Part shown: positions 1 to 64,000 of the stretch, one piece after another
How positions within the stretch are numbered: the stretch's first letter is position 1
Layout: the number at the start of each line of letters is the position of its first letter
NCBI GenBank assembly: GCA_938023735.1
Contig: CALJDK010000077.1
Coordinates: forward strand, 966-64,965
Length of the DNA: 64,000 nucleotides
From: an uncultured Acidimicrobiales bacterium
GTDB lineage: Bacteria > Actinomycetota > Acidimicrobiia > Acidimicrobiales > SHLQ01
Direction of reading: 5' to 3'
Position numbers and translations under genes: made by a program
The notes under the pieces: generated by a model
Seen by the model: the letters and a program-made list of their open reading frames with translations, nothing else
Told to the model about the DNA's origin: nothing
The model's database searches: none

Positions 1-926
1 AACAGGTTGGTTTCGTTGCACCACTGAAGGTTGGTCATCAGATCCGATGACTGGGTCGGGTTCTTCAGCGCCGAGCTATAGGCGAGTTGGTTGGCAAGCG
101 TGAACGCGATGTGATGCCAACGGATGGCATCGATATCGATCGGCTCGCCCGACAGTTCCTCGTACCGGGCGTACAGGGTATTCATGTCGCCGTATCCGAC
201 CACGGTGTCGCGCATCCGCCAGGCGGCTAGGTCCATCATCGGGTCGCCGATATGGCCGAGTTCCAGATCGAGCACCGCGACGATTTTGCCACCGGCGTGA
301 TGGAACTGGCCCGAGTCCCAAACGATGGGCGCCTCGCGTCCTTTCGAGTCGACCGGGTTTCGGCGAAGCCAGCCGAGGAAGAACTCGAGGAACGGGTCGT
401 GATGGTCTTTGAGAGCGCGGTAGTGCTCTTCGTAACGGGCGAGACCGATGAGTCCGGCTTGCGAAGGGTCGTCAGCCCGGCGAATCCCAGCGTCGCCAAA
501 TGGCTCGATCGGCAGCTTGTGGATCCGAGCCAGGATCGACAGGTAGTCGTCGACGGCAGCGTTGCGATCGGCATCGCTGGCCACAGCACCCCCCAGCTGC
601 CCGAAGTGTTCCTCGCCCGGCACCTTGTCCATCACATAGGCCGGAAGTTCATCGATCCAGCCCCGCACGGTCGCAACCGGAATGCCGTGGTCGCCAAGCA
701 CGCGCTGAAAGTTCATCTCATGCTCGAGCGGGTAGATCAGCGGCATATCGGTGCGGTCGCCCCGAACCACCATCTCTTGCTGCTGGCCGTCCTTCTCGAC
801 GGTGGCGAACCATACCGGGCGCCAACGCGTTTGGCGATGGAGGGATATGACCGAGCCGCCAAACTCATCATCGAACCAACGAACGATGTTGTCGTCGGCT
901 GCCGCTAGGGACTCGGTAGACATCAT
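1..926 (-). CDS. Phosphotransferase (APH/choline kinase-like) family protein, 3' end outside the window
   Basis: Not in the ORF track because it runs off the edge. Manual translation from ATG at 926 gives MMSTESLAAADDNIVRWF...WDSGQFHH...VLDLELGHIGDPMMDLAAWRMRD, an APH-like catalytic loop and DxE motif. Confidence 0.8.
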   Translation of the reverse strand, partial: MMSTESLAAADDNIVRWFDDEFGGSVISLHRQTRWRPVWFATVEKDGQQQEMVVRGDRTDMPLIYPLEHEMNFQRVLGDHGIPVATVRGWIDELPAYVMDKVPGEEHFGQLGGAVASDADRNAAVDDYLSILARIHKLPIEPFGDAGIRRADDPSQAGLIGLARYEEHYRALKDHHDPFLEFFLGWLRRNPVDSKGREAPIVWDSGQFHHAGGKIVAVLDLELGHIGDPMMDLAAWRMRDTVVGYGDMNTLYARYEELSGEPIDIDAIRWHHIAFTLANQLAYSSALKNPTQSSDLMTNLQWCNETNL

Positions 927-947
927 GAAGGTCACCCTACTTGGCAG

Positions 948-985
948 CAACTATGGGCCGTAGTTGACGACTATGGAAGTTCGTA
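948..985. promoter_or_regulatory. Putative operator copy 1: CAACTA-N7-TAGTTG palindrome followed by CTA-N7-TCG
   Basis: Perfect 6-bp inverted repeat at 948-966 in a divergent intergenic region; CTA 951, TAG 961, CTA 971, TCG 981. Confidence 0.65.
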
Positions 986-1058
986 ACCCGCACACTCGAC
1001 CGCCTTTCCTGCCGATCCTGAACGTACCGACAGTCCAGAGATGGTGATCCGCTCCCGG

Positions 1059-1095
1059 CTAACTAAGGTCCATAGCGTCTAGCTATTGATGTTCG
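1059..1095. promoter_or_regulatory. Putative operator copy 2 (CTA-N7-TAG-N7-CTA-N7-TCG)
   Basis: CTA 1063, TAG 1073, CTA 1083, TCG 1093; ends about 30 nt upstream of the amidohydrolase ATG. Confidence 0.6.
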
Positions 1096-1123
1096 GCCGA
1101 CGGTCGACGAACTGGGAGCTCCA

Positions 1124-2323
1124 ATGAAAGCAACCGATCGATTCACCATCATCTCGGCCGACTGTCACGCCGGCGGGAACCATGCGATGTATCGCGAGTA
1201 CCTCGATGCCGAGTTCCTCGATGAGTTCGACGCCTGGCGCGGCAAGTACAAGAACCCCTTCCGCGACCTGCAAGACGACGGGCGGAGCCGCAACTGGGAT
1301 GACGAACGACGAAACGATGACCTGTTCGCCGATGGCGTAGTGGCCGAAGTGGTTTTCCCAAACACGGTTCCGCCGTTCTTTCCCACCGGAGTCGTTGTGG
1401 CACCAGCGCCATCGCCCGAACACTTCCGGATTCGACTGGGTGGCATTAGGGCCCACAACCGGTGGCTCGCCGACTTCATCGGGCGCTACCCGAAGCAACG
1501 GGTAGGCCTCGCACAGATCCTCCTAAACGATGTCGACGAGGCAATCGCCGATGTCCGCTGGTGCCACGAACATGGCATCAAGGGAGTACTCCTCCCAGGC
1601 GTCTCCCCCGATACGCCGTGGATCGAACCACTCTCCTCGGCGGCCTATGACCCTCTTTGGGCGGTGTGCCAAGAGCTCGATATGCCCGTCACGCATCATG
1701 CGGGCGGCAGCGGCATTCCGCAGTTCGACGACACCCCCTTCCGTAACCTGTTGTTCATGATGGAGACAGGCTTCTACGCCAATCGAGCGTTCTGGCACAT
1801 GATCTGGGGCGGTGTTTTTGAGCGTTTCCCCCACCTCAAGCTGGTGCTGACCGAACAGGGCACCGACTGGATCAAGCCCGCCCTCAACCGCATGGAGCAC
1901 TTCTACAAACTGATGAAGAGCGGACGGGTGGGTGAACTCGGCATTCCAGCTGAGGCCATCGGAAAACTCAGCCCGGTCGAGACCTTCCAGCGCAACATCT
2001 GGATCGGCTCGAGCTTTCCTGCGCCCTCCGATGCCCTACTCATGCAGGAATACGGCATCGAGAACTTCATGTGGGGTAGCGATTACCCCCACAACGAGGC
2101 CTGCTGGCCCTACAGCACCAAGTCGCTTCAGCGTACTTTTCCCGGTTGGGAAACCGCCGACCTCACCAAGGTGCTTTCGGAAAACGCTGCCCATGTGTAC
2201 GGGTTTGACCTCGACGCGCTTGCGCCACTCGCCGCCCAGCACGGCCCCACTGCGGAACTGGTGGCGACGCCGCTCGATGAGATCCCTGCCGACGCATTCA
2301 GCCCCGCCTTCCAACGCGACTAA
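1124..2323 (+). CDS. Amidohydrolase_2 family protein
   Basis: ISADCH N-terminal motif, YDPLW, FERFPHLKLVLTE, WGSDYPH; GGGAG RBS upstream. Confidence 0.88.
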   Translation: MKATDRFTIISADCHAGGNHAMYREYLDAEFLDEFDAWRGKYKNPFRDLQDDGRSRNWDDERRNDDLFADGVVAEVVFPNTVPPFFPTGVVVAPAPSPEHFRIRLGGIRAHNRWLADFIGRYPKQRVGLAQILLNDVDEAIADVRWCHEHGIKGVLLPGVSPDTPWIEPLSSAAYDPLWAVCQELDMPVTHHAGGSGIPQFDDTPFRNLLFMMETGFYANRAFWHMIWGGVFERFPHLKLVLTEQGTDWIKPALNRMEHFYKLMKSGRVGELGIPAEAIGKLSPVETFQRNIWIGSSFPAPSDALLMQEYGIENFMWGSDYPHNEACWPYSTKSLQRTFPGWETADLTKVLSENAAHVYGFDLDALAPLAAQHGPTAELVATPLDEIPADAFSPAFQRD

Positions 2324-2332
2324 GGATCACCA

Positions 2333-3052
2333 ATGCCTCATTATGTTCCGCATTTCGACTTCACCGAGGAAGCACTGGCCCTTCGTCAGTTCAACTACGA
2401 ACACTGGTGCGAGCACGGTCGCGGCCCCAACCTTCGCGACGTGAAAGAGACCCTCGGTTTCGGGAGACGCCAAATAGTCCAGCTGTACAAAGAGCTCTCG
2501 CTCGGCATCGTGTGCACCGTCGACCCCGATTCGATGAACTGTCCCGTCCTCCGGTTCCAGCCCTTCGCGTCGTTCCCCACCCAAGTGAAGGCATTCGTCG
2601 ACGGCGAGTTCCACAGCTATGCCGGGTGTTCGATGGAGGCGGTGGCGTTCTCCAACATGCCCCCGTTCAAGGACCGCGAGTGTCGACTCGAGAGCTACTG
2701 CATGTGTTGCCTCGAGCCGATCTCGTTCACCGCGCTCAATGGAAAGGTGGTGTCGGCCGACCCGCTACTCCTGCACGTGAGCACGTCGCCCTATGACTGG
2801 TTCAACAACGACCTGATGATCCAGTGCGACTCCATGAATTTCGTTATCGATCAGGACCACGCCGAACGGTTCGAGCTCGAAACCTGCCGTCGCGGCGTGG
2901 TTTACACGCTCGACCAGGCGCTCACCTTCGTGCAGAACTCGGTGGGTGAACGCATGTACAACCGCAATCGGCCGAGTGAACGCATGGATCCGGAAGTGGT
3001 TATCGATTACGTGAAGACCCTTGGGGTCGACGTCACCAACTGGGGAGGTTAA
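2333..3052 (+). CDS. MerB (organomercurial lyase)-like protein
   Basis: N-terminal wHTH-like segment, PFASFPT, YAGCSME (MerB YAWCALD), ESYCMCC, QCDSMNF (MerB FCCHVHF); 10 Cys; AAGGA RBS. Confidence 0.7.
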   Translation: MPHYVPHFDFTEEALALRQFNYEHWCEHGRGPNLRDVKETLGFGRRQIVQLYKELSLGIVCTVDPDSMNCPVLRFQPFASFPTQVKAFVDGEFHSYAGCSMEAVAFSNMPPFKDRECRLESYCMCCLEPISFTALNGKVVSADPLLLHVSTSPYDWFNNDLMIQCDSMNFVIDQDHAERFELETCRRGVVYTLDQALTFVQNSVGERMYNRNRPSERMDPEVVIDYVKTLGVDVTNWGG

Positions 3053-3054
3053 GC

Positions 3055-3996
3055 ATGCCCGACGCAACAACGTCCGAAACTCAGAAGTCAGGGTTCGAGG
3101 CTGGAATGCCCGAGGACATCGGCATTATCGACCTGATGATCGGCTTGCCGTTTACCGACAAAAGCGCGGTCTACGCGAAAGCGGTGAAGGGCTTGAAGGA
3201 CGAGGGCTCTAACGACCTCTCGATGCCTGCCGGCTATATGTTCACCGAAGCTCCCGACGAGATCGACGCTACCGAAGTCGACCCGGTCGACATCACTTTT
3301 GGCGAGATGGACAAATACGGGATCGAGCAAGGACTGTTCGGACTGAGCGACCGCTCGATCGACGCAGCCCAGCGGCATCCGGGACGGGTCAACTTCATCA
3401 TCGAGGTCGACCCCAACGACATCATGGGCGCTATCAAGATCGTCCGCGACGCGAAAGCCGAGCACGACCTCAAGGCCGTCAGCGTGTTCCCGGCGGGCTG
3501 CATGCCCCAGGTTCCGGTGAACGATCCCAAGATGTACGCGCTATATGCCACAGCGGTGGAGCTGGACATCCCCGTGGTAGTCAACGCAGGCATTGCTGGC
3601 CCTCGCCTTCCGAGCGCCTGCCAACATGTCGAACTCTTCGACCCGGTCTGTTACGACTTCCCCGACCTGAAACTGGTGATGCGTCATGGGGCCGAGCCGT
3701 GGGAGGAATTGGCGGTGAAGCTGATGCTCAAGTGGCCTAACCTGTACTACATGACATCGGCCTTTGCGCCGAAGTACTACCCCAAGGCCATCATCGATTA
3801 CGCCAACAGTCGGGGTGGCGACAAGGTGATGTACGCCGGGTACTTCCCCGCAGGCTTGAGCGTTGAGCGACTGATGACCGAGATGCCGAATGTTCCGCTG
3901 AAGGATCACGTTTGGTCGAAGTTCCTACGCGAGAACGCAATGAGGGTGTTCGGGATCGACCCGCCCCCGCCGCCGCTTCTGCATCGGCCTGACTGA
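3055..3996 (+). CDS. Amidohydrolase_2 family protein (YAGYFP subtype)
   Basis: MYALYATAVELDIP, FPDLKLVMRHGAEPW, KWPNLYYMTSAFAPKYYP, FLRENAMRVF; GGAGG RBS. Confidence 0.85.
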   Translation: MPDATTSETQKSGFEAGMPEDIGIIDLMIGLPFTDKSAVYAKAVKGLKDEGSNDLSMPAGYMFTEAPDEIDATEVDPVDITFGEMDKYGIEQGLFGLSDRSIDAAQRHPGRVNFIIEVDPNDIMGAIKIVRDAKAEHDLKAVSVFPAGCMPQVPVNDPKMYALYATAVELDIPVVVNAGIAGPRLPSACQHVELFDPVCYDFPDLKLVMRHGAEPWEELAVKLMLKWPNLYYMTSAFAPKYYPKAIIDYANSRGGDKVMYAGYFPAGLSVERLMTEMPNVPLKDHVWSKFLRENAMRVFGIDPPPPPLLHRPD

Positions 3997-4058
3997 CCAC
4001 TACCCTGCAGCCGCGGCCGGAATGCGGTTTATCGAGGTGGTCATTTGATCAACCGCCG

Positions 4059-4997
4059 ATGACGATGCAGGATCGACTCATGTCTGTGGCACCGCCGAGC
4101 CCAATCCCCCGTTTGGGTCCCAGCTCTTCGGAGGCCGATCTGCGCGATGCGTTGAGCGAGGCCGGCTGTTGTGTCGTCGAGCAGGCTGTTTCCGCCGAGG
4201 TCATGGATGCCGTCGCGGCCGAGATGCTCCCGTTTGTCGATGCGACTGCGTTTGGCACAACCGACTTCGCAGGCATCGGGACCCGGCGAACCGGACTTGT
4301 TGTTGGCCGGTCGAGGACGTTTCGTGATCATCTCGCCCGGCACCCCTTCGTTGTTTCTGCAGGCGATCACGTGTTGGACAGCGCGCTGGTGTGGAACCTC
4401 TCGTTTGCGCACTTCTTCGAGCTCTTTCCCGGCGAGCCGGCACAGTTACTCCATCGCGACACCTGGAAGTATGGCGCTCCGCCCTTCCCCGCCGAGGTCG
4501 ACCTCAATGCGCTTTGGGCGGTGACCGACTTCAACGAAACAAACGGGGCGACTCGGCTGGTTCCCGGAAGCCACCTGTGGGATGACGACCGGCGGCCGGT
4601 GCCGGGAGAGGACGTTGGAGCGTTCGCCCCAAAGGGTTCAGTGCTCTTCTACACCGGCAAAGTCTTCCACGGCGGCGGCGCCCACACCGGCGACGCCGAT
4701 GCCGAAGACAGTGTTCGACTCGCCGTAAACGCGCAACACAGCGTGGGGTGGCTCGGCCAGACCGAACGGATGCTGCTCGAATATCCACCTCACGTGGCGG
4801 CGAGCTGGGATGATGACCTTCTCCGTTTCATTGGGTACCAACGAACCGGCCCAGCGTTGGGTCATTGGCGCAACGCCGAAGATCCGTTCCTCGCGATCGA
4901 GGAATACCGGATGGCGAACCCGTCCGCCGCAGCAGTACCTCCCGAAACAGTGCCCCCAAAAACAGTGCCCCCAAAAAAGGAAAGTCCAACATCGTGA
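4059..4997 (+). CDS. Phytanoyl-CoA dioxygenase (PhyH) family Fe(II)/2OG oxygenase
   Basis: PGEPAQLLHRD (HxD), DFNETNGATRLVPGSHLW, FHGGG distal His. Confidence 0.88.
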   Translation: MTMQDRLMSVAPPSPIPRLGPSSSEADLRDALSEAGCCVVEQAVSAEVMDAVAAEMLPFVDATAFGTTDFAGIGTRRTGLVVGRSRTFRDHLARHPFVVSAGDHVLDSALVWNLSFAHFFELFPGEPAQLLHRDTWKYGAPPFPAEVDLNALWAVTDFNETNGATRLVPGSHLWDDDRRPVPGEDVGAFAPKGSVLFYTGKVFHGGGAHTGDADAEDSVRLAVNAQHSVGWLGQTERMLLEYPPHVAASWDDDLLRFIGYQRTGPALGHWRNAEDPFLAIEEYRMANPSAAAVPPETVPPKTVPPKKESPTS

Positions 4998-5917
4998 AAT
5001 TTGCTTGGGGTTACCCGTTTATGAGCTGCCCGCCCGTCGACGAGTTCCTGTCGTGCGATGCGATGATGACCATGGCGGCCGGCGCAGAATCAGCAGGTTT
5101 CAGCGCAGCGTATGTGACCGAGCATCCAGCACCGGCCGAGAAGTGGCGTCAGACCGGCGGACACGACGCGCTCGATCCCTTTGTTGCACTGTCGTTCGCG
5201 GCTGCCGCCACGTCGGAGCTTCGACTTCTCACCAACCTCACCGTGGTGCCGTTCCGGAACCCGTTTCTGCTGGCGAAGGCGGTGGCCACGCTCGACAAGC
5301 TGTCAGGTGGCCGGGTCACGCTCGGAATGGGTACTGGCTATATGAAGGCCGAGTACTTCGCACTCGGCGTCGACTTCGACGAGCGCAACGCTCTGTTCGA
5401 CGAGTCGATCGAGGTGATGAAGCTCGCGTGGAGCGGCGAACCAGTTACCTACGATGGGCTGCATTTTTCGGCACGCGACATCACCTCGCAGCCCATGCCA
5501 GCGAGCCAGCCTCACCCGCCCCTCTGGTTGGGCGGAAACTCGAAGCTCACCCGTCGCCGCGTGGCCGAGTGGGGTCAGGGATGGATGCCGATGCCCAACC
5601 CGGCGCAGTACGCCAAGGGCCGACGATCGCCAGCGCTGGAGACGAACGATGAGTTGCGCGACATGCTGGCCTACATGCACGACCACGCCGCATCGGTCGG
5701 CCGAACCGACCCGATCGACGTGATGTACATGTGCTTCGATGGCGGTGAGCCTGGAAAGCCGGGTTGGAACGCGCAGCAACACCTCGAGGCGCTCTACGAA
5801 CAAACCGAAGCTGGCGTCACGTGGACGGCGGCGAATGGCTCGGGAGATAGCCGAGCGGAAGTGCTCGAAAACATGGCCCAGTACGGCGAAGAAGTAATTG
5901 CCGTCCTGAACGCGTAA
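4994..5917 (+). CDS. LLM class, probably F420-dependent, oxidoreductase
   Basis: AESAGF..VTEH, LDPFVALSFAAAAT, RNPFLLAKAVATLDKLSGGR, PPLWLGG; GTG start at 4994 overlaps the upstream TGA (GTGA). Confidence 0.88.
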   Translation: MKFAWGYPFMSCPPVDEFLSCDAMMTMAAGAESAGFSAAYVTEHPAPAEKWRQTGGHDALDPFVALSFAAAATSELRLLTNLTVVPFRNPFLLAKAVATLDKLSGGRVTLGMGTGYMKAEYFALGVDFDERNALFDESIEVMKLAWSGEPVTYDGLHFSARDITSQPMPASQPHPPLWLGGNSKLTRRRVAEWGQGWMPMPNPAQYAKGRRSPALETNDELRDMLAYMHDHAASVGRTDPIDVMYMCFDGGEPGKPGWNAQQHLEALYEQTEAGVTWTAANGSGDSRAEVLENMAQYGEEVIAVLNA

Positions 5918-5935
5918 GCCGCTGCAGGTGACGGG

Positions 5936-6763
5936 CTAACTCGCCGGCAGCCAGCCGATGCCGGCTGCGGCCATGGTTTGTTCCAATGCATCGCGGGCGG
6001 CGCTGGCCGCAACGTCGGGCCGCACTTGGTCGAGAACCTCGCCGAAGACCTCGACACCGATCGGCGGAAGCGGGCCTCTAGCGGCTAGGTCCTTCAAGCG
6101 GCGCGCAAGCTGTGCGTGACCAGCTCCGGGTAGCTGGCGAAGCGTCATGCACTCGTCGCGTACATTCGGCCACGGCTGCTCGATGGTGTCGGCCAGTTGG
6201 ATACCCAAGATCCGAGACATCGGGATAGAAGGATCCAGCACGCCGCCGTCGGGGCCGCGAACGTGGTGCCAGAGGTCGAGAAGTACGCCACCGTTCGAGC
6301 GGTCGGCTGCTTCCGCAATGGCCACGGCATCAGCCGTCCGGCCAAGGCTCGACCAGGCGAACGGTTCGATATGCACCACGATCCCGTGTTCGGCTGCAAG
6401 GTCGCATCGTCGTCCAAAGGCAGAAACCGCCGCGGCGAAATGACCGGCATCGTTTGGTTCGTACTCGCCGGTCTCGACGATGGTGATTGAGTAGGCATGC
6501 AACGCCACCGCGATGGTGAGGGCTTCATCAAAGGCGGCTGTGTCTTCCAGCGTGATGGCCACACCATCGACCTCGGCGATCCGCACGCCCAGTTCGGCAC
6601 ACATCGCGGCGAGATCGACGCCATTGTCGACCGCTTGGTGATACTCGTGGCCATATACCGACACCATGTCGAATCCTGCCGACGCCGCTGCACGCAACTT
6701 GTCGGCAAGGGGCGCTGAACCAAGCGATCCGCTGCACAGCACCAGCGGAGGGCGACTGGTCAC
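5936..6763 (-). CDS. Sugar phosphate isomerase/epimerase (xylose isomerase-like TIM barrel)
   Basis: AAASAGFD, HIEPFAWS, LLDLWH, QLAD, RQLPGAG, GVEVF; start trimmed to GTG 6763 just after the upstream SDR stop. Confidence 0.8.
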   Translation of the reverse strand: MTSRPPLVLCSGSLGSAPLADKLRAAASAGFDMVSVYGHEYHQAVDNGVDLAAMCAELGVRIAEVDGVAITLEDTAAFDEALTIAVALHAYSITIVETGEYEPNDAGHFAAAVSAFGRRCDLAAEHGIVVHIEPFAWSSLGRTADAVAIAEAADRSNGGVLLDLWHHVRGPDGGVLDPSIPMSRILGIQLADTIEQPWPNVRDECMTLRQLPGAGHAQLARRLKDLAARGPLPPIGVEVFGEVLDQVRPDVAASAARDALEQTMAAAGIGWLPAS

Positions 6764-6773
6764 CGACGACCTG

Positions 6774-7661
6774 TCACAGCGTCTTTGGCCGGTTGGTGAA
6801 CCGCCCGGCGTCGGGGCTGTAGAACCATCCGCCTCCCGCCTTTGTGCCGCCGTCGACAGGCACATTGTGGCCGGTGACGTACGACGACATATCCGACGCC
6901 AAGAACAACGCCACACGAGCCTGATCGGTAGGCCAACCGAGCCGCCCGGCCGGCGCCCACGACTCCCAGAGTTCTTCGTGGTCCTCGAAGCCGGCGACGT
7001 AGTTGACCTGGCGGGATTGGGTGAGGTCAACGCCGATGCCGTTGGCTCGAATGCCTTGGCGCCCATACCCGGCCGACAACGAAGTCGTGAAATGAGCCAC
7101 CGCAGCTTTAAGCGAGGCATAGACCGGCTCGCCTGGGAATCCCCGCATGCCCTCGACCGAGTGCACGTTGACAATCGAACCGCCGCCGCGTTCGATCATC
7201 GGGGTGAGGAACGCCTGGGTAACGGCATACACGTGCCACAGGTTGATGCGGTACATCGCTTCCCAGGAATCGGGGTTCGAATCATGGAACCGCACGAGCG
7301 GCCGGTAGTCGCCGACGTTGTTGACGAGCACGTCGATGCCACCGTGCGCTTCGAGCACCGTCGATGTGAACTCATTCACGCCCTCTTCAGTCGTCACGTC
7401 CACGACATGCGCACGAGCAGACCCGCCGGCCGCCGTGATGGTGTCGACCGTTGATGCAGCGCGGTCGGGGTCGACTTCAGCAATCTCGACGATGGCGCCG
7501 TGTTGGGCGAACAGCTCCGAGATCGCTCCGCCGATGCCCTCGGCACCGCCGCCGGTGATGGCAGCGACCTTGCCATCGAGAAGCCGGGTCCAATCGTGGA
7601 TTGGTGGCACCGAGCCCGGGTCGGTTGGGCTGGTCCCGCTCGGCCCTGAGTTGCTACTCAT
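6774..7661 (-). CDS. SDR family oxidoreductase
   Basis: TGGGAEGIG, LVNNVG, YASLK (YxxxK), GHNVPVDGG. Confidence 0.9.
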   Translation of the reverse strand: MSSNSGPSGTSPTDPGSVPPIHDWTRLLDGKVAAITGGGAEGIGGAISELFAQHGAIVEIAEVDPDRAASTVDTITAAGGSARAHVVDVTTEEGVNEFTSTVLEAHGGIDVLVNNVGDYRPLVRFHDSNPDSWEAMYRINLWHVYAVTQAFLTPMIERGGGSIVNVHSVEGMRGFPGEPVYASLKAAVAHFTTSLSAGYGRQGIRANGIGVDLTQSRQVNYVAGFEDHEELWESWAPAGRLGWPTDQARVALFLASDMSSYVTGHNVPVDGGTKAGGGWFYSPDAGRFTNRPKTL

Positions 7662-8755
7662 GAAGCTCCTTGATCAAGGTTGCGCCACGCGCCGCCGTCG
7701 AGCGACGAGGAGCGAATGGCATCGATGACCCGCTGTGTGGCGAGCCCATCGGCGAAGGTTGGCGTCGGCGGCATGTTGTCGGAAGTGTTGTCGGAAGTGT
7801 CAGCGCCGGTGATTTCGTCCCGCAACCGCTCGGCGAGCCGCACAAACAACGGCATCTCGAACGCGGTGAAGGCGTGTTTGGGGTCGCTCTTGTCGAAGTC
7901 GGGGCTATCGGGCGGGACGAGCTCGGTCGGAATCTCAAGCTCGTGCACGTCGGTGCCGTTCGATAGATGCGCTCCACCGCCATCGAGTGAGATCGTTCCT
8001 TCGGTTCCGATGACCTTGCACACGCTCAGCCCTTGCCCTCGAACCCCCGAGCAGTGCTGCACCGAGATCGACACGCCGCTTTCGGTATGCATGAGCGCCG
8101 AATACGTATCTTCGGCTCCACCCTCGAGCGGCGTGACCTGCCTTGTGTCGCCGCTTACTGACACGATTGGGCCAAGCCAGGTGTGGAGCCGATCGAGCAC
8201 ATGCACCCCGGCTGCGTTGAGGATGCCGCCGCCTTGCGAGGCATCGCCCCACCACGTTTCGTTGAACGCGGTCGGCAACCCGTTGGCTACCAAACCGCTA
8301 TGGCTCACGAAGGTCGCCGCCCGCGGCTCGCCAATGTCGCCGCGGTGAATTGCTCGAGCTACCAGAGCCTCAGCGGGCTGCCACCGAAACTCGAATGACA
8401 CCATCGCGGTCACACCAGACGCTGCGGCCGCGTCGGTCATCTCCTGAGCTTCCGCCACCGACAGCGCGAAGGGCTTTTCTGCCAGCACATGGCAACCGGT
8501 AGCCACAGCTTCCATGACCGATGCATGGTGCGCCGCTGGCGGCGTGGAGACCGTGACCACATCGCCGCTGGTAGCCGTGGCGACGTCGGTGATCGAGGTG
8601 CCATGGGTTTCGATGCCAAATGCTTGCGCTCGGTCGGCTGTTCGCTGCGGGTCCTGTCCCACCAGGCCCACCACCTCAAACCCCGCGGCACGCAGGGCCG
8701 GCACGTGTACCCGTCCACCAAAGGACGTTCCTACAACGACTGCTCGCAAACTCAT
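7658..8755 (-). CDS. Gfo/Idh/MocA family oxidoreductase
   Basis: VVGTSFGG, HVLAEKP, GGGILNAAGVHVLD; ATGA overlap with the downstream SDR. Confidence 0.9.
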   Translation of the reverse strand: MSLRAVVVGTSFGGRVHVPALRAAGFEVVGLVGQDPQRTADRAQAFGIETHGTSITDVATATSGDVVTVSTPPAAHHASVMEAVATGCHVLAEKPFALSVAEAQEMTDAAAASGVTAMVSFEFRWQPAEALVARAIHRGDIGEPRAATFVSHSGLVANGLPTAFNETWWGDASQGGGILNAAGVHVLDRLHTWLGPIVSVSGDTRQVTPLEGGAEDTYSALMHTESGVSISVQHCSGVRGQGLSVCKVIGTEGTISLDGGGAHLSNGTDVHELEIPTELVPPDSPDFDKSDPKHAFTAFEMPLFVRLAERLRDEITGADTSDNTSDNMPPTPTFADGLATQRVIDAIRSSSLDGGAWRNLDQGAS

Positions 8756-8771
8756 CGCAACACGCTCCTCG

Positions 8772-9509
8772 TTAGCTGGTGATGGCGCCGCCGGCCAGCG
8801 GAATCGTCTGTGCCGTCATCCACGAGGCTTCGTCAGACGCCAAATAGGCGCACAGGGCGCCAAGATCCTGTGGGGTACCGAGGCGACCAGCCGGGATCGT
8901 CTTGGCCAACCCCGACGTAACGTCGCTGCCGCCGGCGTTCGACATGAGGCCGAGGGCAATGGAGTTCACCGTTACGCCTTTGCGGGCAACCTCGAGCGCC
9001 ACCGATCGAAGGAGCGCCGCGGCGCCGCCTTTCCCGGCCGAGTAGGCGGCAACGCCGATGTGCACCCCTTGGGTTCCTGCGCCCGAGACGACGCCGATCA
9101 CGCGCCCCCAACCCTGCTCGATCATTCCGGGCAGAACGGCATGGGTGCAGTTCATCACTCCATCCAGATTCACCGCCAGCGGCGCCACCCATTCATCGGG
9201 GGTGGTGTCGACAAAGGCGCGCGGCGCCATGCGCTCGGCACCCGCGTTACCTGCGTTGTTGACGAGGATGTCGATGGTGCGGCCACCGAGAGCGGTGCGC
9301 ACTGCATCGAGGTCGGTGACGTCGAATGGCATTGCTTCGGCACGGTGACCCTCTGTTCGGAGTCGTTCGACAACCGCCTCGGCGCGGTCGCTATCGATGT
9401 CGTTGACCAGCACATGGGCGCCCTGCGTGCCAAACACCTCGGCGACACCGGTACCCATACCCTGGCCGGCTCCAGTCACGAGAGCGGTGCGCTTGCTGAG
9501 GTCAAACAT
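8772..9509 (-). CDS. SDR family oxidoreductase (FabG-like)
   Basis: TGAGQGMG, LVNNAG, YSAGK. Confidence 0.9.
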   Translation of the reverse strand: MFDLSKRTALVTGAGQGMGTGVAEVFGTQGAHVLVNDIDSDRAEAVVERLRTEGHRAEAMPFDVTDLDAVRTALGGRTIDILVNNAGNAGAERMAPRAFVDTTPDEWVAPLAVNLDGVMNCTHAVLPGMIEQGWGRVIGVVSGAGTQGVHIGVAAYSAGKGGAAALLRSVALEVARKGVTVNSIALGLMSNAGGSDVTSGLAKTIPAGRLGTPQDLGALCAYLASDEASWMTAQTIPLAGGAITS

Positions 9510-9513
9510 TGGG

Positions 9514-10368
9514 TCAGGGTGCGATCAGGTAGTCGGGCGGAAAGTCATCAGGTTGCCAACCTTCGAGCAGCTGTTTGCCGTCGAGAGTCCGCACGGGGAG
9601 GTTATGTCGTTTCAGGAACGACAGGCTGTATTCGATGAGCCCGGTGAAAACTGCCGGGTCACCCGAAAGCAGCGCCCAAGCCGACTCGGCCATCGCATCG
9701 AGTGGCTCGTTGGGATACTTCGACAGATCGACAAGTGCCGAGCTGCCCTCGGTGATAACCGAGGTGTCGGGCGACAAGCAGTTGAGTGATACGCCGGTGC
9801 CGAACAGTTCGGCGGCTGCACCCACGGTTGCTCGCTCCAACCATGCCTTCGAGCCGCCGTACGCGGTGGCCCCTTTGATCTGATCGGGCACCCTAAACGG
9901 AGGCCCGTGGGGCCTGATTGCGGTTTGCGACGTGAGGTTGAGCACCGACCCGCTCCCCCGTTCGACCATGGCCGGAATCACCTGCTGAGCAAGCAGCCAC
10001 GGCGCCGCAACGTTCACCCGGAACGACACTTCCATGCGCTTCCGAGGCATCTCGAGATAGCTAGGGTAGAACGCCGCGGCGGCATTGTTTACCAGGTAGT
10101 CGATAGAGCCCAGCTCGTTTTCTGTCTGGGCGATGACCGGCACCGGGTCGAAGTCGGGGTTCGATAGATCGGCCGCGATGGCGTGCGCAATCCCGCCTGC
10201 CTCCTGTATCTGTCGGACGGTGCCGGCGAGCGAACCATCGAGATGAGAATCGCCGTCAGCGAGTGTGCGCGCTACACAAGCGACAGCGCACCCTTCGGAC
10301 GCAAGACGTCGGGCAATAGCCGCGCCGATGCCGCGGCTCGCTCCAGTGACCACAGCAACGGGCATCAA
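9514..10368 (-). CDS. SDR family oxidoreductase
   Basis: TGASRGIG, LVNNAA, YGGSK. Confidence 0.9.
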   Translation of the reverse strand: MMPVAVVTGASRGIGAAIARRLASEGCAVACVARTLADGDSHLDGSLAGTVRQIQEAGGIAHAIAADLSNPDFDPVPVIAQTENELGSIDYLVNNAAAAFYPSYLEMPRKRMEVSFRVNVAAPWLLAQQVIPAMVERGSGSVLNLTSQTAIRPHGPPFRVPDQIKGATAYGGSKAWLERATVGAAAELFGTGVSLNCLSPDTSVITEGSSALVDLSKYPNEPLDAMAESAWALLSGDPAVFTGLIEYSLSFLKRHNLPVRTLDGKQLLEGWQPDDFPPDYLIAP

Positions 10369-10378
10369 AGCTCACCGG

Positions 10379-11593
10379 TCACGAGATGGTGGCCAACAAC
10401 TCGTCAACCTGCTCGCACATAAAGCCAATGTGATCGGCGTTAAGTGCATGGAACACTGGAAGCGACAATGCTCGGTCCATCATACGATCGCAGTTCGGCA
10501 GCCCTCCCTCGGGTTGGCGGTGTTCGATATTGGCGAACGCTGGTTGCCGCAGCACGTTGCCGGTCCAGACCATTCGAGTACTGATGCCTCGATCTTCGAG
10601 GAACTTCTGCACGTCGTTTCGGCCCATGGCAAAGTCGTCGTCGAGGGTGAAACAGAAGCGCATCCAGGTGGTGTCGGTTTCGGGAGTGGTGTCACCTGCT
10701 GTCATGCCCTCTCTGGCCGCGAAGAAGTCGTTGAACTTGCTCCAGTTGGCCTGACGTTGGGCATTGAAGCCAGGAAGCTTGTCCATTTGCACCAGTCCGT
10801 AGGCCGCGCTCAGTTCGTTGGGCTCAAAGTTGTAGCCAATGTGGTCGAACACGAAGATCAGATCGTAGGGCGTGCCATCGGCGAGCTGGCCAAAGCGTTC
10901 GAGCTTGCCGTCCTCGCGCTTCTTTTTGTCGGAGCCGAACAGGAACCGCTCGGACTGGCGACCCCATCGACGAAGCGAGAGCGCCTCGTCGAACAGGTCC
11001 GGATCGTCGACGCCCACCAGCCCGCCGGTGCCACCGGCGGTCATCGCATGTGAACGGGCAAAGCTGGTGATGGAAATGTCGCTGCGAGTACCGGTTCGAG
11101 TGCCCCGCTGGTAGCTGTCGAGTACATCGGCAGAATCCTCGACCACCATCAGGCCGTGCTTGTCGGCAATTGTGCGAATCGCGTCCCAGTCGGGGCAGTT
11201 GCCACACAGGTTCGGCACCAGGATGGCCTTGGTTCGCGGCCCGATCATCGACTCGATCTGGTCGACGTCGATTTGGTACGTGTTGGGTGTGATGTCGGCA
11301 AACACCGGCACGATGCCCGATTGCACCATGGGCGCAATGTCGGTTGAGAAGCACAACGGCGAGGTGATGATCTCGTCGCCGCGTTCGAGATGCAGCAGGT
11401 CGATGGCGATTCGCAGAGCTGACGAACCAGAGTTCACCATCATGCCGTGCTTCTTCGAAAGGTACTCGGCGGTGCGACGCTCGAGCGTTTCGGTGGCCTC
11501 CCCGATCTCGAGGAGTGGGTTGTCGCGCATGACGGCCACGACAGCCTCGATTTCTCGCTCGTCGCCAATTGCCCCTGACTTCGGAAGTTCCAT
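10379..11593 (-). CDS. DegT/DnrJ/EryC1/StrS family PLP/PMP enzyme, His-type (RfbH/ColD-like dehydratase subgroup)
   Basis: VNSGSSA, PVFADI, VVEDSAD, TSFARSHAMTAGGTGG (His at the usual Schiff-base Lys), IGYNF; start placed at ATG 11593 (track ORF extends to 11614). Confidence 0.85.
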   Translation of the reverse strand: MELPKSGAIGDEREIEAVVAVMRDNPLLEIGEATETLERRTAEYLSKKHGMMVNSGSSALRIAIDLLHLERGDEIITSPLCFSTDIAPMVQSGIVPVFADITPNTYQIDVDQIESMIGPRTKAILVPNLCGNCPDWDAIRTIADKHGLMVVEDSADVLDSYQRGTRTGTRSDISITSFARSHAMTAGGTGGLVGVDDPDLFDEALSLRRWGRQSERFLFGSDKKKREDGKLERFGQLADGTPYDLIFVFDHIGYNFEPNELSAAYGLVQMDKLPGFNAQRQANWSKFNDFFAAREGMTAGDTTPETDTTWMRFCFTLDDDFAMGRNDVQKFLEDRGISTRMVWTGNVLRQPAFANIEHRQPEGGLPNCDRMMDRALSLPVFHALNADHIGFMCEQVDELLATIS

Positions 11594-11604
11594 GCCGGCG
11601 AACC

Positions 11605-11647
11605 TAGCACTCAACTATTGATCGTAGTTAGTGCCTACGCGGCATCG
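11605..11647. promoter_or_regulatory. Putative operator copy 3 (TAG-N7-CTA-N7-TAG-N7-CTA-N7-TCG) in the DegT/TetR divergent promoter
   Basis: GCACTCAACTA-TTGATCG-TAGTTAGTGC imperfect palindrome at 11607-11634; CTA 11615, TAG 11625, CTA 11635, TCG 11645. Confidence 0.7.
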
Positions 11648-11663
11648 CATCTACCCTACGGAT

Positions 11664-12230
11664 GTGGCTACCACCAGCAGGCGACTCTCCCGCCAGACCA
11701 TTGTTGACATTGCGGTTGAGATTGCCGACCAACGGGGTCTCGCGGCGGTCACACTCGCCAACGTAGCCAGCGAGGCCGGCTGCAAAGCCCCGTCGCTCTA
11801 CAACCATGTCGATGGCCTCGATGACCTCCTCGACGATCTCTGTCTGTTCACCACAGCCGATTTTGCCAACGCACTCCGCGACTCGGTGGTGGCCAAAGTC
11901 GGACGCGATGCGTTGTCGTCGTACGCCAATGCGTGGCGGTCCTATGTGCTCGACTACCCCGGCCGCTATCAGGCCACCCTCCGGCTCATGCCCGGGCGCC
12001 GCGACGAACACCTCGCTGCGGCGATGGGCATGACCATCCCGGCCGGGTCGATGCTTGCCACCCTGGGTATTCCCGATCACCGTCTCGACGACGCTGGTCG
12101 AGCACTCCGAAGTGGCCTGCACGGATTCTCACACCTCGAACTCGCCAACAACATCGGCCCCGACCCGGCCTCGAGTTTCGACGCGGTCGTCGAGGTGCTC
12201 ACGTCGGGGCTTCTCTCACTCGCCGACTAG
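11664..12230 (+). CDS. TetR/AcrR family transcriptional regulator (WHG-like C-terminal domain)
   Basis: LSRQTIVDIAVEIADQRGLAAVTLANVASEAGCKAPSLYNH HTH; RSGLHGFSHLE; start at GTG 11664 (or 11631). Confidence 0.9.
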   Translation: MATTSRRLSRQTIVDIAVEIADQRGLAAVTLANVASEAGCKAPSLYNHVDGLDDLLDDLCLFTTADFANALRDSVVAKVGRDALSSYANAWRSYVLDYPGRYQATLRLMPGRRDEHLAAAMGMTIPAGSMLATLGIPDHRLDDAGRALRSGLHGFSHLELANNIGPDPASSFDAVVEVLTSGLLSLAD

Positions 12231-12290
12231 TGCGGTAGTCGCGTTCGGAACCCGTTTGCGTTTGAACCAGGCCGGTGCGCAAGGCACGAT

Positions 12291-13907
12291 GTGACCATGA
12301 TCACAAGCACGATGCAGGCCGACGACCTTTCGATCACCCACATTTTTCAGCATGGCCGCAAGATCCATGCCGACTCGGAGATCCTGACCTACAACGGGCC
12401 GGACGAACCGATTCATTCGATGACCTTCGCCGAGATCGGCGATCGAGTCGACCAACTCGCCGCGGCCCTCAGCAAGCTGGGGGTGAACGTTGGGGATCGA
12501 GTCGGAACGTTTATGTGGAACAACCATCGCCATATGGAGGCCTACCTGGCTATCCCGTGCATGGGCGCTGTTCTGCACACCCTCAATATCCGGCTCTTTC
12601 CCGAGCAACTGGCCTACGTCATCAACCACGCCGAAGACAAGGTCATCATCGTCGACGCCAGCATCGCTCCCCTGCTGGCCAAGGTTCGCGAGCAACTCAC
12701 CACGGTCGAACACATCATCGTGTGCGGCGAGGGCGACACCTCGGGTCTCGGTGCGACCGTCGACTACGAAGAGCTTCTCGCCGCCGAAGAGCCCGGGTAC
12801 GACTACCCCATCGTTGACGAACGCTCGGCCGCCGCCATGTGTTACACCAGCGGCACCACCGGCAACCCCAAAGGTGTGGCGTACTCGCATCGGTCAACCT
12901 GGATTCACTCGCTTGCCGTCACCTCGTCGCAGACGCTGTCGGTCAACGAAGACGAGCGGATCCTGCTCATCGTGCCGCAGTTCCACGCCAACGCCTGGGG
13001 AATGCCCTACGCCGCCTGGTGGGTCGGCTGCGATCTGGTAATGCCCCAGCAGTTTCTGCAGGCCGGTCCCGTGGCCGACATCATCGAGGCCACCCGGCCC
13101 ACCATTTCCGGCGCCGTTCCCACCGTGCTGGCCGACCTGCTGCACAACCGGCCCGATGCCGACCTGAGCTCGATCCGCTACATCGTGTGCGGCGGATCAG
13201 CCGTTCCTCGAAGCCTGATGGAATCCTACGACGAGGTATTCGACACCGAAGTCGTGCAGGCATGGGGCATGACCGAAACCAGCCCGCTCGGTGCAATCGC
13301 CCGGGTACCCCGAACCAACTCTGGCGATCCGTTCGACTACCGGGTCAAGACGGGCCGGGTACTCCCCGGCGTCGAGATTCGCATCTGCGCCGACGACGGC
13401 TCGGTACTGCCCTGGGATGGCGATGCAGTTGGCGAAATCGAGATTCGTGGCCCGTGGATCACCGGCGCCTACTACCTCGACCCAACCGAAGAGAAGTTCC
13501 ACGATGGCTGGCTTCGAACCGGCGACGTCGGTGCCATCGACAAAGAAGGGTTCATACAGATCACCGACCGAGCCAAAGACGTCATCAAATCGGGCGGCGA
13601 GTGGATCAGCTCTGTCGACCTGGAGAACGAACTCATGGGCCATCCCGCCGTCCGCGAAGCAGCGGTAGTTGGCGTACCCGACGACCGTTGGGATGAGCGA
13701 CCGTTGGCATGCATCGTGCTCAACGAAGATGGCAGCGCAACGGTTGACGACCTTTCGGCCTACCTCACCGACCGGGTCGCGAAGTGGTGGCTCCCCGAAC
13801 GCTGGACCTTTATCGACGAGATCCCCAAGACGTCAGTCGGAAAATTCTCGAAGAAGGATCTGCGGGCGTCCTACGCGTCGGGTGAGCTTGAGGTCGAGAC
13901 GATATAG
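12291..13907 (+). CDS. Medium/long-chain fatty acid--CoA ligase (AlkK/DmdB-like)
   Basis: [49 protein letters not shown]. Confidence 0.92.
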
Positions 13908-13923
13908 CGGTGGCGCCGGTCGG

Positions 13924-14268
13924 CTAGCCCCAACCGAGTTCGTGGAGGCGGTCGTCGTCGATGCCGAAGTGATGGGCGATCTCGTGCACCACGGTTATTC
14001 GAACCTCGTCGACCACGTCGTCGCTCGACACGCAGTCCTCACAGATCGGTAGACGATAGATCGTGACCCGGTCGGGTAACTCGAAACCGCCATACATGTC
14101 GCGCTCGGTGAGCGGGATGCCTTCGTAGAGACCAAACAGATCTTCGGTTGGGTGACGATCCTCGATCACCACCACCACGTTGTCCATCAATTCGAGCAGC
14201 GCGGGTGGCATATCGTCAAGCGCGTTTACCACCAGAGTCTCGAAGTCGTCCTCGGAGATCTCGATCAC
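13924..14268 (-). CDS. Zincin-like metallopeptidase (DUF1025/Zincin_1 type)
   Basis: LFGLYEGIPLTER, LPDRVTIYR, VVHEIAHHFGIDDDRLHELG. Confidence 0.9.
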   Translation of the reverse strand: MIEISEDDFETLVVNALDDMPPALLELMDNVVVVIEDRHPTEDLFGLYEGIPLTERDMYGGFELPDRVTIYRLPICEDCVSSDDVVDEVRITVVHEIAHHFGIDDDRLHELGWG

Positions 14269-14279
14269 AGACTGCTCGA

Positions 14280-15149
14280 CTACAGGGAGATATCGAGCCC
14301 AAAGAGCTCCTGGAAGCGTTGGGCGTACTCGGCGTCGTCGGCGATTGCGCCCATCGCAACCCAGTCTTCATCGGACACGTTGGGGCGATTGGCGCAGATT
14401 TGGGGGCCGCCCCAGCCGCAGCTCCAGCGAAGCCGGTATTCATCGGTGGTCACGGCTTCGTAGATTACGTCGGCAACCTCCGATGGCTGGCCGGGGTTGT
14501 GCAGGCCGGCCATATAGAAGCCGAGCATTCGCCGGTTTGGGGTGTCGTATGCTCCGGACTCGTTTGGCGCTCCGGCGTTCTTTGCCATGATCGCAGTCTT
14601 GACGACTCCGGGCTCGATGATGACCACTCGGATACCAAAGGGAGCGAGTTCTTGGGCGAGTCCCTCGCTGAGTCCCTCAACCGCCCACTTCGAGGTCACA
14701 TACGACGACTGCGCAATTGCGGCGACGCGGCCGGCCACCGACGACACGTTGACGATCGTGCCGCTCCCTCGGCTTCGCATTTGGGGCAACACGGCCTGCA
14801 CACAACGCACGATTCCGGTGACGTTTACATTGAAGACATCGTTGTAGGTCTCGACCGGGGTCTCCTCGACCACCCCGTTGCCGCCAATGCCCGCGTTGTT
14901 CACCAGTACGTCGATTTGGCCCGCATCGTCAAGCACCTCGGCCATTGCTCGATTCACCGACTCGGTGTCGGCGACATCGCAGATGACCGGATGCACCGTG
15001 ACCCCGGCCTCGTCAGCCATCGCGGCCAGTTTGGTGCCCTTATCGAGCGACCGCATGGTGCCGTACACCGTCCAGCCTTTGGCGGCCAGATCGACGGCGG
15101 CCGACCGGCCGATTCCCGAGTTTGAACCTGTTACGACAGCGACATCCAT
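14280..15149 (-). CDS. SDR family oxidoreductase (17-beta-HSD-like class)
   Basis: TGSNSGIG, LVNNAG, YVTSK, IEPG. Confidence 0.9.
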   Translation of the reverse strand: MDVAVVTGSNSGIGRSAAVDLAAKGWTVYGTMRSLDKGTKLAAMADEAGVTVHPVICDVADTESVNRAMAEVLDDAGQIDVLVNNAGIGGNGVVEETPVETYNDVFNVNVTGIVRCVQAVLPQMRSRGSGTIVNVSSVAGRVAAIAQSSYVTSKWAVEGLSEGLAQELAPFGIRVVIIEPGVVKTAIMAKNAGAPNESGAYDTPNRRMLGFYMAGLHNPGQPSEVADVIYEAVTTDEYRLRWSCGWGGPQICANRPNVSDEDWVAMGAIADDAEYAQRFQELFGLDISL

Positions 15150-15163
15150 CCGCTGACCGTACT

Positions 15164-15955
15164 TCAGCGAACGACGTACCGAGACATCTCTCGGCGCTGC
15201 GGAAAGTGGTCTCCGACCGCCCGATGTTGGGTGGACTGCTCATCCCACACCACAAACTGACCCTCGGTCCAGGTGTGGCGATACTGGCATGCCATCGAGT
15301 CGATGTGTTCATACAGACGTGCCAGCAGCGCATCGCTTTCGGCCCGCTCCATGCCCACGATATGGCTGGTGAAACCCGAGTTCACGTTGAGGTACGGCTC
15401 GCCAGAAGTGCGGTGTTTCGCTACTACCGCGCGCTCGACACCGGGGTAGGCCGCTCGAGTCTCGGCAACCAACTCGTCGCTGGTCTTTGAAGCGAACGCG
15501 GTTCCGGGCCCCATGTCGTGGATTGCGGTGAGTCCTTCGACGGCGGCTCGGAGATCATCGGGCAGCGTTTGATACGCCACGTGCATGTTGGCCCATACCG
15601 TGTTGCCACCGGTGGCCGGCATTTCTATGGCGCGCAGACTGCCGATCATTGGAGGTTCAGGGTCCCACGTGACGTCGGTGTGCCAGTGATCCTGGTACGG
15701 CGGGTGTTCGGCGTCGTCGACGATGTGACTGCACCGGGTAGCCGTAACGCCCATCATCTTGGCCAGCGGGTGGATGTAGCTGCTGCCCATTTTGTCGAGT
15801 AGCGCCTGCTGCCGATCGTCGTCGAGGTCGGTGGGATCAAAGAACACCACATGATGCTCGGCAAGCAGTTCGGCGATGGCCTCGGCACCCAACTCGTCAG
15901 GCACGGCTCCGGCAATGTGGGCGCCAAGTTGATCGATGAGCGGGCGAACATCCAT
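15164..15955 (-). CDS. TauD/TfdA family Fe(II)/2OG dioxygenase
   Basis: WHTDVTW, GGNTVWANM, WDEQSTQHRA, REMSR. Confidence 0.9.
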   Translation of the reverse strand: MDVRPLIDQLGAHIAGAVPDELGAEAIAELLAEHHVVFFDPTDLDDDRQQALLDKMGSSYIHPLAKMMGVTATRCSHIVDDAEHPPYQDHWHTDVTWDPEPPMIGSLRAIEMPATGGNTVWANMHVAYQTLPDDLRAAVEGLTAIHDMGPGTAFASKTSDELVAETRAAYPGVERAVVAKHRTSGEPYLNVNSGFTSHIVGMERAESDALLARLYEHIDSMACQYRHTWTEGQFVVWDEQSTQHRAVGDHFPQRREMSRYVVR

Positions 15956-15990
15956 GGCTTAACGATACTGGAATCGGCGTTGCGAATGAG

Positions 15991-16018
15991 AAAAGGGAGG
16001 GCCATACGCCCTCCTCCC
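15991..16018 (-). terminator. Rho-independent terminator downstream of the Fic gene
   Basis: Minus strand reads GGAGGGC-GTATG-GCCCTCC then CTTTT, just after the Fic stop codon. Confidence 0.65.
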
Positions 16019-16025
16019 AGTGGCC

Positions 16026-17207
16026 TCAGGTGCGGCGACCGGCCCGCTCGGCGAAGTCATCGAGTGCCGCCAATACTGCGTCGGCCTGCCACACCCGGTT
16101 TCTCGAGTATCCGCTGGTCTCGGTGAGTACCCCGCCCTCGACCAGTTTGTCGATGGCGCGCAAAGCCGTTGGCGCAGGCACGCCCAGGAGTCGTTGGATC
16201 GTTGGGCTATCGATGACGGGCAGCCGCAACAACAAGTCGGCCACTTTCCAGACACCAGCATCGGAGCGGGCGGTGATGTGCGTCGACCAGGCTGACCGGG
16301 CCTCCGAAAGCGACTCCGACAGTCGAGTTGCGTTGCTGATTGCAACGAACGAAGCGTTGGCGACTGCCTCGACGATGGGATCGGGGTCGCCGCTCCGGAA
16401 CGCCCCAAGCGCTTCGAAATACTGGTCGGTGTCGGCCAACAAGCCAGCCGACACTGGCACCGTGACGTTTTCGATGAGTCCCTTTGCCCGAAGCATTGCG
16501 TGCATCAGAGCGCGCCCTGTACGTCCGTTGCCGTCGGGGAACGGGTGGATCGTCTCGAATTGGGCATGCGCGATGGCCACGTGGGCCAGCACCGCAAAGT
16601 GATCGTTGTCGATGAACGACATCAGGTCGGTCATAGCGTCGGGCACGCGGTCGTGGTGCGGCGGCACGAAGTCAGCCCGGTGCGGTCCAAAACGGGTGCC
16701 GCCGATCCAGACCTGTTCGTCGCGCCAGCGGCCAACAATGTTCGGAGCGGAGTCCTCGAGAAGCGCCGCGTGGGTATCGAGTATCGCCTGAGTATCCAGG
16801 TTGTCTGCCAGCGCGATGGCCGCCTCCATGGCCCGAGTGTTGGCCACAATGATCCGAGCATTCGGCGACCGACCAGCGTCGAGTTCGGCTAACGCGATGG
16901 CGCGAGCCGACGCGGTGAGGTTTTCGATCTGGCTCGATGCCGCAGACTCCGATCGGAGCAGCAGCGCCGAGAACGGCAGAATCGCCGCAGAATCGGCATC
17001 GAAGCGCACAATCGCTGCACTGGCATCGTCGACTAACGCAAGGGTCTCGGGCGAGAGCCCTAGCGAGGTGGCGGGAGCCAGTTGTGCGGGAATCGCAGCC
17101 TGATATGGTCCCGCGTGCTGGCGGCGCTGCGACCGCGACATCATGGTCGGGGCGCCAAGAGTCCACTCGCGCTGCTCAGAGCCGACTTCAGTGGAAACCA
17201 CAACCAT
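16026..17207 (-). CDS. Fic family protein (class II-like, with C-terminal HTH)
   Basis: Canonical HPFPDGNGRTGR; N-terminal SSQIEN inhibitory (S/T)xxxE(G/N) motif; C-terminal wHTH-like segment. Confidence 0.92.
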   Translation of the reverse strand: MVVVSTEVGSEQREWTLGAPTMMSRSQRRQHAGPYQAAIPAQLAPATSLGLSPETLALVDDASAAIVRFDADSAAILPFSALLLRSESAASSQIENLTASARAIALAELDAGRSPNARIIVANTRAMEAAIALADNLDTQAILDTHAALLEDSAPNIVGRWRDEQVWIGGTRFGPHRADFVPPHHDRVPDAMTDLMSFIDNDHFAVLAHVAIAHAQFETIHPFPDGNGRTGRALMHAMLRAKGLIENVTVPVSAGLLADTDQYFEALGAFRSGDPDPIVEAVANASFVAISNATRLSESLSEARSAWSTHITARSDAGVWKVADLLLRLPVIDSPTIQRLLGVPAPTALRAIDKLVEGGVLTETSGYSRNRVWQADAVLAALDDFAERAGRRT

Positions 17208-17214
17208 GAAGGGT

Positions 17215-17248
17215 TATAGTAACACTTAATCCGCTAAGTGCAACTATA
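17215..17248. promoter_or_regulatory. AT-rich 14-bp inverted repeat directly upstream of the Fic start
   Basis: TATAGTAACACTTA-ATCCGC-TAAGTGCAACTATA, 12 of 14 positions paired. Confidence 0.55.
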
Positions 17249-17278
17249 GGCCTATCGTCTTTGCGCTAGTCTCGCACG

Positions 17279-17731
17279 ATGCCCGCTCAGAGTTCAGGCC
17301 TTTTGCTTTTCCGGGACGCTACCGAGGTACTCATCGGCCACATGGGCGGCCCGTTCTGGGCAAACAAAGAAGAACACGCCTGGTCGATCCCCAAAGGGCT
17401 CCACGACGACGACGAAACCAGCGCGCTCGCCGTTGCCGAACGTGAATTTGCCGAAGAGATGGGCTCCACTGCGCCGCCGGGCGAGAGCATCGACCTCGGG
17501 TCCACAACGTCGGGGCGAAAGGTCATCACCATCTTCGCCCGCCGCGGCGACTTCGACGCCGAGGCCGCCGTAAGCAATACGTTCCCACTCGAGTGGCCTC
17601 GCGGCTCAGGAATCATGATCGATGTCCCCGAAATTGACAGAGCCGCATGGGTCAAAATCGACGACGCAAGACGACTCCTCGTCAAGAGCCAAGCAATCTT
17701 CCTCGATCGACTCGCCCAACACCTCAACTGA
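17279..17731 (+). CDS. NUDIX domain protein
   Basis: GHMGGPFW, WSIPKG...AEREFAEEMG, EWP, PEIDRAAW. Confidence 0.88.
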   Translation: MPAQSSGLLLFRDATEVLIGHMGGPFWANKEEHAWSIPKGLHDDDETSALAVAEREFAEEMGSTAPPGESIDLGSTTSGRKVITIFARRGDFDAEAAVSNTFPLEWPRGSGIMIDVPEIDRAAWVKIDDARRLLVKSQAIFLDRLAQHLN

Positions 17732-17798
17732 CACCAGTAACGCGACACTCGTGTCTGACACCTGTGTCGCGACACTCGTGTCTGACACCAGTGTCGCG
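17728..17798. repeat. REP-like palindromic repeat cluster: two overlapping 31-nt units plus a partial unit
   Basis: CGCGACACTCGTGTCTGACACC(T/A)GTGTCGCG at 17741-17771 and 17768-17798; partial CTGACACCAGT at 17728 overlaps the NUDIX stop; lies between convergent genes. Confidence 0.85.
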
Positions 17799-17806
17799 TG
17801 TCGGAG

Positions 17807-19372
17807 TTACCAGTCGGTTGGTTGGTAGTCCTTGAGGAACTGACCCCAGACATGGATGCCGGTGTTTGCCCCATCGATGATCGGATCGACAATACGGGCC
17901 GCGCCATCGACGATATCGAGCGGCGGATGGAACCGATGCTCGGCCGTCTTCGCCTCGGCGATAGCCACCGGATCCTCGTCGCTCACCCAACCGGTGTCGA
18001 CGCTGTTCATGTGAATGCCCGACGAGTGGTAGTCGGTGGCCGAGGTCCGAGTCATCATGTTCAATGCCGCTTTGGCCATATTGGTATGAGGATGTTTGGT
18101 GGTCTTGTACCGACGATAAAACTGGCCCTCGACCGCCGAAACGTTGACCACATGCTTATGGCTGCCCGGGGTTTGCTCCATCAGCGGTTTCAGGCGGGCA
18201 TTCAGCACAAATGGGGCAACAGCGTTCACGAGTTGGGTTTCAAGCATCTCGACGGTCGACACCTCGTGCAGCAAAAGGCGCCACGAGTTGATACCTCGCA
18301 GATCGACTTGCTGGAGGTCCTGATCGAGACGCCCCTCGGGAAACAGATCAGCCTGGGCAAGCTCTTCAGATAGCCGCTCCTCAGGCAGTAACGGCACCTG
18401 CGAGAGATCGGCCGAACTTGGTAGCGCGGTCAACCCGGACCCTGCATCCAACAACTCCACCCCTGATCCGGGAAGCATGTTGTAGGTGCGCAACCCCTCG
18501 TAGGCTCCAACCAGTGCCAGCACCGACGGGTCGAGTTCGCCAACAGCCTTTGACTCCTCGGCCATCATGTGGCGGTAGAAGTCGGGAGGCCGCCGAACCG
18601 TCTGACAGGCGTTGTTGATGATGGCATCAAGACGGGTGCGGGTATTGAGCACGTGCTGGGCGAAGGCTTCGACGCTGGGCGTGTGGCGCAGGTCAACGCC
18701 GAAAACTTCGAGCCGGTGCCCCCATTCGTCAAAGTCATCTTCGGCGGCGTAGCGCGCCGCTGCGTCCCGCGGAAAGCGGGTGAGCACGATCAGGTCCGCG
18801 CCACAGCGGAGCATCTTGATGCCAGCTTGGTAGCCGATCTTCACCCGTCCGCCGGTGAGTAGCACCACCTGATCAGACAGGTCGGCCAACTCGCCCCGCT
18901 TCGCATAGTTGAACGCAGCACATTCCGGACAGAGCTGGTCATAGAAATGGTGAACGGCGGTGTACTTCGCCTTACACACATAACAATGCTGTTTCTCGAC
19001 GACCTCGCGAAACCCGGTAGTACCCGTAGTAAAGGAGCGTGCATCGTCGACATTTGTTTGTTCGAACTCTTCAGGGGGAAAGACGTTCGGCGTGGTGAAA
19101 ACCTGCTTGTTGCGTAGCACCCGAATTCCGGTGGCTTCGAGCACTGCCTCATCGGCTTTGAGCTTCTCGGCGCGGCGAGCCTTGCGGCGCGCCTTCTGAC
19201 GAAGGCGTCGCTCGTCGGGATCGGCGCAGAACACATCGCCGGCGGCGTTGAGAAGAGCAGTTCGCTCCTCGACACTCAGGCTTGCCAGCTGGTCCTTATT
19301 GGCTGCAACCTGCCGCAGCACCGCAAGTGTCTCCAGAAGTTGCTCGCGGTCAAGATCGCCGCTCATTGGCAT
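17807..19372 (-). CDS. Atypical SDR family oxidoreductase with N-terminal Cys4 (Zn-finger-like) motif
   Basis: CYVC...CPEC, TGGRVKIG, IINNA, HPHTNMAKAALNMMTRTSA, DTGWV. Confidence 0.82.
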   Translation of the reverse strand: MPMSGDLDREQLLETLAVLRQVAANKDQLASLSVEERTALLNAAGDVFCADPDERRLRQKARRKARRAEKLKADEAVLEATGIRVLRNKQVFTTPNVFPPEEFEQTNVDDARSFTTGTTGFREVVEKQHCYVCKAKYTAVHHFYDQLCPECAAFNYAKRGELADLSDQVVLLTGGRVKIGYQAGIKMLRCGADLIVLTRFPRDAAARYAAEDDFDEWGHRLEVFGVDLRHTPSVEAFAQHVLNTRTRLDAIINNACQTVRRPPDFYRHMMAEESKAVGELDPSVLALVGAYEGLRTYNMLPGSGVELLDAGSGLTALPSSADLSQVPLLPEERLSEELAQADLFPEGRLDQDLQQVDLRGINSWRLLLHEVSTVEMLETQLVNAVAPFVLNARLKPLMEQTPGSHKHVVNVSAVEGQFYRRYKTTKHPHTNMAKAALNMMTRTSATDYHSSGIHMNSVDTGWVSDEDPVAIAEAKTAEHRFHPPLDIVDGAARIVDPIIDGANTGIHVWGQFLKDYQPTDW

Positions 19373-20382
19373 GAAGTCGTGCTCGGGATCGGCCCGATGT
19401 GCTGGCCGAGTTCGGTGCGTGCCGCGAGCGCGAGCTCGAGAAGCTCGGCATCGGACGGTTGACCTTGAGGACCCGCCGACCTGAGACCCACGTAGAATTC
19501 GCCAATCGAGGACGGCTCGAAGAAGGCCTCCTCAGCGTCGACGAACCCGAGTATCGCAAGCTGGGCAAGATGAAGCCGGAATGAGCTAGGCGTGAAACGC
19601 CACACGTGAACATCGTGAACCCGGCCGTCGATGGCTTGGTCGGTAAATCGAAGCGCATCGGACCGCTTTCCCTCCCGGCTCCAGTGTCCGGCTTCGCCGA
19701 CGTGCCACGACGTTTGGTCGCCTCGCTTTGCCAAATTGAGATAGAAGTCGGCCACTTGGCCGGGACTCGGCGCTGTGCGGCCGAGCAGGTGGCTGTCGAC
19801 CAGTTCCGACAAGCTGCTCGTCGAACGAAGCGCGTCGAAGCAGAACCGCATATCGGGGATCACGAGTGCCAGCGTTCCGCCGGGCTGCATGATGGCCAAA
19901 CACTCGTTCACGAAGGTCACCAGATCGGGAACGTGCTCGATCACGTGGCTGGCGATGATCCAATCAAAGCGCTGCTCCCCCACCAACTCCGGGTAGGGCT
20001 GGCCCTTCCACACGAAGTCCACCGGTTCGATGGCGTCGAGGTTCACCCCGTGATCGGCGTATTTCTTGCGTAAACCCGCCTGGGGAAGATGGTCGAGAAT
20101 CGCTACATCATGACCGGCCGACTTTGGCGCGATGGGGTTATGCGAGGGGCCGATTTCGAGCCCACGCCCCTCGAGCGAGAACTTGCGAAGAAGACCTTCG
20201 GCGCGATGCTCGGCCATTGTTTTGGGCGCGGACACTGGCTGGGCAGATGTGTTGACGTCTCGAGATCGTCGTGCCGCCAGCCGTTGTTTGGCAGCAGTTA
20301 GCCGCTGAAGAACGGCCGAACTGTTCGGCGGCGATCTGCGGTCAACGATGTCTCGTTTGTCGCTCGACGAAAGCTCGGGCAT
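19363..20382 (-). CDS. Class I SAM-dependent methyltransferase domain protein
   Basis: GLEIGPSHNP, FDWIIASHVIEHVPD, PGGTLALVIPD, HVWRFT; start uncertain (ATG 20382 chosen). Confidence 0.8.
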   Translation of the reverse strand: MPELSSSDKRDIVDRRSPPNSSAVLQRLTAAKQRLAARRSRDVNTSAQPVSAPKTMAEHRAEGLLRKFSLEGRGLEIGPSHNPIAPKSAGHDVAILDHLPQAGLRKKYADHGVNLDAIEPVDFVWKGQPYPELVGEQRFDWIIASHVIEHVPDLVTFVNECLAIMQPGGTLALVIPDMRFCFDALRSTSSLSELVDSHLLGRTAPSPGQVADFYLNLAKRGDQTSWHVGEAGHWSREGKRSDALRFTDQAIDGRVHDVHVWRFTPSSFRLHLAQLAILGFVDAEEAFFEPSSIGEFYVGLRSAGPQGQPSDAELLELALAARTELGQHIGPIPSTTSCQ

Positions 20383-20431
20383 CAGCCGATGGTAGTGGGA
20401 CAAATGGGCCCATCTGCCAGCGGCTTTTCCC

Positions 20432-21667
20432 TTAGCGGCCTTCGATGCCGTCGATGTAGATGTTGCGTTGCTGATCCCAGCGGTACGGGTCGAACGCAAC
20501 CTGGGCTGACTTGGCCATACGAAGCCGAAGTTCAGGATCCTTTGCCAAATCGACGAGCACGTTGGCGAGGTCGTCGACATCGTCCGGCTCGAAGTACAGA
20601 ACCTTGTCGTCGTCGAAGTACTGCTCGGTGGCATGGAGGCGGCTGGCCACAATCGGCAAGCCGAACATCATGTACTCGTACATCTTCCCGGTGTGTACCA
20701 GGTTTGAGTAGCTCGACTCGCTTTGCGCGACGATACCGATATCGGCCTGCTCGAAGATCGTCTGGAGATGCTCCAACGTGACCCAACCTTCGAAATCGAC
20801 CGCGTCGCTGATACCAAGTTCTTCGACAAGCCGCTTCAGCCGGGGTTCGTAAGAGCCCTCGCCACTAATGACCAGGCGAAGTCCCGGGACGTCGATTTGG
20901 GCTTGGGCGATTGCCCGGACCACACATTCATGGCCCCAACGTTCCTCGATGGTGCCCGGACAAATCACGGTGACCATGTCGTCGGCCGACAGTGAAGGCG
21001 CCGCCGAGATCGGGTTCAGCGCGCTCTTTGGCGTGGAGTTCACCACCACCTGGATCTTGTCGGCGTCAGCGCCGCGATCGGTGTAGAACGACTTGTGTTG
21101 TTCGGTTACGGCAAAGACCAGATCGGCAAAGTCGATCGACCGCAACTCAAGCCAGGCCATTAGTTTGGTCAGCATTGCGTTCCCGTACAGCGTGCTGAAG
21201 AGTTCGCTCGCCGGCTCTTTGCAGAACAGCACCACCCGCGCACCAAGCATCTTCGGGATAAGCGCCGCAAAGACCTGGTGGTCGGGAAGGCTCGTGACCT
21301 GAATAACGTCGTAGGGACGGCGCAGATGTCGCGCGGTCAGGACAAGCGCCGTCGACACAAACCACTGCACGTACGACAGGGCGTAGCGAACGAGCGAATC
21401 GCGCGTCTTTGGTATGGAGAACCTCGTGAAACGCAGGTTTCTGGCCCGACGGCCGGCTCCGAATGGAGCAACCTCGTCGCGAGTTTGACCCGGTCGACGG
21501 AGGCACAACATGTCGACGTCGTATCCGGCTTCGAGGAGCGCCTCAGATTCTCTGCGGGCGTGCATCTCGTAGCCACGGAACGTGACAATTGCGGCTCTGC
21601 CGCGAGGTGCTGATCCACCGAGGAGGGAATCAGAAAGAGAGGAGGAAGTTCGAAGCTTGGGGGGCAT
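20432..21667 (-). CDS. Glycosyltransferase family 4 protein
   Basis: ISGEG, FEGWV, ADIGIV, KMYEYMMFGLPIVAS; start uncertain. Confidence 0.88.
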   Translation of the reverse strand: MPPKLRTSSSLSDSLLGGSAPRGRAAIVTFRGYEMHARRESEALLEAGYDVDMLCLRRPGQTRDEVAPFGAGRRARNLRFTRFSIPKTRDSLVRYALSYVQWFVSTALVLTARHLRRPYDVIQVTSLPDHQVFAALIPKMLGARVVLFCKEPASELFSTLYGNAMLTKLMAWLELRSIDFADLVFAVTEQHKSFYTDRGADADKIQVVVNSTPKSALNPISAAPSLSADDMVTVICPGTIEERWGHECVVRAIAQAQIDVPGLRLVISGEGSYEPRLKRLVEELGISDAVDFEGWVTLEHLQTIFEQADIGIVAQSESSYSNLVHTGKMYEYMMFGLPIVASRLHATEQYFDDDKVLYFEPDDVDDLANVLVDLAKDPELRLRMAKSAQVAFDPYRWDQQRNIYIDGIEGR

Positions 21668-21801
21668 ATGGGTGGGGTGGCGGGGGACAAACCCGCTAAC
21701 CCCAACCATAGATGGTTTCAACCGGGTTTGGTAAGACGTTCCACCCAACCACCACTTTGAGTGCTCATCACGCGTTGCCGCACATCCATCCGGCGCATCG
21801 A

Positions 21802-24162
21802 CTAAAGGCCCCGAGTGATCCGGTCACTCGGGTCGTCGGCCGCCACATCGTTGCCGGGGCCACCTTTCACGGTGTCGTTGCCGGGACCGCCATCGAGCTG
21901 GTCGTTGCCGCGTCCACCGAGGAGGCGATCCTGGCCCTTGCCACCGTTCAGGGTGTCGTTTCCTCGACCACCAAAGAGCGTGTCACGGCCGTTGTCGCCA
22001 TCGATGATGTCGTCGCCCAGGCCACCCCGGATGATGTCGTTTCCTCGACCACCCTTGATGGTGTCGTTGCCGCCCAAGCCGCAGATGACATCGTCGCCGG
22101 GAGTCCCGATGAGGACGTCATCGCCCTCGGTTCCCGTGATGGTGCATTCGGCACCTAGGCCACCTCCGCGACCGGTGCTGAGGGCGAAGGACATACGAGC
22201 GATGGGATCCTCAATGCCGAAGAACCCTTCGAAGTTGCTGAACTGGTCGACCTCGAAGTCGAGATCGTGGTCGTCGTTGGTTCCGTAGATTCCATCGGGG
22301 CCAACCTCGGCCAGTGCGGCAACGCTGCCGCCTTCGTCCATCACGCTGTGGATCTCGTTCTCGGTGGTGGTGTGCCATCCGCCGTAGAAGTGGCCGGCTT
22401 CGTGGGCAACAACGTTGCCTACTGCGACTCCGACCATCTCAAGCTTCGAGGCGCCTTCGGCGACCGGAAAGCTGTTGAGCGATGATTGGTCCGACGATGG
22501 CCCACTCAGAACATCCAACAAGACGATTGCCGACTCTTCGGCCTTCAGGTTTCCAACATCGATGCTCTCGGCGATACCGATGGTGCCAATACCGAGCTCA
22601 TTGATCGAGCCACCTACGACGACGCGAGACACGTTCGGTTGTCCCCAAGGATCCTCGTGATCACGGCTGTTCAGCACGATAACGTCGTGCTGCGTGCCGC
22701 GGCCCGAGGAGTCCCGGTCGCCATTTAGACCGTGTCGCTTCAGATCATCCGAGAGGTTCTCCTCGGTCACGGCCACGACAATGTCGATGAACGTGTCGAT
22801 ATCGTCCGGGGTCAAGCCCCAGCGGAACATGAAGTCATCGCTTGCCGTGATCTTTGCGTTGTCACCGAAGGGGCCTGCCCAAACTCGGGTATCGAGGGTG
22901 GCTCCATCGAAGTCGATGAAAAGCGTTGACGTCTTGGCGCCTCGTTTCGAGGACAGACCTGGCTCGCGCACTCGCACCTCCATTTGGTACGAGCCGCTCG
23001 TCGCGCCCGACACACCAATAAAGTGCGTGCCCGATTCGGCGGCAACGTGGTCGACGCCGACGGTGCCTTGATGGCGAAGGCTCGACTCGAAGGGGAATCC
23101 ACCCGAGGAAGAACCGGCGGTACTCATGCCCGTCGCGAGGTCCGGGGCGAGCACCAGAAGCTCATCCGCGCTTCCCGCCACTCCCGCACTGATCACATCG
23201 CCAGCCTCGAGATCGACGGCATAGAAATCCGCATCGGAGCCAACGCCACCGGCGTCGATTCCGAGCTCGAGTGCATAGTCGCCGGGTTCGTTTGGTTCCG
23301 TTCCGGAAGCAGGATCGAAGGGATCTTCAGGGAGTGCGCAACATGAAGTAACGAGAACAACCCACTCGAGGCCATCGATGGGAACCGTAAAGCTGATGGC
23401 CGAGTCAGTTCCGCTTCCGACGTTGTCGTTGAAGGCAAAGAACTCACCATTGCCGTCAAAGAGCACCAGTCCGGTGTCGGGTGGGAACTCTGTTCCGGAG
23501 GTGTCAGTGCGAACGTTGAGCACCTGACCGGCCTCGAGTACACCAACCGAGAAGTAATCGAAGTCGGCAATGTAATCGGGGTTATCACCGATGGTGCCCG
23601 TGAGTCGCACAACCTCACCCGAGGCAACCGCTACCTGATTCGCTAGCTGAATTGCGCCGTCATCCTCGACCGAGGCGCCAACCACTGGTGCGGGGGGAAC
23701 CTCGGGGACGCTGAACTCGCCAAAGATTCGAGCCTTTTGGAGCTTGTCTGAGCCGTTGCCAACGCCACCGACAAACTCGGCGGAGAACGGGTCGTCGTTA
23801 CCGCCGACGTCTGCGCCCTCTTCCTCGGTATAGCTGACCTCGGGTTCGCCCGCTGCCTGGCTGCTACCGCCGACGTTGGGGGCGGACACCCGCTGCGAGA
23901 GCGACCGCCAAAGCGCCTTTTCCATGTTGGTTCGCCCAACGGTCCATGACAGTGTCGGGTCCGGTCCCAGACGGGCCAGATCGGCCGTCGTCAGCGGCCC
24001 AGACTTGGCCGCGAGTTCGGCATACGTGGACAGAAAGTCCTTCGAAGCAGTGCGGGCCGAACCCACCTCTGCGTCTTGGGCACTCGCGCCAAGCTGAGTG
24101 CCTCCCACCGTCGTGGCTGCTGCAGTAAGCACTGCCAATACAAGGATCATGAGTTTCCTCAT
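21802..24162 (-). CDS. Secreted multidomain protein: PPC-like repeats, zincin HExxH domain, C-terminal RTX Ca-binding repeats
   Basis: Signal peptide MRKLMILVLAV..ASA after a GGAGG RBS; DFDYF/DADFY beta modules; VAHEAGHFYGGWH; repeated GGxGNDxL. Confidence 0.8.
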   Translation of the reverse strand: MRKLMILVLAVLTAAATTVGGTQLGASAQDAEVGSARTASKDFLSTYAELAAKSGPLTTADLARLGPDPTLSWTVGRTNMEKALWRSLSQRVSAPNVGGSSQAAGEPEVSYTEEEGADVGGNDDPFSAEFVGGVGNGSDKLQKARIFGEFSVPEVPPAPVVGASVEDDGAIQLANQVAVASGEVVRLTGTIGDNPDYIADFDYFSVGVLEAGQVLNVRTDTSGTEFPPDTGLVLFDGNGEFFAFNDNVGSGTDSAISFTVPIDGLEWVVLVTSCCALPEDPFDPASGTEPNEPGDYALELGIDAGGVGSDADFYAVDLEAGDVISAGVAGSADELLVLAPDLATGMSTAGSSSGGFPFESSLRHQGTVGVDHVAAESGTHFIGVSGATSGSYQMEVRVREPGLSSKRGAKTSTLFIDFDGATLDTRVWAGPFGDNAKITASDDFMFRWGLTPDDIDTFIDIVVAVTEENLSDDLKRHGLNGDRDSSGRGTQHDVIVLNSRDHEDPWGQPNVSRVVVGGSINELGIGTIGIAESIDVGNLKAEESAIVLLDVLSGPSSDQSSLNSFPVAEGASKLEMVGVAVGNVVAHEAGHFYGGWHTTTENEIHSVMDEGGSVAALAEVGPDGIYGTNDDHDLDFEVDQFSNFEGFFGIEDPIARMSFALSTGRGGGLGAECTITGTEGDDVLIGTPGDDVICGLGGNDTIKGGRGNDIIRGGLGDDIIDGDNGRDTLFGGRGNDTLNGGKGQDRLLGGRGNDQLDGGPGNDTVKGGPGNDVAADDPSDRITRGL

Positions 24163-24408
24163 GAGGCCTCCCTCAAGATTCTGCGCCATTCGCCGACGCA
24201 CGAGCACTGCATTGCGCAGAGCCACATTTGGAAATACTGGAAGGCCGAGAACGCGCCCTTCCGATACTGAGACTCCGTGCTCGGGGGTTTGGTTGACTCC
24301 CTCTCAAAGAATTCTCCGCCTTTATTGAGCGTGTCATCAAACATTCTTCGGTGCAACCCGGAGAGGAGCTTCGCCCAATGTGTCAGTTCGACGGAATAGG
24401 GTTGCAGC

Positions 24409-26220
24409 GTGGAAGCGGGACAGCGTCGTCGACTCAACTACATCGTGCTCATTGGGTTGGCAGCGGTCTTAAGCTTCGGTGCTGGTGTGGTGAGCCTGAT
24501 AACCGACACCGAACGACTCGCGTACTTCTTTCTGTCCGCCGAGATCGACGAATCGGGCAACGCCAGCATCACCGAACGGATCGAATACGATTTCGGCGTA
24601 TCGACTCGGCGCGGCATCTACCGCGATGTGCCGTTGCTTATTGAGGACACCGTCGAGGTTGCCGCACCAACGGCGGTCGGTAGTTTCATCATCGAGTCGG
24701 CGCTGCGGCCGGGCCGATGCAACGATCGGCGGGCAAGCTTTGTGGCCAACGATGACTGGGCACGGATTTGTATTGGCGACCCACTCATCACCCACCGTGG
24801 CCGGCACCTCTACGATATTTCCTATGAGCTCAACACTCTGACGTTTCAAAACACCGTCGACTGGATCGTGGTCGGACCCGGTTGGGGCACTCGAATCGGC
24901 GATGTCGAAGCCCATATTCGTGCGCCCTACGAGCTGGGTTCTCCGCGATGTGTCGAAGGACGCAACCCCAACCGGCCGGTTACCTGCACCATCGAAGACA
25001 TCGCGCCCGGCCATATCAAGGTCACCGCCAGCGGATTCAACCCCGTCGATCCTGAGGAACGCCGCTCCAGTGACACACTGCGGGTTATCGCCGATCGGGG
25101 CGCGTCGGTGACGATGCCGGCAGCGCCCGCATTTCCTGACCGTTCGGGCGATGATCCGAGCGCCGGGCTCCTGCCCGTTGCCGCGGCAAGCCTCCTCGGA
25201 TTCGCTGTTCTGATACCACCGGTGTCTGCCCTTATTCGTCGCCGCGGGCGCGAACTCGTCTGGGCTGGCGGTGCTGCCGACGCCGCATACGGCCCCGGCA
25301 CCTTCACCGAGGAAGACGGCCGGCCGGTCGTGCGACTCGATGCCGCAGAACTCGCCGAGCTTGCCACCGTCGAATTTGTCCCACCGGCGCAACTCGAGCC
25401 CTGGCAAGGTGGTGTTGTCGACAAGGAGCGACCCCGCGAGGAACACAAGGTGGCCTGGCTGATCCAGCGGGCCATCGACGGCCAGATCCAGATCGACGGC
25501 GACGAGATGGAGACGATCTCGCTCGTTCCCGGGAGCCAGTACGACCCAATCCTCCACATGATGTTCGGCGGTCGCAGCAGCGTCACGTTGGGCAAGCCCG
25601 ACAAAAACTTCCGCATTGCGATGCAGCGGCTTGAGGCGGAGCAAAAGGAGTTCACGAAGGACTCGCCGCTATGGGCTGCTCGAGGCGATGTCCAGCGCTA
25701 CTCCTTCCGGCTCATCGGCGGCTTTGCCTTGATTGCTGGGCTGGTCACGATGGCCATTGCCGCGGGATTGTCGGGCAACGTAGGCAGCCGGTTCCTACCG
25801 GTCGTCGGAATCGGTGGCGCTCTGGCAGGTGCGGGCATCGCCGTGGCCGTGCGAGCGTGGGAGTTGCGGGTACGCACGCCGGTAGGTTCGGCCGAGTGGC
25901 TCAAGGTCGAGTCGTTCCGCCAGTTTCTGGCCGAATCTGAAGCCCACCATGCCGACTGGGCCGCCGAGCACGGCCTACTTCGCGACTACACGGCCTGGGC
26001 GATCGCGCTTGGCGAAATCGACAAGTGGGGCAAGGCGGTTTCTCGGTCGTCAGCGGGTCGCGATGATCCCACCGGCTACTACTACGCCACCCGCGGCGTA
26101 TATCTGGGCCGCGGAATCGGTCGGACCTCGGCCTCGGAGTCTTCCGGCGGCAGCGGCGGCGGATTCAGCGGTGGTGGTGGTGGAGGCGGTGGTGGTGGAG
26201 GCGGCGGCGGGAGCTGGTAG
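24409..26220 (+). CDS. DUF2207 family membrane protein
   Basis: ITERIEYDF..RRGIYRDVP, TM helices, YTAWAIALG, C-terminal GGGFSGGGGGG...GGGSW. Confidence 0.88.
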   Translation: MEAGQRRRLNYIVLIGLAAVLSFGAGVVSLITDTERLAYFFLSAEIDESGNASITERIEYDFGVSTRRGIYRDVPLLIEDTVEVAAPTAVGSFIIESALRPGRCNDRRASFVANDDWARICIGDPLITHRGRHLYDISYELNTLTFQNTVDWIVVGPGWGTRIGDVEAHIRAPYELGSPRCVEGRNPNRPVTCTIEDIAPGHIKVTASGFNPVDPEERRSSDTLRVIADRGASVTMPAAPAFPDRSGDDPSAGLLPVAAASLLGFAVLIPPVSALIRRRGRELVWAGGAADAAYGPGTFTEEDGRPVVRLDAAELAELATVEFVPPAQLEPWQGGVVDKERPREEHKVAWLIQRAIDGQIQIDGDEMETISLVPGSQYDPILHMMFGGRSSVTLGKPDKNFRIAMQRLEAEQKEFTKDSPLWAARGDVQRYSFRLIGGFALIAGLVTMAIAAGLSGNVGSRFLPVVGIGGALAGAGIAVAVRAWELRVRTPVGSAEWLKVESFRQFLAESEAHHADWAAEHGLLRDYTAWAIALGEIDKWGKAVSRSSAGRDDPTGYYYATRGVYLGRGIGRTSASESSGGSGGGFSGGGGGGGGGGGGGGSW

Positions 26221-26239
26221 GGCGGCGCGCCGGCCCGAC

Positions 26240-27694
26240 TCATTCATAGAGAAGGTACGGCTCACGAAGCACCGCGAATTCGTCGGCGCTTGCTTGCCAC
26301 TGAGCCAAGATTTCTTCGACCGGCGTTCCGGCCTCGATCTGTCGGCGCAGGCTTGAGGTACCAGAAAGTAGGTTGAACGCAGCGGGGCGGTCGATAATCG
26401 ACCCTCTCCCCTGGGCTGTCGCCTGAGCCTGAAACTCGGCCAATACATGCAGCGTTGTTGCCACCGCATCAAACGCCCCGCGGTCACCAAACGTCGCGTC
26501 GGCGAATGCTCGATCGCTAAACTGCAGGAGGACCCCTTCGAGGCGCTCTCCGGTCAACCGGGGTTCGGAAACGTTTCGAGGAAGCTTGCGCGGGGTGTAC
26601 ACCACCGGTTCGAACGTGACGCCTTCGAGCCCCTTGGCGTTCAATTCCACAGCCAGCGCTTCGCCGTCGGCCCATTCGGCACCGAACCGGTAAAACGGTT
26701 CCTCGCTGCCGCCTCCGTAGCTCAACTCGGTCGCCTCAAAGAGCACCGAGCCCGGATACGCCAGCGACGACTCGAAACTCACCAGGCCAGAACTTGGCGG
26801 TATCCATGTGAGTCCGGTCTCGGGCCACAACATCGAACGCTCCCAACCGTCCATGGCCACAATGTCGAGCTCGAGCGGTTCGAGACCCTCCATCCAGCCC
26901 TGGTCGCGGATAGCCAACGCCAGTTCAGCGGCGGTAAGGCCATAGGCAGCGGGAATTGGATACTGACCGATGAACGAAATGTGCTCTTCTTCAAGGCTGA
27001 TGCCGCTCGGTGCACCTCCGCCAACCGGGTTTGGTCGGTCGAGTACCAGGAACCGGGTTTGCGCTTCGGCAGCCGCTTGCATGGCGAGGCCCATGGTGGA
27101 GATGTAGGTGTAGAACCGGGCGCCAGCGTCCTGCAGGTCATAGACCAGTACATCGATATCGGCCAGATGCTCGACGGTTGGCTTTCGAATATCGCTGTAG
27201 AGGCTCACGATCGGGGTTCCGGAACGAGCATCGAAGCCGTCGCCGATTTCTTCGCCTGCGCCGCCCTTGCCCCGAACACCGTGCTCTGGGGCGAAGATTG
27301 CCACCAGATCAAGATTGGGTGCATTGGCCATGGCATCGATGAGATGACCGTCGCGAACAAGCGACGCCTGGTTGGCGATGAGGCCGACACGCATGCCGTC
27401 GAGTGCTGCGAACCCCGAGTCGACCAGGCGTTGCGCTCCGGTGGTCACGGCGGGCGGCTGAATCACCGTTGTGGGAGGAGATGTTGAAGGAAGAGATGTT
27501 GAAGGAAGAGATGTTGCCGAGATTGTTGTGGATGGGGCTGTCGAGCTGATGGTCGACGCAGGCGGCGAAGCCGTAGTGGGCGGGCTCGTCTCGGTGGACG
27601 TGTCGCTGCTCGCGCAGCCGGCAGCGACAAAAGCCAGGGCAGTCAGGACAATCCAGACGCTCAGCGGCAGCGAAGCCAGAGGTGTAGTACGCAC
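26240..27694 (-). CDS. namZ: Exo-beta-N-acetylmuramidase NamZ (DUF1343) lipoprotein
   Basis: Lipobox AAGC, Ser/Thr linker, FAPEHGVRG, DLQDAGARFYTYISTM, VLDRPNP. Confidence 0.85.
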   Translation of the reverse strand: MRTTPLASLPLSVWIVLTALAFVAAGCASSDTSTETSPPTTASPPASTISSTAPSTTISATSLPSTSLPSTSPPTTVIQPPAVTTGAQRLVDSGFAALDGMRVGLIANQASLVRDGHLIDAMANAPNLDLVAIFAPEHGVRGKGGAGEEIGDGFDARSGTPIVSLYSDIRKPTVEHLADIDVLVYDLQDAGARFYTYISTMGLAMQAAAEAQTRFLVLDRPNPVGGGAPSGISLEEEHISFIGQYPIPAAYGLTAAELALAIRDQGWMEGLEPLELDIVAMDGWERSMLWPETGLTWIPPSSGLVSFESSLAYPGSVLFEATELSYGGGSEEPFYRFGAEWADGEALAVELNAKGLEGVTFEPVVYTPRKLPRNVSEPRLTGERLEGVLLQFSDRAFADATFGDRGAFDAVATTLHVLAEFQAQATAQGRGSIIDRPAAFNLLSGTSSLRRQIEAGTPVEEILAQWQASADEFAVLREPYLLYE

Positions 27695-27737
27695 GGCTCG
27701 GAATCTACCGGGAGCCGAGGTGTACGGTGTTCATTCA

Positions 27738-29162
27738 ATGAAACATGCAGTTCTCCGCTCCCCCAGCGGATTCACCTCCCAGGTGTCCCCCCTACTCCGT
27801 ATCGGAGTCTTACTCGCGCTCATTGCGTTGACCCTGGTGTTTCTCCCAGGTACTGCCGAAGCCCGCAGTGCCGCAAACAAAGGAGCGTACGGTTGTGCGC
27901 CGCGGTCGCCGGGCCGCGACATCATTGTGCGCAACAAGGACGAGTTGCGGCGAGCGGTAGATTCTCGGCAGCCGGGTGATGACATTCAGGTCGCCACCAA
28001 CCGCATCATGGGTCCCATTCAAATGTTGGGCGGCACCAGTGGGTCCGATCGAAACTGGATCACCATCCGCGCCGCCAGGGGTTTCAAGCCTCGCATCAAG
28101 GCCACCGGGTTCGCCGGAGTTCAGATCGAGGTCAACTACATCCAGATCTGCGATTTCGAGATCTTCGGTGTTTCGCGCGCAAACAACCAGACCGAACGAA
28201 CCAAGGTCGGTGTTTCGGTTATCAACGCTCACCACGTTCGTATCGCCAACAACGAGGTTCGGAACTTCTCGAGCGGTGGCATTGCCGCCAACCATTCCAA
28301 CAACATTGAGATTGTCGGAAACGATGTCCACCACAACTCGTTCTGGAGCGGCGAGCAAGGCTCGGGTATCTCGGTATTCCAACCCGATCGGTCGCGCGGC
28401 GACCGGCGCGGCTTTTATCAGATCGAAATCGCTGGCAACCGGTCGCATCACAACGAGAACCGCGTTACCGCCCCACGAACCAACCCCGACCCAAAGAAGC
28501 GCATCGCAACCGACGGCAACGGCATCATTCTCGACGATTTCCGCCACGTGTTCCGAGACGACGGCCCCGGCGCCTACGACGGTCGAACCCTGGTTGCCAA
28601 CAATGTGGTGTTCGAAAACGGCGGACGCGGCATCCATGCTGCGCCAAACGGTGGCATCAAGGTGCACATCATCAACAACACGGCGTACCACAACATGAAG
28701 TCGCTGCTTTCGAACTTCGTGCCTTACGACACGTGGGCCCATGCCGAAATCAGCGTGGCCGGAACGTTTAACGAGGTCTCAAAGAACGTCAAGGTGGTCA
28801 ACAACGTCGCCATCATCAACCCGAAACTCGCGAGCCGCGGCGTCATGGCGTTCTTCCGCAACAACATCGGCGACGAGACCCTCGAAGAGCATCACAACAG
28901 CTTCAACGGCCCTGCCCAACGTGACTTCTTCCAGTATCCGGGGATTCGCTGGTCCGAGGGGCCACACACCCTCGGTAGGGGTTCGACCTCATCAGCAAAT
29001 GTCCGCTTCGGTAACCCCAGTCGCGGCAATTTTGGGCTCGCGGCGCCAACCAAACGCGGGTCCAACTTCTGGACCCGTCGAATCGACCGGCAAGATATCG
29101 CCGGCACTCGCCGCCCAATCGGCGGTTACCCAGAACGCGGCGCCTACGAGTACCAGCGATAG
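27738..29162 (+). CDS. Secreted right-handed parallel beta-helix protein (pectin lyase-like fold)
   Basis: Signal peptide ending AEA; Asn-ladder repeats IANNEV, IVGNDVHHN, TDGNGIILD, VANNVVFENGGRGI, IINNTAYHN; GAYE C-terminus. Confidence 0.8.
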   Translation: MKHAVLRSPSGFTSQVSPLLRIGVLLALIALTLVFLPGTAEARSAANKGAYGCAPRSPGRDIIVRNKDELRRAVDSRQPGDDIQVATNRIMGPIQMLGGTSGSDRNWITIRAARGFKPRIKATGFAGVQIEVNYIQICDFEIFGVSRANNQTERTKVGVSVINAHHVRIANNEVRNFSSGGIAANHSNNIEIVGNDVHHNSFWSGEQGSGISVFQPDRSRGDRRGFYQIEIAGNRSHHNENRVTAPRTNPDPKKRIATDGNGIILDDFRHVFRDDGPGAYDGRTLVANNVVFENGGRGIHAAPNGGIKVHIINNTAYHNMKSLLSNFVPYDTWAHAEISVAGTFNEVSKNVKVVNNVAIINPKLASRGVMAFFRNNIGDETLEEHHNSFNGPAQRDFFQYPGIRWSEGPHTLGRGSTSSANVRFGNPSRGNFGLAAPTKRGSNFWTRRIDRQDIAGTRRPIGGYPERGAYEYQR

Positions 29163-29229
29163 TCTTCGGAGATCCAACACCGGCTATTGGGATATCGCCA
29201 GATGTCTTACGAGGAGCAGGGACACGCTG

Positions 29230-29919
29230 ATGGTTGACACCCGACCGAGCGATGGCTTCGCAGGCGACAAGAAGACCGGCCAGTCCTTCCTCGGGCCGGC
29301 CGAACGACGGTTTATCGACTGGGGAATCCCCAAGATACCGAAGCCGATTCTGAGCCATCACCTCACGTCGCTGACGCTGCTGTGGTCGGCGCTCACGGTT
29401 CTGTTTGGTTGGTTTGCTGCCGACAATCTTGCCTGGCTTCACGGCGTGTCGGTGATGGTGTTTCTGCAATGGCTCACCGATTCGTTCGACGGATCGCTCG
29501 GCAAGTACCGAAAACAGGGGTTGGTGAAGTGGGGGTTCTATATGGACCATCTTCTTGACCTCATCTTTGCCGGCTCGATGGTGATCGCCTACTCGTTCCT
29601 GGTGCAGGCCAAGTGGCTCGAGTTTTTGTTTCTGGTGTTGCTTCTGGTGACCTGCGCAACGATGGCGGTGTCGTTCTTGTCGTTCGCAGCCACCAACCAG
29701 TTTCAGATTGCCTACTACGGCATCGGCCCCACCGAGATCCGCATTGCGTACATCGCGCTCAACACCCTGGTGTTTGTCATCGGCACCGAAGTCTTCAGCT
29801 GGGGTGTGCCGGTCATCGTGGCCCTCAACTTGGCCGCACTAATCGTGCTGGCCGCGCAGACCAGCAAGAACCTCTGGGCCATCGACTACGAAAACAACGT
29901 CGACGGCGCCGAGCGATAA
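29230..29919 (+). CDS. CDP-alcohol phosphatidyltransferase family protein
   Basis: TDSFDGSLGKYR...GFYMDHLLD signature, several TM helices; AGGAG RBS before ATG 29230. Confidence 0.85.
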   Translation: MVDTRPSDGFAGDKKTGQSFLGPAERRFIDWGIPKIPKPILSHHLTSLTLLWSALTVLFGWFAADNLAWLHGVSVMVFLQWLTDSFDGSLGKYRKQGLVKWGFYMDHLLDLIFAGSMVIAYSFLVQAKWLEFLFLVLLLVTCATMAVSFLSFAATNQFQIAYYGIGPTEIRIAYIALNTLVFVIGTEVFSWGVPVIVALNLAALIVLAAQTSKNLWAIDYENNVDGAER

Positions 29920-29954
29920 CCACCGCCAGCCCGGAAGGAAACTGCGGTAGAGCG

Positions 29955-31442
29955 CTACTGGTTGGTGGGGAAACCCAAATCGACTTTGCTCGTGGCCGGA
30001 TCGGGCCAGCGGGTCGTGATGACCTTTGCCTTGGTGTAGAACCTCACACCTTCGGGTCCGTACATGGTGGTGTCACCGAACAGCGAGTCTTTCCAACCTC
30101 CGAAGGAGTGGTAGCCAACCGGCACCGGTACCGGAACATTGATGCCGACCATGCCGGCATCAGCGTCTTCCTGGAACTTGCGAGCGGCCCCACCGTTTTG
30201 GGTGAAGATCGCTGCGCCGTTACCCCACGGGTTGTTCTTGATGAGGTCGACACCCTCTTGGTACGAGGCGCAACGCACCACCGAAAGCACCGGGCCGAAG
30301 ATCTCGTCGCGGTAGCAATCCATGTCGGTGGTGACCTTGTCGATAAGGCTCACCCCGATGAAATAGCCGTCGCCGTCGAAGCTGTGCTCGCGGCCATCGA
30401 CGACCACATCGGCTCCCTGGTCGACCGCCGAGCCGATGTAGCTGGCAACGCGATCGCGTGACTCCTTAGTAATGAGCGGTCCCATTTCCGACAACGGATC
30501 GGTTCCATCACCAATCGTGAGTTTCTCCATCCGCTCCTTAATGGCAGCGAGCAGTGGCTCGGCGATATCGCCCACGGCGGCCACGACCGAGATCGCCATA
30601 CACCGCTCGCCGGCTGATCCGTAGGCCGCGGAAACCGCGGCGTCCGCCGCAAGGTCGAGATTGGCATCGGGCAGCACAATCATATGGTTCTTGGCTCCGC
30701 CGAGTGCTTGAACTCGTTTGCCGTGGGCGGTGGCCCGCTCCTGCACATATTTGGCGATAGGAGTTGAGCCAACGAAGCTCGCGGCCTTCACATCGGGATG
30801 CTCGAGGAGCCGATCGACCGCCACCTTGTCGCCCTGCACAACGTTGAGGACGCCAGGCGGAAACCCTGCTTCTTGGAACAGTTCGGCCATACGGAGCGGT
30901 GCCGACGGGTCGCGCTCGGATGGCTTCAGAACGAAGGTGTTTCCCGCCGCCACCGCGTTGGGGATCATCCAAAGTGGCACCATCACCGGAAAGTTGAACG
31001 GCGTGATGCCGGTAACCACGCCGAGCGGCTGACGAACGGTGTGCACGTCGACTCCGGTCGACGCCGATGCGTTATAAGCGCCCCGTAGGTCGTCGGCAAT
31101 GCTGCACGCGTACTCGATGTTCTCGATGCCACGCGCAATTTCGCCGGCCGAGTCCGACAGCACCTTGCCGTGCTCGGCGGTAAGGAGCTGAGCGATTTCC
31201 TCGGCGTGCTCGGCCACCAGGTTGCGGAAGTTGAACATCAGCTTTGTTCGGGTCGCGATGGAGGTCTGGCTCCACGAATTGAAGGCCTTCTGCGCCGACG
31301 CAACCGCAGCGTCGACCTCTTCCACCGAGGCGAGCACAAGCTCACCACTTTGGTCACCGGTAGCCGGGTTGAAAACGGCAGTGGTGTTTCCCGAGGTCGA
31401 CGGCGCGGTGGCCCCATCGATGAGGTGCTGAATCGGCTTCAT
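29955..31442 (-). CDS. mmsA: CoA-acylating methylmalonate-semialdehyde dehydrogenase
   Basis: ITPFNFP, LKPSERDP, SFVGSTP, ALGGAKNH, GERCMA, EIFGPV. Confidence 0.93.
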   Translation of the reverse strand: MKPIQHLIDGATAPSTSGNTTAVFNPATGDQSGELVLASVEEVDAAVASAQKAFNSWSQTSIATRTKLMFNFRNLVAEHAEEIAQLLTAEHGKVLSDSAGEIARGIENIEYACSIADDLRGAYNASASTGVDVHTVRQPLGVVTGITPFNFPVMVPLWMIPNAVAAGNTFVLKPSERDPSAPLRMAELFQEAGFPPGVLNVVQGDKVAVDRLLEHPDVKAASFVGSTPIAKYVQERATAHGKRVQALGGAKNHMIVLPDANLDLAADAAVSAAYGSAGERCMAISVVAAVGDIAEPLLAAIKERMEKLTIGDGTDPLSEMGPLITKESRDRVASYIGSAVDQGADVVVDGREHSFDGDGYFIGVSLIDKVTTDMDCYRDEIFGPVLSVVRCASYQEGVDLIKNNPWGNGAAIFTQNGGAARKFQEDADAGMVGINVPVPVPVGYHSFGGWKDSLFGDTTMYGPEGVRFYTKAKVITTRWPDPATSKVDLGFPTNQ

Positions 31443-31527
31443 CGTCGTGTGTGCTCTCTTACCCCCTCACTCATCACTCAGGGGTGGTTGCTTACGGTTG
31501 TTGCTTGGATGGATTTCTGGCTGAGCT

Positions 31528-32100
31528 CTAGAGCTCGACGCCCAGTTCGCCGTGAATCGCGTCGACCGTGTCGTCGTCGATCCCGAGGGCACCTGCAAGA
31601 TCTCGCAGGTAGTTGATTTCCTCTTGCCGGTCAACGTCGATAGCCATCAGCGAGACAGCGTAGGCCTGTTGTCCGAGATCCCGAGGGACCGACGATGCAA
31701 ACGACTGTGCGTTGATGAACGGACCGTTGAGCTGCTCGCGAAGGTACTGCTCCTCGTCGGCTTGAAGTTCGCCGAGCTGGGCGATGATGTTGTCGACTTC
31801 CTCTTTGCTGACTTCACCATCGGACTTTGCCGAATTCACCATGGCCTGAATGAGAACTTCCGCCTGGTCGTTGTTGATTGATTCTCCACCGGAGCGTTTT
31901 TCGTCTTGTTTATCGTCGCCTCCGCCCATGAGTCCGGCAAGGCCACCGAGTTTGCTACCCATGCCTCGAGATCCGCGGCCGGCCAGCATCGAGCCAGCCA
32001 TACTTCCAATCATCCGGCCGGTGCGTCCGCCGAGCATGCCACCGACAGCGCCGCCGCCGACGCTTCCGAGCAGGCTTCCAAGAATACGAGTGAAGTTCAT
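31528..32100 (-). CDS. DUF533 (YebE/TerB-like) domain protein
   Basis: Gly-rich N-terminus, AMVNSAKSDG, AYAVSLMAIDVD..EINYLRDLA. Confidence 0.82.
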   Translation of the reverse strand: MNFTRILGSLLGSVGGGAVGGMLGGRTGRMIGSMAGSMLAGRGSRGMGSKLGGLAGLMGGGDDKQDEKRSGGESINNDQAEVLIQAMVNSAKSDGEVSKEEVDNIIAQLGELQADEEQYLREQLNGPFINAQSFASSVPRDLGQQAYAVSLMAIDVDRQEEINYLRDLAGALGIDDDTVDAIHGELGVEL

Positions 32101-32239
32101 GTGGGGGGTCTCCTCAAGACGAGTGCTAACGCTTCACGGCGAAGCGTCGCTCTCTTAATCTACCGCCAATTCGCCTGGAGTTCTTGACCCGCCGTCCAAC
32201 GACTTGCCCCGCCGCTGCTGTATCCGATGAGATGGCGAC

Positions 32240-33559
32240 ATGCGACGAATGCTTGCTGCAGCAATCCTTGGCCCCTCTCTGCTGATCGCGTCGCTCGCAT
32301 GGAGCGCTTACGGGATGCTGAATACTGCGCTCGATCCCGACCGATCTGTCAGGATCGCCGACACGCTGCTTGAAGACGAGCTCGTTCAGCAGCAGCTGCG
32401 GCAAAGTATCGCCGGTGCCGTCGGCGACCAGATCCCCGAGCAGCTGCCCGTCTCTGACGAGCAGCTCGAGTCGGGAGCTGGCGTTGCCTTGCAGAACCCC
32501 GTTGTATCAGTACTCATACGCGATGCATTCGTGCAGGCCCATCAGGCCTTCCTCGGCGAGGCTGAACCTCCCACCACGCTCGACGTTGGCGCCGCCGCGA
32601 GCGATATCCGGGAAGGAGCCCTGTCGGGAGTTCCTGGTGGCGGCGAGCTGATTCCTGATGGACCGGGCTTGGTTATCGATCTTCCCACCGACCAGATTCC
32701 CAACCTTGGCGGATTCCGCCGATGGCTCCAGCGCGTTGCGCCACTCATGGCGATGATTGCTGCGGCCGGGGTGGCGCTGGCGTTGCTGACGGCCAGGAAC
32801 CGCTCTGTGGTCCTACGACGGGCGGGAACCTGGGCGCTTGGGTCGTCGGCGATTTGGTTGGTGCTCAACGTTGGATTGCCGTGGCTTGCCGAGCAGTATT
32901 TCTCGGGCCAGGCAGCAATCGCTAGTGCGCTTCTTGATGCGTTGTTTGGGGCGATGCTCACACCGGCAATCGTGCTTGCGGTTTGCGGGCTGGCTCTGGT
33001 GGCGCTCTCGGTAATATGGCCCGATGGCGCGACTGCTGGGGCGCCCGCGTATCGAACCGATGGGGGCGGCGTGCTGATGCGTCGCCAGACCATGAATGAG
33101 GGGCCAAAACCAGAGCCGCTGTACTCGGCGCCTCCCGGCGAGATCACGCCGCGCTACGTGGCTCCCGATTCCTCTCGGCCGGCTGCCCAACCAGTACCGC
33201 AACCCGCCCGCCAATCTGCGCCCGAACCTATTATCCACAGACCTGTGGGAAACTCTTTGGCGGCACAACAACACCAGCAACATCAACAACCCTCGCAACC
33301 TGCCCCCCAAACTCAACAATCTCAACAGATTTCTCGGCCCGAATCTTCGGCGCCGAAACCACGTCCCGCCGCCAAGAAACCGCCGGTGGAACCCGGCGAG
33401 TGGATTCCCGGAGTCGGCTATGTCGACCCGGCCAAACCCGCCTCATCCGAACCCACAGGCTTCGAGCGGCCCCAGTCGCCCGTAGCGAAGCCGGCCACCC
33501 CAACCTGGATTCCCGGCCAGGGTTACGTCGACGAAAACGGCAACCCCGTCGACCCCTAG
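32240..33559 (+). CDS. Hypothetical membrane protein with Pro/Gln-rich C-terminal tail
   Basis: About 4 hydrophobic helices; tail contains WIPG(V/Q)GYVD twice. Confidence 0.7.
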   Translation: MRRMLAAAILGPSLLIASLAWSAYGMLNTALDPDRSVRIADTLLEDELVQQQLRQSIAGAVGDQIPEQLPVSDEQLESGAGVALQNPVVSVLIRDAFVQAHQAFLGEAEPPTTLDVGAAASDIREGALSGVPGGGELIPDGPGLVIDLPTDQIPNLGGFRRWLQRVAPLMAMIAAAGVALALLTARNRSVVLRRAGTWALGSSAIWLVLNVGLPWLAEQYFSGQAAIASALLDALFGAMLTPAIVLAVCGLALVALSVIWPDGATAGAPAYRTDGGGVLMRRQTMNEGPKPEPLYSAPPGEITPRYVAPDSSRPAAQPVPQPARQSAPEPIIHRPVGNSLAAQQHQQHQQPSQPAPQTQQSQQISRPESSAPKPRPAAKKPPVEPGEWIPGVGYVDPAKPASSEPTGFERPQSPVAKPATPTWIPGQGYVDENGNPVDP

Positions 33560-33687
33560 GCTCTTCGGAGGGCCGCGATTCGTTCAGCCGTCGATCAACC
33601 AAAATCGGAGCACGCGGCGGCCCAAGCTGCCACCTCACCTGCGGTGACGTCTTGGCCACCAGAGGTGGGATTTGCCAGAATGACCCT

Positions 33688-34800
33688 ATGGCAGACGATT
33701 CTGGGCCCGGCCGCACACCAGCGGCGAAGCGACCTGACCTTCGCGTCGTCAATCCGCTCGAACTTGACCCCGCTACCGCGGAAGCAAAACGTCGACTGCT
33801 CAGGCCCGAGCCGAAACCTCGCTCACCGCACGAACCCATGGTCGTAACGTTCTTGGTGCTCATCGCCGTAGTTACTCTGGCCATCGGCTATTTCGGCGGG
33901 CAAAACAATGCGCTCTTTGCTACTACTCCCCTAGCCAACGAAGAAGCCGCTGCACCCGGGGTGACTACTCCAGACACGGTCGCCCCAGCCACTACTGCGC
34001 CTCTGCCCCCAGCCACCGCCGCTCCCCTGCCCACAGCCACCACCCTTTTGCCAGCCGTTGTCGAACCGCCCACTCTTGGCGACGACTTCGAGACCGAGTT
34101 CGCTGAAACCTTTGCTGCCGCCGAGCGCGCCGATAGTCCCCCAACCGCAAGCACATCCTCCGACATCAGTGGCTCAAGCGCCGAACAGTCCTCGCAACTC
34201 GCGGCGGGCATTGCCACGGCACTTGAGGGTCGCGATACCGACGCGCCAGTTCTTTCTAGTGGCACGGTCGTCGAACTCGACGCAACCACTCTCGACACAG
34301 CCACTCTCGACACAACTGCTCTCGACACTCCTGACGTCGAGCTTCCTGACGATGCTTCTCTTGACCCCGGCGCCGTGTTCATCGCCATCACCACCGACAT
34401 CTTTGGCGACGACCTGCCCACCGTGGTGCAGCTCGACGAGGCCGGCGAGGAGTTCGAAATCGATGGCGGCATCCGGTTCGGCTACAAGAGCCGGACGATC
34501 GATGGCCAGTACCTTCCGTTTCTTGACCGCTTGGTATCCCTGATGGAGCAGCGCCCAAACCTCACCCTGGCGGTCATTGGCCACACCGATAGCCGTGGTG
34601 ATGCGGCCAAGAACCGGAAGCTGTCGCAGGCTCGAGCCGATTCGGTCGTTGCGTACCTCATGTTTCGTGGCATCGACAGCAACCGACTCAGCGCAATCGG
34701 TGAGGGCGCAAACCAGCCGGTGGCTTCCAACGACACCGAGGCTGGCCGTGAGCTCAACCGACGCATTCAATTGCTTCTTGATCGTCGCGCCAGCGACTAA
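33688..34800 (+). CDS. Membrane-anchored OmpA/MotB C-terminal domain protein
   Basis: Single TM helix, Thr/Pro/Ala linker, GHTDSRG..NRKLSQARA, NDTEAGRELNRR. Confidence 0.88.
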   Translation: MADDSGPGRTPAAKRPDLRVVNPLELDPATAEAKRRLLRPEPKPRSPHEPMVVTFLVLIAVVTLAIGYFGGQNNALFATTPLANEEAAAPGVTTPDTVAPATTAPLPPATAAPLPTATTLLPAVVEPPTLGDDFETEFAETFAAAERADSPPTASTSSDISGSSAEQSSQLAAGIATALEGRDTDAPVLSSGTVVELDATTLDTATLDTTALDTPDVELPDDASLDPGAVFIAITTDIFGDDLPTVVQLDEAGEEFEIDGGIRFGYKSRTIDGQYLPFLDRLVSLMEQRPNLTLAVIGHTDSRGDAAKNRKLSQARADSVVAYLMFRGIDSNRLSAIGEGANQPVASNDTEAGRELNRRIQLLLDRRASD

Positions 34801-34831
34801 CCAGCTGCGCTGCGAAGGCTGCTAGCAAAGG

Positions 34832-35644
34832 GTGATGACATCACTCCTGCTCACCAACGACGATGGCATCGATTCACCAGCGTTGCTTCCGACGTACCGG
34901 GCACTCGCACCGTTGTTCGACCATGTCAGGGTCGTGGTTCCTCACGTCGAACGAAGCTGGATCGGCAAGGCCATCAACCGCAAAGACGAGATCGAGGTCG
35001 GGGCCCAAACTCGTGAGGGTGTGGACATCCTCACCACCACCGGTTTTCCGGCCGACTGCACCCAGGTCGGTGTGTTTAACACCGACGGACCACGCCCAAC
35101 CATGGTCGTCTCTGGCATCAATATCGGAGCCAATCACAGCACGGCGTTTCTGTACGGCAGCGGAACGGTTGGTGCAGCCATCGAAGGCGCCTTGGTGGGC
35201 ATCCCGTCAATCGCTCTTTCGGCCAGTAGCGGTGCCGACAACTTCGGCGAGTGGAACGCCTTCATGCGGACACAAGAGTCGATCCCCACCTGGGAAACCA
35301 CTGCTGGTGTCTGCGCCACGCTTGTCGACCGCGTGCTGCAGAACGGGTTCCCCGGCGATATCGACGTGCTTAGCGTGAATCTCCCAGAAGGGGTCACGAG
35401 CGAGAGTCCGGTGGTCGCGGCCCGCCTCGGCCATACCGGATACGGACAGCTCTTCCAAGAGCAGCGGCCTGGCGTGCTCAAGCACCAATGGCAGAGCGAC
35501 GTTGCAGCGGTGGAAGGCGAAACGCTCGAGGACTCCGACATTGCGCTCTGCCATGACGGGAGCATTGTGGTGACGCCCCTCCAACTCCCCCGGCTCAGCG
35601 GCTCGCTCGAATCGACGCAGTCGCTCTTCGGGTCGCCGCAGTAG
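34832..35644 (+). CDS. surE: 5'/3'-nucleotidase SurE
   Basis: LLTNDDG, PADC, VSGINIGAN, SGTVGAAIEG, VTPL. Confidence 0.88.
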   Translation: MMTSLLLTNDDGIDSPALLPTYRALAPLFDHVRVVVPHVERSWIGKAINRKDEIEVGAQTREGVDILTTTGFPADCTQVGVFNTDGPRPTMVVSGINIGANHSTAFLYGSGTVGAAIEGALVGIPSIALSASSGADNFGEWNAFMRTQESIPTWETTAGVCATLVDRVLQNGFPGDIDVLSVNLPEGVTSESPVVAARLGHTGYGQLFQEQRPGVLKHQWQSDVAAVEGETLEDSDIALCHDGSIVVTPLQLPRLSGSLESTQSLFGSPQ

Positions 35645-35682
35645 CGATTCGACCCGATCAGGCATTTTTGTTAGCGCTGCGA

Positions 35683-35745
35683 CGCTGTTGTCGGAGCTGC
35701 CGCGCTGTTCTCGGAGCTCAGCGCTGTTAGCGGAGCTGCAGCGCT
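35683..35745. repeat. Three degenerate 19-20 nt tandem repeats overlapping the DUF3048 stop
   Basis: CGCTGTTGTCGGAGCTGCCG / CGCTGTTCTCGGAGCTCAG / CGCTGTTAGCGGAGCTGCAG. Confidence 0.7.
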
Positions 35746-37064
35746 CCGGGAGTTACGATTTCGATCCAGGTGACACCGGGGGTCAGTTCGATCACGCTTC
35801 CGTCACCGCGAGTCAGGGTGGCCGCGTCTCGCAACGTGGGCCGAGTCCAAACACCCGACACGGCCTTGCCGTCGCTGAGGACGGTGGCTGGGCCACTACC
35901 GACGAACACGAACTCGGGTACCACCGCTCCCCCGCTGTCCTTCATACCGGTAGGAATCTCCGAGACTTCCACCACCACCACGTTGGCAGCGGCAAGCACT
36001 GTGCCATCGACCATCGTGTGCGCCGTCCCGCGTTGGCTTCGACTCCACACATCGCCGGTCCAAGCCCAGTCAATCGCAACCGACGGAAACGCGACGGTGG
36101 CTCCCGAAACCTCGCGGCCTCGCGACGCCGTGCCTTCGGCCCGGTAGGTGAACTGGGCTGGCGGTGCCGATGATTGCGCGGCTGCCCACAGCTGCGATGC
36201 CGAGGTGTACAGGTTGTGGGGAGCACGCCGGCTTGAACTCCGCCAGTACGCGCCGAAACGAAGGGCCCCAAGATTCTGGACAAGCTCCTGTCGCAGCAGC
36301 ATCGCCTCGGTCAAATCGTTTGCGCCCGAGTAGGCCAGGATCGGCCGACCCAATCCGCTGAGGTAGGAAATGTCGGTGGTGCGACCCGACCGAACGGGCC
36401 CAATGTCGCCACCCGCAGAATGAAACACCGCTGCGAGGCGCGTGATGCCGCCTTCGACTTCCTCTTCGATAATCAGGTCGGCAGCATCGAGTCCGGTGTG
36501 GGGCCGACCGCTCTCGCTATTGTCGATCTTCACCACCAGCGCGGCCCGACTCTGCGCCGTGCCGGGCAAACCGGTCAGCGGGTGGGTGCCAGGTGCAGCG
36601 ACTGGAGCGGGCGCAACCGGTGCGGCCACCGGTGTATCGAGACCCAACGTTCCCAAGAAGCCCTGATACTGCGCCGCCGGGTCGACGGGCGCCGGGGGTG
36701 CTGTGGGGTTTGGCGCACGGGTATCTGCTGGCTCGGGCACGGTAGCCGGTACCCAACTCGTGGATGTTGCGGTGGCGGCCGCCAAGCCATCCAAGACGCT
36801 CTTGGGAAGCACAAATGCCGGGCCAGACTGCTCGGCCATGGTCGTCGACGGTGCGGGTTGTCCGGAGGGCGAAGCCGAGGTTGGAGGCGCCAGAGACACA
36901 GGTGGACTGGTGTTGGAAAGCTCGATGACTTCCCGCGTTGATGTCGGGGCAACCCCACGAACTGATTCGTTCCCACAACCAGCGACCGCCAGAAGAAACA
37001 GCAGCGAACATAGAGCTGGTGTGGGAACGGCCCGAAACCGGCGCGTGAAGGTACTCGATCGCAC
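35727..37064 (-). CDS. DUF3048 domain lipoprotein
   Basis: Lipobox VAGC, PLTGLP, VKIDN, EEEVEGGITRL, GPVRSGR, RRAPHNLY. Confidence 0.88.
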   Translation of the reverse strand: MRSSTFTRRFRAVPTPALCSLLFLLAVAGCGNESVRGVAPTSTREVIELSNTSPPVSLAPPTSASPSGQPAPSTTMAEQSGPAFVLPKSVLDGLAAATATSTSWVPATVPEPADTRAPNPTAPPAPVDPAAQYQGFLGTLGLDTPVAAPVAPAPVAAPGTHPLTGLPGTAQSRAALVVKIDNSESGRPHTGLDAADLIIEEEVEGGITRLAAVFHSAGGDIGPVRSGRTTDISYLSGLGRPILAYSGANDLTEAMLLRQELVQNLGALRFGAYWRSSSRRAPHNLYTSASQLWAAAQSSAPPAQFTYRAEGTASRGREVSGATVAFPSVAIDWAWTGDVWSRSQRGTAHTMVDGTVLAAANVVVVEVSEIPTGMKDSGGAVVPEFVFVGSGPATVLSDGKAVSGVWTRPTLRDAATLTRGDGSVIELTPGVTWIEIVTPGALQLR

Positions 37065-37088
37065 CTTCCAACATCGGCATTCGGGCGC

Positions 37089-37535
37089 CTAATCGGAGGA
37101 TTCTGCGGACTCGGCGGGCCTCGCCTGGCCGGTGCCTTGAAGGTCGATGGCTACGACCTCTCGGGCGTAGTCGAGTAACCACTCGAACAACTCGGCCCGC
37201 ACCAAACCAGATGCGGCTTTGGCTCGCTCGACATCGTCGATGGCCAGCTTCAGCTGGAGACGCTTGCTCTCGAAGTCCTCGAATGTCGAACGGCTCACCA
37301 CGAGGCGATCGGGGTCGCGGCCATCGCCAACCGCCGTTCGGCGCTCGACGTAATGCTGTTGACGGCAGCTCTGGCTGCAATAGACCCGAGGCCGACCCGG
37401 CCCCGACCGAGTGAGAAAGATCGCGCCGCACCACCGGCACCGCTCGCCGGCGTGTTCGGCCCGGTCGTCAGAAACGCTCGCTTTTGCCGTCTCCCCGGCA
37501 GTGTCCCCCGCTATATCTCCCGCAGTGTTCCCCAC
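37089..37535 (-). CDS. Small hypothetical protein with Cys4 zinc-ribbon
   Basis: CRWC...GPGRPRVYCSQSCRQ. Confidence 0.7.
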   Translation of the reverse strand: MGNTAGDIAGDTAGETAKASVSDDRAEHAGERCRWCGAIFLTRSGPGRPRVYCSQSCRQQHYVERRTAVGDGRDPDRLVVSRSTFEDFESKRLQLKLAIDDVERAKAASGLVRAELFEWLLDYAREVVAIDLQGTGQARPAESAESSD

Positions 37536-37634
37536 AGCACCTCCCCCGGCCGCCTACCCGACGCCAACCTACTCCACCTTCCGCCACCCGGGCTCGACTG
37601 GCTGTTGGCACAAGACGTGGGCGATGCTGGAGTG

Positions 37635-47223: not shown

Positions 47224-48024
47224 TTAGGACTTGGTGAAGTTTGGTTGGCGCTTTTCGGCGAAGGCTTTGGGGCCTTCCTTGGCATCGTTTGATCCAAACA
47301 CGGCCATGCCGATTGGGGCTTCGAACTCCCAGGCCTCTTGCTCGGTCATCCCAATCGTTCCCCGAAGCGTCTTCATGATGCCCTCGATAGCCAACGGTCC
47401 ATTTGCCGCAATGGTGTCGGCGATCTCCATGGCCTTCTCCAACGCCGAACCGTCGGGGACCACATGGCCGATCAACCCCAATTGTTTCGCTTCTGCGGCA
47501 TCGATATGTTTGCCTGTTAGCAAAATGTCGGCCGCTTCGGTATAGGGGATCTGACGAGCCAGCCGCACCGCAGACCCACCCATCGGGTAGAGCGACCAGC
47601 GAGCCTCGGATACTCCGAATTTGGCGCTCTCACCGGCAACCCGGATATCGGTTCCCTGAAGGATCTCGGTTCCGCCGGCGATCGCCACACCTTCGACGGC
47701 AGCAATAATCGGCACCATTGGGTGGTACGTCTTCAGCAGTCCGTCATAGATGAAGTCGCTACCTTCCTTTTCCATACGACCCTTCACGTCGTAGTCATCA
47801 GACTCATCGACATCGCCAGCCATGGCCCGCAGGTCCATGCCCGACGAGAAGTTCCCATCGGCGCCGGTAATGATGATCGCCCGAATATCGTCGTCTTCTG
47901 CTGCTTGTTTCCATGCGTCATCCATACGGGCAAACATGGCCAGCGTCATCGCGTTCTTGCGCTGCGGACGGTTGAATGTGACGGTCATGACGTGATTTGC
48001 CACGTCGACGAGAAGATCGGTCAT
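47224..48024 (-). CDS. echA19: Crotonase/enoyl-CoA hydratase, EchA19-like (steroid side-chain)
   Basis: [49 protein letters not shown] closely matches my recollection of mycobacterial EchA19. Confidence 0.8.
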
Positions 48025-48091
48025 ACGCAGTTCTTAGCGCGCTAGCCAACGAAGTTCGAAACAGAGCGGGACTGGCGCCCAGTCGCTGGCT

Positions 48092-48439
48092 CTACTTCGA
48101 GACGAACGCTATGGATTCGGCGAGAAGTGCCGACCACTGTGGCTCGTCGAAGACTTCGATGAGCACCCACTCTTTGAATACCCTCTTGGCCGGCGCAAAC
48201 GGTTGACCCACACCATCGTCGATCAATTCGCTCACCCGGTCTCGGGGAAGCTTGACGACCATGCCCGGGCCCCGGTGATGCGGCATCGCAACAAACTCTT
48301 CGCCAGCCCGGACACATCCGCTACTCATGATGGTGCCCTCAACGAGCGTGCCGGCGCCGAGCATGGGAGCAACCGTGTCCCAAAAGTCATCGTTACCCGA
48401 GAGATCGGGGCTGTCAGAGTTGTTCGCCTTTGAGGCCAT
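48092..48439 (-). CDS. Hypothetical protein (TfoX-N/MmcQ-like small domain)
   Basis: MVVKLPRDRVSELI..G.G.PF...KEWV pattern; fits the operon spacing. Confidence 0.6.
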   Translation of the reverse strand: MASKANNSDSPDLSGNDDFWDTVAPMLGAGTLVEGTIMSSGCVRAGEEFVAMPHHRGPGMVVKLPRDRVSELIDDGVGQPFAPAKRVFKEWVLIEVFDEPQWSALLAESIAFVSK

Positions 48440-48448
48440 AGTGAGGTT

Positions 48449-49195
48449 TTAGCGCGCCCGCCGGGCGACTTCGAAGCAGACCACCGCAGCAGCGGTGGCG
48501 ACATTGAGTGACTCAACACCCGGAGCAAGCGGAATTGCGATGTTGTAATCGGTGGAAAGCGACAGACCTGAGGCCTCGTTGCCGAGCACATAGGCGACAC
48601 GCTCGGGAAGTTCGGCGGCATACAGATCGTCGCCGCCAGCGTCGAGGCCCACCACGGTGAACTGGGCATCGCGCAGCATCTCGGCCGCATCGGCAGCGGT
48701 CTCGGCCCGAAGGATTGGCGCCTGAAACGCGACACCGGCTGATGCTTTGATGACGATGGGTCCAATATCGGCCGTGCCTCGGGTGGGCACGATGATGCCG
48801 TCGATTCCCGCAGCCACACCGGCCCGCAGAATCATGCCGACGTTTGAGGGATTGTGAACCGAGTCAAGAAGGAGCAGCTTTGTGGCCCAGTGTCTGCCGC
48901 GCTGTCGGCGTTCGAGAAACGTGCCGAGGTTTGCCATGGCTGGCGCAACCACATCGGCCACGACCCCCTGATGATGGCGCGACGACTTCGCGACCGAGGT
49001 GACCTTCTGTTCGGGTACCCGCTCGACGGTGATGTTTCGCTCGGACGCTGCCCGGCGAATCTGATCGATGGGTTCGCCACGAGCCTTCGACGAAATCAGA
49101 ATCTTGGCGATAGTAAGCGACTCGTCCGCGAGTGCTTCGAGAACCGGATTTCGGCCGGCGACCGTGAGATAGCGGTCGCGTGGCGATTCGGCCAC
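48449..49195 (-). CDS. TrmH/RlmB family RNA 2'-O-methyltransferase
   Basis: GRNPVLEAL, HQGVVA, NPSNVGMILR, VLGNE, ESLNVATA SPOUT motifs. Confidence 0.9.
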   Translation of the reverse strand: MAESPRDRYLTVAGRNPVLEALADESLTIAKILISSKARGEPIDQIRRAASERNITVERVPEQKVTSVAKSSRHHQGVVADVVAPAMANLGTFLERRQRGRHWATKLLLLDSVHNPSNVGMILRAGVAAGIDGIIVPTRGTADIGPIVIKASAGVAFQAPILRAETAADAAEMLRDAQFTVVGLDAGGDDLYAAELPERVAYVLGNEASGLSLSTDYNIAIPLAPGVESLNVATAAAVVCFEVARRAR

Positions 49196-49200
49196 TCGGC

Positions 49201-50034
49201 TTAGCCGCGCTCGCGGAGAACTGCTCGTGCAACCTCGAGATCGTCGGGGTTGGTGACCCCGATCCAGTTCTCCGATGACGACAGGAGTTCGACCGACAAG
49301 TCACCACTGGCCATCAGCTCGGAAACCGCAGTCGGCAACAAGAATTCCGACTTCTCTTCATGCCCCTCGGCAGCGAGGAAGGTCTCGAACTTGGTCTCGA
49401 GGTGAGCAAAGATCGACTTCGGAAGACCCCACATATTCATCGAGACCAACGTTTGGTCGTCGTAGCTGCCGACCGGATCGTCGCTGACGATAACGCCGGC
49501 GTCGTCTCGCAGAAGGCCATGGGTTTCGGTGATGCCCAAGAGCTGACCTGCGTCGTCGGTATGGCACACGCCTCGCGAGACCGCTCCGATCTTGGGGAGT
49601 GTCCGGGAAATCTCGAAACCCACCAGGGCCGCTTCGGTGTTCGAGCTGGTACCGAGGAACGACACGACCTTCTCATACGACGACGTGCCGTAGTAGTCGT
49701 CGGCATTAACTACGACAAAGGGACCCGTAACCGCATCGGCAGCGCTGAGCACGGCGTGGGCGGTACCCCACGGCTTCGCTCGCTCGGGACCGTGCTGATC
49801 CTGACAGACGGTGGTGACGGTAAGGCCGGGATGTATGGCCGCAACATGATCGAGCACCTGCTGTTCGATGCTCGACCGAACGATCAGCACAACGTTGGTT
49901 GCCCCGGCCGCAACCGAATCACGAATGGCGTAGTCGAAGAACGACTCGCCGTTGGGGCCAACATCGACCAGTTGTTTGTCGCCACCAAAGCGAGATCCGA
50001 GGCCTGCGGCCATGATGAGGAGATTGACGCTCAC
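49201..50034 (-). CDS. Sugar-phosphate nucleotidyltransferase (NTP_transferase) family
   Basis: MAAGLGSRFGGDKQ, KPWGTAHA, VNADDYYG, SRGVC, GVTNPDD; start trimmed to GTG 50034. Confidence 0.85.
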   Translation of the reverse strand: MSVNLLIMAAGLGSRFGGDKQLVDVGPNGESFFDYAIRDSVAAGATNVVLIVRSSIEQQVLDHVAAIHPGLTVTTVCQDQHGPERAKPWGTAHAVLSAADAVTGPFVVVNADDYYGTSSYEKVVSFLGTSSNTEAALVGFEISRTLPKIGAVSRGVCHTDDAGQLLGITETHGLLRDDAGVIVSDDPVGSYDDQTLVSMNMWGLPKSIFAHLETKFETFLAAEGHEEKSEFLLPTAVSELMASGDLSVELLSSSENWIGVTNPDDLEVARAVLRERG

Positions 50035-50038
50035 TGGT

Positions 50039-50851
50039 TCAGTCGTCCTTACTTTCCGAGACGGGGCTTTCTGAGACTGGGCTCTCTGACGTGTCGGTTG
50101 AACCCGGGGCTGACCGTTCGAGGAATGCATCGCGCGCCCGGTCGCCCTCGCCGAGAAGATTGAGCTCGAACGTAAAGCCTTGTTCGAACCGATAGCTCTT
50201 TCGCACATCGACCTGATCGATGCCGTTCATCGATGCCTTCGCCGCCCGCATCACCCGCGGGCGCTTCGCTGCAATGGTTTCGGCGACTTCGCGAGCCTCG
50301 GGAAGCAGAGCGTCGTCGGAGGTGACTTTGAGAACCGATCCGTAACCCACCAACTCGCCCGCCGGCGCTGGCTGGGCGGTATAGAGCATGTGGCGAGCGC
50401 GGTGTTGAGGCACCAGTCGAGACAGATGGGTTGCTGCACCAAGCGCTCCGTTATCGACCTCGGGCAGCCCAAACACGGCCTTTTCGGCCGCAAGAATGAT
50501 GTCGGCGTTTCCGGCAATGCCGATGCCGGTGCCGAGACAGAAATCGTTCACCGCTGCGATAACCGGCACGGCGCATTCGTACACCGCTCGGAAGAGTTCG
50601 AAGCATGACCGGTTGGCTTCGAGAATGCCCTCGTTGGCGTCGAGTGCCTGCATCTCTTTGATATCGACGCCGGCACAGAAGCCGCGGCCGACCGCAGTGA
50701 GAATCACCACCCGCACGTCGCCGTTGCGGCGATAACCGTCGAGCAGGTCGGCAAGGTGAAACGCGTCATGAATCGTCAACGCATTCACGGGTGGATGCTC
50801 CATCGTGAGCAGCGCGACGCCTCCGCTATCTATCTCTTCAGTGATGGCCAC
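50039..50851 (-). CDS. echA20: Enoyl-CoA hydratase family, EchA20-like (steroid C/D-ring)
   Basis: PPVNA, GVDIKEMQ, FRAVYECAVPVIAAV, GALGAATHLSRLVPQH, SYRFEQGFTFELNL match my recollection of EchA20. Confidence 0.8.
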   Translation of the reverse strand: MAITEEIDSGGVALLTMEHPPVNALTIHDAFHLADLLDGYRRNGDVRVVILTAVGRGFCAGVDIKEMQALDANEGILEANRSCFELFRAVYECAVPVIAAVNDFCLGTGIGIAGNADIILAAEKAVFGLPEVDNGALGAATHLSRLVPQHRARHMLYTAQPAPAGELVGYGSVLKVTSDDALLPEAREVAETIAAKRPRVMRAAKASMNGIDQVDVRKSYRFEQGFTFELNLLGEGDRARDAFLERSAPGSTDTSESPVSESPVSESKDD

Positions 50852-50966
50852 GGCGTTGAATCTACTCGCCGAAAGCTCCAGCGATGGACATCTTTGGTTT
50901 ATCTTGTGCTTTTTTGTGGACTTTTTCGTTGTTTTTTGTTCGTCTAGCCCGGACTAGGGTCGTCCA

Positions 50967-51821
50967 ATGCCCGCAAAGAGCCCCAAAGATCGCCCGATCC
51001 TTGTCGTAACCGACCTTGACGGCACGCTCTGGGATGTCCACCAAAGCATTCACCCGGCCACACTGGCAGCGGTCGATGAGCTCGACGCTCGCGGTATTCC
51101 GCTGTTGGTAGCCACTGGCCGTCGCCAATCCAGCACGAACTCGGGATTTGCACTCAACAAGTTCTGGCGTCCGGCCATCATGCTCAACGGCACGATCGGG
51201 GTCGACCATCCGTCGGGCGAGACGTTTCATACCGTCACGTTTTCTGCCGCTGAAGGTGTCGAAGTGCTCGACGCGTTCGCTCAGTGCGGCCATATTCCCT
51301 GCGTGTACGGCGTCGACGGCTATACCTATCTGTCAGAGGACGCCACAACCAGCCCCCGACACCGCTCGGGAATGATCGGCGGCGTCTCCGACGTTCGCCA
51401 CACCGACCCCACTCCCGTGGTGACCAACGAGCAGGTTGTGGGCTTTAGCATCATCGGGGTCGAACTTGAGGGCCTCGATACGCTCGCTCCCCGCTTGCGC
51501 GAGTTCGGGATGTTTGTCGACACCTACCAAGACCCCCTGTACGGCGGCTGGTCGGTGATGGCCCAGCCACCCGGGGTATCAAAGCTCACCGGTATCCGGG
51601 CATTCATCGCACATCGCAATATCGACGACCCATTCATTATTGCCATCGGCGATGGCGGCAACGACGTCGAGATGGTCGGGGGTGCCGACCTTGGACTGGC
51701 CATCGACGATGGCGACCCTGCCGTCCTCGCGGTTGCCGACAAGACCATCGGTGGGCCGGCCCAGGGCGGATGGGCAGAAGTCGTCGACCTCATCGACCAG
51801 CTCTCAGAACAGCACGGGTAG
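50967..51821 (+). CDS. Cof-type HAD hydrolase
   Basis: TDLDGTL, ATGR, GVSK, AIGDGGNDVEM. Confidence 0.9.
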   Translation: MPAKSPKDRPILVVTDLDGTLWDVHQSIHPATLAAVDELDARGIPLLVATGRRQSSTNSGFALNKFWRPAIMLNGTIGVDHPSGETFHTVTFSAAEGVEVLDAFAQCGHIPCVYGVDGYTYLSEDATTSPRHRSGMIGGVSDVRHTDPTPVVTNEQVVGFSIIGVELEGLDTLAPRLREFGMFVDTYQDPLYGGWSVMAQPPGVSKLTGIRAFIAHRNIDDPFIIAIGDGGNDVEMVGGADLGLAIDDGDPAVLAVADKTIGGPAQGGWAEVVDLIDQLSEQHG

Positions 51822-51868
51822 CGGCGAGCATTTTTCTCCGCAGTGCACCGTCTGGCTACAGTCCCACC

Positions 51869-52972
51869 ATGACTGTTTCCTCTGGCGATGAGTATCCGAT
51901 TCACCAAGTGCCGGGCTGGATAGCTCATCCGGGCACCAGCGACCGAAACTTCTATGACCGCAACTACTTCAACCTGCATTCATGCAGCGATGAACTGTTT
52001 GCGATCTTCGGCATGGGTCAATACCCGAACCTCGGGGTGCACGATGCCTACCTCACCGTTCGCAAGGGCGACAAGCATCATGTGGTTCGAGCGTCGCGAC
52101 CCCTTACCGACCGCCTCGATACCCAAGTCGGCCCGATCCGCATCGAGATCATCGAGCCCCTGAAGACGCTTCGATTTGTGGTCGATGCGTCCGACGAATC
52201 GGCCGTGGCGATGGACGTCACCTGGAACGCCACGATTCCAGCGGTAGAAGAGCCCAACCAATTCCTTCGTGCCGGCGGGAAGGTCGTCTTTGATACGCAG
52301 CGGTTTGCCCAGAACGGAACCTGGACCGGTTCGCTGACCGTCGGCGACACCGTCTACGACGTCACCCCCGACACATGGCGCGGCGCACGCGACCGGTCGT
52401 GGGGAGTGCGTCCGGTCGGCGAAAAGGAGTCCGACGGCATTCGCCAGACGCTCAACGTCATGCCGGGCATGTGGAACTACATGCCGATGCAGTTCGATGA
52501 TCACTCGATTCTGTATATGTGTCACGAACGCCCCGATGGAATCCGACCGCTCGAGGAGGCGATTCGGGTTTGGAACGATCCCGATCGGCCCATCGACAAC
52601 CTCGGTCGTCCGGAGTGGGAGCACATCGTCACACCCGGAACCCGGATGCTCGAGCATTCGACAATCCGGATGCCCTACGCCGGAATCGAAATCGACTGCA
52701 CGCCGCTGGTCGTCAACTACGTATCGGTTGGCACGGGCTACGGGATGGATGCCGATTGGCGCCACGGCATGTACCAGGGGCCCGAACTCGTTGTGCATAA
52801 TCTCGAACTCGACACCGAACAGATCGGAAAGATTGGCCAATACGGAGTTGTCGACCACGTCGGCCGCTTTACCTATAGCGACGACTGCGGCGAGCACGTT
52901 GGCCATGGCTTGTACGAACACGGTTTCTTCGGCGAGTTTCCACCGCTCGACATCCCCGACCCGCGGGCCTAG
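51869..52972 (+). CDS. Conserved actinobacterial hypothetical protein (Rv3169-like, beta-rich AttH/tocopherol cyclase-like)
   Basis: DEYPIHQ, SDRNFYDRNYF, YPNLGV, RDRSWGVRPVGE, GYG..ADWRHG. Confidence 0.7.
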   Translation: MTVSSGDEYPIHQVPGWIAHPGTSDRNFYDRNYFNLHSCSDELFAIFGMGQYPNLGVHDAYLTVRKGDKHHVVRASRPLTDRLDTQVGPIRIEIIEPLKTLRFVVDASDESAVAMDVTWNATIPAVEEPNQFLRAGGKVVFDTQRFAQNGTWTGSLTVGDTVYDVTPDTWRGARDRSWGVRPVGEKESDGIRQTLNVMPGMWNYMPMQFDDHSILYMCHERPDGIRPLEEAIRVWNDPDRPIDNLGRPEWEHIVTPGTRMLEHSTIRMPYAGIEIDCTPLVVNYVSVGTGYGMDADWRHGMYQGPELVVHNLELDTEQIGKIGQYGVVDHVGRFTYSDDCGEHVGHGLYEHGFFGEFPPLDIPDPRA

Positions 52973-53045
52973 CCCCAATCGTCTTCGAAGAAATTTGTCG
53001 AACTAGTAAAGGCCGTTAGGCCGACACGCCGATATCTCTCCTTGT

Positions 53046-54362
53046 ATGAGCAATCAAGGACTGCCGCCGGAACGACTACTGCGTACCCCGTCCACCATCG
53101 ACGAGCTGGGGATTCCGCGCACGCTTGTCGAGGATATTTTCATGCGCCGCCTGATGGCCGAGCGCCAATCGATGCTGTACAACCTCTGCGAAAGCATCGG
53201 ACTAACCATCGCCGTCGGACGTGATATCGCCGACGACCTGCGGGAAAAGAAACTGGTCGAATACTTTGCTCTCGAAGGCCGTGACTACCGGATTGGCCTC
53301 ACCGAAGCGGGCATGAAGCAGGCTTCCGACAGCGCCGCTTCCACGCAGTACTCCAGCTACCTCCCCGTCCCGCTCGAGCAATACGTCAAGGTCGTCGAGA
53401 CGCAGAAGGCTGTGCTGCAGATCAACCGCGAGAACATCCGAGCCGCCTTCTCGGACCTGGTTGTCGAAGACTCGATGCTCGATGCTCTCGGTCCCGCCTT
53501 CATGAACGACGGTGCCATCTTCCTGTATGGCCCTCCTGGTACCGGTAAAACATCGCTCGCCGAACGGATGATCCAGATTCATACCGATCAGGTTCTGGTT
53601 CCTCGAGTCGTCGAAGTCGACAGCGCCATCATTTCGGTCTTTGACCCTGCAGTGCATACCGCCGCCGAAGAACAACCACGAGGCCTTGACCCTCGTTGGG
53701 TTGTCTGTGACCGCCCGCTCGTAATCGTCGGTGGTGAGCTCAGCCCCAACATGGTTGACCTTTCGCTCGACCCGATCTCGGGTGTCTACTCGGCGCCAAT
53801 TCAGATGCTGGCCAACAACGGCATCCTGGTGGTTGATGACTTCGGCCGTCAGCAAATCACGCCAAACGAACTTATGAACCGCTGGATTGTTCCGCTGGCC
53901 CGCGGAATCGACTACCTCAAGTTGGCCAACGGTACGAAGTTCACGGTTCCCTTCGAGCTCAAGCTCATCGCATCGACCAACCTCGACCCCAACGCATTGG
54001 GCGATGATGCGTTCCTTCGTCGTCTCCGCAACAAGGTATTCGTTGGTCCGGTCACGCCAAACGCCTTCAACTGGATCCTGGCCCGGATCGCCAAGGCGAA
54101 GGGCATTGAAGTCAGCGGCGAGAGCGCCCAGCATCTCAAGATGATCGCCGAGCGCGAAATCGGCGAGCTTCGCCCTTACATCGCCATCGACTTCTGCGAC
54201 CTGATGATTGGTGTCTGCACCTATGAAGGAATTCCTCGGGTGCTCGATAAGGCAATGATCGACCGCGTTGCCTCGGTCTACTTCGTGAACGAAGAAGACG
54301 GCGCCGCCACCGCAGCAGCAAGTTCTGCGCTGGCCAGCGACAAAACGCCCGCTGCGGCGTAG
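53046..54362 (+). CDS. AAA+ family ATPase with N-terminal wHTH-like region
   Basis: Walker A GPPGTGKT, ANNGILVVDDFGRQ Walker B, NRWIVPL, STNL, DDAFLRR. Confidence 0.85.
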   Translation: MSNQGLPPERLLRTPSTIDELGIPRTLVEDIFMRRLMAERQSMLYNLCESIGLTIAVGRDIADDLREKKLVEYFALEGRDYRIGLTEAGMKQASDSAASTQYSSYLPVPLEQYVKVVETQKAVLQINRENIRAAFSDLVVEDSMLDALGPAFMNDGAIFLYGPPGTGKTSLAERMIQIHTDQVLVPRVVEVDSAIISVFDPAVHTAAEEQPRGLDPRWVVCDRPLVIVGGELSPNMVDLSLDPISGVYSAPIQMLANNGILVVDDFGRQQITPNELMNRWIVPLARGIDYLKLANGTKFTVPFELKLIASTNLDPNALGDDAFLRRLRNKVFVGPVTPNAFNWILARIAKAKGIEVSGESAQHLKMIAEREIGELRPYIAIDFCDLMIGVCTYEGIPRVLDKAMIDRVASVYFVNEEDGAATAAASSALASDKTPAAA

Positions 54363-54409
54363 GGCTTCACCACTCCGGGCGATTGCGGTAACCTGAGGAT
54401 TCGTCGCTC

Positions 54410-54610
54410 ACATCATGTGGGAGAGTGCCCGGTTCGCCGGGCCGCCGAAGGAGCAACCACCCCGGAACCTCTCAGGCCCCTGGACCGCACGATCAGACGT
54501 CTCTGGAGAGTGGCGGTCACCGTTGTCCGCCCACCGAAGGTGTAAACCCGAGTCTGTGCCCCGGCGCAGCGGACGGGCCAGCCTCTCAGGTTCCCGGACA
54601 GAGGGGGTAG
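54410..54610 (+). ncRNA. Tandem glycine riboswitch
   Basis: Two aptamers: GGGAGAG...CGCCGAAGGAGCAA...CTCTCAGG and CTCTGGAGAG...ACCGAAGGTGTAA...CTCTCAGG...GACAGAG, directly upstream of gcvP. Confidence 0.93.
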
Positions 54611-54662
54611 GCCACACGGTCGCGCCCTTGTCACCTACTCCAACTGATTCGGACCTTCTCCA

Positions 54663-57542
54663 ATGACACTCCTTCCCAAAGAAGACGCCTTTGTATCCCG
54701 GCACATCGGACCTGATGCTGACGAGGTCGCGACCATGCTTGCGGCCGTTGGTGTCGACAGCATCGATGAGCTGATCCAGCAGACCGTGCCGGACTCGATT
54801 CTGGTTCGCGACGCCCTCGACCTTGCTCCGGCAAAGACCGAACGCGAGGCCATCGCCGAGTTGCGGGGTATCGCCGACCAAAACCAGGTGGTCACGTCAT
54901 TGCTCGGAACCGGATACTCCGACACCATCACTCCCGCGGTCATCACGCGGAACGTACTCGAGAACCCGGCTTGGTACACGGCCTATACGCCATATCAGCC
55001 CGAGATCTCGCAGGGCCGCCTCGAAGCGCTTTTGAACTTCCAGACCATGGTGGCTGACCTTGCCGGGGTCGATCTGGCCAATGCGTCGATGCTCGACGAA
55101 GGCACTGCCGCCGCCGAGGCGATGACCCTGCTCCATCGGGCTAACAAGGGCGACCGTCAGACCTTTGTGGTCGACCAGGACTGTCACCCTCAGACCATCG
55201 CAGTCATCGAGACCCGCGCCGAGGCACTCGGCCTCACGGTGGTCGTAGCCGACCGAAACGCGGCGCTCACCCAGCCCGACGACACCTTCGGTGTGCTCTA
55301 CCAGTACCCGGGAACCACCGGCGAGGTCTACGACCTCGAACCTCTTTGCGCGGCGGCGCACGAGGCCGGAGCACTGGTGGCTGCAGCTGCTGATGTCTTG
55401 GCGTTGGTGCTCCTACGCTCCCCCGGCGATGCCGGTGCCGACGTGGTGGTTGGGACAACGCAACGCTTCGGCGTGCCACTCGGCTACGGCGGCCCTCACG
55501 CCGGTTACCTGGCCACCACCGAAAAATACAAGCGATCGCTCCCAGGCCGAATTGTGGGTATGTCCATCGACACCAAGGAGCGGCCGGCGCTGCGACTGGC
55601 GCTGCAAACTCGCGAGCAGCACATCCGTCGCGAGAAAGCCACCAGCAACATCTGCACAGCTCAGGTACTTCTGGCCAACATCTCGGGCTTTTACGCCAGC
55701 TACCACGGACCTGACGGTCTTCGAAACATTGCGCGGCGGGTGCACAGCATCGCTGTTCGCTTTGCCGATGCCGTGACCTCGGCCGGTTTCCCCATCGTGC
55801 ACGACAACTTCTTCGATACCGTTGCTGTCGCCGTGCCCGGCACCGCCAAGGCAACCGTCGATGCGGCGCTTGCCGCCAACATCAACATTCGGTTGATCGA
55901 TGCCGACCACGTCGGCGTCGCGTTCGACGAGACCTCAGATCTTGCGCTGGTCGAGCAGCTACTCGTCGCATTCCCCGGAAGCGCTCTGGCCGAAGGTCAA
56001 AGCAGCACTGCCTCACCAGAAAGCACTGCCTCACCCGACAGCACTATCCCCGACGCGTTGCTGCGAACCGACGACATTCTCGACCATGCTGTCTTCCACC
56101 GTTACCGCAGCGAGACCGAAATGCTTCGGTATCTGCGCTATCTGGCCGACAAAGACATCGCTCTTGACCGGTCGATGATTCCTCTCGGTTCATGCACGAT
56201 GAAGCTCAACGCCACGAGCGAGATGGAACCGATCACCTGGCCTTCGTTTGCCAACATGCACCCGTTTGCGCCGACCGACCAGGCTGCTGGCTATCGCCAA
56301 CTCACCTCCCAACTCGAGGCCATGCTCGTCGAGATCACCGGGTACGACGCAGTTTCGCTTCAGCCGAATGCGGGCTCTCAGGGCGAGTTGGCCGGACTTC
56401 TCGCCATCCGCGGCTATCACCTCTCCAATGGCCACACCGACCGCACGATTTGTCTGATCCCGGCATCGGCGCATGGCACCAACGCGGCCAGTGCCGTCAT
56501 GGCTGGCATGAAGGTTGTGGTGGTCGCTTGCGATGACGACGGCAACGTCGACGTTTCTGACCTCACCGCCAAGGCCAACGAGGCAGGCGATCAGCTTGCT
56601 GCGATCATGGTGACCTATCCGTCCACCCACGGAGTGTTCGAAGCTGCCATCCGCGAGATCTGCGACATCGTGCACGGCCACGGCGGACAGGTCTACCTCG
56701 ACGGCGCAAACCTCAACGCCATGGTCGGAACCGCAAAGCCCGGCCAGTTCGGCGCCGACGTGAGCCACCTAAATCTGCACAAGACCTTTTGCATCCCGCA
56801 TGGCGGCGGTGGGCCGGGCGTTGGCCCTATTGGTGTCGGCGCCCACCTGGCCCCGCACCTTCCCAACCATCCCTTCACCGATCAGGCCGGGCCAAGCACC
56901 GGCGCCGGCGCCATCAGCGCAGCTCCCTGGGGGTCAGCGGGAATCTTGCCGATCTCGTGGACCTACATCGCCATGATGGGACCCGACGGACTCCGAAAAG
57001 CCACCGAGATCGCCATCCTCAACGCCAACTATGTTGCCGCGCGGCTCGACCGGCACTACCCAGTGCTCTACCGCGGCGAGAACGGCCGGGTTGCCCACGA
57101 GTGCATCATCGATCTGCGACCGCTGAAAGATTCAGCAGGAATCTCCGTCGACGACGTTGCCAAACGGCTTATCGACTACGGCTTCCATGCTCCCACCATG
57201 TCGTTCCCCGTGGCCGGAACCCTCATGATTGAACCAACCGAGTCCGAATCACTCGAAGAGATCGACCGCTTCTGCGATGCCATGATCGCCATTCGAGCCG
57301 AGATCGCCGCGGTCGAAGATGGCTCCATGCCTGCCGATGACAACCCGCTCGTTCATGCGCCCCATACCGCCGAAGATCTCCTCGTTGCTGACTGGAACCA
57401 CCCGTACAGTCGCGAGGTTGCGGCCTACCCGGTGGACGGTCTTCGGCGACAGAAGGTTTGGGCACCGGTCAGTCGCATCGATAGCGCCCACGGCGACAAA
57501 AACCTGGTCTGTAGCTGCCCACCGCTCTCCGACTACGAGTAG
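54663..57542 (+). CDS. gcvP: Glycine dehydrogenase (decarboxylating), P protein
   Basis: [56 protein letters not shown]. Confidence 0.97.
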
Positions 57543-57626
57543 CGAACGGCTGGAGCGAAGTAGACAATGCAACGCCACCACGGATTCGCGCTATAGCGGC
57601 AGGTCAGAACTGCCGATATCACGGCT

Positions 57627-58487
57627 ATGGATACCACACGCGCCAAGTCCGTAGGGGCGCTTCAAGATGCCGTCGATCAAACGCCGGCCATGTCGTACGC
57701 TGAACCGTCCGAGTCCTCGGTGTTCGGTTGTCGTCTTCACGCAATCGACGAAGCCACCATGTTTGGCATGATCGAAAGCTCGATCAGCGCCAACGAACGG
57801 GTCATCGTGGCCAGCCAGAACATGCATGGTGTGCACACCCATCTCATCGATCCGGCCTTCCGGATGCTCCACGACAGCCCGGAAACCAGAGTGCACATCG
57901 ACGGTACGCCGTTGGTGTGGCTGTCGCAGCTCAAAGGCGACGAAGTCGGCTACGAGCACCGAACCGGTTGCATCGACTGGGTACCCAACCTTTTCGCACT
58001 TGCTGCCCAGCGCTCGTGGCGGATCTACCACCTCGGCTCCACCGACGATGCGCTCGATGCTGGCCTCGCCGAGATTCGACGAACGCACCCCGATCTCCTC
58101 ATCGAAGGCCGCAACGGCTTCTTCGATGTCGATCCGGCGGGATCCGAAAACCGCGAAGTCGTCGAAAAGATCAACGCCGCTGACCCTGACATCCTTCTGG
58201 TCGGAATGGGCATGGGTCGCCAGGAACAATGGATCCTGCAGAACAAAGAGAGACTCAACGTACCGGTGATCATCACCACGGGAGCGATGATCAAATTGCT
58301 CGCCGGTGAACTCAACATGGCTCCTCGGTGGCTCGGCCCACTCGGACTCGAATGGGTCTTCCGTTTGTACGACAACTTCGGTGAGACCGCTCAGCGATAC
58401 CTCATCGAACCGTTCCACATCCTCTGGAACGCACAGAAGCGCCACCGCAACCAGGCCGCACAACTCCCCACCGGAGGTGGCCGCTAA
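57627..58487 (+). CDS. WecB/TagA/CpsF family glycosyltransferase
   Basis: IDGTPLVW, RNGFF, DILLVGMGMGRQEQW, APRWLGPLGLEWVFRL, RYL. Confidence 0.9.
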   Translation: MDTTRAKSVGALQDAVDQTPAMSYAEPSESSVFGCRLHAIDEATMFGMIESSISANERVIVASQNMHGVHTHLIDPAFRMLHDSPETRVHIDGTPLVWLSQLKGDEVGYEHRTGCIDWVPNLFALAAQRSWRIYHLGSTDDALDAGLAEIRRTHPDLLIEGRNGFFDVDPAGSENREVVEKINAADPDILLVGMGMGRQEQWILQNKERLNVPVIITTGAMIKLLAGELNMAPRWLGPLGLEWVFRLYDNFGETAQRYLIEPFHILWNAQKRHRNQAAQLPTGGGR

Positions 58488-59269
58488 TGGCTCGCCGCAT
58501 CATTATGTCAGCCGACGATTTCGGCTTCGACGAAGACACCGTCGACGCAACGATCGAGGCCTTTGAAGCTGGAGTGATCCGCAACACGTCGATCATGGCC
58601 AACATGCCAACCACCAAACTTGCCGCCGACTACGCGGCCGAAAACCCTCAGCACAGCTACGGCGTGCACCTCACCTTCACCCGCGACACGGTTGAAGGGC
58701 CGGTCCTCGATGCCTCCGACGTCCCCGCACTGGTAGGCGACGACGGGCTCTTTCTCCCCGGACGCGATGCCCAGATCCGGGCGCTGACCGGCCGCTTCCC
58801 TACCCGCCAGATCGCCAACGAAATGGCCGCGCAGATCAGCCGGGTCATGGATCTCGGGGTGAAGGTCGACTACGTCGACAGCCACAAACACCTCCACAAG
58901 TTTCCGAACTTTCGCAAGGCGCTGCCGATGGTGCTGTCGCAGTTCGGGATCTCCCATGTGCGCACGGTGCAAAACACGTTCGTACCTGAACCAAAGAAGA
59001 CCCGACCGACGGTTCTCCTCGGCGGCGTACTTCGCGGTCCGCTGGAACGCCGCTGGCGCTCGACCGATCACTTCTTCATGGGTGATGGCGATCTCACCAC
59101 CGAGTGGTGGAACAAGGTCCCGATTCCCGAACACGGCGAAGTCCTCGAGGTCGGTGGCCACCCCGGCACCAACGAAGCCTGGCGAGCCCGAGAAGCCGAC
59201 CAGCTCGCAAAGTTCGCCGCTCGAGCCCAAGAAGCCGGCGCCGAACTCATCCGCTGGCGAGATCTGTAA
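58487..59269 (+). CDS. ChbG/HpnK (YdjC) family carbohydrate deacetylase
   Basis: SADDFG, TSIMAN, GVHL, DSHKHLH, GHPG; TAATG overlap with the upstream gene. Confidence 0.9.
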   Translation: MARRIIMSADDFGFDEDTVDATIEAFEAGVIRNTSIMANMPTTKLAADYAAENPQHSYGVHLTFTRDTVEGPVLDASDVPALVGDDGLFLPGRDAQIRALTGRFPTRQIANEMAAQISRVMDLGVKVDYVDSHKHLHKFPNFRKALPMVLSQFGISHVRTVQNTFVPEPKKTRPTVLLGGVLRGPLERRWRSTDHFFMGDGDLTTEWWNKVPIPEHGEVLEVGGHPGTNEAWRAREADQLAKFAARAQEAGAELIRWRDL

Positions 59270-59376
59270 TTCTCGTTCCGGCTTCGCCTCCACGCCTTCG
59301 GCATTAGTCACCGCCGGCGCCCTCGCTCTTGCTAGCGCGGCGAGACGACACCAATCACCTTCCCCAATCTGAATAC

Positions 59377-59480
59377 GGTGTCTGGAACCGTCTTTCGTCC
59401 GCGACACAGGTGTCAGACACGAGTGTCGCGGGTGGACCCCTCCTTCGTTTGCGACACAGGTGTCAGACACGAGTGTCGCG
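59377..59480. repeat. REP-like cluster: GGTGTCTGGAACC plus two copies of (C)GCGACACAGGTGTCAGACACGAGTGTCGCG
   Basis: 59400-59430 is the exact reverse complement of 17741-17771; second copy at 59451-59480. Confidence 0.88.
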
Positions 59481-59498
59481 GCTATTACGCTTTGGTTG

Positions 59499-60050
59499 AT
59501 GCACAAGTTTTGTTCTGAGTGTGGGCAACGGGTTGACCTGGCGCCTCCCTATGGGTGTCCGCATTGTGGGTTCCGGTTTTGGGCCAACTCGAAGCCATGC
59601 GCTGGAGTGCTGGTCGAACATCGCGGCGAGATTCTGCTGATCCGTCGGGCCATCGAGCCATGGTTCGGCGAGTGGGACATTCCCGGCGGTTTTGTCGACG
59701 CCGGCGAACACCCCGAAGACGGCGCACGACGCGAACTGCTCGAAGAAACCGGTCTCGACCTTCCAGTTGTCTCGCTGCTCGGCATGTGGATGGACACCTA
59801 CGACAACGGTGACGAGATGTACCCGCAGTCGCTGCTCAACATGTTCTATCTGGCCCAAATCCCCGATGAACACGACCGACCGGCACCAACCGTCGACCCC
59901 GCCGAAGCCAGCGATTTCGGCTGGTTCTCGCCCGACAACCTGCCGTCGCCAATTGGGTTCCCGAACCACCAGCCCGCAGTAATCGCCGCATGGTCCGCGA
60001 AACGTTCCAACGGCCAAGAGTTCGCTCCGCTTCCCGCCCGTTCGGACTGA
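59499..60050 (+). CDS. NUDIX hydrolase with N-terminal zinc ribbon
   Basis: FCSECG..CPHCG, PGGFVDAGEHPEDGARRELLEETGL; start trimmed to ATG 59499. Confidence 0.9.
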   Translation: MHKFCSECGQRVDLAPPYGCPHCGFRFWANSKPCAGVLVEHRGEILLIRRAIEPWFGEWDIPGGFVDAGEHPEDGARRELLEETGLDLPVVSLLGMWMDTYDNGDEMYPQSLLNMFYLAQIPDEHDRPAPTVDPAEASDFGWFSPDNLPSPIGFPNHQPAVIAAWSAKRSNGQEFAPLPARSD

Positions 60051-60094
60051 CCCAAACAGCCAGCGGCCTTTGACCGTCCTGCTAGATTCTGGCC

Positions 60095-60961
60095 ATGACA
60101 AAATGCGCCTATCTCGGACTCGGCGTCATGGGTTACCCCATGGCCGGACACCTCCAACAAGCTGGTCACGATGTCGTAGTCTGGAACCGAACCACCGCGA
60201 AAGCCGACGCCTGGGTATCCGAATACGGCGGTGCAAGTGCAGCAACGCCCGCAGCAGCAGTTGCCGACGCCGACCTCGTGTTCCTCATCCTCGGTAACGA
60301 CGACAGCGTCCGCGATGTTTGCAATGGCGACGACGGCGTGCTCGACAACATGAAGCAGGGCGCCGTTCTCGTCGACCACACCACTGCGTCAGCCGAACTT
60401 GCGCTCGAACTCTCAGCGGCCACCGAACAGCGAGGGCTTGGGTTTCTCGATGCACCGGTCTCGGGAGGGGAAGCCGGCGCGCAGAACGGCGTGCTTACCG
60501 TCATGTGTGGCGGCACCGACGAGCACTTCGCCACGGCCAAGCCGGTCATCGATACCTACGCCCGGGCCACAACACTGCTCGGCCCGGCCAGCAGCGGCCA
60601 ACTCACCAAGATGGTCAACCAGATCTCCATCGCTGGTGCGCTGCAAGCACTCAGCGAAGCCATCAACTTCGGCAACGCCGTCGGCCTCGACATGGATCAG
60701 GTCGTCGACGTCATTTCCCAGGGCGCGGCCGGCTCGTGGCAAATGGAGAACCGGGGAAAGACCATGGCCGCCGACGAGTTCGAGTTTGGGTTCGCTATCG
60801 AGCACATGCGGAAAGACCTCGGCATTGCCATCGCCGAAGCCAAGCGCCGCGGCGCAGATGTCACCATTACCGAGCAGGTCGATGGTTACTACGCCGACAT
60901 CATGGAAATGGGCGGCCAGCGCTGGGACACGTCGGCTCTAATCCGCCGTCTCACCCGGTAG
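60095..60961 (+). CDS. NAD(P)-dependent beta-hydroxyacid dehydrogenase (3-hydroxyisobutyrate/GlxR family)
   Basis: GLGVMGYPMA, WNRT, DAPVSGG, KMVNQ, MRKDLG. Confidence 0.92.
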   Translation: MTKCAYLGLGVMGYPMAGHLQQAGHDVVVWNRTTAKADAWVSEYGGASAATPAAAVADADLVFLILGNDDSVRDVCNGDDGVLDNMKQGAVLVDHTTASAELALELSAATEQRGLGFLDAPVSGGEAGAQNGVLTVMCGGTDEHFATAKPVIDTYARATTLLGPASSGQLTKMVNQISIAGALQALSEAINFGNAVGLDMDQVVDVISQGAAGSWQMENRGKTMAADEFEFGFAIEHMRKDLGIAIAEAKRRGADVTITEQVDGYYADIMEMGGQRWDTSALIRRLTR

Positions 60962-60971
60962 ATTAGGTCGG

Positions 60972-62351
60972 GTGAACGACTTCGACCTCATCATCATTGG
61001 CACCGGTTCAGGAAACTCGATTCTCACCCCTGACTTCGACGACGCCAACGTCGCCATCGTCGAAAAGGGTGTCTTTGGTGGTACCTGCCTCAACGTTGGC
61101 TGCATCCCCTCAAAGATGTTCGTGTACACCGCCGACGTAGCGCTTCAGGCAACCGACAGCTCCAAGTACGGCATCACCACGTCGTACTCGGGAGTCGATT
61201 GGCCGGCCCTTCGCGATCGGGTCTTTGGGCGTATCGACCCCATCGCTGCGGGCGGCGAACGGTACCGCACCGACGAGCAGGAACACGTCACCGTCTTTAA
61301 GGGCGAAGCCAGCTTTCGCGGACCAAACGAGCTCTCGGTACTTGCCAACGACGGCACCACAACCAGCATCACCGCTCCCAACATTGTCGTCGCCGCCGGC
61401 GCACGGGTTTCGATTCCGCCAATCCCGGGCCTCGATGACGTCGGCTACTACACGTCTGACACCGTCATGCGCGTCGACGAACTGCCGTCAAGAATGGTGG
61501 TGGTAGGCGCCGGGTACATCGCGTCCGAGCTGGGCCATGTGTTCAGCAGCCTCGGAGTCGACGTGACCTTCCTCAATCGCAGCGCCAAGATGCTCCGGAA
61601 TGAAGACGACGACATCAGCGATCGGTTCACCGAGGTGTCCGCCCGTCGCAATACCGTCCTTGCCAACGTGTCCGATGTGAGCGTCGCCCGGTCTGACTCG
61701 GGCACCATCACCGTCGACATGACCGTCGATGGTGCGACCCACAGCCTCGAGACCGACGCCATCCTCATCACCACGGGTCGCACCCCCAACGGCGACCGAC
61801 TCAACCTCGACGCCGCCGGAATTGCCAGCGACGATGCCGGTTACATCATCACCGACGACCACGGCCGAACCAATGTCGACGGCGTCTGGGCGCTCGGCGA
61901 TGTCACCACGGCGCTGCAGCTCAAACACTCGGCTAACCACGAAGCTCGGGTGGTGGCGCACAATCTCGCCAACCCCGACGACATGATCAGCCGCGACCTT
62001 TCGCTGGTTCCCCATGCCGTCTTCGGGAACCCCCAGGTCGCCGCAGTCGGATTGACCGAACGCGATGTCAAGGCCGCCGGCACGCCCTACGTCGTGAAGA
62101 TCCAGAACTACGGCGATACCGCTTACGGCTGGGCGATGGAAGACACCGACAGCTTCGTCAAGCTCATCGCCCACGCCGAAACCCGACTTCTGTTGGGCGC
62201 CCACATCATTGGGCCTCAGGCTTCCACATTGATCCAACAGCTCATCCAGGGCATGCGGTTTGGGCAAACGGTCGACGAGATGGCACGCGATCAGATGTAC
62301 ATCCACCCCGCCCTCAGCGAAGTTGTCGAGAACGCCCTACTCGGCCTGTAA
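60972..62351 (+). CDS. mtr: Mycothione reductase
   Basis: IIGTGSGNSI, GGTCLNVGCIPSKMFV, QLKH, YGWAMED, YIHPALSEVVENALL. Confidence 0.9.
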   Translation: MNDFDLIIIGTGSGNSILTPDFDDANVAIVEKGVFGGTCLNVGCIPSKMFVYTADVALQATDSSKYGITTSYSGVDWPALRDRVFGRIDPIAAGGERYRTDEQEHVTVFKGEASFRGPNELSVLANDGTTTSITAPNIVVAAGARVSIPPIPGLDDVGYYTSDTVMRVDELPSRMVVVGAGYIASELGHVFSSLGVDVTFLNRSAKMLRNEDDDISDRFTEVSARRNTVLANVSDVSVARSDSGTITVDMTVDGATHSLETDAILITTGRTPNGDRLNLDAAGIASDDAGYIITDDHGRTNVDGVWALGDVTTALQLKHSANHEARVVAHNLANPDDMISRDLSLVPHAVFGNPQVAAVGLTERDVKAAGTPYVVKIQNYGDTAYGWAMEDTDSFVKLIAHAETRLLLGAHIIGPQASTLIQQLIQGMRFGQTVDEMARDQMYIHPALSEVVENALLGL

Positions 62352-62407
62352 TCGGACCCGTACACGAGCTTTCGTATCCAACTCGCTGCTCTGAAAGACT
62401 GCGAAGC

Positions 62408-63283
62408 ATGGACGACATGAACGGCAAGACCGCAGTGATTACCGGCGGGGCGAGCGGCATGGGCAAAGCAATGGCTCAACGGCTTGGCGCTGCAGGCATG
62501 AAGATCGTGCTCGGTGACATCGAGGAACCAGCTCTCGACGCCACCACGGCCGAACTGGAGGCAGCTGGGGTCGAGGCTCTCGGTGTGCTCACCGATGTAT
62601 CGAACTTGGCAAGCATGAGAGCACTCGCCGATACCGCCAAGGCAAAGTTTGGACCCGTCGATGTCGTAGCCCTCAACGCCGGAGTTGGGGGCGGAACCGG
62701 CCGGCTCGAAACGCTCACCACCAACGACTGGCAGTGGACCTTTGGCGTGAACCTGCAGGGCGTCGTGCATGGGATTCAGGTGTTTCTGCCCGATCTCAAG
62801 GCCGCCGATTCGGGTCACGTCGTGATGACGGCATCGGTGGCGGGGCACCTTGCCTACCCGAGCATGGGGCCGTACAACGCAACAAAGTACGCCACGGTGG
62901 CCTTGGCCGAAACCCTCCGGGCCGAACTCGATCACGACGGGTCCAACGTGGGCGTGACCTGTCTTTGCCCAGGGCTGGTGCTGACCGGCATTTTCCAGTC
63001 CGAACGAAACCGGCCCGAACAACTCCTCGACACCACGATCGCCAGCGAGCCTATCGACGACGAACAAGCGGCACGCCGCGCCGTGATGGCCGACATCATC
63101 CTCAGTCAGGGCAAGAGTGCTGAGATGGTCGCCGACCTGGTGCACGATGCGATCCGCGACAACACCTTCTGGGTCTTCACCGACGGCGACTTCGACCAGG
63201 CAATCGCAGAACGCCACGCAGCAATCCGCGATCGTCGCGCGGCGAACACGCCTGAATCGCTCCTAAACATCTACGACGAATGA
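62408..63283 (+). CDS. SDR family oxidoreductase
   Basis: TGGASGMG, LNAG, YNATK, LCPG. Confidence 0.9.
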   Translation: MDDMNGKTAVITGGASGMGKAMAQRLGAAGMKIVLGDIEEPALDATTAELEAAGVEALGVLTDVSNLASMRALADTAKAKFGPVDVVALNAGVGGGTGRLETLTTNDWQWTFGVNLQGVVHGIQVFLPDLKAADSGHVVMTASVAGHLAYPSMGPYNATKYATVALAETLRAELDHDGSNVGVTCLCPGLVLTGIFQSERNRPEQLLDTTIASEPIDDEQAARRAVMADIILSQGKSAEMVADLVHDAIRDNTFWVFTDGDFDQAIAERHAAIRDRRAANTPESLLNIYDE

Positions 63284-63936
63284 TCACCACCGCAGTGGTA
63301 TTCGCCGCCGGATCCGGCACCCGATTCGGTGGTTCCAAACAGTTCGCACGGCTCGGAGACGAACGCGTTATCGACCGTGTGGTCCGAACTGCGTCGGCCA
63401 GTTGCGATCGAGTTGTCCTGGTGCTGCCCAAAGATCACGTCTGGGCCGGCCAACCGGTGCACGCCGTCGTGGCCGGTGGGGCAACACATGGGGCCTCGGT
63501 CCGCAACGGAATGCAAGCGGTAGGCGACGACACCGACATCGTGGTGCTAGCCACAGCGTCGCACCCGCTCGCCAGCAACGAGCTCTACCGGCGGGTCATC
63601 GACGCCGTCGCCTCGGGTGCGGATGCAGCGACCCCGCAAGGCCACCTTCCCGATGCGATCAAGCGGCACAAAGACTCCACAATCATCGAAACGGTGGCCA
63701 AAGCAGAATTGGCGGTCGCACAGGCTCCGAGTGCATTCGCTTTCGAGCCGCTTCGGAACGCCTTGGCCACGGGCAACAATGCTCCCGAAGAGCTTCAACT
63801 CATCGAAGAGGCCGGAGGGCACGTGGTGTTCGTCGACGGCGAAGACACCAATCTGCACATCACCACGCCGCTCACCCTCGAAATGGCCAACGCACTCATC
63901 CCCTTGGTGCCGCAGTATCCTCAGGGGAATGTCTAG
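63280..63936 (+). CDS. IspD/TarI-like cytidylyltransferase with a divergent active site
   Basis: AAGSGTRFGGSKQF retained; HDAARP, QTPQ, TDD and KIT motifs altered. Confidence 0.72.
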   Translation: MITTAVVFAAGSGTRFGGSKQFARLGDERVIDRVVRTASASCDRVVLVLPKDHVWAGQPVHAVVAGGATHGASVRNGMQAVGDDTDIVVLATASHPLASNELYRRVIDAVASGADAATPQGHLPDAIKRHKDSTIIETVAKAELAVAQAPSAFAFEPLRNALATGNNAPEELQLIEEAGGHVVFVDGEDTNLHITTPLTLEMANALIPLVPQYPQGNV

Positions 63937-64000
63937 CGCTTTCGGCACGCTGTTTCGTGTTGCAACCTTTGGTGAGTCCCACGGCGGTGGCGTCGGCGCA
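63929..64000 (+). CDS. aroC: Chorismate synthase, 5' fragment
   Basis: Manual translation MSSAFGTLFRVATFGESHGGGVGA contains the AroC N-terminal FGESHG signature. Confidence 0.88.
   Translation, partial: MSSAFGTLFRVATFGESHGGGVGA

Follow-up and report, generated by a model that had tools for sequence, protein, structure and literature searches.

Three tandem tetO-like sites in an Acidimicrobiales enzyme cluster and the TetR_C_33 protein predicted to bind them

Which protein, if any, reads the spaced triplets that recur at gene starts of an enzyme cluster in an uncultured Acidimicrobiales bacterium? We scanned the window (the whole stretch of 64,000 nucleotides that was analyzed) and found all 12 specified bases of CTA-N7-TAG-N7-CTA-N7-TCG at positions 951, 1063 and 11615, always on the + strand, confirming the three full-match copies (12/12 bases each) in a common orientation reported in the preliminary description. 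The palindromes said to extend the first unit at 948 and 11613 are both present. Copy 1 (948..983) comprises a perfect unit, CTA-N7-TAG (951-963), and a degenerate unit, CTA-N7-TCG (971-983), and is kept in the relatives G001, G002 and G003. Copy 2 (1060..1095; units 1063-1075 and 1083-1095) lies 5′ of the amidohydrolase operon and is kept in G001, G002, G003, G009 and L112. Copy 3 (11612..11647; units 11615-11627 and 11635-11647) lies between back-to-back promoters that are inferred to be leaderless, and all 10 orthologous intergenic regions keep it. Within the 64 kb, CTA-N7-TAG dyads occur at these three sites and nowhere else. With one mismatch tolerated, the window gave four matches, whereas 100 shuffles averaged 0.04 and never exceeded 1. 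The additional match, at 43048-43080 on the - strand, falls outside the eight best weight-matrix hits of the window and looks like a chance occurrence.

Genome-wide (4,677,851 bases, 211 contigs), the full pattern occurs exactly three times, all at this one cluster; the scan proposed in the preliminary description thus did not find it to be frequent elsewhere. The chance expectation from triplet frequencies is 0.028 copies, a post hoc figure because the pattern was derived from these copies. A position weight matrix (PWM) trained on 18 sites, all from other genomes, placed the three copies on top of the genome (38.5, 36.8 and 33.1 bits) with the best unrelated match at 14.0 bits, and 10 column-shuffled matrices used as a control reached maxima of 14.8–21.1 bits. 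Beyond the three sites nothing scored above 14 bits in this 91% complete genome, and a search for a wider regulon, one that a 21-bp variant would escape, thus came back empty. The single dyad CTA-N7-TAG is not enriched genome-wide (76 occurrences vs. 19–109 for other spacer lengths), hence the operator signal is local rather than global.

At loci with a close orthologue of the TetR gene at 11664 the triplets are kept in 10 of 10 cases and the spacers have diverged. Pairwise identity among the 10 orthologous copy-3 sites is 100, 100, 100 and 81% for the triplets and 50, 58 and 52% for the spacers. This conservation in 10 of 10 intergenic regions, which the preliminary description had asked for, supports its operator reading of a perfect unit followed 20 bp on by a degenerate one, and the sequence observation as such is confirmed. 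The fourth triplet is TCG in 15 and TAG in none of 21 sites, and only CTA..T is invariant in the second unit. A LexA box has the form CGAAC-N4-GTTCG; such a box was rejected for copies 1 and 2, which end in GTTCG, as its left half is absent.

The motif tracks the TetR and not the enzymes: enzyme-bearing relatives without this TetR are also without the motif. In G010 (94% complete) the RfbH-like gene (84%) and the amidohydrolase (87%) stand head to head, there is no close TetR, and no motif was found over 20 kb (best PWM score −0.3). No motif was found in G007 (85% complete), which has the amidohydrolase at 83%. In the rearranged clusters of G009, L112 and G097 the TetR gene is still inside. 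G097, however, has no operator between the phosphotransferase and short-chain dehydrogenase/reductase (SDR) genes despite the presence of the TetR, an observation that counts against the explanation that we favor.

The sole regulator among the cluster genes is a TetR-family protein of 188 aa (11664..12230, + strand), with Pfam matches to the N-terminal TetR helix-turn-helix (HTH) domain PF00440 (28.3 bits, cut-off 24) and the C-terminal TetR_C_33 domain PF13305 (51.1 bits, cut-off 26.8). Its AlphaFold model (pLDDT 81.6) has ten helices in an all-helical two-domain TetR fold, and Foldseek matched the model to 1zk8 (TM 0.84–0.89). The HTH aligns ungapped to TetR(D), in whose numbering the helix reads A28..A38-P39-S40-L41-Y42-N43-H44, and the recognition-helix residues are invariant among five orthologues. 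A tetracycline repressor proper (TetR classes B/D) was rejected: A28/A38 stand in place of R28/Q38, the tetracycline-repressor model NF010319 was not reached (23 bits, cut-off 265), and the inner bases differ from the CTATC half-site. Genome-wide there are 34 TetR_N matches, and five proteins belong to TetR_C_33; N43 occurs in none of the four other TetR_C_33 paralogues, which have S43 or unrelated helices. The C102 paralogue likewise has a CTA-N7-TAG site. To judge from the motif tracking this TetR and from N43 fitting the sites, four transcription units very likely have the 11664 TetR as their cognate repressor; the binder with a regulon that had been proposed is the best-supported candidate, and its predicted regulon is local, with three sites.

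The predicted targets are an APH-family phosphotransferase (1..926, - strand; 452 aa, extending beyond the window edge), an operon for an amidohydrolase, a MerB-like protein, a further amidohydrolase, a PhyH dioxygenase and an F420-dependent LLM oxidoreductase (1124..5917, + strand), and an operon for an RfbH/DegT-family PLP enzyme, two SDRs, a Gfo/Idh/MocA oxidoreductase, an SDR and a xylose-isomerase-like TIM barrel (5936..11593, - strand). Between copies 1 and 2, a 14-codon SDR gene remnant (1005..1046, + strand) aligns with residues 211-224 of the SDR that is intact in G001 (268 aa), with a score reached by 0 of 2000 shuffles; the two copies are close together because the intervening SDR gene was deleted. 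The acyl-CoA ligase at 12291 may be co-transcribed in this genome, but was rejected as a core member, since it is not beside the TetR in G001, G002, G003, G009 or other orthologous loci.

Likely -10 elements were located at three of these genes. That of the APH gene, TAGGGT (934..939, - strand), lies 7 nt before the start, and 4 of 4 genomes have the same hexamer 6–8 nt ahead of the gene. The TetR gene has TACCCT (11652..11657, + strand) 6 nt before its start, and the RfbH-like gene has the extended -10 TG-C-TAGGTT (11601..11609, - strand), whose offset from the operator ranges over 7–11 nt among lineages; at both genes, 10 of 10 lineages have TAnnnT 6–7 nt ahead of the start. We infer that the APH and TetR transcripts are leaderless. 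The extra in-phase TAG noted at 11605 is present but is not supported as a half-site: it reads TG-C-TAnnnT and is likely the extended -10, on the - strand, of the gene starting at 11593. A fifth operator half-site at 11605 was also rejected on its gap to the first CTA, which is N6, N7, N8 or N10 over ten lineages and in phase in 3 of 10. A sigma-70 consensus scan of 850–1200 gave no match, leaving the amidohydrolase promoter without a position.

An early family test that took in only 200 upstream bases gave a weak signal (6 of 67 loci, while an N9 spacer gave 5), since in most cases the TetR gene comes second in its operon. The upstream region was widened to 1.2–1.6 kb after this weak result had been seen, and was then checked on fresh loci; a phylum-wide search proved overly strict at E 1e-24. 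CTA-N7-TAG was found upstream of distant TetR_C_33 proteins (about 26–47% identical) in 17 of 23 clusters and then in 15 of 19 freshly fetched ones, vs. 0–3 clusters for other spacer lengths and 0–1 for downstream regions. None of 15 downstream genes checked at the distant loci matched genes of the window. Family operators are often tandem and 20–22 bp apart, most commonly 21 bp; spacings of 24 and 33–35 bp also occur, which are 51–120 degrees out of phase. The 10-bp phasing claimed earlier therefore holds for the three copies and fails as a general rule, the wider-family mode being 21 bp. A predicted tetO-like operator, often in tandem, is common to the TetR_C_33 proteins that have a P-S-L-Y-x-H helix.

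Residue 43 predicted the base flanking CTA in 29 of 31 clusters (equalled in 0 of 20,000 permutations, a test that overstates because residue 43 is clustered on the tree), and in 10 of 10 new clusters. The tree has 7 changes at residue 43; 4 are required for N43, and well-supported branches force 2 of those 4. N43 pairs with A, the base found before CTA at all 21 of the sites here; in G277 a sister TetR adjoining the same RfbH-like gene combines T43 with flank C. When residue 28 was compared with the inner base, R or K was present in only four clusters. A literature search covering few subscription papers found nothing relevant on the operator of this subfamily.

We consider it highly probable that each site is a tetO-like palindrome pair, with centres 20 bp apart, bound by the TetR_C_33 repressor at 11664, likely as two dimers side by side. 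One dimer would sit on the perfect unit and read TAG and the next base through P39/S40/Y42/N43. The alanines at 28 and 38 would drop the contacts that fix the tetO inner bases, leaving a loose N7 core; the preference for G-2/C+2 (15 of 21 sites) shows that the inner bases are not free, and the alanine argument gives no account of it. Roughly two turns of the helix further along, the weaker unit would hold a second dimer, perhaps with help from a dimer–dimer contact. Once bound, the repressor would lie across the promoter of the amidohydrolase operon and over the -35 side of three predicted leaderless promoters, those of the phosphotransferase, the RfbH-like operon and the TetR itself, and a substrate or intermediate of the cluster may be the releasing ligand.

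Known systems resemble this arrangement in part. tetO2, as given in PMC11686294, includes CTA-N7-TAG, and Tn10 tetO1/tetO2 share this core and are described as a pair of operators that differ in affinity and lie within divergent promoters subject to autoregulation (PMC8966031); here unequal affinity is predicted. The 11664 HTH keeps P39, T40 (as S), Y42 and H44 of Tn10 TetR, but has alanine at 28 and 38, loose inner bases and a TetR_C_33 C-terminal domain, and its units are 20 bp apart, in tandem at three enzyme-cluster promoters rather than at an efflux gene. PMC7102968 names R28/Q38, at +2 and +3, as the only hydrogen-bond base readers of TetR and reports that R28A in Tn10 TetR abolishes tetO binding, which implies that an A28/A38 protein must gain affinity by other means. 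Corynebacterium glutamicum AmtR is also TetR-family with CTAT half-sites, and its W43-equivalent was modelled against the base beside CTAT (PMC2723105), in agreement with the residue-43 correlation; AmtR, however, is a global nitrogen regulator and requires CTAT-N6-ATAG, one base longer. DarR, and QacR as cited there, place two dimers on one operator, one of them on a non-optimal site, and direct cross-dimer contacts are described for DarR (PMC10636190); two dimers are predicted here. DarR palindromes overlap within 20 bp, whereas our units are separate and span 33 bp; a DarR-type overlap was thus rejected, the centres being 20 bp apart. The best sequence and fold matches are the TetR_C_33 proteins 1zk8 of Bacillus cereus and SCO4313 (2oi8) (E 4e-19; TM 0.84–0.89). 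The SPSLYNHV helix is common to 1zk8 and the 11664 protein, and a search covering few subscription papers found no operator or ligand for 1zk8 or SCO4313.

Cooperative binding of the two dimers is plausible. The unit spacing is 20 bp in 10 of 10 copy-3 sites, although indels have moved the flanks (7, 8, 9 or 11 nt of offset on the left and 4, 5 or 6 nt on the right), and the non-homologous copies 1 and 2 also have 20 bp, though they were found via the pattern itself. The fixed spacing fits cooperativity, and a second unit with only CTA..T invariant offers little information for an independent site. The hexamers in the gap, however, mean that promoter geometry could set the spacing. The same repressor might bind the same sites as independent dimers, as at tetO1/tetO2, with 20 bp set by fitting a -10 or -35 hexamer between the units, a reading that departs from ours on cooperativity only and that we place slightly short of an even chance. 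TAnnnT falls in or over the gap of 11 of 12 perfect family tandems at 20–22 bp, TTGAC directly precedes unit 1 in 7 of the 12, the gap of copy 3 lies 17–18 bp upstream of the TetR -10 and that of copy 1 is TTGACG; the out-of-phase family spacings (24 and 33–35 bp) and the independent binding of tetO1 and tetO2 by TetR described in PMC11686294 point the same way. A literature search covering few subscription papers gave no direct precedent for same-face tandem TetR operators. A bolder extension of the cooperative reading is possible but doubtful: a large TetR_C_33 subfamily that has lost R28/Q38 might offset a 6–8 bp site via two touching same-face dimers, with paralogues separated by residue 43 (N-A, K-G, S-T, A/E/T-C) and spacing (20 vs. 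21 bp), and TCG would be a selected asymmetric outer half-site, not decay.

The sites could instead be read by the product of a gene outside the cluster, either a TetR paralogue or a tetramer of LysR type on the central ATAG-N7-CTAT (T-N11-A) with a strong and weak pair, which we regard as unlikely. The OxyR/LysR box is T-N11-A, and LysR-type sites pair a strong with a weak unit at a distance of two turns, giving four phased half-sites; the arrangement here fits this pattern, and the genome's complement of TetR_N and TetR_C_33 proteins and the C102 site would allow for a paralogue. The motif, however, is missing where the enzymes occur without the TetR at 11664, the family unit is a single CTA-N7-TAG and not TAG-N7-CTA, the paralogues have S43 or unrelated helices, and no LysR is found among the cluster genes. 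Activation of the leftward promoters by the TetR, or a mixed role there, is very improbable: the perfect unit does start just upstream of the -10s (7–11 nt for the RfbH-like gene, 11 nt for APH), but its distance varies by 4 nt among orthologues, which a polymerase contact would tolerate poorly, and family sites between -35 and -10 and over the start are repressor positions. Chance, or a by-product of TA-rich -10 elements in a high-GC genome, accounts for one claimed triplet (11605), yet the conservation of triplets vs. spacers, the loss of the motif in G010 though promoters remain and the family-wide N7 specificity largely refute it, and we give it almost no weight.

The predicted pair of operator and TetR is an ordinary kind of genetic switch, with a repressor-site match unusually clear from sequence; to a specialist it is neat more than surprising. 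A statistical TetR protein-DNA model was published before (PMC7736823), hence the idea of a code is not new. An uncharacterized regulator would be assigned a precise regulon of three sites, and one inducible unit would take in eleven enzyme genes from an uncultured lineage related to Acidimicrobiales. We judge the family result to be more useful: operators may be assignable across the TetR_C_33 subfamily from the shared operator form and the one residue that predicts the flanking base, and the residue-43 code suggests orthogonal repressor-operator pairs for biosensors.

The operator CTA-N7-TAG-N7-CTA-N7-TCG was found on re-reading at positions 951, 1063 and 11615, all on the + strand, as the preliminary description had reported, and these copies are the only CTA-N7-TAG dyads within the window. 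Copies 1 and 2 lie between the gene for an APH-family phosphotransferase (leftward from 926, − strand) and an amidohydrolase-led operon (from 1124, + strand). Copy 3 is flanked by an RfbH/DegT-family gene (leftward from 11593, − strand) and the gene for a TetR_N + TetR_C_33 regulator (from 11664, + strand). Both enzyme operons converge near 5920. The exact 12-base pattern occurs in the 4.68-Mb genome only at these three sites, against 0.028 expected (an expectation set post hoc). A weight matrix built from 18 sites of other genomes, orthologous to the window copies, ranked the three copies highest (38.5, 36.8 and 33.1 bits); the top unrelated genomic match scored 14.0 bits, and the maxima of column-shuffled matrices were 14.8–21.1. 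Because the training sites are orthologous to the copies, this rank is partly inherited, and the informative part of the scan is the absence of further matches. The genome also holds a single perfect 21-bp tandem, CTA-N7-TAG-N8-CTA-N7-TAG (G000:C83:464), ahead of a reading frame for a trypsin-like protease, where cross-binding is possible.

Close orthologues of the TetR (68–81%) were present in 4 of 41 other genomes of the family, in the relative G097, and in some of two sets of 9 and 59 loci. With repeated sequences counted once, ten lineages provided the RfbH-TetR intergenic region. The anticipated conservation upstream of orthologues was borne out, with CTA-N7-TAG-N7-CTA-N7-T at 20-bp spacing in 10/10 regions. 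Pairwise identity of the copy-3 sites was 100, 100, 100 and 81% in the triplets and 50, 58 and 52% in the spacers. When copies 1 and 2 were added (21 sites), the fourth triplet was TCG in 15, TCA in 3, TTG, TGG or TGC in 1 each, and TAG in 0; TCG was also found in two distant relatives, there at 21 bp. In relatives G001 and G003, copies 1 and 2 are separated by ∼880–890 bp containing an intact 268-aa short-chain dehydrogenase (SDR) gene. Remnants of the SDR persist in the window (residues 211–224) and in G002 (residues 257–266; 0/2000 shuffles each), which indicates that the gene was lost in two separate events, both of which left the two operators in place. The phosphotransferase-SDR interval of G097 has no site, which counts against the footprint; a weaker site in reversed orientation covers its MerB-like start. 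At L112:12070–12170, only a short piece of the amidohydrolase start survives, with the upstream operator intact.

The RfbH-like gene (10/10), the TetR (10/10) and the phosphotransferase (4/4) each have a TAnnnT hexamer 6–8 nt ahead of the start codon, which suggests leaderless transcripts for all three. The extra in-phase TAG at 11605, previously counted with copy 3, is the reverse of TG-C-TA in the TAnnnT element of the RfbH-like gene and is in phase with the operator in only 3 of the 10 lineages; its reading as part of the operator is not supported.

The motif follows the regulator rather than the enzymes. Where the cluster is rearranged (G009, L112, G097), the TetR is still inside it. G010 (94% complete) carries the RfbH-like gene (84%) and the amidohydrolase (87%) head to head; it has no close TetR, and the dyad was absent from the 20 kb searched (best score −0.3). 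In G007 (85% complete), where the amidohydrolase is present at 83%, the motif was absent from the 5.9-kb contig. Among 30 amidohydrolase loci, 9 have the dyad upstream, 5 in genomes with the orthologous TetR and 4 directly beside a paralogous TetR. Because the genomes compared are incomplete and related, this co-occurrence amounts to two or three contrasts rather than a statistic. In the source genome (G000:C102:6699–8561; loci L031, L249), a second TetR_C_33 (40%, S43) and a paralogous amidohydrolase (57%) are divergently arranged. This TetR has a separate TCTA-N7-TAGA site, accompanied by a weak unit 21 bp away; the pairing recurs in G003, G006 and G017.

Across the TetR_C_33 family, 76 distant-homologue loci formed 26 clusters at 70% identity, 23 with at least 1 kb upstream. 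CTA-N7-TAG was present upstream in 17/23, one of them through 1 of 12 members, probably by chance; other spacer lengths gave 0–3 clusters and downstream regions 1. Perfect tandems at 20–24 bp occurred in 9 clusters vs. 0 in the control. In 19 clusters made solely of later-fetched loci, the dyad was present in 15 (other spacers 0–2, downstream 0), with perfect tandems within 30 bp in 3. Overall, 35/49 clusters have a perfect unit. Where there is another perfect unit, its distance is 20 bp (3), 21 bp (8), 22, 24 or 33–35 bp (4), and 18 clusters have a third CTA at 21 bp. No dyad occurs in the subgroup whose helix reads Q-P-A-L-Y-R-H. Upstream of loci L122, L124–L126, L137 and L150, two CTA-N7-TAG units overlap at 6-bp offset rather than forming a tandem, which may be a dimer-of-dimers arrangement on opposite faces.

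Two TetR dimers per site are likely, and the chances that they bind cooperatively are about even. In favour of cooperativity, the spacing remains at 20 bp while both flanks accept indels, and the second unit carries little information. Against it, most perfect tandems of the family have promoter hexamers in the gap, out-of-phase spacings also occur, and tetO1 and tetO2 are bound independently (PMC11686294).

The HTH of the window TetR aligns without gaps to TetR(D), retaining P39, Y42 and H44, with T40 replaced by S, W43 by N, and R28 and Q38 by alanine. The printed tetO2 includes CTA-N7-TAG (PMC11686294). In TetR, only R28 and Q38 read bases by hydrogen bonds, at +2 and +3, with van der Waals contacts contributed by P39, T40, Y42 and W43 (PMC7102968); in the AmtR model, the residue equal to W43 is placed at the base adjoining the CTAT motif (PMC2723105). 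Among 31 clusters with the dyad and P39-S40 (4/35, with a different helix, were left out), residue 43 predicted the flanking base in 29 (0/20,000 permutations equal), a statistic inflated because of kinship among clusters; elsewhere in the helix, only residue 37 gave a clear signal (17/31). On the tree, residue 43 needs 7 changes and N43 needs 4, 2 of them forced. A code trained on 19 clusters was correct in 10/10 new ones, and two more had an unseen residue. N43 pairs with an A flank, and the window-type sites have A before the first CTA in 21/21, T after TAG in 18/21 and A before the second CTA in 11 of 21. N43 is absent from the other four TetR_C_33 proteins of the genome. The clearest contrast is local: in G277, the same RfbH-like gene adjoins a sister protein (47%, support 96/98) that carries T43, together with a C flank and a weak unit 21 bp away.

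Several cluster proteins have features of their own. The APH-family protein (1–926, − strand, continuing on G000:C77 past the window edge; 452 aa) has a C-terminal extension of ∼140 residues past its Pfam domain. The DegT-family protein (10379–11593, − strand), whose top NCBIfam match is RfbH, under cut-off, shares a His with the CDP-sugar 3-dehydrase 3bcx at a position that is Lys in 3bb8; it is likely a dehydrase/deoxygenase, not an aminotransferase, a putative role at odds with its setting in an apparently catabolic cluster. The MerB-like protein (2333–3052, + strand), flanked by two amidohydrolases, matches Pfam at 39 bits, far under the NCBIfam MerB cut-off; it is 82–91% conserved in relatives and absent at the corresponding position in G009. 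No mer operon was found among the genes examined. A Fic/DOC-family gene (16026–17207, − strand) lies close to the cluster.

The literature searched gave no description of a TetR_C_33 subfamily operator; TetR operators have been predicted in bulk (PMC7736823; PMC10858194), and the supplements of these papers may list the motif. In PMC12224297, TetR_C_33 is linked to biosynthetic clusters. DarR binds overlapping palindromes, and the window sites are not of that type (PMC10636190). By analogy, they would work like tetO1/tetO2 (PMC8966031), whose regulator is likewise of the TetR family; the window TetR is not a tetracycline repressor. From family knowledge of repression and ligand, it is highly probable that this TetR would hold all four transcription units and its own gene repressed, and that a metabolite of the cluster would act as inducer.
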